DNA of 64,000 nt from Octopus vulgaris. Lineage: Eukaryota. The stretch covers positions 97,526,001 through 97,590,000 of the forward strand of contig OX597816.1 of NCBI GenBank assembly GCA_951406725.2, written 5' to 3'. Both the position numbers and the translations under genes were made by a program. The notes under the pieces were generated by a model. The model was not told where the DNA came from and ran no database searches. It saw only the letters and a program-made list of their open reading frames with translations. This document shows positions 1 through 64,000 of this stretch, piece after piece (the stretch's first letter is position 1; every line of letters starts with the position of its first letter).

Positions 1-583
1 ATTCCAATGGCTGATGACTGTCTAATATCACAAGGTAGTTGTTTCGATTCTCCGATCTCGGAGCTAGTTATGCTTTGAAATATTTGATGGTTAAATGATA
101 GGTATACTGAGTTCTATTTCTCCTGTTTGTTCTATCAAATCTTTATATAAATGGCTGCATCTACACATATATGCTCATACATACATCTATTCACACACAC
201 TCACACACACACACACACACAAATACACAAATGCATGCACACACTCACAAACACATGTAAACACATGTTGCAGCTTTCTAACACCTTGTCAACACTCGAA
301 CCGAAAAGAAATCTAATACCACTAAAACAAAAGTTGGAAAACCACTTTTAAGCGAGAAACTCATGACTGAGTTACTATTTCTAAACGTCTAATGATTTGT
401 AATAAACTCAGTTCATTCCAATTTATTCCAATTTTTTTGTATATATTCAACGGATACTTGTGGATTTCCACATTTATATCTAGTAAAAGAATACGTCCTA
501 CTGCATGTTAGCATCTAATAATCGATAAACGAAGAACAGCGTTGGAAAGCACGCCATAAAGTGTGTGCGTCAGTGTGTATATA

Positions 584-667
<84 letters not shown>

Positions 668-1064
668 ATAGATAGGCAAATTTTAGATAGGCAAAAGAAG
701 CAAAATTGTCAGAGCACGATTGTTCCATAGACTTTATGAACACAATACACGCGTAACACCACAGCTGCGTATTAAACTAACATTCTCCATAAAACATAAT
801 GTTGAAACGGAGCTATTTTCATATCTCGAAGTTAACTTGGTGCTTATTTAACGTAATATAATACATTACGCTCCTTTTAAAAGTTATATTTAATAAAGAT
901 TTACAATACACTAAGGACTAATATATTAAGGCACATCACCGCAACACCACGCTACCAAATTTGATCAAATTACTTATTAACGCAAAGTAGAAGTAAATGT
1001 TATTATAAGCATGGATTTCATAAAGATATGTGTAACGATTAAACTGACAGGGCTTAAACAACGC

Positions 1065-1097
1065 GTGTGTGTGTGTGTGTGTGTATATATATGTATA

Positions 1098-1162
<65 letters not shown>

Positions 1163-1217
1163 GTGTGTGTACATGCATACATAAATATATATACGTACAT
1201 TCATATATATATGTATG

Positions 1218-1287
<70 letters not shown>

Positions 1288-1290
1288 CAT
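1065..1290. repeat. (TG)n/(TA)n compound microsatellite, representative of dozens in the window
   Basis: Directly visible; similar tracts near 578, 1440, 6850, 7725, 19150, 20450, 21745, 38770, 39910, 43030, 43790 and 60170. Confidence 0.97.
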
Positions 1291-1463
1291 AGATAAATAG
1301 ACAGGCAGATAGCAAATTAGATACCTAAGTAGATAGATAGATTCACACATAATCATCCCTCTTGATCGAAATCGGCTTTTTGATGAATGTATTAATATTT
1401 ACAGACTAGCGGATAAAATTTCTTACTTACAGACATGCATATACACATACACACACACACACG

Positions 1464-1556
<93 letters not shown>

Positions 1557-2073
1557 GTATATATATATATACATACATATATTAATGGCATGTGATGATA
1601 ATATTTATTAATTTCTGTTTATGTGTCTAATTACTATGAAGCTAGCAGATACGAACATTATTTTAATCTGTTAATGAATGGTTAATATGTTTGGTAACAG
1701 CAGTTATAAGTTGGTTGAACTTCAGTCAAGGAAAATATAACGTGATATGCTTGTTTTTCCACTTTTCATTGTACATGAAATGTTTATCCTACGTTCTTTG
1801 TATATAATTCAATCTATACGGAAATCAATCATTGTAAACATTTTTCAAACGGTATACACAATTATAAACATAGCAACATCTGCGATATGCGATGCTAACC
1901 GGTTTAGATATTGCTTTTAACTAATGCCTAATGTAGTTCTCTAGTTGAAAATTTTAACACAGCAACGTGGCTTTTGTAATTACGTACACCGAATCATACT
2001 TTCACCAGCATCTCTGATATAGTACTTATGCATCAATACAGAAAACATGTATTTTAACATATTAATGTAATCC

Positions 2074-2255
2074 AAAGTAGCGAGCTGGCTGAATATTTAC
2101 CAAACCGGGGAAAATGTGGAGCGACTTTTCGTCCGTTTTTACGTTCTGAGTTCAAATTTCGCGGCTGTAGACCTTGCTTTTCATCTTGTTGTGAACGATA
2201 AAATAAGTACCAATTAATTACTGGGTACGATATAATTGCTGGCGTTGAGCCCAAA
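2074..2255 (+). mobile_element. SINE family A copy
   Basis: Shares consensus GGCGAGCTGGCAGAA...TTACGTTCTGAGTTCAAATTCC...CGATAAAATAAGTACCA with about 10 other copies in the window. Confidence 0.75.
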
Positions 2256-3089
2256 AAGGAAACAAATAACCCAAAACAACAAAAACAAGCAATAATTAAT
2301 TTTCTTGAGTGTGTGATGTATTTTGCCTTTTCTTTATCCCTATATCAGAAAATAGGTTTTCGAATATTAACAATGCATTACGTTATAGACGGCAAACTTT
2401 ACTGAGAACGGTTTAAATATAGTCTTTCAAGATGTCACATCTAGCAATCCAAAACGTGAAAAACAGAGAGAGACTACAGAAGAACAGAATAGATAAGCCG
2501 TTGGCATCGAGAACAATTGGAGGTCGAGGGATACGGTCGAGAAAGTATCTAGTAAAACTATCACTTGCTCTGGTCTGTTCCGTCGCAATAACTCACAGAG
2601 TATCTTGGGCAATTTTCAGACTTTGCAGAGTTCATCACTCACCCTATGCGCAATCACCTAATTGCTTCCAATAAGAAAGAGAAAGAGAGACCGAAAGAAA
2701 TACGCACAAGCGTACAGTTTCAGAAATAGATAGATACTAGAGAGAGAGAGAGAGGAGGGAAGATGAAATCTCCACGGTATTTAAACTCAAATTGCAGTGA
2801 CCCAGAACGGTTGTCGCAACCCCATCTAGCCACATTAAAAAAGGGCGGTCAATTTGCCACTTAAATCAGGCACTACAGAAATCGTGAAAATAGATTTACT
2901 AAAGCGATGGAATGTGATAATATTATTATATGATAGTTTCCATCAAGTATGTTATATTGGAATTTGCAGTTATTGTCGTTGACCCTAGATGAATCCTCAA
3001 AATGAAGACCTGTTATTAAAAGCACTCCATCTGTAATCATTTGACCTTCACTAGCAATTCGATATACTGCGCAGAGAATATCTCGTTAA

Positions 3090-3990
3090 ATCCAGAATTA
3101 GGGTGTTGCGTCGATAATTAACATGCTAAGAAAATTTGCCCTTCTAATTTTGAGATTTTCCAAAAACACTCACCTTATTATAATGAAGCCCTGCGAGAGG
3201 CGGGATATAATAATAAAATCAAATTTTGCAATAATTTTAAATATGATTATAATATAAAAGATTCTAATATAAATGATTCCTATATATTTTTATAATAATA
3301 AACCTAGCATTAAGAATTATGATATTTTTATTTAAGTAATTATGGTATTAATATGTATTATGATAATACAAAACATAAATATAATAATAGATTAAAATAA
3401 GATTAAATTTAATTCATTTAATGATAATAATAAATTTAATTATATAAAAATAAATATAATAATATTAATAATAAGAACAAAATTTGGTTAATTATTCCTT
3501 ATGGAGCTCAAGTTAAAACAAACATTATTAAAGAGATTTTAACTATAATTGAAGTATTCATTAGAAATTATTTCTAGTAATAATTTTGGAGTTGGTTATT
3601 CTACTACTAATAATGATGGTAAAATTATTTCTTCTTTTAATAAATGTAAGCTTAATAAGTTTTACAAATCAAATTAAATAATTATTCCAACGATAATAAT
3701 AATATAATTAATTGTACGTGTAGAGATAAAACTAAATGTAATGTCGATGATGTAGTATATAAATATGTAGTGACTTTGGTGATAATAATAGGAATGGTTA
3801 GAATTTAAATGCAGTTTACATAGGGTCGACTTCTAATAAAATTATATTACGGGTGGATCAACATATGATATCTTTTAAGAATAGAAATTAAATTAATTCC
3901 CTAGACGAACGAAAAGTTAAATTTAGACATAAATTATATTATAGATATTAAATTTCTAAATGTCTCAAAGAGACATGGGCGGTGGTGGAG
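3090..3990 (+). pseudogene. Decayed Penelope-like retroelement (RT-EN linker and start of GIY-YIG endonuclease)
   Basis: Manual translation gives YYNEALREAGY (~3176-3210), IWFN-(frameshift)-PYGAQVKTNI (~3482-3525, cf. PLE IWFNPPYS..VKTNIG) and NCTCRDKTKCNVDDVVYKYVVT (~3710-3775, cf. CxCR...C...VVYK..VT). Many stops and frameshifts. Confidence 0.72.
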
Positions 3991-4159
3991 CGATGGAGTG
4001 GTTGTATACTGTCAACATAACGAGACAGTCCCGTAAGGGAATTACCACACCGCTGTTTAGCCCTAGGAAGCATCGACGCTTCCTGTCGGCCTTGACACAT
4101 TTCCTGTGTCCTTATATTTGCGAAGGGGAGGCAAGCACCCCCGCCAGCTAGGATTTACA

Positions 4160-4206
4160 CCTGAGGACATGCATGTTCCTGGGTCTTAACCCGTCATCAG
4201 CCCAGG
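4160..4206 (-). ncRNA. Hammerhead ribozyme, second copy, core mutated (GAAA to GGAA)
   Basis: Reverse complement matches 4364-4410 except a substitution at 4178 in the conserved GAAA. Confidence 0.75.
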
Positions 4207-4363
4207 ACAGTGAGGCCTGCTGGTTGAGATGCCTGTCTAGCCTTCGCAAATATATATATTTACAGTGAAATCTATTCACTGGTCACCGTAATTAGAAATA
4301 TTAAATTTCTAAATATCTCAATGGCCCATATAATAAAGATATTCAACTAGCAGGTCTCACTAT

Positions 4364-4410
4364 CCTGGGCTGATGACGGGTTAAGACCCAGAAACATGCA
4401 TGTCCTCAGG
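4364..4410 (+). ncRNA. Minimal type I hammerhead ribozyme
   Basis: CCUGGG-CUGAUGA-C-GGGU(UAAG)ACCC-A-GAAAC-AUGCAU-GUC^-CUCAGG. Intact core, 6-bp stem I, 4-bp stem II, palindromic stem III ACAUGCAUGU, GUC cleavage triplet at 4402-4404. Confidence 0.85.
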
Positions 4411-5007
4411 TGTGAATCCTAGCTGGTGGGGGTGCTTGCCTCCCCTTCGCAAATATAAGGACACAGGAAATGTGTCAAGGCCAACAGGAAGCGTTGATGC
4501 TTCCTAGGGCTAAACAGCGGTGTGGTAATTCCCTTACGGGACTGTCACGTTGCGTTGACAGTATACAACCACTCTAAATTATATTACTTATATAATAAGT
4601 TTAGATTATTTGTGTATATATATATAAACCCTGTTTTATATTACTAATTGTTGTAGTTTTAATTTGCAGTAGTAAAATGTGTATAAATTAGCTCGATATT
4701 ATATAGTCTATATTGCATAATTAGAATAAGTTGAAAATTAGATGTTTATATAATAAATAAATTAATTAATGAAAATATATTAAATTATAGAATTTTAGCT
4801 TAATTTATGTTTGTTATATTATGTATTTTACGTCTTTAGTATTTAAATTATTTAGACTTTACAATTTTTCCAGTTAATAGTATATTAAATTTAATATTTT
4901 TCCTTATTCTTACAACTGAAATGCATTTGTAATTTTAATAACTTAAATACATATTTCTATCTATTTCTTCTATAAATTCTATTTACGCCATATTTCCACG
5001 CGATATA

Positions 5008-5405
5008 TCTTTATATATAAGAGAGAAGTTGCGTGTCTGTCTCCTACGATTTAGATTCTTAACTACTCCCACATTTTGCGGTGCAGTTTAACCAAAAGCG
5101 GGTATCTTATAGTCGTGATTCATATCGAGCCCTTCTGGGTATTAGCGCGCGTCTACGATGAGTCTACGATTAAAATAAAATTTACCATCATTTTTTTCCA
5201 TTTTAATGCATTTTTTTCGCTATTATATAAGGGAAGTAACTCTCTAAAAATGTCTACAATGAGTCAACGATTTAAAAAAAATTTACCAACATTTTTCTTT
5301 CCATTCTTAATGCATTTTTTTTCTATTTTGGGGGTTTAACTCTCTAAAAATGCTTTTATAGTTATTTCCCTTACAAACCCGAGCAATGCCGGGCGATACT
5401 ACTAG
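5008..5405 (+). mobile_element. Non-autonomous Helitron
   Basis: Starts A|TC at 5007/5008; 3' hairpin CCCGAGC-AAT-GCCGGG (5378-5393); ends CTAG|T at 5402-5406. Second copy at 28221-28593. Confidence 0.85.
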
Positions 5406-6452
5406 TTTCTTAGTTCGACGTTTTACGTTTAAATTTTTAGTTAACAAAAATCCTTCGACAAGATAAGTTATAATTTTACTTTTGTGGTCCGAAAAACGGG
5501 ATGTGGTGTGGTGGAGGCCTCGGAAATTTCGCCCCCATACTCATTCACGTTTTCACCATCTATTTTTCAATGTACATGGAAAAATACGGAGATTAGGAAT
5601 ATGGAAAACATTTGTTTTTAATCTCAAATTTACCATGAAAAACTCCAGGCAAATTTTTAGATAACAATCGCACGATTTTCGCAAATAAAAAAAGTCGGAC
5701 TTTTTGCATGGAATCAACTATTCTGACCTCCTAATATGCTACAAAACCATTTTTTGTGGTCCGAGAAACCGGGTGGGGTGAGGTGGAGCCTCGGAAATTT
5801 TACCCATTTATATTGTGTAATTCACTGACAAATTGTTACCTACCTCTTTGCTTCTAAGTTGTTAAATAAATGGATTCTCAACAAAAAACATTTTTCCTCG
5901 GCGTAAAATGAAAACAAAACTTTTCGCACCCAAAGTAATGTGTGTGTGAGAGAAGGGGGGAAGAAAGATGAACGATTTAAAATAAATAAATGATTTAAAA
6001 TAAATATATTTTAATTGTGTGAGATAGTATATACAATCTGATTATAAAATATAGTGTCTTTCAAATCATCCTAAATTTGAATATTATATCTCGTGTTTAA
6101 GAAAAAAAAAACATTTTATATTTTTATTTTTGGTGAACGCTGTCAATAATTTTCTCTCTCCATCACACACACACATACATCAACACACCACTTCTCTCTC
6201 CCTCACACTTCTCTCTCTCCCTCACACACACACAGACACACGCATTTTCACTTCGCTATGGCAAGAAGGGATTTAACTCATGTTAGCAAACTTCAAGATT
6301 GGTAAAAGTTAAGGTTGAAAATCGATTTTTACCGCTACCCGCGGGTGCCTCGGGAAAAATAATTTGACAAAAATACAGCTAGATCGTGACGAATGTCCTC
6401 CTAAAATTGGAGCGACATGCGTGCTAATTGGTGGACGTGCGTAAATTACATT

Positions 6453-6504
<52 letters not shown>

Positions 6505-6536
6505 TACACACACATCCTGCCTTTTATATATACAGA
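5402..6536 (-). mobile_element. Probable non-autonomous Helitron-like element on minus strand
   Basis: Minus strand begins ATCTGTATATATAAAAGGCAG, similar to 27152 ATCTCTTGTTATAAAAGGCAG. Internal direct repeats at ~5480-5540 and ~5753-5810. Ends in CTAG after a weak ACGT-AAA-ACGT-like hairpin. Confidence 0.45.
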
Positions 6537-6538
6537 TG

Positions 6539-6723
6539 TTATAAAATGAGTGCAGGAGAATTACGTCAAAAATCATCACAGAAGTTATAAGTCCAAAATA
6601 ATATTGAATTAATAGATAGATGTATAAATATATAAAGTATGAGTATTTAAAAGGTTTAAACCTTTTAAATAATGATACTCCAGCGATGACATTTGACGTA
6701 ATTTTCCTGCACTTATTTTATAA
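6539..6723. repeat. Foldback element with ~32-50 bp inverted arms
   Basis: TTATAAAATGAGTGCAGGAGAATTACGTCAAA / TTTGACGTAATTTTCCTGCACTTATTTTATAA. Confidence 0.8.
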
Positions 6724-6845
6724 TATAATATTTAATCGCTGTTGTTAAATGTCTAAAAACTTTAATGTTTCAGACATTTCCCTACGAAGTGCACTTATTA
6801 AAAAAAGCTCAGTATATTGTATTATCATTGAAAATATTTGACTAA

Positions 6846-6908
<63 letters not shown>

Positions 6909-7019
6909 TATAGTTTCACGCACAGCGTTGAAGAATCTTTTTCAGCGTGTGCTATAAATGTTACCTTGGACAAATAGTTGAATAATGCTAGAAGACTGAT
7001 TGACAACACTAATTATATT

Positions 7020-7228
7020 CTTTTCTACTCTAGGCGCAAAGTCTAGAATTTTTGGATAGGGGGCCAGTCGATTAGATCGACCCCAGGACGCAACTGGTAC
7101 TTAAGTTATCGACCACGAAAGATGAAAGGCAAAGTCGACCTCGGTGGAATTTCAAATCAGAACGTAAAGACAACACGAACTACCGCTTAACCCCGCGTGC
7201 TAACGTTCCATCCAGCTCACCGCCTTAC
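7020..7228 (-). mobile_element. SINE family A copy
   Basis: Reverse complement of the family A consensus. Confidence 0.8.
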
Positions 7229-7399
7229 AAGGCTGATTATATTGAACTAAGATGAAGCAATTGCAAGTCAATGTAGGAAAATATATTACCCATCGATTCT
7301 TTATTTCTCAACATAAAAACGCTATGGATATTTGTGAGCCTTCACAACAAATAATTTACTGGTTTATACGTTTTGTTTCACAGCATATATCTGTGGATG

Positions 7400-7612
7400 A
7401 ACTCAATACCATAAAAGACTAGGGTTACACTGGCACTCTGTAGGGTACGACGACGGGGGTGGTCAGTTGATCCAATCAACAGAAAAGCCTGCTCGTGAAA
7501 TAAAGGCACTACTCATTTCTTGCTCAAGGACACAACGTGTCACCGGTTATTGATTTCACAACCTTACGATCGTCATCCGAATGTCCTAATCACTAAGCCA
7601 CACGCCTTCACG
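7400..7612 (-). mobile_element. tRNA-derived SINE, family C-like head
   Basis: Minus strand GGCGTGTGGCTTAGTGATTAGG...TGTGTCCTTGAGCAAG. Confidence 0.7.
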
Positions 7613-7723
7613 CAAGTGCTATATTCTCCGATAAATTTATTATACATACATATATACAAATATACTTGCATGCATAGATACATACATACACACATATCTC
7701 TGTACCTATATGTATAATATAAT

Positions 7724-7772
<49 letters not shown>

Positions 7773-7839
7773 TCATGCTTGATATCACTGGGAAACTGGT
7801 AGATTGTTGACGACTTTTTAAAGAAAAGAAGTCAGTCTG

Positions 7840-8448
7840 TTGCAGCTAATGGTGCTCTCTCTGGGGAGGCATCAAACTGCAGCAGATTTCCTCAGAGAAC
7901 TGTACTGGGACCGCTACTGTTTCTAGTGCCCTCATTCGTACAGTCAGTCACCCTCACCAGTCAGGCGGTCAAGGAACCTGATGACAGTAAAACAGTAAAA
8001 TGGCCTGTATGCAATATACAAATGGGCTGATAAAAATAACATGCAGTTCAATGCTGATAAGTTTCAAGCATTCAACGGGAATACATAGAAACAGGGGTTA
8101 GAACAATCCCAGAGTTAGAATCGGTGCATGACTTGGGAATCCACATGAGTAGTGATGCAACATTCTATGCACATGCTGCCGGGATGGCAACATTGTGTTG
8201 GCGAGTAGCTGGATGGGTCCTTAAATCATTGAGAACGAGGAATAAGAATACCTTACTACTCCTATGGAGAATATTTGTCCTCAGTCATCTGGATTAGTAC
8301 TCCCAGTTGTTGTCACCGCTGAGCGTCAAATTGGTGGCGTAATTTATTACAATCCAGCGCCGGAACACAAAGAAGTTTGACTTGGTGAAACAGATGAGGT
8401 ACTGCGAGAAGCTACAACAACTGAACCTGTACACCCTGGAGAGAAGGT
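7840..8448 (+). pseudogene. CR1-clade LINE reverse transcriptase fragment
   Basis: Degenerate motifs FPQRTVLGPLLFL, NNMQFNADKF and DLGI; similar to 26570-26930. Confidence 0.75.
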
Positions 8449-8469
8449 GGGCAAAAAAAAAAAAAAACA

Positions 8470-8770
8470 GTCTAGATTTGTCAAAAGATCCACTCCTATT
8501 TTATTGCAAGACAACGCCAGACTACATATCACAGAAATAACATTGGCGAAACTAAAAGATTTGCAGTTGGAAGTTATCCATCAACTACCATACTTACCTG
8601 ATCTTGCCCCCACTGACTACCACTTCTTCCAGAATCTGGATACCTTTTTGATAGGGAAAAAAAAATTAATTCCATTCTTTTGTAGTTCTGGGCTGGACAA
8701 GTTACCGCTAAAATGGCAAAAATGTATTTACAATATGGGTATTCTCTTCTACAAATTTCATATTGACGAC
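8470..8770 (+). pseudogene. Mariner transposase C-terminal fragment
   Basis: ILLQDNARLH...PYLPDLAPTDYHFF...GLDKLPLKWQKC matches mariner HDNARPH / YSPDLAPSDY motifs. Confidence 0.88.
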
Positions 8771-9816
8771 CTAATATTGTGATATAGCTCCTAAAGAGTT
8801 AAATTTCCAAAGTAAAGACTTAATTTTTATGCTTGCCTTTTTTCATATATAGTCCATCTATAATTAAGTTTAAAATTTCTGATTGTGATTTCAGGTAGGT
8901 TTCGTTGCTGTTTACATCAGATCGGGCGTCCCCGTCGAGGCTTCTCATTGGCTTCTTCAGTATGAAACAGTGAATATATTACAGAGAAAGATATTGCAAC
9001 ACACGTCTTAACATCTATAATACAAAGTTATTCAACCATGAACCTGTACCTGTGATTATATGACATCAATCAACTATCTCTATTCAGCTATGTACTACGT
9101 GAGATAAATAAGCTATTGATTGATCGACTGATTGTTTGATTGATCAATCGGTCGATCGACATTGTGAATATGGTTTTCGTTTAACAAGTGCGTGAACAAT
9201 TTATGAAGTAAACTGCCGAAGGTCACATAGGTAATTTAGTTTCGATAATATATTTATTCATACAGTCACCAGCAGTAAAATCAGTAAAATCGAATTAATA
9301 GCTGATTCAATATTGTGAAGCATTGTGAAAATAATGTTGTACTCTGCTACATTACTTCAGATATTATTAACAGAAAGGTGAATCTGTCTAGAAGTCAAGA
9401 GGTTTGTTGACAACGAAGTCTTTTACTAAAAATACGTAGGTATGTGAATAGTAAAAGCCACTCTCAACAATGTTAGTAGATATTTATATTCTCTTAATGA
9501 TCGTTATCCTGAAATATTATTGTAATTAGATTCATTCGTGAATTATGAACTCTCGGTTAAGGAGTATTTCTGAAGCTATTTCAACTATTGTTATTTCTTA
9601 TTCTAAGAGAGAAATATATTATTCAACTCCGTTAATGTTACATAAACAATGACACACTATATTTTAGTGAAATACTTATTAACTTCTAAAGCAATGATAA
9701 CGTGATGATTTAAGTTGCAATTAGGAATTCACTGTAAATTGGCAAGGAAGCCGTATTTTAATTAAAAACACGATACATTTTAATACTGATTTAGATGTGT
9801 AGTGCTGAAACAAATA

Positions 9817-10041
<225 letters not shown>

Positions 10042-10379
10042 AAAAATAATTTGTCAGCTATAACTGTGCCTTTTTATAATTGTATTAATAACTGTTTCTA
10101 ATTGAAGCACAGGACCGAATGGATGAGAAGCTAAGTTGAACTCGGTGAGACATGAATCAAGAAAATAAAGAGTCGAAATAAATGCAGCGTTTACTGACAG
10201 TTCAATGATTATGCCAGTCTTCTGAATTTTATGAAGTATATCACCACATGTCATGGTTTGTGAACTGAGACATAATATTTGACTTCATTGATACATATCT
10301 TCTGAATGGAGGGGGTGGGGTCAAAGTCAATCCTAGTAGTAAAGTAAAAAGAAAACGAAATTAATATTTCCAAGCCTTC

Positions 10380-10812
10380 TAAGGCGGTGAGTTCGCAGTA
10401 TTGTTAGCACGCCGGTCAAGTGCTTAGCGTCATTTCGTCCGTCTTTTCTTTCTGAGTTCAATTCTAATGAGGTCGACTTTGCTCCTTATCTTTTGAGGGT
10501 CAATAAAATAATTACCAGTTTAAAACGGGCTCGATGTAATCGTCTTACCCTCTTCACCGAAATTGCTAACTTTGAGCCATTTTGAATACAATATTTCCTT
10601 GCATTCTAAGGCAGCGAGCTAGCAGAATTGTTACCACGCTGGACAAAAAATCCTAATGGCATTTTGTCTGTCCTTACGTTCTGAGTTCAAATTCCAAAAG
10701 ATGAACTTTACCTTTCATTCTTTCGGGGTCGATAAAATGAGTAGCGACGAATCGTTGAAATCGACTTAGCCCCTCCTTCAAAATTGCTGGCTAAGTCACA
10801 AAATTTGAAACA
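10380..10812 (+). mobile_element. Two tandem SINE family A copies (10380-10590, 10607-10812)
   Basis: Both start TAAGGC(G/A)G and share the TTCTGAGTTCAA B-box-like motif and TTTGAA tail. Confidence 0.82.
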
Positions 10813-10871
10813 GACGTTTCAAAGCATCCTGTTCGGTACTCTGCCGGTCCTATCGTCAATTATTCTCAAAC

Positions 10872-10935
<64 letters not shown>

Positions 10936-11704
10936 TTTATGCTAACCATAGCATTACATTCCTTGGGGAATGCTTCGCTTAGTTAAATCGATCCCGTTAT
11001 ACTACTAATGCTTTCTTTAATGACCCGAGAACGATGAAAGCGAAAACAAATCTCGAACAAAATTGAACTGCTTTTTAATATGTAATACAAGTGATTTATT
11101 ATAGTAATACAATCATAAAACTTCAGAAAGGGTATAGAACTTGGATTGATGAAGACAACAGAAGGTGAGTTCGGAACAAAAAGGACGTAATTAACGCAAC
11201 AGGTTATCTTGTAACTGGAAAAAATAAAGGAAACGATATTCAACGTGAATAGAGAACTACGGTTTTGTTGCTTGGGTCGCCTATATACTTCTCTATCAGA
11301 AACCAATACGTTCATGTTCCTTTTATGTGTTTGGAAGGCTTATAAAAGTTTAATGTACGTGCCAATAATTTGTTGCACTGGTTGCTAAATATACAATTTT
11401 TTGAATACAGTGCACAATCACTATATTCATTCTCAAATAATTCTTCAGCTATGGTCGAATTCAATAACTTGCTATGATTCGCCTAACTGTTCAAAAGTGT
11501 CTGACTGGATTTCAGTGACTTCTGCACGTTCACTGTTGCTGCACATCTGCATATACAACCGTAAGTAAATGTGATACGTTCATGAGAGCTCCAAATACCT
11601 TGTGAAATATAGCTTTCAGGCTTTGACCAGACTATTAAATGCCTTTTGCATGAGATCGCTGCCTTGAACATAATATACGTCTACATCACTTCCATGTTGA
11701 GCAT

Positions 11705-11900
11705 TTAAGATTTGGCACAAGGTCAGCAATTCCAGGAGAAGAGATAAGTTGATTACATCGACCCCCAGTGCTCAATTTGTTCTCATTTCTTTCGTCCCCG
11801 AGGGATGAATGACAAATTCGACCGCCAACATGTGAACTCAGAACGGAAGGACGAACGAAATGCCGCTAAGCATTTTGCCTGGCGAGCTAACATCTCTGCG
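11705..11900 (-). mobile_element. SINE family A copy
   Basis: Reverse complement of consensus. Confidence 0.78.
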
Positions 11901-12479
11901 TGGATTGATGCATTAATTCTATTTCAAAATAGTGCCATCACATATTTTCAAGACTAATGATTGGGCTATGCATAAAATCGTAGTGAAAGAGCTTGCAGTT
12001 TGGAAATCTAGTCTATGTTGATGTTAACTGTAAGTAAATAAACTGATCTAAAATTATTGTGCTCATGTATCTACTTCTAAAACCTTCTAAGTGTTTTGTA
12101 GATTTATTCAGTTAACCGTCATTACATGTATAGCTGGAACTGAGAGGGATACGAAAATTAGTAACGACCTGATGTGTTGACATTGAAGGACCCCGGACAA
12201 ATCAATGCACTAGGTCGTATAATATCAATTAATTGTCAGCATGGTAAATCCTACAGAAATCCGAATTTGACCCCTATACATGTAGAACCCCTGGATAACT
12301 GCCAAGTTTGCCTTATGACGGCACTGCGTTTCTGCATGAACATGACAATTGCGTTTCAGTGGATATAAGGATATAATTTTATATACTTTTATATACATAC
12401 AGAAACTAATAATTTTTTTCAAGATTTGATAAAGTCTTAAAAACAACCAACTTAGAGTTTGTTTGAAGAATCTCCATGA

Positions 12480-12800
12480 TTACCCCACCCCAGTTTAATT
12501 TGTGATTCCATAAAATTCATTTCACTTTTATACAACCGGGAATCTGTACGTATACTGTAACTTACCTAACTTTACCCGAGGAGGTTTTGATGTTTTGCAG
12601 GATGCCTTTGGTTATGATGTCAAAATTACATCAAAGAGCAGTTTCATCTCGATCCAGTATTTGCATTTCTTCTTATTAACGTAGTTCCTACAATCATTTT
12701 TAGAAAGGCCATAAAAATTCAACTCATCTGGTGCTGCCATGTGTCTCACCTTCACAAAGAAATTCTGCACCACTATGTGGCATGAATTTCAATAATATAT
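12480..12800 (-). pseudogene. Possible highly decayed Tc1-like transposase 3' end
   Basis: Faint resemblance to the WP..SPDL..DFFLWGFLK..VY region. Confidence 0.25.
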
Positions 12801-13987
12801 CTGCTTGACCATAAGGCGTTGTCGATGTTCTTTCTAGCACTTAATTTGCTATATAGTAGCCACTATTTCTGATTTAAAATTTCATTGAGAATTCATCAGA
12901 GAACTCAGTTTTCCCGTCGGCGTAGAGGCTTATAAAGCATAGAATAGTTGTTGCAGACTGATGCTGAAGACAAGAGGGGTTGGCGATCAACCAGCACCAG
13001 GCTATGACTAGTAAGTAGTAATTCCGAATGTAGTTGCTGCTGTCAGAACCATCGCATTTGCATGAGTCTCGTCAGTCACGCTAAAATTTCTGGTTAATAA
13101 GAAAACAATAAAAACTTTTCAGGTAGAGATTTAACTCCTGGGGCCAGTTGATCGCATAATCAACTCGACACATGAATAACCACCATAGATCTCTCCTGAT
13201 GAATGACACTACCTTCCCTTCTTCAATTTACTCATCTATATGCTGCCCGTACGGTTCCTTTATTCTTCTATCGTCAATATAAACATTTCTATTATTGACC
13301 TTGTGGTTGTTTTGTTGTCGGTACCACAGTTGCTGCAGTAAAAAATTTTGATAAAGTTATTCTCAGTCATTTATATTTATTTTTAACGTGTGAACTTATG
13401 ACACACACTTAAAAAGAAACATTAGAGAACATTGGTATAAAGATCGACCCTTTTCTCTTATCGACTGTACATCTTTCAAACTCGATGTAAAACTCAAAAC
13501 CTATTACATAGACAATGATGCCCGAGGGAACAAAGCACAAGATTTTTAAGAATTAATTTTCTTTAACAGAAGACAAAAATCCTAAAAGAAACAAGAACAT
13601 TTTAGGAAAGATCAATAAATAAGAATAAACATGAGATTTGTGCTAAATAAACATATTTTTGTAGATGAAATGCAAATTCGTTTATCACTTTCCCGCTTTA
13701 AAATGAAGAAATACAAAAATTAAGATAAAATAAAGTTTTAAAAACATATAAGCAATATCTGCTATTCTTGTTTTAGGTTAGATTTAACGATGAAAAATGG
13801 ATTACATTTTCAGAAACTACCCAATGAAAATGATTTCGAAATTATTCTGGAAAGATTCAAGAAACACTGGTAAAAAAATTCAAAAATATCGTGAAGATTC
13901 ATGAATAATATAAAAGCAAATGTCAGCTGTTAACGCTACATACCTGTGTACGCTCACACATATGTATATATGTACACATACATACGC

Positions 13988-14570
13988 AAGAATTGGACGG
14001 CTTACGAACGCCACATCAGAAAGCTAAACTGCTTCCACAACAACTGCTTGAGAAAGCTATTGAAAATCACCTGGCAAGACAAGATCCTAGACACGGTGGT
14101 CCTCTCTCGAGTTGACTTGCCAAATATTTGCACACTGCTGAGGAGAGTACAAGTCAGGTGGGCAAGCCTCCTTGTTTGAATACCGACATCTGACTCTCCA
14201 AGAAACTGTTTTACAGCGAACTGGCAGTAAGCAAGCGCAAGCAAGTTAGACTGAAAATTTGCTTCAAGAATACACTAGAAAACTCACTGAAGAAATTTGA
14301 GATTAACTTTGAAATCTGGGAATCGCAAGCACAAACCTGCCTGGCAAAAGTGAATTAACAGCGGTGCTAAATCCTACGAACAGAGGAGCATTGGAGGGGC
14401 ACAAGGAAACCGCGAAGTGCTTGCCTTCAGTCTCAGCAGATCACTAGTGCCCGACCTGCCGTCGAGCCTACCGATAAAACATCGGACTAATCGGCCCCAG
14501 CTGGACACACCGTGACTAGTCTTATTCTCTTATATGATGTCCTTAGTCATAGTCGACAACGAGAGACGAA
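13988..14570 (+). pseudogene. RTE-clade LINE 3' fragment
   Basis: WTAYERHIRKLNCFHNNCLRKLLKITWQDKI...RRVQVRWA, then a terminal CPTC zinc-finger remnant and a (CTGA)/(CTAA)/(CCTA) tail. Confidence 0.85.
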
Positions 14571-14659
14571 CTGACTGACTGACTAAGTTACTAAATGAAT
14601 AAATAACTAATTAGCTGATTAAGTAAACAATTAACTAACTTAATAACTAGCTGATTAAC

Positions 14660-14880
14660 TTATTAACTGCCTGCCTACCTACTTCCCTACCTACCTGCCT
14701 GCCTACCTACCGACATGCCTACCTACCTACATATTTACCTACCTATATATCTACCTACATGCCTACCTACCTATGTGCCTACCTACCTACATACATACCT
14801 CCCTGCCTGCCTACCTACTTACCTACCTCCCTACCTACCTCCCTACCTCCCTACCTACCTACCTACCTACCTACCTAGCT
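14660..14880. repeat. (CCTA)n/(CCTG)n microsatellite
   Basis: Directly visible. Confidence 0.95.
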
Positions 14881-16099
14881 AACTAATTAACTAACTAGCA
14901 CTATAAATATTTATAAATAGAAATACTCATGCATTCAGATACTCACACAATGTCACTCACACACATGTACACACGCATACACACACACACATATATAAAC
15001 ATGTAGGCTCGTGTGTGTCAATCACTAGATTACTAGAATCAACGAATTGTATCATATATGGGACTCAGTGAAGAGTTTTTGATCGCTACCAGTCTTAAAT
15101 TGCCATCAGTGTTATGTGAAAGATAGGCTAGGGAATAAAATATATAATACATCTAAAATAGAGTAGCTTACGCGTTTTTCACATTTCTTTAGAGCACCCC
15201 AGTGAGACTGAGTCAGAAGTTGCGTAGAGTTAGGAGTAGATTCTAGAATCTCCAAACTTCTTGACGCAGCTTGCTTCCTGGAAATGTCACTTGAGGTCAT
15301 AGACCACTGGTGAAATACTCCATTCATTTCCGGCAGTGATAAGCACGCATACACGCAAGCACGTGCGCGCGCGCACACACATATACACACATGTATGTAT
15401 GTATTCACTTAAAAATTATTCATTTCATCCATAATTGTATGTATTTAGATATAAAGTGGGAATAGTCATATATTTGTAACGCCAGAATGTATTTTAACAA
15501 GGAATTTCAGGAAATGACAGCTACAAAAAATAAATGAATAAAATAAAATAACAAGGTACCGATATACGCAGCAATGCATGTATTGGAAGCTAGAACAAAC
15601 AATAAATGAACTCAGTCCGTTATAAGTACCATCTCAACGAATTTCATAAAACTCAGTGTCTCAGTAATGCCGTGTCTTACCTTCTAGATTATCTCTTAGA
15701 AATCCAACATCGAGTGTTCGCCATGAAGCATTTTTTCCACAAAAGACAAAAATTAAATTAGAAAATTGCAGTCTCTAAAACAACAAAATGACAGAGGCAT
15801 TGTGTTTCTGTTGAAAGATTATATTTTGAAAACTGAAGTGCAATTTGTTTATCAGGGAAATATTGAAAAATACAAACTTTGAGAAAATTTCCTCTGAATG
15901 TTATCTGCTCATTAGGTACTATGCAGTACTTTTTATATTTCGTAGAATGAAATACAAAATGAAAAGGAAACTACCACGTTAACTCACCGTAATTGAGAGA
16001 TGAAAAGAATATTGATTGGAATTGAAGAATAAAACGACAAATTAAAGCATAAGTGGGTAGTCTTACTGAATTATGCATTGTATTGAGTTGTCAGTTTCA

Positions 16100-16710
16100 T
16101 TTGTTTTTATCCCCAATTCTCTTGAAGAATTATAACAAATCTCTGAATAATATATTCACCTTTGTTGTTCATGATTTCTTGCCAACATTCCACTAGCTTG
16201 TCAATGCCTCGGAGGCAGAAATGACCAGGTCCTAACTACGAGAATTCATCGATCTACGTTCTCAGCCCCAAATCGTTGTTGAGTGAAATACTTCGCAGAC
16301 TTTGGGTGAGAGCACGAGAAATTTGATAATATGAAAACCTGATATGAAGAGTGCGGTAAGTGTGGTAGAACCTACCTACCCGTTTGAAATCTTTAATAGC
16401 ATTTTTGGTCAAATTAGTGACGTGAGGGTGAACTTTGTTAATTTGAAAAAATTATTCTTGTCAACGGTCGATCGCGCCAGATGGATTGCATCATTGAACT
16501 GGTGCATTTGCTGAAGCTTAGGTCCTACATCTACAGTATGGTTCGTTTCCAGTATTTCGTGGTGGATTGTGTCTTCCTAATCACACAAAACACATATCAT
16601 TGCCTTGCGCGGATTTACTTCCAACTTCGCTCCTGGTGATGCCTGCTTGTGGGACATCAGTCATTTATTCCTCTGCTTCGTATTGATGAGAATGAATAAT
16701 ATAATGAAAT
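16100..16710 (-). pseudogene. Mariner transposase remnant (catalytic domain)
   Basis: Minus-strand translation gives MICV..D...IHHEILETNHTVD and GIDKLVECWQ; multiple stops. Confidence 0.65.
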
Positions 16711-17065
16711 AAATCGTAACGTTAATAAGGCTGTGTGCAATGTGTACGTAATATACTGTTTCGAATTGAAATAGTTGAAATAGAAAGGTGATGACCCTAT
16801 TTTGCTTGTCTATTCTTAATGTGTGAGGTTTCCTTTAGGGCTAATGTTGACATGTAATTTAGAACATGGTCGTAGGTGACTGTTTCGACATCCTGTCATA
16901 CTTGAGAGCTTGTGCTATTTGTTCGAAATTTAGCAAAAGAAGAGTAATGTTTGTCAAAAGGACAGATGGACACACCATAATCAATGTCTAACTATCAACA
17001 ATTCACGTAGTTAATAATATCCAGTATGAAGAAATGGCACGATGTTAGACCACTGTAAGTGTAAT
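16690..17065 (+). repeat. Dispersed ~370-bp repeat, copy 1
   Basis: Colinear blocks shared with 19625-20005: AATCGTAACGT, AAGGTGATGACCC, TGTGTGAGGTTTC, TAGGTGACTGTTTCGACA, ATGGACACACCATA. Confidence 0.8.
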
Positions 17066-18969
17066 AAACGTTTCCCTTCGCTCCTGTGGTAATAACGTTT
17101 CTGTTTCAGTCACGAGTATCCTAGTGCTGCGCGGTAGAAGAATGCTGGAGTGTGTAATCAGATTGCGTGGCAGACATGCTTCGAGTTTGGGACCTTACCT
17201 ATCGAAGGAAGGCGACGAGCGACAGTAACTTTAGAGCTTTTCATCTGGGTCAATTCCCTAGTAGATTGACGAGAATCCTTGTGCAGGAGCGTTTTCAATC
17301 GACCTACATTCAGTTGAATACATTGATAGGAACAGTGAGAATACGTGAGGTCGAGTTTTCCTGTCGAATACAGTGAAAAATACTTTCATTAATAATGCCT
17401 TCGCTGTACATAGCTCAAGTTGTCTCTAGCGGCAACAGCATCTTTCGTACCTTAGAAAAAAGAAGCTGATGCTGAAAGTGTTCATTTGTTTTCTACTTGG
17501 TAGTCTATCGTCATATATGTCAAACGAGTTAAAATTCATTCAAATTTCCAAAACTATAAGAGGAAGAACAGAACTACACCCCACCCTATAAAACAGTACT
17601 AGAAAAATATTTTTCGTTTTAATTAGAATAACATTGAAACAAACGAAGGTATTTGTCTGGTAATTGAATATTCTCACACTAACTTTTTTTCTTAGTTCTT
17701 ACTTGTATGAAGAAAACATAAACCTTGCTAGTGACTTTCAAAGCAAAATGGAATATTTCAAGAAGATAAACTGAAATGTATAGGAAAAATTAGGATCCTT
17801 CTTAGCGGGCATAGAGCAAGTTATTGACATGCTTAAATCCTCGACAATGAACCAAAGCCAAACTGGAACCTGCTTGATCAACTGTAATTCGTCTCGTTAT
17901 TAGTCTCACCCTGATGCCTGCTAAGACTTTTGACATGTCATTGTGATCTATGACTGTCTCCCTGAGTGAGACTTTCTTTGTTGCCCCTATATTATGGGCG
18001 TATTCAGGTGCTTCTGTGTTAATTTCATTTTATATTTTGATATGTACATTTATATTCTTTATTCATAATTTTCTGAAGGTTCTTATAGTGACTTCATTTG
18101 CTGTTTAGCTCATGATATATTTTCATTCAAATTGAAACGTGTTCAAATAAATGCATGCCTATATATAAGCATATACATACGTACATACGTACATACACAC
18201 CATATGAAAAGAAAGTGTCCATTGATAGAACATACTAATTTCAATTTAGAGTAATTCAGCTGATTTAATATTCATTCATTTTTCATTGTTATTTGCAGTA
18301 ATGTTAAGTGTTACTGTTAGTGTAACTGAAAATTGGATCGACGTTTTAGTATCTCGATTTTACCATCCCCTTCAATGTTTTCTATAGAATCATTTAGAAA
18401 TCCCCAGCATACTATAATAAAACGTTAGAGCCAATTATAGGATCATTAATTAATGTCTATGGAAACTATGATTTGAGGCTATTATAAATTAACTCGAACA
18501 GCAAATTAGGAGATTTGACATGAAACATCAAGATACTCTCATCTTATTAAAATACATCATCTACACTGATTCTTATAATTAGTATCTCACAAAACTCTGT
18601 GTTCCATACAACTTCTAATAGACTGGAATTACTTTTATCAAGCGTCTTCACTAATGTTGTATGTTGTTTATTTTCCAAATTAGATCAGTAACGTTTTCAT
18701 TGTTCAATGGCGTCTTCTAATTCTTCTTTGTCATCTTTTTCTTTGATCATTTGTCTCTAGCAGTTATTGCTCTTTTACAGTAGCATATCTTTGAAGTGTA
18801 ATGTGTCTATAATCAGAAATACCTAAGATTTATTGATTTATTTATTAAATTCTGTTTTATCGCAAAGAAAGGAATGCCATGGAGCTTGATAAGTGATAAA
18901 AATGTATTTCAGAGTATAATTCGTTTCGTCAACTATACTGTCAAATCAAATGTATGTATGTATATATGC

Positions 18970-19002
<33 letters not shown>

Positions 19003-19156
19003 TGTATGTATGTATGTATGTATGTATGTATATAAATGTATGTATGTAAGTTTGTGCTTGTGTATGTATGTGAAATGTGAATATGTATATGACTATACAT
19101 ATATATATATATATAACATATGTGTAAAGATTCATGTATTATGTGTATATATGTAT

Positions 19157-19216
<60 letters not shown>

Positions 19217-19230
19217 GCACCTATACATAT

Positions 19231-19284
<54 letters not shown>

Positions 19285-19624
19285 GTTTGTGTGTGTGTGT
19301 GTGTGTATATACCAATCTAGAGTTATAGTAACGTCAATTATTGAATTGAGAGAATAACTGTTTGAAAAAAAATTGTGTTCGAGCAAAAATATATTTCATA
19401 AAATCCTACATCAATGAACGTTAAAACAAAAGTTCGAATTCAATGGCGTTTATTAAAGTTTCTAATTCTATAACGTCGTTGCTCTTCAAGGATTGTACGC
19501 TGTCATAAACATCTATAATTGCTTTAACAACAAAGAAATCAAATCAAACACCCCCGCTATGAATATCTAATAAAGACTAAGCTTGAAGCAATTATGTTAA
19601 AATACAAAAAGAACCCGCTTGTAA

Positions 19625-20005
19625 ATGAAGAATGTGATGAAATGAATCGTAACGTGAATAAGCTGTTGTGCATATTATACATGATATTGTTTCGAATAAA
19701 AAGTGTTGAAGAAGTAAGGTGATGACCCAATTTTGTTACTCTCTTCCTACTGTGTGAGGTTTCTTTTAGTGCTAACGGTGGACATGTAATCTAGAACAGT
19801 CAGTTATATTGCTTGGTCTTAGGTGACTGTTTCGACAACATATTTGAGGGCTTATGCGGTGTTTTAGAAAGTCAGCAAAATAAAAGCAATGTTTCTCAAA
19901 GAACGAATGGACACACCATAGAGCTGATGTCTAACTACTGACAATGTTCGGGGACAGAAATATACAGTATGACGAAATGTTACGATATTAGACTATTCTA
20001 TAGGT
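19625..20005 (+). repeat. Dispersed ~370-bp repeat, copy 2
   Basis: See copy 1. Confidence 0.8.
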
Positions 20006-20444
20006 GAAGAACAGCGTATTCTTGCAAGAAGATCGATCTGAGAGTAGAAAAGTCTGAATATGAATCACTGCTCTTCCGTGTCTTCTTTTAATTAGGAAGA
20101 CTTAGATGGAAGAGAATCCAAACCTAAAATCCGATTGTGGTAATAGAGGGAACATCGCATTTTTACTGCTATCGAAAAAACTTCTCATATGAAATAAGGA
20201 GATTACGTGCATCATAGGCTTAAATCACAAAATAGATGAACGCGTAAGTTCTCACAGTATGTCGTTCACGTGAGATATCTACTACCTACGGCATAATCAC
20301 TGAGACGAAAAGTTTGGTGATAAATATTAGTTTAACGTGTTGGAAGTAGGAAAAAAATTCTGTCGCAAAGGTGGCTAATCTAAACATGGTCTCGTTCATT
20401 GGCATATTCAATGATCAGCATGAATTGTAAAAGAGCATAAGAAA

Positions 20445-20507
<63 letters not shown>

Positions 20508-20510
20508 GTG

Positions 20511-20541
<31 letters not shown>

Positions 20542-21781
20542 ATTTGTGCGTGTGTGTGTGCATGTGGGTGTGAGTGTGTGTGTGTGTACATACATATGCA
20601 TAAGTACTTACACATGTACACATACTCGCATGATGTAAACGCCATTCACAAATGAAACATAAACAATTCACAAAATAGAGTTCATCTATTTTTATTCAAA
20701 ACCGAAATTTCTTTAAGCATCATTGGGTATTTATTGTTGATAATTATACTTTCAAAACGGGGAGAGGAGTCAAAATGAATAAATAAATACACAAATAAAT
20801 AACATAAAATATTCGAATAAACTCTCATGGATATTTCATAAACTCTACCTATTTTATTTGAAATGCAAATTGAACAGATTACTATTTTAACAAGTTTTGA
20901 CATTTCCTTATCAATTTTATAGTCTTTGATACTGTTAATTCTGAAAAAAAATTATATATTATGATAATCTTCTGTTCAAAGTTGATTGAATCCTTCTTCA
21001 TGTTTATTTGCAGAAAATTTCATATCTTACATTTAGATATTAAGTCATCCGTTGTAGCTGCTTTTATATGACGAACAAAAATGTATTTTTTATTTTGTTT
21101 TTTAAATAAAAAGAAATAAAATGAGTATGTTGGTTTCGGAAGACATGACTTTATCTAATGAGAAATTTTTGAGTTAAGAGAATTTTGTGAACGGAAAAGT
21201 ATCAGATGTCAAATACTGTCTAACAACGTTACTATTAAATTTAGCTGTTTCTGTTCCAATTTTGTGTACGGCTGAAACTAAAATTAACAGCTTTTCAAAT
21301 TGAAATTTTACAATATTCATGATTCTGCAGAGTGTGCTAATCTAATAAGAAGTGATTAGAGACACGTGTACTTGCATTCAGACTCTATGGGGCATTGAAC
21401 CAAATCATTTAAGTTTTCTATTTTTACATGTCTGAGAACTGATATTATCTATATAACTAATTTTATCTTTTAACCCGCTTCGTTTAATGTGAATAAAAAA
21501 TATGTTATTTTTGCCGTCATATATCATAAAGGAAAGTGAAAAAAATGATTGATAGCTTTATACAACAACGTTCCAGCTACATCAAATAGCTTTGTATTGC
21601 ACGTGCTTATTCAATGTATTTCATTGGTTATTCCATATATAAATACCAAATTATTTCATAGGTTTTATTGATTGCCTGAAAGTCGATAAAACGTGAAATT
21701 AATAATCGGAATCTATGTAATTTCAGCTCAAAATATAAGTCATGCACACACACACACACACACATATACATATGTGTGTAG

Positions 21782-21823
<42 letters not shown>

Positions 21824-21887
21824 GTGTGTGTGTGTGTGTGTATGCATTGATATACATATACATACACACGCACACACACACACACAG

Positions 21888-21918
<31 letters not shown>

Positions 21919-22282
21919 TATATATACATACATGTGTATGTCTGTGTGAATATTTGTGAGTGCATCGCTATGTCACTCTCTCCCGCTCTCTATCGGTTTA
22001 GCTATGTATATATGTATGTATCTATCTATCTTCCAGTTATATGTACGTATATAAGTGTAAATATATGTATATGTACGCACATATATATGCATATATGCAT
22101 ATATATGTATATGTGCATTTAAATCTATATGTGTGTTTGTGTGTCTGAGTATGTGTGTGCTTGTTCATGTATGCGTTGATAAAATGAGTAAATGAGTAAA
22201 TTGGCAAGAAGTTAAATGTAAATGTTATAGAATATTATAAACATTAAAAAAAAAACGGTCGGTGGGACCAACTGTTTCTATT

Positions 22283-22375
22283 TCTAGCAGTGCCGGTGCT
22301 TACTATCACCACCCATCACTTCAGTGACGACTATACTTGTTACCTTTCGGTTCTCTCTGTCTGTCTGTCTCTCTC

Positions 22376-22467
<92 letters not shown>

Positions 22468-22578
22468 CACACACATACGAATTATTAGGGTGCCTATTCG
22501 CAATTTAGACCGGGAAGCTCACAAATATAGTCGTCACTAAAGTGACAGAAGGTGCTAGTAAGCATCAGCATTGCTAGA
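22283..22578. repeat. Inverted arms (~80 bp) enclosing a compound microsatellite
   Basis: TCTAGCAGTGCCGGTGCTTACTA...TCACTTCAGTGACGACTATA / TATAGTCGTCACTAAAGTGA...TAGTAAGCATCAGCATTGCTAGA. Confidence 0.8.
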
Positions 22579-22745
22579 AATCGAAGCCACTCTGCGATTG
22601 GATATTTACCCACTAATCTTCCACACATCGAGAATTGTTCTGGTCTGTTCACGCAGGTACCCAGTTCCGGCTTCTCATTCACTCAACGAAACACCAACGC
22701 GCCGGATTTGTCTATTTGAAGCCTGCGCCCCAATGCAGCTCTTCC

Positions 22746-22792
<47 letters not shown>

Positions 22793-25011
22793 GCATATAA
22801 AATCTGAAAAGGAAGGATAATTATACAGTTTTTAATCACCTTATGAACGCTTCGGATACATTGTTATTAAGCAATTATATGGTTTGTTTATCCTGCATCT
22901 TATCAATCCATATTTGACTCACAATGTACATAGCATGTGAATTTAATACTAATAAATCTTTCTAAAATTTCGACCTCACTGCTTAGAATAGAGAACAGGT
23001 TAAGGGAAAAATATTCAATGATTTTCACTGGTCAATTTGCTTAACTAATTTTCACTCCTACAGAGTACTTGACGTGTATTTGTTTAATCCCTCTTATTTT
23101 GTGTTTTTATATATATGCATATATAGGCTTATATGAATAAATTGTCTAGATTTCGTGTCTAAACTTGGAGCCTTTATTTGAGAGGCAAAGGTTTTAATCA
23201 CTGGGACAGGTTTGTGTGCACGTGTTTGAGTATGTGGGACAGAAAGTAAAAGGAGAGAGTAAAATGTAGGGAAAGGAAGTGAGAGAGTCACCATGAATGT
23301 GTCTGCGCGCAAGCGCGTGCCTGTTTATAGCATTACGAAGTATTTTGTTGCAGACTGTATATGTCGTAAAATATACGATGCGTTTCGAGCAATGAAAATG
23401 CCTGTGATTCTCATTGTATTACGAGAGTGGGATATGTCCTTAGTCGATAACCTAAATTACTCTTTTGTATACGAAATTATCCTAAAATATATGAGGAACG
23501 ATTCACCGCTGTTAGCAGTAATGGTATAACATATTGTAAGTATGTTACTCTCCCTTGAGAGATTATTACTATTAACCGGATTTCTTTAGGCTTACTTCAG
23601 GAATCTATAGCAGTGTTCAATTGTTATTACTGACTTGTTCAAAATTGAATATACGATTGCAATATGTTTGAGAGGCGGGATGGAAAACTACAATTGTTTT
23701 GTACAATATTACAGGTCATAATAATACGAGTAAGAATGAGTGTAGCTATGTTAAACTAGTAAGCATATCAGGGGCACTACTGCATCTGTACTAGATTATA
23801 ACTATGGTCATATTAACTTAGGTCATTAGAAAAGTTCTAGTTATATATACACAACACGCAGCAAATCGAATGATACGCTTAGCTTCCGTTGCATTTGTAC
23901 TAGTGTAGCTACTGATAGAAATTATAACAAATATAGGACAAGCAGCGATTGCAGTTTGGTGCCAGGAAAAGGAGGATACAAGAATTGCCAGAGTAAGCGG
24001 GAACTGGTAAGGCAGGAAGTCATTATCAGTCATATGGGGCTCTATGTCGTCTGTATATTAAAGAATCAATCAAGTTTGTAAGAAAATGTCTCCACAGCCA
24101 TTTGAACAGCCAGAGGAAGGCAATTAGCTTCGGCGTTCATTTTTAAAAACATTTTTTTTTTTTACCATATATCGATATGTTCTGCTTAGTCTCCATCTAC
24201 CAACACCCCCAACTTGTTGCACACCTGCGTTGTTGGGCCTCCAATTTCTTTAAATTTATCTTTATCAGTTTCTATCTTCACACTTTATGATTATAGACAT
24301 TTATAGTTTTTAGAACTTATCAATCATTTTAATAGTTAATTATATTAATTATATTTATTCTCTTCATTCTTATTAGATCACTAGTTTGTGATATGTTTAA
24401 CCTACTTCAGCTGTACCTTCCTTAATTAGACTTCCTCCTTAATTAGATCAACAACTTTTACTATCAATATTTACACCTCTTACTGAATCTTCTACTGAGG
24501 GTGCCACACTTCTCCACACTTGATCATTATCAGTATCTTCATAACTAGACACACCAGTTGACATAAAATCAACACAGTGTCATAAACCTCTTCATCTTAA
24601 TTCTTGTCTTTCAGTCTATCATACTAGCAGTATTTTAATGTGTAACTGAATGAAAATGAATATTTAGATTCCCCTCTTTACCTTGAATGACCGACGATTA
24701 TCTTATTAGCTTTACCATCCATACCACTCTTCTCTACACCCCCTCTACCTCTCTCTTCCCTCACTTCTCATTCTCCTTGCCTTGGTTCTCTTACATGTCC
24801 CTCGGTTGTCTTCCTTCATTAGGTTTATTGCTATTTCTTTTTATTCTTTGTACACCATCTAATAACTACTACTACTACTACTACTAGTTTTTAATATTGA
24901 AAATTTTCGGTTTCTTTTGGGTACCCTTTTGTATATACATGCATGCATACATACATACATACATACATACATACAGACAGACAGACACACAGACTGACAG
25001 ACACACACATA

Positions 25012-25240
25012 TATCGTGAAGTATATTTGCCACCTAAATGTGGCTAACCCTTAAGGGTTGATTCTACTGTAGCTTGTAGCCTCAGGAGGACATCTCCAAA
25101 TGGCAATTGCCATACTATCTGTGCCCTACATAGTGTATCAATAGCCAGCCGGAGGAGATGTCTTTCTGGGGCTACAAGCTACAGTAGCATCCACCCTTAG
25201 TGGTTAGCCACATTTAGGTGACAAATATACTTCGTGATGT
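25012..25240. repeat. Foldback/MITE-like element with ~90-100 bp inverted arms
   Basis: GAAGTATATTTGCCACCTAAATGTGGCTAACC...TACTGTAGCTTGTAGCC / GGCTACAAGCTACAGTAG...GGTTAGCCACATTTAGGTGACAAATATACTTC. Confidence 0.88.
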
Positions 25241-25559
25241 CATGCAGCTACTGTTTATACCTCTCTCAGAGATTTATTATTGGTTATATATATATATATA
25301 TAACAACCAGGTACTTTATTTGTTGGTTTACAAAGCTACCATTAATTTCAGGCTCAGAATTCTCCACAGTTATGGGGATGTTTAGTATCTGCTTGACCAC
25401 ACGAAGATGCTGTTCACAGAGCAAACCAATAACGTGATAGAACTCTCGATGAATCATCCAAAACTAATTAAAAATTTAAGTTTTATTCCAGACAATGGCA
25501 CCCGAAGACTATTTACTTTGGACTTGAGAAATATATACTCCACTAATGTGGGCTTAAAA

Positions 25560-26935
25560 TCTGTCTATACACGAAATTGACACGAAACCTAAAGATTCAT
25601 GTCAATAATGCGAGCCATATGCATTAAAGTTGTCGCATGGAAGAGAGCCATTACATACAAAAGCATCCTTCTCTGTGACTGGCGAGTCCTTATGAGATGG
25701 AAAATTAAGGTCTCTAATTGCTTAAATAAACTACTTAAAGTTCGAAAATAAACTTTGAGATCGAAAATAAACTGAGAATCTCCCAAGAAAAGGAGAGGGT
25801 AGAAAGAGAAATCAGGGTGGTTGAAATTATATAAATGAATCCTGAAATCTTCTAAAAGTTTGTGAAACAACCTGTCTCGGTTCGCTGCAAGATACAGGCC
25901 ACTATTTGAAGAAGACGATTCACTAAGTGCAAACCTTAGGAAGATAAGTGAAGTGCCAAATAAACGATTCCAAATGTCTTCACCTCTCCACTGGGGAATA
26001 TGCAAATAAGCAAGCTTCATGAGCTTTTCAAACCCGCAGATCTACGATAGACATAAAAAAGGAAGATGTAATGTCGGTCATTGATGAGATAAACTGGAAC
26101 GGGCTGGATATCCGACTATTCTATTACATATATTGAAGAAAGCTCTCGCGCAAACCACTGCATATACTTTTTCAGAATTTCATTGCATGTAATAAACTTC
26201 TGAAAATGTTAAAAGTAGGTATAATATGCTTTGTCCATAAAGGAAGAAGCAGAGTAAGTGCTAAAAATCACAAGCCTTTCTCTCTAACTGCACATTTTAG
26301 CAAGGCCATGGAAAGCATTTTCGGAAGGAGGCTGGTGCTGTCCCTGGAAGAAAATTATTTGCCGACGTAAACACAAAATGGATTCCCTCCACGATGGAGC
26401 TACCTCGCTAGCTACTACTGCATTATGTTTGGGTAGTGAAACAGCAACTCAATCGCTCAAATGTGGAGTTGGTATATCTCAACTCTGCCAAAACTTTTAA
26501 TAAAGTCGATCATGGGATGATATGGAAAAACTACGTGACCTAGGAGAGAGGTAGCATAACTTTTCAAAAGGCAGTTCGCTACGGAATCTCACAAGAAACA
26601 ATACTGACACCGCTACTGTTTGTGGTGGCTCTCTCAGAGATGCCTTCATCCACACAGTCAGTCACTCTCACTAACTACATAGGTGATCAAGTTCCCATCT
26701 GACATACTAAAGCTGCAAAAAGCCTAAATGCTATATACAACCGAGTGGATGAAAATATCATGCAGTTTAATGCTGAGAAGTTTCGAGCATTCAACTGTCT
26801 GTAAACAGACTAGAAGCGGAATATACAAGACCAGGTGCAAGTGTAATCTCAGAGTCAGTGTGTGACCTGAGAATTATGTAATATTCCAGGGGAATATTAC
26901 CAAGATTGCGACGCTGTGCAGGTGTTTAGCTAAAA
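25560..26935 (+). pseudogene. CR1-clade LINE ORF2 fragment
   Basis: Degenerate RT motifs YLNSAKTFNKVDH, GISQETILTPLLF and ENIMQFNAEKF. Confidence 0.75.
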
Positions 26936-26939
26936 GGAT

Positions 26940-27022
<83 letters not shown>

Positions 27023-27023
27023 G

Positions 27024-27054
<31 letters not shown>

Positions 27055-27061
27055 AATATAT

Positions 27062-27116
<55 letters not shown>

Positions 27117-27130
27117 CATATATTTATATA
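26940..27130. repeat. (CTAT)n + (TA)n microsatellite
   Basis: Directly visible. Confidence 0.96.
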
Positions 27131-27152
27131 CACACGCCTGCACAAGCATATA

Positions 27153-27700
27153 TCTCTTGTTATAAAAGGCAGATTTTATCTGCCTCCCTTTGTCAGTTAT
27201 AGAAATCTACAATATAGGATTTCTTCAATTACAATTTACCTAGCATTTTTAAGAGTAGAATGCATCGGGTTTTGCCAGGTCCGGTTTTTAAAATTTCAAC
27301 CCCAATTAAGCAAAATTTTGAGAAAACTCACATTCTGGTGTATATGTCAAATGTTTTTCTTAATGTGGGATACACCACACGCAAACGCACACACACACAA
27401 AGGGAGCGACTGTTTCACTGACGCTATCACCCTTCTCCTCCTTTGTCTTTGCAAGTTTGCAGCTATTAAAGTGAAAACAGTGAATCCGACAGCGATTAAG
27501 AAAATGAATTGGTACCTGAATGGAGTGAAAATTTAAAAACTGTTTCTTTCGGTGATTTTTCTGAAGAAACTGCACCAAGCCACAGACTTTCCCAGAAGAG
27601 TATAAAGCCTTAAACTATTTCTTTTTACTTTTTCGAATGAGCCTATTTGAAATCATTACGCTAAACGTAAACAAAGCGAAAGAAAGGATAGTTTGTTATT
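27153..27700 (+). mobile_element. Helitron-like 5' fragment
   Basis: A|TC start followed by TATAAAAGGCAG, like the 6536 terminus; 3' end not located. Confidence 0.35.
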
Positions 27701-28220
27701 TCCCACAACCTTAAATTAAATTAAGGCCTATTTTGCCATAAATATTATTATGGGTATCAGAAAGTTACCCAGAATAACAAATTCTATCGTAAAATTTTGT
27801 TGTATACCCAATTGAATATTAGCTAATAACCCATTTTCTATAGCAATGTTTGAACAAAATTTTAATAATTTTATATATTGTTGAATTTACCTGTATCTAC
27901 CTGCAATTAGAGTCACTTTGTGACAAAAATTATAGTGTAGAATTGGTTCAGAATATTTCATTAAATTATCTTCCAAAGATCAGATTAATATATTGATAAA
28001 TAAAAAAGTTATAGTTGTTTAATGAAACCAGACTAAATTTATGATTACGTTAGAAATTAATTGAAACACATAAGGGGTGTAATTTGGTCAGAAATATAGT
28101 AACGAAAGGGTTAAGAAAAACCAAAAAATATTTTATTCTTTATAAATGTTGTATTCAAAATAACATTTTCTTTTAAGAATGTGTATATAACAAAGTATGT
28201 GTATATAACTACGTGACATA

Positions 28221-28593
28221 TTTTTATATATAAGAGTGAAGTTGTGTGTCTGTCTCCTACGATTTAGATTCGTAACGACTCCCACATTTTGCGGTGCAGT
28301 GTAACCAAAACCGGGTATCTTATAGTCGTGATTCATATCGAGCCCTTCTGGGTATTAGCGCGCGTCTACGATGAGTCTACGATTTAAAAAAATTTACCAT
28401 CATATTTTTCCATTTTAATGCATTTCTTTTTGCTATTATGTAAGGGAAGTAACTCTCTAAAAATATCTACGATGTGTCAACGATTTAAAAAGAAATTTAC
28501 CTTCTTTTTCCTATTTTTTGGCTATAACTCTCTAAAAATGCTTATATAGTTATTTCCCTTACAAACCCGAGCAACGCCGGTCGATACTGCTAG
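28221..28593 (+). mobile_element. Non-autonomous Helitron, same family as 5008-5405
   Basis: Long near-identical blocks shared with 5008-5405; hairpin CCCGAGCAACGCCGG followed by CTAG|T at 28590-28594. Confidence 0.85.
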
Positions 28594-29990
28594 TATATAT
28601 ATAAAGTTATGTGAATATTTGTATGCTTGTGCGTATGTGACTGTGTGCCGCTTTGTGTGAGTGTGAGTGTGTGTGTGTGTGCCTACATGCGACGTGAGTA
28701 GGGTGTATATGCGTGCACCTTTATTTAAGTATTGCCTTCAGTGAATCTGCCTGTGATTAATTTTTTATGCAACGTTTACATTCTAGCATTATTCTACAAA
28801 GAAAAGAAAATCCTTTGCACAAAATGCAACTTAAATACAGGTTTTATAAGGAAATGTAATTAGCCATACATAGAACGAAAGCTATTGAGTTACATTTCCT
28901 CGTAGGGTACTTTTATGAAAACAGTGCATCAGTTTCTGGTTAGTTTAATAGCTTTGTAGAAAATATTTGCAAACGAGTAAAGTTACGTACAAAAAAAATT
29001 AGTGAGTTGTTATAGTGTTTGTTAATAATGGCAGGCAGATTATTTTATGAAAAATGTGATGCTTATGCACACAAGCATTTATACATATCGAAACTGCAAA
29101 TATGATCTGGAACTCGACCAACGAAAGAAAACTCCGAATGACCCATCCTTGTTTTTTTTTGTCCGTTTTTGTAACATCTGTCAGGAGGTTTTCTTGTCGC
29201 CAGTTTCGTTCTTGTCACATTTTTTGTATCCTTTTTTTACATACATATAGCGGCGTACGTGCACTTCGGTCTCCTATATGTAATTACACACACACACACA
29301 CACACACAAACACATATAAATTTTGTAGGACCGTCTTATTCTTTCATTCTTTCATTCTTTCTTTCTTTCTCTCTTTCTTTCTTTCATCCCCTTCACACTT
29401 CGTTCTTTCGCCCCCCCCTCTCTCCCATTTCCTGGCCTTCCCTTCATTCTCATCTCTCCTCCTCTTTCACTTCACTCTGTCCCTTTTCTTCTTTTCTCGT
29501 CCCTCCCTAATCTTCTGTCTCATTGCCTCTGCCTCCCTCATCTCCTACAACGTGACCGGTGTTCTACCAAGCCTGGCCTTTCTTTCTTGGTTTGACTACC
29601 ATCCGTGCAACATCTAGATTCATTTCCATGCCTGTCATCTCTTATGTCCCTGCCATAAGGCTTCATTTCCACACACTCCAGCTGAATTTAATTCGTCGTT
29701 AGTTTGTTTCCATTTGGATTTGTGTACTACTTCTGCGTTTCTTTGCGTCCTTATTTTTCGTATACATTCGCTGCTTTCTTCCAAGGAATCTAGTGAGCTT
29801 AGCATATGAGAGCAGTAGGTAAAATAATCTTTCACTTTAAGTTTGAAACGCGATCTGGTACGCAGTTAACCGAACCTTGTTGATTCATTATTTTTTTTAA
29901 GGTGGTAATAGGGACTTTAGCGCCTATATCTTGCAGTGTGTGGTGCGGCGTAAAGCCGATCCCTTGTTATAATTATATATATAATTATAA

Positions 29991-30031
<41 letters not shown>

Positions 30032-30635
30032 CATATATGGGATGTGAAAACAAGCTACAAACCACAGTCAATCAAATGGATCATAGAGGCGGAAGTTATG
30101 TTTTCTGAGAGATAGCACATTCTTCTTAGATCCGAGAACTCCACTACACTACTTAATTACAGATCCGAAATTTTTCGAAAATGCAAGCACATGGACAAGT
30201 TTCTGGTGTCGAAATGGAAGACACCACTCACTCCGGAGTGAGTAGCTATTTCTGAGACGTTGGCCGCCATCTCTATTACAATATTATACTCCAGCTAAAT
30301 TAGCTAGGATTTCTACAAAGTGGCTGAAGATCTTGTTCTTATATGTTTTTCTTCTTGTTCCACTCCTGGCAACAAGCTTCATTGCATCTTTTTCTTCTCG
30401 TTTATTCCCCGCATGTTTTCCTATACAATAGCGTCCTGATTCTTAAACTAGTCTAACGATATGCTCTGAGTCTGAAAGATTGGTTGGAAATACATGGAAT
30501 GTTGTATAAATCTGCCAAATTATCGTATCTTTAAAGTATGAAACTCACTAAGATTTTACGAAGCGTGAATCTTAACATATATATATATCTCCCTGGAGAT
30601 CCTACCTAATAACAAAACTATATGCATTATATGCA

Positions 30636-30673
<38 letters not shown>

Positions 30674-31739
30674 AAGAGAGAGAGAGAGAGGGGGGATGAG
30701 TGGGAGTGTATATTTTGTGTGTTTTGGAATTGAAGAAATTTCTTTTCAACTGTTGTTTTGATATATGATGGTTAGCTTCTGGCTTTACAAAGAATGAAAT
30801 CATTTACACGAAATGTACCTAAAATGTAGGTTATTTTGAAAGATTTAATCAGTTTCACCTGAAACGAAAAGCAATTGAAATACTTTCACAAATATGAACA
30901 TATAGCAAAATTGTTTTTAGGTATTGGCTGGTATAATATTTGTTAGTGCAAAATACTTCCAAACAGAGACAAACATGCAGAGAAAAATATCTTTTGTTTT
31001 CAATTCTAAAACGTTTGTTAATAATGGATGACAGATCATTTTGTAAAATGATGGGAAGTGTTTCACAGCGAGAGCTGTACTACTTCATATATTGAAGTTA
31101 TGATTATAATTATTGTGTGTTGCCTAGAAGCATTTAAACAACGAATATGTATGAGGATGTGATAAACAGTATGCTGAAACTTGACTTTCTTCTGATTGAT
31201 TTTTGAAATTTTATATTCACACAGTTTTTTCCTTTCATTATATCTTCATTTTGTATTCAGAACGTAAGGCTTCGAATTTATTTCGTTCAATAACAGAATA
31301 GAATCACTTTTTTCGAACGAGTGTCTCCGACGCTTAATTCTTTTGCAAAGTTAGTTCAAATTTTATTATAGTAAGCGTTATCTATTACAGGAAATAAAAT
31401 CGAAGTAATTAAGGTGTCACTCTAGTTTTCCGTCTCGCTTGATACATCAGTCTATTATTACTGAAGTTCGTATGATGGCTCGATTTACACTCTCGTCACT
31501 CCGAGTATCTCTCTCTCCCTCTCTTTAGACTGTTTCAACGATGAAGGCACGGCTGTTTCTCAGTCGAGATGATTATACAGAATTACAAACACTTTCTCAT
31601 GCACATTAAAGCCCTTTACCATTTTAACGATCCCCATCATATTTTACATTGATCGAAATCTTTTTGTTACTAATCAGTAGTCCATTATTGTTGGAAAATT
31701 CTTTGAAATTGATGTTGCACTTAATATAGATATGACATT

Positions 31740-32138
31740 TAAGGCGGTGTGCTGACAGAAACGTTAGCATGCCGGACAAAATACTTAGCGGTGTTTAGTC
31801 TGTCTATTCGTCCTGAGTTCAAATTCCGCCGAGATCGACTTTGCCTTTCTTTAGGGGTCGATAAATTAAGTAGCAGTTGCGTACTGAAGTCAATCTAATC
31901 GACTGGCCCTCTCCTTCAAAATTTCAGACCTAGTGCCCAGAATAGAAAGGAATATCCTTAGCACGCCGGGCAAAATTCTTAGCAGTATATCGTCCGTCTT
32001 TACCTTTTAAGTGCAAATTCCTCGAGTTCGATTAGCCTTTCATTCTTTCAGGGTTGATAAGATAGTTGAGAACTGGGGTAGATGAAATCAATTTCCCCTT
32101 CCTCCGAAATTTCTGGCCTTTTACCAAAATTTGAAACA
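31740..32138 (+). mobile_element. Two tandem SINE family A copies (31740-31950, 31957-32138)
   Basis: Consensus match; the second copy is 5' truncated. Confidence 0.82.
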
Positions 32139-32529
32139 AGTATGAATATGCCATTTGATAGTGTATGGCACAAATCTGTCTACACAGCCCACATACGAGC
32201 ACTGTCTCACTCCACTCAAACATCGCTGCGCTGATTCAGATATTTCATATCTACTCTCCATCAACTCTGTTGTTTCTCTAAGACCAATTTTGCTACCTGC
32301 TCAGTTCTGTTTTTATTATATATGAACATTTTGTTACGTCAATCAACGTTTACTCCTGTTCATATATACTATTCTTCACCCATCTTAACCTTTACACTCC
32401 TATCTAGCATATATGTTCTAGCATCGTTATTACATGTCGCATCCATTTGTAGACTCTCCATCTAGGATTGTAGTATCTAAACGTGAGTAGTTTTGAAACG
32501 AATGTGCGCATAATTTTAATAAGACCGTT

Positions 32530-33300
32530 ATCAAGGGGCGGAAAAAATCTGTGGGTATCAGTTAGTCCTTTTAATGATGCATATTTTCAAATAACTTTTT
32601 TCCATTTCTCTGAAACCACTGAAAAGTTAAACTTATATACACCACCCCCAGATTTGTTTTAGAGAATATCATGAAGTTGATATGATAAAAATCAGGTGGG
32701 TGAACAAAAGGTGAACAAGTAGCTGTACCAATGATACATCTCCAACTTGCCTCCAAATGTATGCGAGAAAAGATTGATATATTTAAGTTCGGTTCAATTA
32801 GTAGGAGTATCGGGGGTTGCCAAATCGTTCTAATCATATATCTACGTCATAGATGAAACGGTTTGTTGATCTGCTCCACATCATTGGTGTTCGTTTTGTA
32901 AACGACATTTTTTCACCAAATGGACGCCAACGGAGAGATTCATTCGGACGCTTAGTTTTTGATTCCGTAATTATTTATTGCTGCCAAGTATACGGGAAGG
33001 ATTTTTCCCAATATTTTCAGTTAATTACAGTTGTTATCAAAGTACTGTTGTAGAGGTAAGATGTATTCATTTTATCAATATTTCCGTGCAGAATTTATTC
33101 TCAATATAAAATATTTTGGTTGATGGGTTTGTTAGAGACGAAGCAATAATTGAAATTATCCATAAGAAAGAATTGGTTCCATGGAAAATACCCTTGTGAG
33201 CATCGGCGAAAAAGGAAAGACAACTAGGCTGAACTTTGATTTGATATAGTGTGGGATTTCTCAAGCTATGATTCGACTAAAGAACCTTAGCGAACGATGC
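32530..33300 (-). pseudogene. Possible decayed DNA transposon ORF
   Basis: Weak remnants resembling a W..G..MPF..PMxW...TNH motif (PMMWSRSTNR); heavily degraded, family uncertain. Confidence 0.25.
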
Positions 33301-35439
33301 GAATACGGATGCAATAAACTTCTGTGACAATTTCATCTATTTGGTCGAATGACGGTAACTGTGCTATAAATTACTTCTGGATAATAACGCGTTGTTGCTG
33401 ATGAATCTCTCAGTATTGAGAACCGAACTCAGCTTTTTTTTCTATCGCTTAATACCACCGTTGTCTTTCTTTGTTGTTGAGACTATCCCAGATAAATTAA
33501 AATTCAAGCAAATAATGTAACCAAACCGGAAACTTACACTATTATGAAGGCTGAACTCATTTTCGAGTGGTACAATTGAAGATTAATATATTATCTGCAG
33601 CATTCCTGATGAATGTAAGAAGTGCGTTTGCATGTGTAAGAGACAAGTGGAAAGTTGTGAGAGTCGGGTGGTTGTGAGATGTGTGTATATGCAGAAACAA
33701 TTCTTGTGTGTTGAGGGTGGGTGTGAGTATTGTGTGGGGGAAGAAATGGGTAGTGTGGGAGAGTGTGAGATGGTATGTATGGGAGCGACGTGGAAGAAGG
33801 GGACAGAGAGAAACAGACAAAGAGGAGCAGTGAATATAGATGGAGCGCTTAGGGAAACGTTGCGACTGAAAGACGTTCCTCTGTGGAGGGAAGTGTTGGA
33901 GGGTGCAGGGTTTGTGGTCATTTACTATTAGTAATTTTTTTGGTTTAGTAATAATTTATTGCTGCTAAGCATCAGGGAGCGACGTTTGCAAATCTTTTTA
34001 GTTAATTACAGTTGTATTCATAGCACTGTCGTCTATAAATGTAATTATATCCGGGAGATCAGCAACACGTTGCCAAGCCGGATGTCGTCTGAGATGCATT
34101 GCTAACCTGTCAGCTAGTCGGCAGCAGGTTTGTCTGATTTAGATAAAATATATGTAAATGTACGTAATTGTTTTTTATATATATCAAATGTATAACTTTA
34201 ACAGTAGCTTCACTCGATTTTGTCATTGAAAGTCCATTGTAGAGTTCTAATCAGATTGCTTACTTTACATAGCATTGTCACAGAAGATCTAAGAAGTAGG
34301 TCTGCATTTCATTTAACGCATATAATTTGTGTTCAACTCAGTCACACACAGACTCATATTTACACACTCTCTCACCCACACACTCACACATACACACATA
34401 AACATACACACACACACACGCACACACACAAACACACACACATGCACTCATGCACATACACACACACATGCAGGCAGAGAATAGAACTTTGCACGCTTTC
34501 ATATATGTTTTAACAATATATTGCAATTTGTCCTGAGTGACTGATTCTCGAAACATCTTTTGACTTCATTAGCATTCCTACAGGAAATATGTGCACCAAT
34601 GACTTTTTTTTTTTTTTTTGCTTCTGATTTCTACAGAAACCAATATTTCTATAGAGTATTAATTACGGAAAAAGGAATAACTAAAATAAGCTGGAGAACT
34701 AACTTGCATCTTATTGCTTCATAAAAGAATAGAACGCGTGCTTAATAAAGATTCTTTTAATTCTAAATGAATCAAGTATTATATTTTTCCATTAGGGAAA
34801 ATTGCCGTTACTCTGTAACGAAGGTGCATGAAAATATCCTGTTTAGATCTGTGAAAAATCACTCCATTATTGTGTGACGTCACTAGCAATATAAGTGATA
34901 AGTGCATAACCGATAATCTTCAAACTTTAATCATAATGCATTATGACATTTCTATTATTGTGTAAACTAGTCAAAAACTGTCCTTGGATTGAGCTATAGC
35001 GAAAGTGAAATCAAACTGTTATCGTCCTTCTTTGTTCCAATGTAATCTTGTACTGCATTGTTTAACGTGCTCTTTCTTAAGTCGAAAGGGTAGGAGTAGA
35101 TTTATATCTGGTTACAGAATGTAGAAACCCGTGTCATCTACCTGTGCTGTAATTGTATCAGTTCGATTACCCTTTCGAAATAATCAAGTTGATCATGCTA
35201 ATTAAATAGTTATTATAATTAATGTTAGAAGCTTCAATGTGTGGAATAAACATTTCAGGTAAAAGTGTTCCTACGCGAGGTAATAGTTGAAGTATTTCTA
35301 ATAAATATCGCATCAAAGGTAAACATCTTTTGTGAACGCTTATTTCAATTCAGTAATGGTCGAAAGAACAGTATGATATATTAGAAAAACCAGGACCAAG
35401 AAACCCCCTATCACAGGTACATTGATCGATGCACGCTCT

Positions 35440-36600
35440 AAGCTGTGCTTGGACTATTCCAGACGGGAAATATAACTGAAACTAACAAGATTATTTGGGC
35501 TGTAGCTATAGTTGCTGCAGATAAAGTTGGATAACAAGCGGAACGTAGAGAACCATACTGGCGTAGACGAATTTGTGAGAAACAAAGTTAAAAATACATT
35601 TAGGATAAGTTGATAGGTTGAAAAAAGGGGAATTGCAGAATGACAGCATAAGAATAAAGCTAGAATGAACATAGACTAAGAGAGAAAGGGTATGATGTGA
35701 TATTGGAAGAAATGGAACAAAAAGTAGTAGCAATCAAAGCAAAACTGGAAAGATATGACTAAAGAACAAAAGAATTAAGGCAAAACATATTGCTTGAAGC
35801 AAATCCCAAAAAACAAGTTCAGGAACTAGATGGGCAATTATGAGTAACAATGAGGCCAGATGCAGAGGAATGCAGGGCATTCGGAGAGGGATCTGGGACC
35901 AACATGTGAGATATAATGATGACGCGGAATGCATGAAATCCAAAATGACATGAAAATAACTACCGAAATGATAAAAATGTAGTTAAGAAAATTCTCAAAT
36001 CGGGAGAGCACAGGACAACAGGGATGCAAGGTTATTGGATGAAGAACCTGAGAGGGCTCCATGAAAAGGTAGCGCAGCAGCTAGATGAGTGACGCAGGAA
36101 AGTGCAGTACCCAGCTGGATGACACAGCCAAAGACGTTATGTGTCAAAGATCCTGAAAACGTATCCACATTTCGAATTTTTGGAATTGAATTTCGACTTT
36201 TGAAATTCCGCTTATGTGGAAACTATTGTCTGGTACTTTAACATGTGAAGTGTATAAATATTTAGAAAAAAGTGGGCTCCTATCTATTGAACAGAAAGGG
36301 TGCGGAAAGAGGTGCTGGGAAACTAAAGATCAGCTGTTAATTGACGATCTAATGATCAGAAACTGCAAGTAAAGACACACAAACTTGAGCTTGGCATAGA
36401 TTTACTATCGTAAAGCTTATGATATGGTACTACACAGCTGGATAACAAGAAATGTATAGAGTAGTAGAAAACATGAGAAGCCTTATATAGAACAGTATGA
36501 AATGGATTTACATCAGGGAATCCAGTAATAGGAGAGGTGAAAATCAAGTGAGGAATCTTCAAGGGGACAGTGTATCCCCACTAATCTTTGTGCTCCTACA
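35440..36600 (+). pseudogene. R4/Dong-like non-LTR retrotransposon RT fragment
   Basis: PLMWKLLSG, EQKGC...TKDQLLID, IDLLS/KAYDMVLHSWI and GIFKGDSVSPLIFV remnants. Confidence 0.78.
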
Positions 36601-36799
36601 GAAGGCTTGACTGTTAGGGGCAGCAGTGATTTTCAGGAGAGTATTAAGCACTTGAAAGACTGCTGAAAACTTGTGGATACATAAGGTTACAGGTAGTAAC
36701 CCACAATCTACTTAAATCCTACCAGAAATATCACTGAACCTGAGACAAACCGAAATAATAACATTGTATGTGTGCTTGTTTGTGTGTACGGGTATGTGT

Positions 36800-36960
36800 T
36801 GGTTTCAAATTTTGTCACAAGTCTAGAATTTCGATTAAACTATTTCTGCACTGAACTGCTATTTATTTCATCAACAGTGAAAGGATGAAAGACAAAGTCT
36901 AACATGACAGAATTTTAAAATCAAAATTTTAAAACGGTCGAAATTCCGCTAAGCATCTCC
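36800..36960 (-). mobile_element. SINE family A copy, diverged
   Basis: GAAAGGATGAAAGACAAAGTC...CCGCTAAGCAT. Confidence 0.65.
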
Positions 36961-38810
36961 AATTTTCTGCAAATCCTCGAGAGATGAGATCAAATCTAGC
37001 TCAAATATCTTGTGCTGGCAGGTTATCTGTCATCTCTATTTTTGGACTATTAGTTTTAATTTCGAACTTAATGGCTCCAAAATGATTGTGTCCTTACAAC
37101 ATAATGTAGATGTCTATTCCTTGAACTTGCATGGATTACATTTTTAACATTCGAAATCCATCAAACGAATAACGGGATTAGGTGGGTTCATAATTTAGGT
37201 TGTAAGCCAGGACTAAGTGTTTTCGTATCAATTGACCTGTATAGTTTTCCATCTAGGTAGTATTCGTTTCCAAACTAAGGTGTCTATCTTCTAAGTCCCC
37301 TCATTGATTGGTGTCATTGGGTGGCATGATTTATTAAACTTAACTTTTTATTTTTATGCTCAGCTTTCTCCACCGACCTAGCGTGATGATGATTTATGCT
37401 TTTTATCTTATACTATTATAGTCATATGCTTTTATCGAATCAATTTCATAGATTGCAACCATATTTTTTGTAGTATCACTTTCATAGTTCCAGCCTTATT
37501 TGTTTTTCTTCAGTCTTGTTTACGCTTAATTTCACATTCATATGCTGCATACTCTTTTTCTCGCAACTGATCCGTTTTCGGTGAAATTCAATCCTGGCGT
37601 GCTGCTTTTCTCTCAGCTGTTCTCTTTCACTGGTCTTCCGTTTTCGGCTATTTTCACTGCCGGCATCAAATATTTCCCTTCACTGTTACTTTGTTTAACT
37701 TATTCTTTTAAAATGCTTTGGGCGTCCAAAGAAGGTTTCAAAATATAGTAGCTTATCTTTCTACGAACCATGGTAGAAATAAAAAAAAAAAACTTTAAAA
37801 TAATTTTTTATCTGATATTCGCATTTTAAATCTGTAATTTCTCTCTTTCGGTAACTATTTTCGAGTGTTTTAGAGCGGGCGTGCACACAGAAATACACTT
37901 ACAAGAGTTTACGTTATTGAAGTAAAAATAGAACCTGGAATTTTGGATGTATTTAACATAAATTGATTGCCCAATATTTTGCAGGTTTAAAATTAAAACA
38001 AGTTTTACTCAGACAGAATTTAGCTATATATAAAGCCATAGAATTGTTTAACTAAACAATAAAGCAAATCATGCAATGAAAATAAAAATAATGATAGAAG
38101 AAAATAATGGAAAAGTATTTCACATGATATTGATTTAAATTCAAAAACTAACTTTATAAAAATAGTAAAACATTTGCATAATATTAGTATAACACATTAG
38201 ATCAATAATGTTATTTACACTATCGATATCAATATATTTTTTATTCATACAAATTTAACATGAAAATTTCAAATATTTCCAGCCCCTATTAATATTTTCT
38301 AATAGTCTTAAAACTATTTATCGTCTTAAAAGTTTTCTACTTTTCGGAGAAATTTGTCTCTTTATCATTTTTTAACCTATAATATTTTTGAATGATTAAA
38401 TATCCTGTTTCGGAATAAACTAAAAGTTTTCTGTTCCTGCATATCCTAAAAATGTTATGCTTCATGAAAGATTTTCTCTTCTAAAAGCTATATATCTCTG
38501 TAAATAGGAGAGGGACATGGCAACGAAACATTATGAAGTTACCAGAAAAAAATCATCAAGTAGTATATCATATGCCGCAATAATTAGAATAATTAGAAGA
38601 ATATTTGAAAGGGCGGTGCATACAATTTGTGGTTCCTAGTGGAATAGACATAGAGCCTTTCTTTTTTTTTAGTTTACTAAGAGTCTATCTTAGATTTACT
38701 TTTGGACATGCTATCTGTAATAATTTGAGCGGACAAGTACCCACTCATGATAGCATTTACACTCCTGGCTACACACACACACGCGCGCGCGCGCAAACAC
38801 AAACACACAC

Positions 38811-38914
<104 letters not shown>

Positions 38915-38924
38915 GGAGCACTCC

Positions 38925-39088
38925 GTCGGTTCAGACGACGAGGGTCCCAGGTGGTGATACAGAGGTTCACAAAACTGGCCCTTTGAAATACAGGTACTAA
39001 TCATTTTTGCCAGCTGAGTGAATTGGAGTAACGTGAAATAAAGTGTCTTGCTTAAGTACTCAACGCGTCGCCGAGAATTGAACACATG
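38925..39088 (-). mobile_element. SINE family C-like fragment
   Basis: TCATTTTTGCCAGCTGAGTG...AACGTGAAAT shared with 52251-52290. Confidence 0.7.
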
Positions 39089-39720
39089 ATTTTAGTTATG
39101 GGATATATCTTGAAGAAAATAAGTCCGACTCCATGGTGGCTACTTTTTATTTTGGAGCAGAAGAAAGCAAGATTCCTGAAAATGATTGAATTCTTGTCTC
39201 GGTCTAATTCACAATGGAAATTATTGAAAAGGAACTTCCTTTTCATGGCTACTGTGATAATTAAGGAAAATGAGACTAATACAACTGACACCTAATACAA
39301 AGGCACAGACTCAATACTTAGGTTTCAGACATTTTCACCCATCCTATATCAACAGAAATATTAGAAATATCACTGTTAAGTTGACAAGACTTACAATGTC
39401 AATAGTTAGGATTTCAAGTAGAAGTGGGGAAAAAAAAAAACAAGCCAGCCAAAAATATTACTTCAAAAACATCCGATAGACAAAGTAAATATTGTTATAA
39501 ACAAGGCAACAGAAACACCAGACACTGAATTACGAAAAAAATCTTCGCTATGAGAGTTAAGACAAAATCATAAATATTCCATTAGTAGACATCCGTATTC
39601 TTAGATGTGGTGGCTGCATAATGCATTTGCAAAAAGCAAGTAGGAGATAGTGTTCAACACAGCGTTTATTCATGCTTGGGAAACGGTCGTTGTCTCATGG
39701 TAGGTACTCAGAGTCTATTA
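39085..39720 (+). pseudogene. Decayed Penelope-like RT thumb / EN fragment
   Basis: FTMEIIEKELPF and QYLGFRHFHPSYINRNI, cf. PLE FTME...LPFLD and QYL.F.S.HP...NI. Confidence 0.55.
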
Positions 39721-39905
39721 TCTAGGGATCTCATTCATGCTCATACATACATACGTACATACATACATGTATGCATATATACATACTGATGTATGTGTGT
39801 GTGAATGTTTGTATGTAGGCATGTATGTATGTATGAGTGCATGTGCAGAATTAGAGACGAGGACTGATGTGAAGATGAATAAGTATATGAGTATATACAC
39901 ATACG

Positions 39906-39965
<60 letters not shown>

Positions 39966-40544
39966 GAGAGAGAGAGATTCGCAGAATGAAAGAGAGAGAT
40001 AACGAGATAGTCTAAGCGCGTGCGTAAGAGCGCGTTTGAGGAAATATACGAGATAATGTTAATCTATAACATATTATATCAATAAATATCTTTTACTTTA
40101 TTCGAATTTCAATTTCAATTTGTCTTGTATAATTTATATATTTGAATAGCTTTAGATTATATTGGCCAAGAGATACCTTTTATTTGGCAATATTACAGTT
40201 TTCTTTCAGTTCGAAATAACAAAACGAATAAAAAAGAAGAGAAAGAAATCTTGTTGAAAAGCGAAAAGCAACAACAAAAAATAAAAGATCATACAGTCTA
40301 TGAGAAATATTACACCAACACCAAAACCAATATAGGACAATACCTTTGGAAAAGATTAGATAACAAACAGATAAACAATTTCTTGTACAATAAATGTGCA
40401 GAGAATTAATACAGTGATGCTGGAGTACACTTATGCCTAGGAGAAACATTAAAAGTTTAATGAAGAGTTCTGCCAGGTTGAAACCGTTTATTTGAAACAT
40501 ATCGGATGTTATGAAGCACTGCTACTACTACTACAACTACTACA

Positions 40545-40615
<71 letters not shown>

Positions 40616-40687
40616 TTCTGCTGCTGCTCTTGCTGCCGTTGTTGATGATGATGATGGTGTTGATGATGATGACGATGATGATGATGA

Positions 40688-40902
40688 TTTCATATTTTGG
40701 CACAATGTCAACAATTTCAGGGGATGGAATAAAACGGTTATATTGACCAATATTTTCAAACTGGTACTCATTTTATTGACCCCGAAAAGAAGAAAGGCCA
40801 AATCGACTTCGGCGGAATTTGAATTCAATACACAAAAAAGGACGAAATGTTGCTAAGGTTTTTCGCTCTGCATGTAAACAATTCTGCCAGCACGTCACCT
40901 TC
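40688..40902 (-). mobile_element. SINE family A copy inside a trinucleotide microsatellite
   Basis: Reverse complement of consensus, flanked by (CTA)n/(GAT)n. Confidence 0.78.
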
Positions 40903-40903
40903 A

Positions 40904-40946
<43 letters not shown>

Positions 40947-40965
40947 GATGATGATGATGGTGACG

Positions 40966-41015
<50 letters not shown>

Positions 41016-41229
41016 TTCTTTAATTCGCCTCAGGAGCATAAATAAGTGCGATATGAAAAGGAGAGACATTTGAAATGGAGTTTATTTAACAAATGAAGAG
41101 AAAGAAAGCAAAAATTCGGTGAAATGAGGTAAAAACATACATAGAATACAAACTGTCTGTAAGCACATGAAGGATGCAGACTTACTGACACAGGAGAACC
41201 TCCAAGAAAGGCCAGTCAAGAGACCCTAC

Positions 41230-42080
41230 AGATCCAGGATTACATATGCCACCAATGCACGAGTCGAAGCCCAAATGTGTTTCTTCAACCTACTGATTCA
41301 TGTCTAGAGCAAGTTCACTGACCCTAACCATTTTTACCTCAGTCATTTAGTTATTACAGCTTCACTCTTCCCCTTCATTTTCCCTTCCTTGCGGAGCTAA
41401 AACACATCGATGCGGCTTGCTTAAAAAAGTGTCGTTGGGGGCTTGACTGAAGACATGGTTGATTTTTCTCTATTCTTTCAGCCTCGTCCAGCAGATAACC
41501 TCTGTCGCCATAGTCTCTGAACAAAAGAACACTGCCTGCCTTTTTGAAGTGGGATGTAGGGCAATCATTGCACTAAACTTGGCCAATAGTCTGATTGCTC
41601 CTACATGCGACAAGAGCTTTTCGAAATAACTCCACATGTTAGTAATGGTCGAAGCTTTCGGGAGTGCTTGAATGCCTGCACAACGGATTTGTCTCTATGT
41701 ATGCATCTCGAACAGTTCTGCCTTCAGTACTTCCGTGCTTATGGAATTAATCTCGAACAGGTAGTTTTCAGTAGTACTGCAAAGTTGGGGGATTTCTGAA
41801 GTTACCCATTGTAACTCTGAAAGTTAGGCCTTTAGCTCTAAATCCGAAAGTTCTCCGAAGCAGACTAGCTAGTTCATACTCGTCGACAATTAGAACGTCT
41901 CCGGATATACCTTAGTTGTTACCTAGCACTAGATTTCAAATTGCGAACATAGAATTCCACCACCCGTATTGCATGCGGAGTAGAGCAACCTCAGATACAT
42001 TATGGTTGGGAGATAATAGTATACTCAAACTAGCCGACCTCAGCTTCCATCAGAACGCCTATCCGGCTCCGGAATCTAGT
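41230..42080 (-). pseudogene. L1/Tx1-like LINE C-terminal fragment
   Basis: Minus strand CSRCIHRDKSVVQAFKH...MWSY resembles the CCHC zf-RVT region. Confidence 0.45.
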
Positions 42081-42084
42081 TCCT

Positions 42085-42450
42085 CACCGTGTCCATACGA
42101 AAATCTTTGAACTCCTCTTTGATTTTCGCCCTCAACCCGACTTTGGTATCACTGGCAGAGAGGAGTGCGATGTTCCTCAGCCGCGCCCCACACAGAATAA
42201 TCAATGGGATTAGAATCAAGGGAAGATGGACGCCACAAACTGGAGCTGCTGAAGTTCTAGAAAACTTCTAACAACCATTCCTGACGCTTTCCGGAGATAC
42301 GGCAAGGAGCAGAAATTTGCCGACACAAACATAGTAATTACCAGCAGCAACCCTCTCCAACCAACGATTGATAACATTCTCCATCAGCTTCACAAAGCCG
42401 TCTGAAATGAGCCTAAGGTACTATTCAAAGCGGTGAGGGTGAATTCCGGC
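42085..42450 (-). pseudogene. Tc1/maT-type transposase fragment
   Basis: GNYYVCRQISAPC...QEWL and WRPSSLDSNPIDYSVWGAAE, cf. QQDSAPCH and WPPSSPDLNPLDYSVW. Confidence 0.75.
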
Positions 42451-42669
42451 TTACTGTGTTTCTGCTAGCCACGGTTTCGTAGCTTTCATTAAAGGTGTCC
42501 ATGTTACAGGAGACAAACTTTACAGTATTCGCAGCGCATTGAGCAGCAGTTATCGTGTGTGCATTTTGATACCACTTTTTCCAGAATTTCTTCTCTTTAT
42601 TATTTTTTTTTTTGCGAAATATGTACAAAAATACGGAGTTTATGATTCATGTGTGAGTGTGTGTTCTTG

Positions 42670-42990
42670 ATACTCGTTTAGAACAAGTAGTTTTACACCA
42701 ATTACACTATTTTTTCTTAGTTTAAAGGCCGTGGACTGAAGATGTGAAATTTCCGAAGCCTCCCCCCCCCCTTTCGCGAGCGTGCATTTTTTTCATGATA
42801 GTCGTTTAGAGCAAGTTGTTTTACACCTATTACGCTTTTTTTGTTTTTGTTTTTGTGCCCGGTTCAGACGCTTTCGGAAATTCCCGATATAAATTTTCCG
42901 AGGCCTCTCCCCCACCCCCCTTTCGCGTGCGCGAATTTTCTTTTCATATTCGTTCATAGGAAGTTGTTTTACACCTATTACACACATTTT
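42670..42990 (+). repeat. Degenerate ~130-150 bp tandem repeat (about 2.3 units)
   Basis: AAGT(A/T)GTTTTACACC(A/T)ATTAC occurs three times and TTTCCGA(A/G)GCCTC-Cn-TTTCGCG twice. Confidence 0.7.
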
Positions 42991-43028
42991 TTTTTGATTT
43001 TCTGATATGCGTAACGCCCTATATTAAC

Positions 43029-43142
<114 letters not shown>

Positions 43143-43232
43143 GGAGAGCGAGAGGGTGAGAGTGGGAGAGAGAGAAATAGATAAATACGTAGATAGTTAG
43201 AAAAATGGAATAAACGACATTCTTCGTATAAT

Positions 43233-43338
43233 ATCACTACAATTGTTTCGACTCATTTTTACAGCCATAGTATATTTTCGAGATGTTTTGTAATAATGAT
43301 CAACTATCCGAGGTGTAAAATGCGCCTCCTCAGGTGAT
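43233..43338 (-). ncRNA. Type I hammerhead ribozyme with long stem II
   Basis: Minus strand: AUCAC-CUGAGGA-GGCGCAUUUUACA...UGUAAAAAUGAGUC-GAAAC-AAUU-GUA^-GUGAU. 5-bp stem I, G-C-closed stem II, palindromic stem III ACAAUUGU. Confidence 0.78.
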
Positions 43339-43791
43339 TGTTTAGACATCTTTAGTTTGATCCTACTATCCTTTGACTAAATGTGAGTGTGCATACCAAT
43401 AGCACACTGCTATTACACAAACTCTCACCAATGTACTCCGAGTGTAAAAACGTGTAGTTTTTAATAAATAATGTCATACATTCTGTTTCCTACCATATTT
43501 CTATTTATGTAAATTCTATAGATACTATGGAATAACTGGTGGATATACAGTAGCAAGAGCACTTCTAGTGTGACAGGACATCAGGTTGCCAATAACTGTG
43601 GACGCGTTTTGCATTGCATATTACAAGATATTTTGCCGAATATGTTACTATACATAAAATTTTACAACATTTATCTAACGTAACGACTTAAATATATTCT
43701 TTAACCATATAACACAAGCCTTTGCAGTTTATCACTCTTTTTTATTTTCTATACATTCAACCACGTTCTTTCACATACCAACTCTCTCACT

Positions 43792-43879
<88 letters not shown>

Positions 43880-44299
43880 AAATATACATTTTGAAAATGC
43901 GTTGAGAATAGTTAAAATATATTTTATTACATTTAAAGATTTAACCGGTTTCTCAGTTTACACTAATTTTCAAAAGTTGAAATAGAAATGTCGCAACAGT
44001 TTTGCTTCTGACTAGTGTTTGTCCTAATTCTATAGGGATTTCATGGCTCAAATTACTATATGTTTTGAAATGGACTTCATTAGTAGACGATGGTCACATG
44101 ACTGGTCATAAAAACCCGCTTCACTGTAAGTTTCCATTAGATTAAAAGGCTACGAAATAATCTTTTAATCCGAGGGTAGATGGCGGTTTTCTATTTGAAT
44201 GGCACTTTTCTTTTGACAACCCTTAACTATGGTAGAGATTTGCAGAGTGTTATCAAAAAGATCGTAGCAATGATCTTTTATTTCAAGTTCGTATTTGAC

Positions 44300-44900
44300 G
44301 AACTGCCGAATTAATGTTATGTGGGCACACGGAGCGCAAATCGAAGGTTTGTTGTGACTATGACCATTTAGAGAAGTTAGAGAAGAGATCCATTAGTGGC
44401 CAACTCCTTTCCATATACGGTGGTTTGTTTGCAATACAAAATTTGAGCATCAATGCAAGAGCTACTCGATTTTACACTTTGAAGATTGATACTTTTAATG
44501 AATGTCTATATTCACAGTCCTCCATGTACACATATATAGCGGCTTGAGCGAACAGTAAGCCTGAAATATTCTGAATTGCGTATTTCGGAAGTTCCCATTC
44601 TATAGATCATTGCACCGTGTCTCCTCTCCAATTTTTCACATTAGTACTGCCATCAACTATTGTCAGGGGCAAGTAAGAGAACTGCATTACCGACTATATG
44701 GTATAATTCTCCTCTTTTGTCTGATGGTAGGTATTCATTACTCTTGATATAGATGGGCATTTCTTTTTCCAAGATGAGTATGAGTATTGTAACACTGGCT
44801 TGTGGTTAATTCTTGTGCATAACCTCTGTGATTGTCGGAATCCCTTACGTACTACTCACCGTATGAACAGGTTGCATGATATACACCAAAGCCTCAAATC
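44300..44900 (-). pseudogene. Possible decayed PLE GIY-YIG fragment
   Basis: LVYIM..C..GE.YV-like remnant at ~44840-44895; same strand as the hammerhead motifs at 43233 and 43940. Confidence 0.35.
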
Positions 44901-45719
44901 TCAAGCGTCAGCAACTGTCTGGATGACAGCAAGGAGAAAGGTGATAAATGAATAATCGGGATAACTATTGGATAGCATGCTAATGTATGAAATATTACAG
45001 CAAGGGAAAAACAATAAATCTTAACTGTCATGAAAGACTTTATGCTTATCCTAAAGCCGATATTGTTTTCTGGTTTACATATACGCATAAATACGTACCA
45101 ACAGGTATGCATGCACACACATACACAACACATACATACATACGTAACTATATGTTTCGTTATGTGCGTATGTGTATATATATATAATGTCCACAAACAC
45201 ACACGTGCACACACATACACACACATTCGTATACATACATAGCAAGTGCACAAATATATGTATATTGCTTCAAACACGGATGCAAGAAATTACTCAATCT
45301 AATGTTCTCTCGAGGCAGCAACCAAAAGAAGTAAAGAGAAAATAACATTACAGCAATAAAACATAGACGATAGTAACAACAACAATAACAATAGCAACAT
45401 CAGAGGCAGCAACAGCAACAACAACAATAAATTCATCTGACTTCACTTATCAAATCACCAATTTGCAATAACAAAATACTACATCTTCAACAATAGCATT
45501 AGACAGACAAAATCCGAAACAAATGCAGCAACTAACAGAAACTAAAGAACATCCAAAGCAACAATAAAGAAAGCAGTACACATCTAATCGATCACAAGAC
45601 AGCGAGTAGGCATCCACGTAACGCTCGTCTTGCTAGAAATAGCAATGAGATAACTTGAGTTATAACATGTTATTTGAAAGTCGGAGGAATACATTTGATA
45701 AAACACTCCTATAAATGTT

Positions 45720-45863
45720 AGGTGAGTTAGCTCTATGCTAAGAAGTTTACTTCCCTACCACATAGTTCCAGGTTCAGTCTCACTGTGTGGTGCCTTGGGC
45801 AAGTGTCTCCTACTATAGCCTTGTGAGTGAAATTGTTGAACGGAAACTGAAAGAAGCCCACCG

Positions 45864-45904
<41 letters not shown>

Positions 45905-45951
45905 ATATTTATATATATAATCAAATAAACAACAAGGATACCATACCTAGA

Positions 45952-46001
<50 letters not shown>

Positions 46002-46478
46002 GGAATTGACAAAAAAAAAGCAAAATAAAACAAAAGACGACGACAAGTGTGTAAAAAGCAGCAAACAGGTGTATAAGTTTCGCGCTCAGGAAGGTGAGAA
46101 GTCTTTTACGTTTCAAGCCTACGCTCTTCAACAGAAAGGAACACGAGAAAATAAACAGAATGAGAATAAAAACGGAGAGAGAATAAAAGCTTTAGTGGCA
46201 AGCGGTCAATGCATGTGTGTGTGTGTATGTATGTGTGCATGTTTGTGTTTGTATGTGTGTCCTTCTGGCTGCGTTCGCCGCCCACCAAGGCTTCACCTGT
46301 GTTGGTGTGTTTACGTCCTCGTAATTAGCAGCTTGGGGAAGATGTCCGGTAGAATAAGTACCTAGCTTAGGAAAAAATAAATAAGTGGTAGAGATTGATT
46401 CATTCGACTAAATCTTTTTCAAAGTGGTGCCCCAGCATGGTTGCAATCTAATGACTGATAGAAGTAGAAGATAGGAGA
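45720..46478 (+). mobile_element. SINE family B copy interrupted by a hammerhead-bearing insert
   Basis: Head GGTTCAGTCTCACTGTGTGGTGCCTTGGGCAAGTGTC and 3' half GGTGTGTTTACGTC...GCCCCAGCATGG, with extra sequence at ~45920-46210. Confidence 0.75.
46103..46138 (-). ncRNA. Minimal hammerhead-like motif with variant core (CUGUUGA)
   Basis: Minus strand: CUUU-CUGUUGA-A-GAGC(GUAG)GCUU-GAAAC-GUA^-AAAG. Stems I and II pair, stem III is reduced to palindromic ACGU, and A6 is replaced by U. Confidence 0.62.
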
Positions 46479-46749
46479 TAGATGAACATTAGAAAAAAAA
46501 ACCAAAAAGAAAAACAAATTGATTGCTGGAATGACTTTAATAATATATTCTCTTGTACTTATTTTAACTGGACGTTAAGTTAAACGTTGCTGTTAATGAC
46601 GAAAACAACAACGTCAACATCAACAGCTGAAATAATAATAGCAGCATTAATAAAAGAATAACAACAATAATAACAAGAACAACGCTGCTACAGTGATCAT
46701 AATACACATGGTGGAAGAACTAACATGTTCGTTGTAGCAACCAGATATA

Positions 46750-47464
46750 TTAAGTCGCCCCATAAATAATGCGGTTTTTTCAATTGCATGAGCTAAAAGT
46801 CAGGCGGGGTGGAATAAACTACATGCATCAACTTACAATAAAAGCAGGTAGTAATGTTACCTTGTCCTTATTCTTAGAGTAAGTTTTGAAGAGTGCAGTT
46901 CAATTTCAACAGTTATGTTTCCAAAGCTATAATGGAAGTGACAATGGAGCGTATTCGGAATATTTTCCTTTGTGAGTTCAATAAAGGCAAGAACGCAACG
47001 GTAAGTGCGAGGAATTTTAATGCAGTATATGGGAATCAGACAATAAGTGTAAGCCAGTGTCAACGGTAGTTCCAGAAATTCCGAACCGGAAACTACAGCC
47101 TAGAAGACGGTCCTCGTCCTGGAAGATATGTAGAGCACGACAAGGACGTCCTGCAAACCCTATTGGAACAAAATCTCAATAATATACCACCAAACAAATA
47201 ACAATACCTTACGTGGGTGGAGACTTTCTTGAGCCTGAGATGCCAGTGTTTCTCCTTTTCCTACCCACAAGGTCAGAACTGTAGTGGAGGAGTATTTTTC
47301 GTCACGTACAAGTGAGTTTTGAAAGAGAGGCTTTGCAAGCCTAACAGATAGAAGGAAGAGCATTGTAGAAAATAAAGAAGCGTATATTTTATATTATAAA
47401 AGCGCTTTATCTTAATTTTGAAAATTCAAAGTATAACACCCGCACTATTTAGGGGATGACCCAA
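46750..47464 (+). mobile_element. Internally deleted mariner element with both TIRs
   Basis: TIRs TTAAGTCGCCCCATAAATAATGCGG and CCGCACTATTTAGGGGATGACCCAA flanked by TA. N-terminal HTH MEVTMERIRNIFLCEFNKGKNAT...FQKFRTGNYSLEDGPRPGR with an in-frame stop. Confidence 0.88.
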
Positions 47465-48904
47465 TATTTCAACTTACAAAATAATAAAGGAAGGACATAT
47501 TCGAAGATAAGTTGTTCAGGAATGGGGTGTCTTTTATTACAGTTCTACTGGGATCAAGTTACAACAATAACAATAAAAATAAAGGCAGAGATAAAATGGC
47601 ACATAATATATTATATTTGTAGATAGACTACGTATCGTATCGGTTCGCAGAATGGATACAGATCGACCTCCTGCAGGACCACGACTATACATAATCCGGG
47701 GCTAAACTACAAAGACTGGTAGAAGAGATGTATTTACAACGATGCAAAGAAATATCAATAAACGTTATCTACTCCTCTCGTTGAAAACATGACCGCCATA
47801 ACATCTGATATATTTACATCATTGTTAATATTTACTTGAGTATTTACAGTAGTTGATGGAGCTGACACTGCTCCTCCTGTTGTGGTTGTTTAACTTTAAT
47901 TCGAAGGTTAGATTTGTTTGGCTCCATGCAACTTAAAGGTTCGTGGGTTCGTGGGATCGTCAAACGAACCTAACTTGTCAGGCAAAAATAAACGAATGGA
48001 GTAAGTTGAAGATTATTTTTGGAGATTGTACTGTTATTGGTTAAGACAGGTCACATGGTGTTATTGATATTGATAACGATATAGTAGTGATATTCGATGC
48101 ATATACCAATCTATATTTCTCAAAATGCATACAGGGAAATAATGTTGGTGGTGTCTCTATGTTTGGGAGGTGGACTGAGAATACTCAGCGACACCAGTAC
48201 CCCGGAGTACGTTTATATTTATTTGCCGCATGCGTGAATTAGCGTGTGTATCTTCAGCCTGTATGTGTGTGTCTGCTGTGTGTGTGTGTGTGTCTGTGTA
48301 CGTGTGTACGTGTTGAAGCTAGCGCGTATGTTCGTGTAAGACTGCGTATGTATCTGGTGTGTTGGGTGTGAAATTGGTGCGTATTTGTATCAGCTGTGTG
48401 TGTTTGTGTATGTGTAAGTATGCGTGAGCTTTTGTATATGTCGTATGTGTATGCCTGCGTGCTTGTCTGTTATGCACGTATGAGTACATATATGAAAACA
48501 TCTGGTATGCGTATATATGCTTATTTCTGTATTTATTTGTTTGTTTGTGTGTGTGCTTACTCCCTTGTATGAATGGTTGTGTGTATGTTTACATGTGGTG
48601 CAGCTGTATTTGGATGTCCCTAATATTCGTGTGAGCGCGTATGTTTGGCACATGTACGTGTGTTCTAGTGTGCTCTGGTGAGTAAGTGCCCGTATACTAA
48701 TGTGCTGGTGTGCTGTGCTAGCACGCAATTGCACCATCATGATTTGGAGACTAACCTGATTTGTTGTTGGATTACGATTAGGTGATGTTATCAAAATACA
48801 GGAAAGGGTATATTCATACACACACCCGCGCGCACACACACACACGCGCACATACACACATTAAGACAAACATGAAAAATTACTGAAAATATGTAAGTTT
48901 GGAA

Positions 48905-49550
48905 GGTCTAGATACATAAGTCTGTTGTCTGTAGGGGCAGTAGTGGGTCAGTACCATGCTCTTGCTTACGGGGAAAGGGCAAGCTTAAAGTGGTATAAGT
49001 GTGCTGTCGGCGACCAGTGGCTTGAAATACACGTGGAGGGCATATATCCGGTGGCAACAATAAAACAGTTAGTTCTTCAAGATGTTGGATACAGCATCTT
49101 GGTGGAAAATATAAAGATTCTCGTGGAAGAAGAGCGAGCATTTGCGGGCTCCGGATGAATATGGTGGGACCTTGTCAGGAATACTCTATTTCATATTCAA
49201 GTAGTCATTCCTGAGATAGCGAAGTCTCCATATAAAGTGGAACGGGGAGATAGAACTTACCCTATTCTTAAAATTAAGGGAGTGCATATGCTGTGTACAT
49301 CATCCAGTAAAATCTTTGGTCATCTTACCTGTGTACTGCTTTGTGAGATTGAGACTCCATGTAACCCTCATGGAAGTCCAAATCTTCATTTTCATGCTTA
49401 TCCTAAAGGATTTTCATTTTATATGGTGTCCCTCCCAGTTGGTTGATAAACAATGCGCAAGTGGCGGAGGTGTATGAATGTTCTGATTCGACCGTGTTAT
49501 CACCTTTGATGGGCCGTCATCGGAAGCTGCGACTTTTCGCCCGGGAAAAT
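48905..49550 (-). pseudogene. Penelope-like GIY-YIG endonuclease C-terminal fragment
   Basis: Minus strand DKVPPYSSGARKCSLFFHENLYI...LFYCCHR, cf. PLE IL.KA.PY.NG.K.C.LC..EK..I...CRH. Confidence 0.6.
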
Positions 49551-51230
49551 CCCTTTTAAAGACGTATATTAAAAACAAACAAACAAAATACACAGCAGTA
49601 CTTAGTGTTTTATACCTACTTAATGCTATCGCACAGAAATATCTTTACTTTCATTTAGAGAATCCATTCGATGCTTCACACCACTTCTATTACTACATTT
49701 TCGTTTCTATTTCTGTTGATATCACCAGAAGCTGCTTAATGTATCCTGGATAACATTGAACTTGAAGTGTGTGAAATATCTATTTAAAAGTTGATGCTGA
49801 AGTTCTTTAGCTATTAGATATAAGCTTTCCACTCCCACGCAGATGCATTCTTTACTGTTGTCCAACTCTCCAGTCTTAAAGAACTATTTCGATCGACCTT
49901 GTCTAAAGTTTAATCCCTCCTATGTGGTTTCGACACGACTGAAAATATATACCTTTACTCTTTGTACTGCATCCCCATGAGAACATTTCCTTTAGGATAT
50001 GCGTCAAGCATTCTAAATATCTTTGTAAGAGAATATACATATAAGTATATCTATATATATCATGCTTCTTTTGTTTTTGCTTAATTACAGATGGAACTCG
50101 TGCTCATCGATTAGCCACCTAGTGCTGGATTTCTTTGATCGGCATTTATGTTTTTAAATGCCTGTGTCAAGTGGACAGAAGGAAGGATGTATCATTAAAT
50201 CGGAGAGACGTGGCTAGCATACAAAGAACAGAGTTGATATCCATGAATGCAGGAAGAATGTTGGTTGGGTCAGCAAACTAAATCAGAACGTAATGAGCTG
50301 GAACATTTGCGACAATGCATCAGGTATAAAGCCCCAGCTCTCCAAAGCCCCAGTTCGGTCTTCAAAACAAATTCAATCATGACTAAGCCATATTTGTAAA
50401 TATCTAGGAATCTGGAATTTCAGTGGCCAATGTGTAATAAGGTGGGGCGGTATGCTTTAAGGCAATTTTCTGCTATTTGTAGTAGATCAAACAACTCCGT
50501 AATATTTCTTCTTTCTTTTGCTGTTCACGTTGTTGTTACCGTACTTGAACTTCTGCTAATGGCGGCTTTTTAAATTCATTTTTAGCTGAGTAAGATAGCT
50601 TCCACGTCTTGCTCTCTCACAGGTGTAACATTTCGATTTCATACTAGACAACTTGTAGCCTCTGCTATGAGAGAGAAGCCCAAAATTCCATAATTATACT
50701 CAAGTCGATCTAAAGAGAATTGCTTACTCGTCATATTCTGTCAGCCTCAAAACTATCCACTGATTCAAGTGTAGTGGCACATTATGTAACATCAACGTTA
50801 TAAACCAAACACCTATGCATCACGTCATCAGAGACACACATAATGGAGCTGCCATTTTCGTTGTGGATATTTCTGTTTCAGTTGTTACTGTTTTACACAG
50901 TCAAATAATTCTTTTGTGCTGTTATTGTCGTTAATATCACGATAGATGTACAGAAAACATTACTGCTGCTGTTGCTATTGTTCACCATTTATGCTGACAC
51001 ACAATACTGCTATCACAAAAATCCCCCCATTTTTATTCTGTTAACAGCCGTTCCCTTTTCATCAATTCAGATGTCAACGTTAAATGATAATATATTACTT
51101 GAAAGAAGAAGATAAGGTGAATGGTTTTGTTTCAATGATTGCAATGTTTGGAAACATCTTTGTTCCTTATTTGTATAGGTTATACATACATACATACATA
51201 CATACATACATACATACATACATACATACA

Positions 51231-51261
<31 letters not shown>

Positions 51262-51884
51262 TCATTCTAGATGGAATAGCGAGAAACATCTGGTTTATCT
51301 TACTGCTTCGCTATGTAATGTAACTATTATATTTTATGTTAGTTTTCCAATCTTCCATGCGACATTACGGGGATTTCCATCTAACACTGTCCCTTTATTA
51401 GAATAAAACGATTCTTTGAAAATTATATCTTAGGAAAGGATCCCCCAAATTTCTATAGAATAGATAAAATAATTACAAAAGAAATATTAGAAACATTGTC
51501 GAAAACCCAATTTTGAATAAGAATACGTTTCCAAATGTAATAGTTAGTTAGAAGACTACGGGGAAAGCAAAGAAATTGAAAATTTATCTCTCTCAAACAT
51601 TACAGCATTTGTTCTGACACTTACTCTGAACAATTGCAGAAAGTAGAGAAGATTTGGTATTGATAATATCCAAAATCATTGGTGCTTATTGTTTAACATA
51701 TTGCACTGTGAATTATTGTCAGAATTCTTGATGTGTTTGGGGTATACATTAGGGAACACTCAAGCACTTTTCCCTTTTGTAATGAAACAAGTCCAAATGT
51801 CGCCTTATACTCTTACAGAAGAAGCATTTGGCTCTCTGCTAAAGACCACCATCTTAATTTCGTAGCACTCTACATAAATATCCC

Positions 51885-52072
51885 CATTTTCGAGGAGGGG
51901 TAAAATCGATTATATAGGCCACAGTGTTCAAATAGTACTTATTTTATCGATCCAGAAAATATGAAGGGCAAAGTCGACATCGGCGGTATTTAAACATAGA
52001 GCGCAAAGACGAACGAAATGTCGCTAGGCATTTTGACCGACGGGCCATTTAATACGCCAGCTTGCAGCCTTA
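51885..52072 (-). mobile_element. SINE family A copy
   Basis: Reverse complement of consensus. Confidence 0.78.
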
Positions 52073-52149
52073 TAGTTGTTGATAATATTGTCAGACTTTT
52101 GTTGTCGCTCTTTGAATTGCAACGTTAATAATAAAATAAAAATAAATGC

Positions 52150-52395
52150 GCCCTTTTTAATGCTTAGCCAGGCTCATGGGCCCGATTTCCCGGTTTCTAT
52201 GGCATATGTGTTCAACAGCTGGACGGGACGCCAGTCCATTGCAGCGTTACTCATTTTTGCCAGCTGAGTGGACTGGAGGAACGTGAAATTAAGTATTTTG
52301 CTCAAGAATACAAGGCGTCGCCCGGTCCAGTAATCGAAACTACAATCTTACGATCATGATGGTCACACCCTAACCACTAAGCCACGCGCCTCCAC
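52150..52395 (-). mobile_element. tRNA-derived SINE family C
   Basis: Minus strand GGAGGCGCGTGGCTTAGTGGTTAGG (A box) ... GTTTCGATTAC (B box); related copies at 7400-7612 and 38925-39090. Confidence 0.78.
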
Positions 52396-52849
52396 AACTT
52401 TAATAACAGTTTTATGTATTTCTATCTGGTAATATTCATGCATAAAATGAAAGAATTGCAAGTGCATTAAAATATAGAAAGATAACATATTGATCTACGA
52501 ACAGCATTAGATGCAATAGGACAGGTTGACAAAAGATATGTTGCAATATTGTAAAACAACAGAAAAATAAAGAATCGCAATCATTACACAAAATTAATAT
52601 CGAACACTGGATGATTAAAAAGACACTTTAAAAAGCTTACTGTCACTCCTTCATACGTATGACGCATTTCAGGCTACACTACATCTCACCTCCCTACACT
52701 TCAGATCAACTCACTCTATCATCTCCGTTTCAGATATTTATTCCAGATATGTGTTCATCCAGTAAGTTTTGTAAACAAATTTCGGGCCAAATAAGCAGAA
52801 CGCCCACATTATGTCTAGGCTGAACTGAGTTTGGCACGAAATTTCCATC

Positions 52850-54405
52850 TGGTTAACGTTCGCTCTCTTCTTTAGCCGATTGTTTTATTATTGGAGAGTT
52901 ATTTTGCACCTGCCTTTCTTCACTGTCACCTGTTGTTGTTGCTGATTCAGTTTTTGTCCTATCCAATCCACAAAAGCTGTCGAGTAATGATACCGCCCAA
53001 GTATTTACAGCGTTCACTAGATTCGGACAATTTAGCTTCTCCAACCTTCTAATGTACTCTTCCTCAATTTTCCTTTGTACTCTGTCAGATTCAAATACTC
53101 ATTGATATTTATATCTCTTTCCTTCTTTCAAAGAGTCAACGTCTGACCATCAGGGAATTGAATGACTTCATTGTTGACTACTTGTCCCCTTTAAATGACT
53201 AATATTGTACGCTTATCTATGCCAAATTCCAAGCCTAGATATTTGCTGAAGTCTTACACCCAGTAATAAAGAATCTATCTCTTTTTCATTCTTACTAAAA
53301 AGCTTCAGATCATCTATATAGAGGAAATGGTTAATTTTCCCCTTTACTATTTCTGAACTGATACACTCCCTTTGCCTTGCTTTATACTAAATTGAGGGAG
53401 ATCAAACATAAGACAAATTTAAAAGAGAACAACGTGTCTTGTTGGAAAATTCTTCTCTTGATACTAACTTGTCCTAAGAGTGTGTCACATGAATAGAGAT
53501 CTACTTTCTATTTCTTCGCGCTAAAGCTAATTAATTCTCTTATGTTGTCTGCTAAACTGAATATATTCAAAAACTTCACTTATCCATGAGTGTGGGATCA
53601 TGTCATAGATCTTCATATAAGCTATCTAGGATATTGTTAGATTTTCTTTCTAGCTATTATTTCATTTAGAATTGCTGTGTTTATGTATAATAGATTATGC
53701 GTTCCTCTAGCCTTCTTCCTGTAACCTTTCTGTTCTTCTAACAGTAAATTCTGGTTGTCAAGTTCCTCGTAAGTGCTTTCTGAAAGCATTCCTCTTAACA
53801 GCTTCCACACTAATGGTAAGCAAGTGATTGGTCTATAGTTGCTAGCTGTATTATCTTTGCTCTTAACTTTCATAATGAGTAATGTCCTCCCTCTGGTCAT
53901 CCAATCTAGTATTATTCCTCCGTTAAGGCAATTCGGAGGTTGTTCCCTTAGCCTCCCACGTAAACTACTAATTTTTTTAGCCATTACCCGTGAACTAAAT
54001 CTGGTCCCGGGCCCTTCTAATTCAGCATTTTTCCTAACACATTACTCATTAATGCAATAAGTTAGTCTTAGATGTGGCTGTTCTCTCTCACTACTTCTTC
54101 CCTCACTTTCTTTAACCATACTGCATCTCCAATATGATTAACTTGTTTGTCCCAAATATTGTTCCAGAGCTTTTTAGCTTCCTCTGCATTAGGTTTACGA
54201 TATTCAGTACTTCGTTCTCCACTATTTGCTTGGTTATAAAATCTCCTCTGGTCTGTCTCAAATAATCTATTCTGTTAAAACTGATCCATTCCTTTCTAAT
54301 ATTTAGAGAGCTTGCCTCCTACTGCTATGGCTTGCTGTTTCAACTCTTCTATGAGTGTCCGACATCCTTTCTCTTTGTCTAGATTTGCATCTTGTGTTTC
54401 CTAAC
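52850..54405 (-). pseudogene. R4/Dong-like non-LTR retrotransposon RT fragment
   Basis: NYRPITCLPLVWKLL, EEQKGYRK, NHFLYIDDLKLF (YxDD), KLNCPNLVNAVNTWAVS. Confidence 0.85.
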
Positions 54406-54500
<95 letters not shown>

Positions 54501-54548
54501 ATTATTATTATTATTATCGTCATCATCATCATTATTATTATCAGTAAT

Positions 54549-54595
<47 letters not shown>

Positions 54596-54667
54596 ATAGT
54601 AGTAGTAGAAATAGTAGTAGTTGTAATAGTAGTATTCGTCATCGTCATCGCCGTCGTAGTAGTAGTA
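54406..54667. repeat. (TTA)n + (TAG)n microsatellite
   Basis: Directly visible. Confidence 0.96.
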
Positions 54668-54685
54668 AACATTAGCAATAATAGA

Positions 54686-54805
54686 TTCAAATTTTGGCAT
54701 ATGTCCAGCAATTTTAGGAAGTGTAGGAATCGATTATATCGACCCGTATAACCGACTATTTTATCATTTTTTTCGATCCCGGAAAGTGAAAGCTGACCTT
54801 GGCTG
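54686..54805 (-). mobile_element. SINE family A 3' fragment
   Basis: TTCAAATTTTGGCA...CGATTATATCGACCC. Confidence 0.6.
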
Positions 54806-57800
54806 TTTTGGTACTGAGCTGATCATTGACACGCCAATGATCATGCCAGATCTCACAAGTGCTACTAACCAGCATGAGCGCTTGATACTGTTTTTAATGA
54901 TTACTGTGAAGACACTATGTCAGAATAGGTTTTCACAAATGAGCACAAGCTAACATTAAAACAGACAATTGACCTTAAATATTTTCTTTTAACTATGTTC
55001 AGATACTAAAGTCAGTGAATTGCTAACGACATACCCACAGAGATGTTTAGGAGAGGATGAAATTGATAAGATACGATAGTTCTGAATGTCGGGTGAAAAC
55101 TACAAAAGAATAAGTGCTTCAGTAGACTGTGGCTAATAAAAGAAATTGAAATTGTTGCTAGAAATAAGTGAATAGTTATAAACACACTAGATATCTTTGT
55201 TATACACTAGAGTTCAACGTAATAAAATAGACGTTTGTGTACAAATCAATTTCTGAGTCCAGAAGGATGAAACATGAATGTTTTCTCGTGCTCGATAAAC
55301 AGAGCGATCGTACCGCACCGCTTATTGCACTCAATTAATTTGCTACTGATAATTCCAAATAAATCTCAATTTCTGTGAACGTACTTTACGTTAGTAATTT
55401 AGCAGATATGTTATCGTTGATACATGTAAATGCTATAAAGTACGCGAGTTGTCAACAAAATGAATACTAGCTAAATCGCAACGGAAGTTTGTCAGATATT
55501 TATAAAATAAATGTCGCATGTTCATGATAGCACAATAATTAATTCACAGAAACCTTAGTATTTTATGCCTTATGAGTGACACGGAAAAGAATTTCAACAA
55601 TACCAATTGATTAACATGTAAGACCTCCATGCCTCGCATGAAAAGCAGAGAAAGATAGCACAAACGTTAAATTACAGAAGGTAATTGTAGTTTCATGATT
55701 GTAGCATCAGTATATTGAATATGCGCACTGAAATCATTTTTGCACTCTATTACTGCTTTTTTAAATAAACGTTGGCTGGAAGTCATTTTATTAGCAATCA
55801 AAACCTTAGATAAGATAATGCAATTTCGCAACCTTAGCTTATGAATATTTCATGAGATTTAATTCGAAGTGTAATATTCTTTAAAAACCATATTTTAGTT
55901 TATGTTAATGACTTATTTGACTGGAAGTTTTTCTAATGCTTGCAGAAAATACTGTTCATCATCTGGTATATAAAACGGGTATACGTATCTGAATCGTAAG
56001 ACGTTTCCACTTCTTTATAATCATCATTGCCTCCACTCCCGCTTCACAGCCTCTTTCGGCAGCAGCTTGCCTTCATTTTTTTGCTTTTGAAATTCTACAT
56101 TTTTGACAGATTTTACGGGACTTTCTACTAGAAAATTACACCTATCTCACGACACATATAGTGGTAAAGCGCATTCTAACAATCTTTGGTCAATGAATTT
56201 TCTCTATCAGTCATCCATTTCTTTCCCTGAAATGAAACATTGACTTTAATAGTATCATTTTTGTTTACAGGACTTGACTGAAGAAAAGACGCTAATATTT
56301 CGTGAACTTCTTTAGTTATTGCATATTTTGTTCTAGGTTCTTTTTCATATTTGTTAAGTGAGTTGCGAAAAATTCTCCAGCTGAGGAAAGATTTTCATTA
56401 CCTGAGCTACGAGGGTGTCTCTTCTACTCATGAAAGTGATGTAACAAATACATTAGTGACCTGTAAATTGCTTTAGTTTTGGTATAATTATAGTATTCTA
56501 CTTGATCGATTATTTACGTATAAATTTTTAATATGTCCTGGGAGGTTTTGGCGCAAAATATGCTGGCCATTATAATGTACATCTTGAGAGAAAAAAACTT
56601 TTCTGTTTAGTCGTTTCAGATCTCGCTGTACACCGTGTAAATAACGATTACTTTTCTTTTTTATTGGTTAGTAGATATAAGCACATAGCAGCAAACAATT
56701 TGTTCGTTGCAAGTATAAACAAAGCCAGCGGCTTAGTGAAGGTTTAAAAAGCCTGGTGCTTTTGGCGGACGAGGCACAAAAAAATCGAAACCCCTACAGT
56801 CCCAGATTTTCGTGCGCCAATTAGCTGAGTGTGTTGAACACACTATAGTCGCAAAAGGGCGACTTAATTTTTTTCCTATGGCGTACACTACAATGACCAA
56901 TATATATTGCATACGAATGTGCATGGCCGTACTGAGAATAACCTCGCAAATAATCGTTTCAAACCTCGTTGTACACGGTGTAAATAGCGACTTCATGATA
57001 TACATTAAGTAAGATATGCACATATTCTGGAAAAAATCGTGTTAACAGTTTTCCAAATAAGCAAAAGAAAACAAATCTCATTTTCTGGATACTCGTATTA
57101 CTTTCTCACTCTAGGTGTATATCTCTGGAAGGTTGTTATTTTTCTTGAAAGGTTGTCGCGAATATTTGTTTGTGAAACGTATGTCTACTCTATTTCCGTT
57201 TCATTTTGCGAGAACATCATCTTACTCTTGATTGGAATCTTTGTTTATTAGGGCGTGTTTTGCCCACGTACGTGCCTAAGTAAACAAGTTTAGATAACCA
57301 TTTTATTATTATTCATTGATCCTATGCTCCTGAAATTTTTTCATTTGAAAACGTTGACAGCAACCAGGCTTTGCAGCCCGTACTTCTATTTATATAAACA
57401 AACATACATAAATTTCACAGGCACGTATATATGCACATATATACATACAAATAACACAGATATATGCACACATTTTGAGGGAAAGTTTGCTTTTATTTTA
57501 AATAACTATTTGAATGTGCATTTACATGTAGTGTAAAAGGAAAAGAAAATACACACACATATACGCATACATTAGTACAAACACACACACGCTAATATAT
57601 GTTTATATATTTCTTTTACAAAATATATATAAATGAATACATAAAAAGTTGTTTGTTTTGCAGTGATAAAAAAGAGAGAAACTTCATTAAATTGCGTATT
57701 TATGTGTATGTACAGTCTCACATAAACGCGCAGACACACACTCACACACACACACACACACACACATATACGTATATACACACTCACAGGAACACGCACA

Positions 57801-58279
57801 CGAATACGCATGCATGTATGTATGTATGTATGTATGTATATTTATATTATTTTGTAGGCTATATACATGATGATATAAAGATATTAAAGAGAAAGACAGG
57901 AGTGTTATGGGATTGTGCGTATGTTTGTGTTAGCATTCGTGTGTGTGAGTGCGTGTGCGAGCCAGTGCATGTTTTGGCTAACCTTTAGAAGGCCGGGAGT
58001 GTTCAATGTAAATAACTGAAAAAAATCATAATATTCTAAGCTCATGCTATGCAAAATATATTTACAAGTAAATATCTATATTTAAGATTAAAGGTAACTT
58101 TCTAAATTCTTACTACATTTCTGTGATTATGATTTTCAATGTATTTAATTACCAAAATGATATATACTGTCACTATTGACGACATGGATGCACTTATACA
58201 TGTGTATACACACACCCACACACCCACACACACTCACACACACACACTCACACACACACACACACACAGACACACAGAC

Positions 58280-58324
<45 letters not shown>

Positions 58325-58489
58325 CTACCTGTATTAGAAAAGAGTCTTTCAACAGCAAAGATAGAGAAATTTTTACTGATCTGAATATTCTAGATATAAA
58401 TATAAGAATAAACATGCATATATATATATGTATACACCCACATTCACGCACAGAGCCAACCCCATACCATATATATATATATATACATA

Positions 58490-58860
58490 TCTTTCACCTT
58501 TTATCTTCTACGTTTTAGTCATTTGACTCCGGCTATGCTGGGGCACCACCCCGAGAGGAATTTAGTCGAGAAAAAAAAAACGGCCCCAGGACTTACTTTT
58601 TGTTAAGCCAGGTACTTATTCTATCCAAAACTTTTGCCGAGCTGCTAAGTTGCGGGAAAGTAAACACGCCAACACCGATTATCAAGCGTTGGTGCGTGGT
58701 ACACACATGTACAACGACAAGCAGATAGATAAATACATATACACACAACAACGTACTTTCAGTTTCCGTCTACCAGATCTACTGACAGGGCTTTGGTTGG
58801 TCTGAGGTTATAGTAGAAAGCATTTGCCCCAATCTGAAAGCATGTGGTTGAGAAGCAAAT
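58490..58860 (-). mobile_element. SINE family B copy
   Basis: Reverse complement of family B head and tail. Confidence 0.72.
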
Positions 58861-59639
58861 TACTATTCAAAGTAATTACTTTTAATCATTGTGGACAGAT
58901 GACAGAAATCGGAGTCATCAAGGATATTACAACGTAGTCTCCTGTAGCAGAAATTGTATCACATTAGTACATATTTCAATTTAAAAAAAACTTTTAGAAA
59001 AACATAGGAGCGAATAACGCAGTTCCCACAAATGTGTACAAATAATAAGACTTACCTATGGTATCGCACGTTGACCGTTCATTTATACCAATGGCAAAAC
59101 CCGGTTTCTCTTTCAGAGCAGAGTGCAGATTTACGCCGTACAGTTAGTGCAAGTATAGCCATTACTACTGAGTCAGTTCAGCCTTTATCGTTGAATGTAA
59201 GTATTTTATTTAATTAGTCTTCCGGAACGCCAGGGAAATATCAACCCATTTACGTTATTCTTCTGCGTATCAAGCAACAAATTATTTCAGCGATTATGAT
59301 ACGTAATAATCTTGCCCGTCTGCGAGGGCCTCCAAAGGTCATCTACTATACCTCTCTTTCATCGATTGCCATTCATATACGTAATATCGGATACTCTATT
59401 GATAAGGGGTTCTCTGCACTCAACTACGCTAATTACAAAAGAAGAAAAAAACAAATCTCATTACAGAAAATGTGTAAAAAATGTATCATAGTTGCAATGA
59501 AATATTAGACACATATGATCCATATACTGTGTATATGTATGTGTGTAGACATAAATGTATATCTGTTCATATATAAAAGGTATTCATATTTATATATATA
59601 TATATATATATGTTGATATGTTGGTAGGCGTGGCTGTAT

Positions 59640-59797
59640 AGACGCAGGAGTGGCTGTGGTAAGAAGCTTGCTTCTCAACCACATGGTTTCGGGCTCAATC
59701 CCCCTGCGTAGCACCTTGGGCTCGTGTCTTCTGCTATAAACTCAGGCCGACCACTTGTGAGTGGATTTGGTAAACGGAAGCTGAAAGAATACTGTCA

Positions 59798-59888
<91 letters not shown>

Positions 59889-60130
59889 ATATATATATAT
59901 ATGCGTATGTGTGTGTATGTATATATATATATATATATGCATATATTTGTGTGTCTGTGTCCCCCTACCTATGCTTGACATCCGACGTTGGTGTGTTTAC
60001 ATTCCCGTAACATAGCTGTTCAGCAGAAGAGACCTATACAAAGAATAAGTCCTTGTTCAATTTGTTCGATTAGAAGCGGTAGTGCAGAATGGCCACAGTC
60101 AAAATGACTGAAACAAGTAAAAGAATAAAA
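59640..60130 (+). mobile_element. tRNA-derived SINE family B with internal microsatellite
   Basis: A-box TGGCTGTGGTAAG, B-box-like GGCTCAATCC, central (CTAT)/(TA) tract, tail ATGACTGAAACAAGTAAAAGAATAAAAGAAT. Confidence 0.8.
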
Positions 60131-60169
60131 GAATGAAAGTATAAGAGTATATACATACATACATACATT

Positions 60170-60247
<78 letters not shown>

Positions 60248-60335
60248 AGTATTGGTTTCCAGAGGACCCAAGGTGGCAGGTAACGCTATGTAACTGCTAT
60301 GGAGAGACCGTAGTTAAACGCACGGTTCGATTATG

Positions 60336-60638
60336 ATACGAGAGAGGAGTCTAATGCAGGTTTTGTATGAGCATGTATATTTTAAATAAAATGAGAGAAC
60401 AAAGCCACGGCTGTGTGGAATTTTCAGTATATTTATAAAAGGAAAATTAGTCTTACAGTTGTTTCTAAGATATTAGAGATATCTCTTCATCAGGGACGAT
60501 GTGAGATGTTTAAATAGAGGGAAATATTAGAGTTCAATATAGTGTCCTGAAAATTCCACACAGCCTTGGCTTTGTTGTCTCATTTTATTTAGCATATACA
60601 TGTTCATACATGACCCACATTAGACTCCACACTCGTAT
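60336..60638. repeat. Inverted arms (~90 bp) enclosing a hammerhead motif
   Basis: GGAGTCTAATG...AATAAAATGAGA.AACAAAGCCA.GGCTGTGTGGAATTTTCAG / CTGAAAATTCCACACAGCC.TGGCTTTGTT.TCTCATTTTATTT...CATTAGACTCC. Confidence 0.85.
60448..60499 (-). ncRNA. Hammerhead ribozyme motif, partly degenerate
   Basis: Minus strand: GUCC-CUGAUGA-A-GAGAUAU(CUCUA)AUAUCUU-A-GAAAC-AACU-GUA^-AGAC. Core intact, 7-bp stem II, near-palindromic stem III, stem I has mismatches. Confidence 0.62.
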
Positions 60639-60739
60639 ATGCATGTGTATGCGCTATTATGTAAGCCTACTTACTAGTGCATTTAAACCCGTACGCATGT
60701 ATACATATATATACACTTACACACACATATATGCATATA

Positions 60740-61480
60740 CACAAAGTATCTGGTGAACAAGAGAGACAGTGACGTTCTTGTAATCCCAAGGTGCAACAGT
60801 ATGTGTAGGCTATGTCATGTAAAACATCACGCATGTGATTGGCTGCTGTCCTAAAATGTCGTCTCAGTACGACCATCCTATGCGGCACGATGGTTTTATT
60901 AAAGCAATAGAAAATGCAATCCGCAAAAAGAAAAAAAGATTTTCATGAGATAAACTTAGAAAATCCCTCTATTACGGAATACATTCATAAACACCAACTT
61001 AATGAATACTGGTGAAATATTTCCATTAAACCTCTCAAATGTAAGCATTGCAAACCGGATATTATTGTTTGGGACAGAGAGGCAAAGGTTAGTGCCATTA
61101 TAGAGGTTAGCTGACATACAGATATAAATAGCTCTTTGAAAATCAAGGAAAACGAGAATATATATGGACAACTGCTTCGAAACCTCCAACTTCTATATCC
61201 AGACTATGAATTCATATTCATACGAATAATAATTGGAGCACTAGGTTTTGTTAGCAAATCTTTAAATGAGAAATTGGATAAACTGGGGTTTTCAGAAAGA
61301 GAAATTGCCCGGCTGGTTTGTATCTTACCAGTCCTATCTGTGACTGGAACAGTAAAATTATGCAAGACTTTTCTCTTGTTCCAAATGTGAATTTGTTGGT
61401 GTTAAATGCATCTCAAAGTTGGAGACTTGTATCATTGTTGGAAACCGGATTGCACCTAAGCGGAAGATTTATAATAATTA
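60740..61480 (+). pseudogene. 3' end of a restriction-like-endonuclease (RLE) non-LTR element
   Basis: CRLC...KMSS..PMRHD (zinc knuckle followed by RHD), KPDI, and KENENIYGQL...IIIGALG. Short TAA-like tail near 61470. Confidence 0.75.
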
Positions 61481-61699
61481 AAAAAGTTCAAGAGACATAT
61501 ACATACATACATTCATACATATCTATACGTATATACATATATATGTATGTATTTATGTATAGATATATGCATGTATGTATGCATCTCTGCATGTATATAA
61601 GCTAGGAGTGAAATGGTATATTCGCTTATTACTATATTTTACTTGTTTAAAACATTTGACTGTGGCGATACTGGAGCATTGGCTGTGGTCGAACGAATT

Positions 61700-64000
61700 G
61701 ACACCAAGTACTCAGTCTATCAATTATTGATCACCAGTCATGTTCCATTGCAAAGTCTTTGTGTTTCCAGATTGCGGAGTAGAATTACAGGAGTTCCAAC
61801 TTTAAGTGCTAATATGTGGGGAGTTAGTCCCGGGGAACTCCAACGGATTGAAAAATTCAGGAGTTTAGTTCACCATTTCATTTTTAACTGGAATTGTATC
61901 AACAGACTTGTAAGTGTGAAGAGTGCCGGCACGAGAATGCATGAGCTGTTTATTTATTATTTTAGCAGCGACGTTTTTTTGGAGCTAATATTGCTCTTTA
62001 ACACAGCCAATTGTGATTTTGGTATTTTTTTGTGAAGTTGGGAAATACTTTGTGTTTAAGCTCATCCACAGAATTAACAACAGAGGAAATGGCCACACTT
62101 CCATTTCTTCTGCAGCGTCGAGAGGCACCTTGCCATTATCAAGTGTCAAAATGTCCTGTGCAAAGTTTGCGAACATTTGGCCGCCGTGTAGCTGAGCTCT
62201 CATGTTAATGATAAGACTGAGGGTGGTAACATGATGCTACAGAGTAGAGGACTTTAGGCATGCTTGAATGGCATCTGCCCTAGTGCCTTTCTGAACGACA
62301 GGAAGAGTTTGCCTGAAATCACCTGAAAACAGAAGCGTTACACCTCCCATTGGAGTCTGACAGTATCGGATGTCTTTCAGGGCTCTATCTAATGCTTCCA
62401 ATGCTCCCTTGTGAGCCATGGTGTACTCATCCGAGTCGATTAGATGACACCTTTTAAGTACCTGCCCCTGATCTGAGCTTTTGCTGATGTTGCATGAAGG
62501 CATCTCGGATGCTGCTAAATTGAGAGGAAGCTTAAAAGTCGAATGTGCTGTCCTGCCACCAGGTAACAAAGTTGCTGCAATCTCAGAGGATACTGCAATG
62601 TCCTGGCGGCCTAACTTCTGCAAGGAGAAGCTTCGTAATAAATGTTTTTCCTATCCCCCCAAGAGCATCCAGGGAGAAGATTAGTCCCTTGTGTTTGCGT
62701 ACACTGTTAAGAATAGTTCTGTAGGCCTGAAGCTGAACCGGAAGTAATTTAAGTTCGTTTTCAACAATGTACTTTGAAAGCGATTGAATGTCATAGGATA
62801 TTTCACAAATGGCAGCAGTGGGAAGGCTATTTGACCCTGACCTGAATGTTTGTGGCATGCCATATGTGGACAATTCATTTCTACCCAGTGTAGCAGTTTT
62901 GCCTTTAATGTCAATGAGAGTTTTGTTGCAGACTACATTGCTGATACCCTCCATGTCAGGATAGAGCAGTTCAGCTTGCCGCTTAAAGTCTTCAGCCACG
63001 TTGTCTTTGTATTTGAGCCATAGAGTGGCAGGATCAGACGGTTCACATGTCTGTAGTAATACTGCAAATAGTGCCCTGAGTGTTTTAGATAATTCTAATA
63101 AACCAGTCTCTCACAAAATTGCATTCCATTGTGCGCCATCTTCTAACAGACATTGTCGATAGCCGGCTTCTCTGTATGTTGTGCAGACATGTCCATAAAC
63201 GGTTTTCAGGGCCTGGAAACACGTTGGCCCCCTGAATTCATGCAGTAGTAGAAGGAAGTAGAAGCGGTCTTGTTGAGTGGGATGCACTGTGTATACTCGC
63301 CCAAAGCAAGTGTCAAACTTAATGCCAGGGTATCCATGAACATTTTGATCTGCTTTCCTCAGGGCCCATATTTTCCATTACAAGTGTAGTACGATGGATA
63401 CAGCAAAGATTGAGCGAATAGATTAACTTGACAAAGCTTGAAGAATGCAATGAACGTGCTATCCTTTGGTTCCTCTGCCAACAGAGAAATATTAGCATCG
63501 GTGAAGTACAGCCTTTGACCGTTTTCCAGGTGCACTGCAAGCTGTGGAATGACGGTGTGTAGTTGGTGAAGTGGAAAGCCAAAGATGCGCCAGAAAGCCT
63601 CGTTGCTACTTATGTACCGTCAGACTTGATAATGCGTCACCTCATCCTGGCAGTATTTTTGTTGAATTCCAACCATTGCAGCGTCAGAACCCTTGTTCAC
63701 ATACTTACAAATGTACTTTATGGACTTAACGGAGTTGCAAAACTCGAAAGTCTTTAACAGGAGTGGGCAGTAGGTAACAATCCATCTATTATCAAACTCG
63801 TGCTGTCCGATAGTTGCTGTGAAACTGCCGCCTTTTGGGTTTCTCCGTCTGTATGATGGATACCTATCAGCGCCTGTCTGAGTTTCGTGTAGGAACCTCC
63901 TTGGAAATATTTTTAAACATACGCTGTCGTTCAAGCATAGTGAGTTTATGTTGAATCCACGCCCACATGGACCATGCACCATGTTTGCCTTAACTATTTC
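61700..64000 (-). pseudogene. Autonomous Helitron Rep/PIF1-helicase gene, disrupted, runs off the window
   Basis: ORF pieces: MVHGPCG...YRRR...DNRWIV...SVKSIKYICKYVNKGSD (Rep motif YxxKY), LDALGGIGKTF (Walker A), AATLLPGGRTAHSTFKLP, DE motif, GGVTLLFSGDFRQTLPVV, LRNL...LCNGT. Several frameshifts and stops. Confidence 0.93.

Follow-up and report, generated by a model that had tools for sequence, protein, structure and literature searches.

The inverted pair and its parts

Two GC-rich inverted arms lie at positions 3996-4227 and 4343-4574 of the window, by which we mean the whole 64,000-nt stretch of Octopus vulgaris DNA analyzed here. They differ at 11 of 232 positions and have a GC content of 0.53 and 0.51, compared to 0.20 and 0.17 in their AT-rich flanks, in agreement with the original prediction. 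The left side of the structure runs past its arm, to 3938 and 4321, and contains a 353-nt monomer plus a 31-nt repeat. Comparison of flanks indicates that the monomer is composed of segments X (232 nt), Y (58 nt), and Z (63 nt), and the unit is not the 232 nt that had been proposed.

The left side reads on the minus strand. Segment Y (3938-3995), recognized in a survey of outer ends at 49 loci, is an optional 58-nt tail of the hammerhead unit. Segment X forms the left arm (3996-4227), defined by arm comparison and covariation, and carries a hammerhead (4160-4206) and a chain of hairpins. Segment Z (4228-4290) is the region upstream of the unit, and a PSE-like motif at 4275-4284 suggests that it holds an snRNA-type promoter with a putative start near 4225, 58 nt downstream of the motif; the motif is degenerate in the unit subfamily found in the window. 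Z is preceded by the 3' part of another Y (4291-4321, minus strand), which repeats 3938-3968 over 31 nt at a spacing of 353 nt and makes the left side a partial tandem.

The right side reads on the plus strand. Its first 12 nt (4329-4340, with AATAAA at 4332-4337) are the 3' end of a 1.7-kb ORF1-only cassette that lies between units elsewhere; the same 12 nt precede X in cassette-bearing loci, and the junction recurs in L039. The right arm itself (X, 4343-4574) is 91-96% identical to the other full-length copies scored, and contains an intact type I hammerhead (4364-4410) with a predicted cut after 4404. There is no Z in front of the right arm, and the cassette end directly precedes it instead. 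The arm with a promoter region has a mutated core, whereas the arm with an intact core has no promoter region before it. At the inversion junction, 9 nt (4319-4327, minus strand) match cassette 3' ends in four loci (L007, L008, L025, and L029), a match that is at most suggestive of a short inverted piece of the 3' UTR of the ORF1-only element.

Identical 12-nt direct repeats at 3930-3941 and 4575-4586 (plus strand), the left of which overlaps the element end by 4 nt, bracket the entire inverted structure. Because of this duplication, and of target-site duplications of 9-13 nt in four other head-to-head loci (L017, L024, L027, and L063), a single event accounts for the inverted pair: a dispersed hammerhead repeat of 353 nt was inserted head-to-head. 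The locus itself is an ordinary insertion of a common repeat, and probably a dead copy since the core of its left arm is mutated. Among the sequencing-run matches listed, none was an empty-site joint for this locus. The flanks (3560-3930 and 4587-4960) are AT-rich and themselves repetitive in DNA-like sequencing runs.

Two further features of the window were observed. Positions 25013-25232 hold a second, older head-to-head remnant of another hammerhead-unit subfamily, 72-76% identical to the L211 type. A 175-aa open frame at 62586-63110 (minus strand), with a weak, below-cut-off match to PIF1 helicase (E 3e-4), is probably a Helitron remnant.

A type I hammerhead with a covarying fold

The hammerhead of the right arm is complete, with the type I core CUGANGA...GAAA...UH and stems I-III: stem I pairs 4364-4369 with 4405-4410, the core occupies 4370-4376, GAAA lies at 4391-4394, and loop 3 is palindromic. 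The left arm has GGAA in place of GAAA, at position 4178, while 67 of 71 distinct copies have A at the equivalent position. Judged from known hammerhead core requirements, this change probably impairs the left hammerhead. A type I hammerhead had been placed in each arm; this holds for the right arm but not for the core of the left, and the proposal that either strand would yield one ribozyme is accordingly doubtful.

The 34-nt hammerhead core has 46 exact matches in the genome and its reversed control has none. Across 18 units from several subfamilies, 88% of cells are paired and both sides change in 26 of 45 pairs, a count equaled in 0 of 500 shuffles, with a significance that is inflated by kinship of the units. 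Two-sided changes affect 6 of 6 pairs in stem I, 4 of 5 in stem II, and 3 of 6, 5 of 7, and 4 of 7 in downstream hairpins. The chain of four hairpins in the original prediction stands in part: two are well supported by covariation, and weak support was obtained for the first, with 82% of cells pairing, and for the fourth, with 67%. A terminal hairpin that it had not listed is also well supported. The Infernal search that it proposed gave no match between Rfam hammerhead models and the window locus (E<=1) or five other unit loci (E<=0.5), so the hammerhead call rests on motif and covariation. The palindromic loop 3 and an additional base that lies between positions 9 and 10.1 are shared with Penelope-like element (PLE) hammerheads, where a palindromic loop 3 and an extra base after core position 9 mark ribozymes that need dimers (PMC4209133). 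Four loci (L210, L260, L261, and L211) represent unit subfamilies that have non-canonical hammerhead cores and retain all stems.

Copies of the unit and their likely mode of copying

A search of the genome (2.8 Gb) gave 2669 first-look candidate copies of the unit, of which 40 were scored, and partial tandem as well as head-to-head arrangements were found among the loci studied, which are top-ranked matches and not a random sample. At 49 loci, 35 unit ends coincide with the end of X and 25 with that of Y, 14 continue in tandem, and 2 were unassigned. A microsatellite adjoins 32 of 60 terminal unit ends, and an A-run was present at 1 of 76 ends scored. Head-to-head arrangements comprise 17 of 59 locus records, three places having been fetched twice; beyond the four loci with duplications named above, the head-to-head loci lie in microsatellites or are not assignable. 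The inverted arrangement is a routine by-product and not a special design. In 20 further unit loci, Z lies directly before X in 17 and the cassette is absent from all 20. Tandems with two hammerheads occur in L180 and other loci.

Non-LTR retrozymes are non-coding repeats of 170-400 nt with a type I hammerhead and are linked to Penelope elements (PMC7229834; bioRxiv 10.64898/2026.07.22.740005). The unit is a non-coding type I hammerhead repeat in tandem copies with a period of 353 nt. Penelope-like insertions, as described in PMC3846280 and PMC8557442, show partial tandems, inverted copies, short duplications, and an optional tail; the unit has partial tandem and inverted insertions, an optional tail, and short duplications. 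The original prediction of a PLE pseudo-LTR (pLTR) or retrozyme-like unit with an inverted copy is therefore supported by the partial tandems, the head-to-head pairs with 9- to 13-nt duplications, the optional tail, and the microsatellite flanks. No Penelope ORF (RT plus GIY-YIG) joined to the unit was found: unit DNA had no significant match beside 76 Penelope-type locus records (30 + 30 + 16) sampled from the top-ranked families. Since no attached Penelope ORF was found in this sample, a retrozyme fits better than a pLTR of a known autonomous element. The unit is likely copied by Penelope-type machinery.

Candidate partners were rejected. An abundant RT plus GIY-YIG family beside L105 has a different 3' region and no match to the unit, and Neptune-type families likewise have no match. 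Three single adjacencies of LINE or cassette to the RT plus GIY-YIG family (L099, L105, and L226) are insufficient to name it as the mobilizer. LINE or cassette sequence is joined in the same orientation to RT plus GIY-YIG Penelope-type pieces in L324 (G000:C10:101155500-101159500), L099 (1300-1830), and L105 (6100-8100), and these joints are possible template jumps. L112-L141 represent a very young Penelope-type family, with 6622 candidates and a protein identity of 97-99%, at whose 3' end lies a hammerhead-like fold in which the core is altered.

An ORF1-only cassette and a LINE at the start of the unit

The cassette has a single ORF of approximately 460 aa with a CCHC knuckle and without an RT, open in 2 of 30 copies; the ORF family comprises 13,828 candidates, 147 of which were scored. 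At one locus (L212), a full LINE lies at the position of the cassette, and the cassette ORF is 30% identical to ORF1 of this LINE (E 4e-25). HAL1 (half-L1) is an ORF1-only non-autonomous derivative of an L1-type LINE. The cassette likewise contains only an ORF1 homologous to that of the LINE, has no ORF2, and makes its own duplications; unlike HAL1, it is target-specific and often lies in tandem arrays. An RRM fold was sought in the cassette ORF1, and a profile search matched zinc knuckles only (model pLDDT 39). The ORF is under purifying selection: comparisons between subfamilies within a set of 19 distinct open copies give dN/dS values of mostly 0.1-0.3 (0.24 for L064 compared to L057), young pairs give higher values, and many dS values are saturated.

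At their 3' ends, 30 cassette loci are followed by the unit (21), another cassette (2), or other sequence (4), and 3 were not classified. Cassettes 8% apart were found in units 48% apart, with shifted duplication offsets, and cassette and unit distances correlate weakly (rho 0.21, p 0.07, 18 of the 30 loci). Cassettes with 14- to 15-nt duplications also occur at non-unit sites (L059 and L061), and young cassette families occur in arrays without a unit (L096, L098, and L102). The latter are tandem ORF1-only cassettes with a period of approximately 1.8 kb, one with a 26-nt A-tail, and are reminiscent of HeT-A arrays. One cassette (L045), located at a site other than a U1 gene, starts with nucleotides 1-17 of U1 snRNA.

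ORF2 of the LINE contains an endonuclease, an RT, and a zf-RVT domain, and its best solved relative is human L1 ORF2p (E 1e-62). With ORF1, an ORF2 carrying AP-endonuclease, RT, and a C-terminal zinc domain, and target-site duplications, the LINE has the features of the L1 group. The family comprises 14,697 candidates (150 scored), including 5.3-kb tandem arrays and many open ORF2 frames. The 3' ends of the 30 closest copies are followed by the unit in 20, a U2 gene in 3, a short duplicated start and then the next element in 5, and Penelope RT sequence in 1, while 1 lacks a 3' end. All three U2 junctions fall exactly at U2 nucleotide 1 (Rfam). Eighteen further LINE ends were followed by the unit (11), U2 (1), a U1-like start in a U1 cluster (1), or other sequence (4), and 1 was not found. 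In a set made up mainly of copies from the most distant LINE subfamily, the unit was present at 2 of 17 3' ends and another repeat without an Rfam match at 8 of 17. Tx1-type target specificity is defined as more than 20% of flanks being of one type (PMC4494074), a level exceeded by the near subfamilies (20 of 30 and 11 of 18) and not by the distant set (2 of 17). The LINE is L1/Tx1-type and a candidate member of the Tx1 clade.

In 16 of 20 LINE loci, both ends of the LINE carry the initial 15-19 nt of whichever unit variant is present locally; of the others, 3 are 5'-truncated without an upstream half and 1 is not assignable. Duplication length and offset vary at LINE and cassette insertions, at about 10-19 nt. 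Over 18 loci (the 20 LINE loci minus 2 with truncated units), the distances between LINEs correlate with those between their units (rho 0.59, p 0.0025), a correlation driven by subfamilies, and LINE subfamilies have target preferences. Within one subfamily, 13 LINEs (including the two arms of one inverted pair) are on average 1.9% apart while their units are 19% apart (up to 29%), with a rho of -0.04, and near-identical LINEs (0-3% apart) lie inside units up to 29% apart. Since the distances are uncoupled within the subfamily, the unit is the target of the LINE and not part of it. Insertions recur at the same position in units that differ greatly from one another, and also at nucleotide 1 of U2: one LINE subfamily, with an RT identity of 95%, inserts into U2 as well as into several unit variants that differ by up to 29%, and the units entered by one cassette family differ by 45-50%. 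Because of the LINE, its U2 insertions, and the distance test, we dropped the reading of the 2.2-kb unit-cassette-unit copies as a non-autonomous, Terminon-like Penelope element with its own gag-like gene.

An upstream motif shared with U1 and U2 genes

ATCAGT or ATTAGT occurs at -61 to -57 in all 33 uninterrupted U1 and U2 genes fetched. Eleven regions upstream of units, which are related and not independent, were scored with a matrix built from 8 of these genes; in 9 of them the best site lies at -63 to -52, and these 9 have a proximal element approximately 60 bp upstream, as in snRNA-type promoters. In the unit subfamily of the window, the motif at -58 differs by one base and receives a poor score, the best site falls outside the expected range, and 33 of 43 copies of this subfamily have the degenerate motif. 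LINEs inserted in U2 genes read U2 promoter, U2 1-14, a 14-nt leader, and LINE, and the leader equals the unit start at 13 of 14 positions. These arrangements suggest that LINE RNAs start at the +1 of the host and carry it along, and that the LINE lands where transcription of the unit begins. A loose motif near +9 to +15 is also common to U1, U2, and the starts of units, and may thus give sequence recognition a part in site choice.

Proposed mechanism and alternative explanations

We consider it probable that the unit is copied by Penelope-type machinery and uses an snRNA-type promoter, and that its right arm in the window keeps 12 nt of the ORF1-only element of an L1/Tx1-type LINE family that inserts at the starts of units and U2. 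In the mechanism we propose, Y and Z of one copy would serve as the promoter of the next, which would be why copies come as partial tandems. Tandem transcripts would self-cleave, probably as dimers, to 353-nt monomers. The LINE would nick near +1, duplicate the first 10-19 nt, and then be transcribed from the host promoter, its site being chosen mainly by position, probably via contact with the promoter complex. Read-through past the AATAAA of the LINE would yield a composite RNA running from cassette into X, and such an RNA, copied, cut short, and inverted in one event, would have given the present, probably inactive, locus. More tentatively, and with less than even confidence, we propose a tether between the snRNA pre-initiation complex and an AP-endonuclease LINE with its ORF1-only satellites, by which these could enter any SNAPc-type Pol II gene at its start, their main host being a retrozyme that mimics an snRNA promoter. 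This would amount to a three-tier parasitism of Penelope, retrozyme, and LINE with ORF1-only riders.

For the choice of site, tethering is the reading we prefer, with a serious rival in which the LINE endonuclease would recognize a loose DNA motif common to the unit start and the U1 and U2 5' ends, as in known Tx1 elements, with no tethering. The first 15-20 nt of the targets do share a weak pattern, LINE subfamilies do prefer unit subfamilies (rho 0.59 over 18 loci), and target choice is mainly set by the endonuclease in PMC4494074; however, U2 and units that differ by up to 29% all serve one LINE subfamily, a cassette family inserts into units that differ by 45-50%, and duplication length and offset vary over about 10-19 nt. 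We regard endonuclease recognition as possible but somewhat doubtful. It bears only on the choice of site, while a different question is whether the LINE machinery rather than a Penelope-like element copies the unit, by 3' read-through with twin priming for the inversions. That no Penelope partner was found at the sampled loci, that the LINE family is abundant and many of its ORF2 frames are open, and that 9- to 13-nt duplications would also suit L1 are consistent with this. It is nonetheless unlikely given the rarity of A-tails at unit ends (1 of 76), the missing LINE 3' end, and the microsatellites at 32 of 60 terminal ends; the optional tail and duplicated inverted copy are hallmarks of Penelope (PMC8557442, PMC3846280), and start sites are taken by LINE insertions and not by unit insertions.

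Copying of the unit by Penelope-type machinery and its use as a LINE target also have to be weighed against the unit being the terminal repeat of the LINE itself, in a LINE-Penelope chimera inherited as one piece. Unit sequence does lie on both sides of full LINEs, 5'-truncated composites occur (the window, L008, L011, L021, L029, L253, L258, and L259), and L245 and L246 form one inverted pair. The presence of the same LINE inside U2 genes largely refutes a chimera, and LINE and unit distances are uncorrelated within a subfamily, the correlation of cassette and unit is weak, cassettes make 14- to 15-nt duplications at non-unit sites, and 20 of 20 further unit loci have no cassette; we thus find it very unlikely. 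Lower still, and close to negligible, is the chance that selection keeps the inverted pair as a source of double-stranded RNA or as a bidirectional ribozyme locus. Read-through across the pair is predicted to fold as a long duplex of 257 pairs, but the family often forms pairs of this kind (17 of 59 records), the left core is mutated, none of the 11 arm differences is compensated, and the flanks are repetitive too. As a separate observation, L245 and L246 (G000:C4:124124200-124137800), full LINEs that are almost identical to each other, lie together with units in one head-to-head structure, which may be a 6-kb composite copied whole.

Relation to known elements

Retrozymes, Penelope-type inversions, Tx1 targeting, and half-L1 elements are already known, and what appears to be new is a LINE on both retrozyme and snRNA starts. 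Within the literature searched we found no LINE that uses retrozyme and snRNA starts alike; Repbase, Dfam, and subscription journals lay outside this scope and may hold these families. The main text of an octopus repeat annotation (PMC13282606) lists L1-Tx1 and Penelope families and, in that text, has nothing on ribozyme, ORF1, snRNA, or target. Four points go beyond the original prediction: the unit is larger, the core of the left arm is mutated, there is a promoter-like region, and a LINE targets the unit.

Animal non-LTR retrozymes, as far as the two sources cited above describe them, resemble the unit in size class (353 nt here) and in being tandem or dispersed hammerhead repeats; the unit occurs mostly as short partial tandems and head-to-head pairs, and those descriptions include no parasitizing LINE. 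Insertions of PLE pLTRs (PMC3846280, PMC8557442, PMC4209133) share with the unit the partial tandem, the inverted 5'-truncated copy, the optional tail, an 8- to 10-bp duplication, (TA)n targets, and passenger sequence between the repeats. The tail is 58 nt here compared to 30-40 reported, no RT/GIY-YIG ORF is attached, and the passenger is a LINE remnant. Newt satellite 2, an amphibian hammerhead repeat, is reported to have an experimentally established snRNA-type promoter (cited in PMC2220036), whereas the promoter of the unit is a candidate based on motif position and retained leaders.

The Tx1-clade LINEs Keno (U2), Tx1 (Tx1D), and Tx1-Mar target snRNA genes or other transposons (PMC4494074). 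They resemble the LINE described here in belonging to the L1 group, in such targets, and in tandem copies that sandwich a duplication; in contrast, the insertion sites of one family here, always near nucleotide 1, include U2, probably U1, and many retrozyme starts that look unrelated. The Dictyostelium non-LTR element TRE5-A is placed by contact of ORF1 with TFIIIB, and an ORF1-only derivative (TRE5-A.1 / TRE5-A.2) is mobilized in trans (PMC3159450). Placement relative to a small-RNA promoter and an ORF1-only derivative are common to both; TRE5-A inserts approximately 50 bp upstream of Pol III genes, whereas here insertion is at the start of snRNA-type genes and protein contact is putative.

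If the proposed promoter arrangement holds, both the transcription of animal retrozymes and their occurrence as partial tandems would have a testable explanation, with tail and spacer being the external promoter of the next copy. The LINE is a candidate for placement by position at Pol II snRNA-type starts; in the literature examined, placement by position is so far known for Pol III genes. Such placement would explain purifying selection on the ORF1-only riders and would matter for site-specific integration tools. If tethering is correct, LINE insertion sites would also map unknown snRNA-type genes, for example at the repeats used by the distant LINE subfamily, which are candidates for unknown small-RNA genes. 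This subfamily lies at one position in the repeat without an Rfam match in nine loci (L265, L266, L269-L274, and L277), and uses another repeat in L275, L282, and L335.
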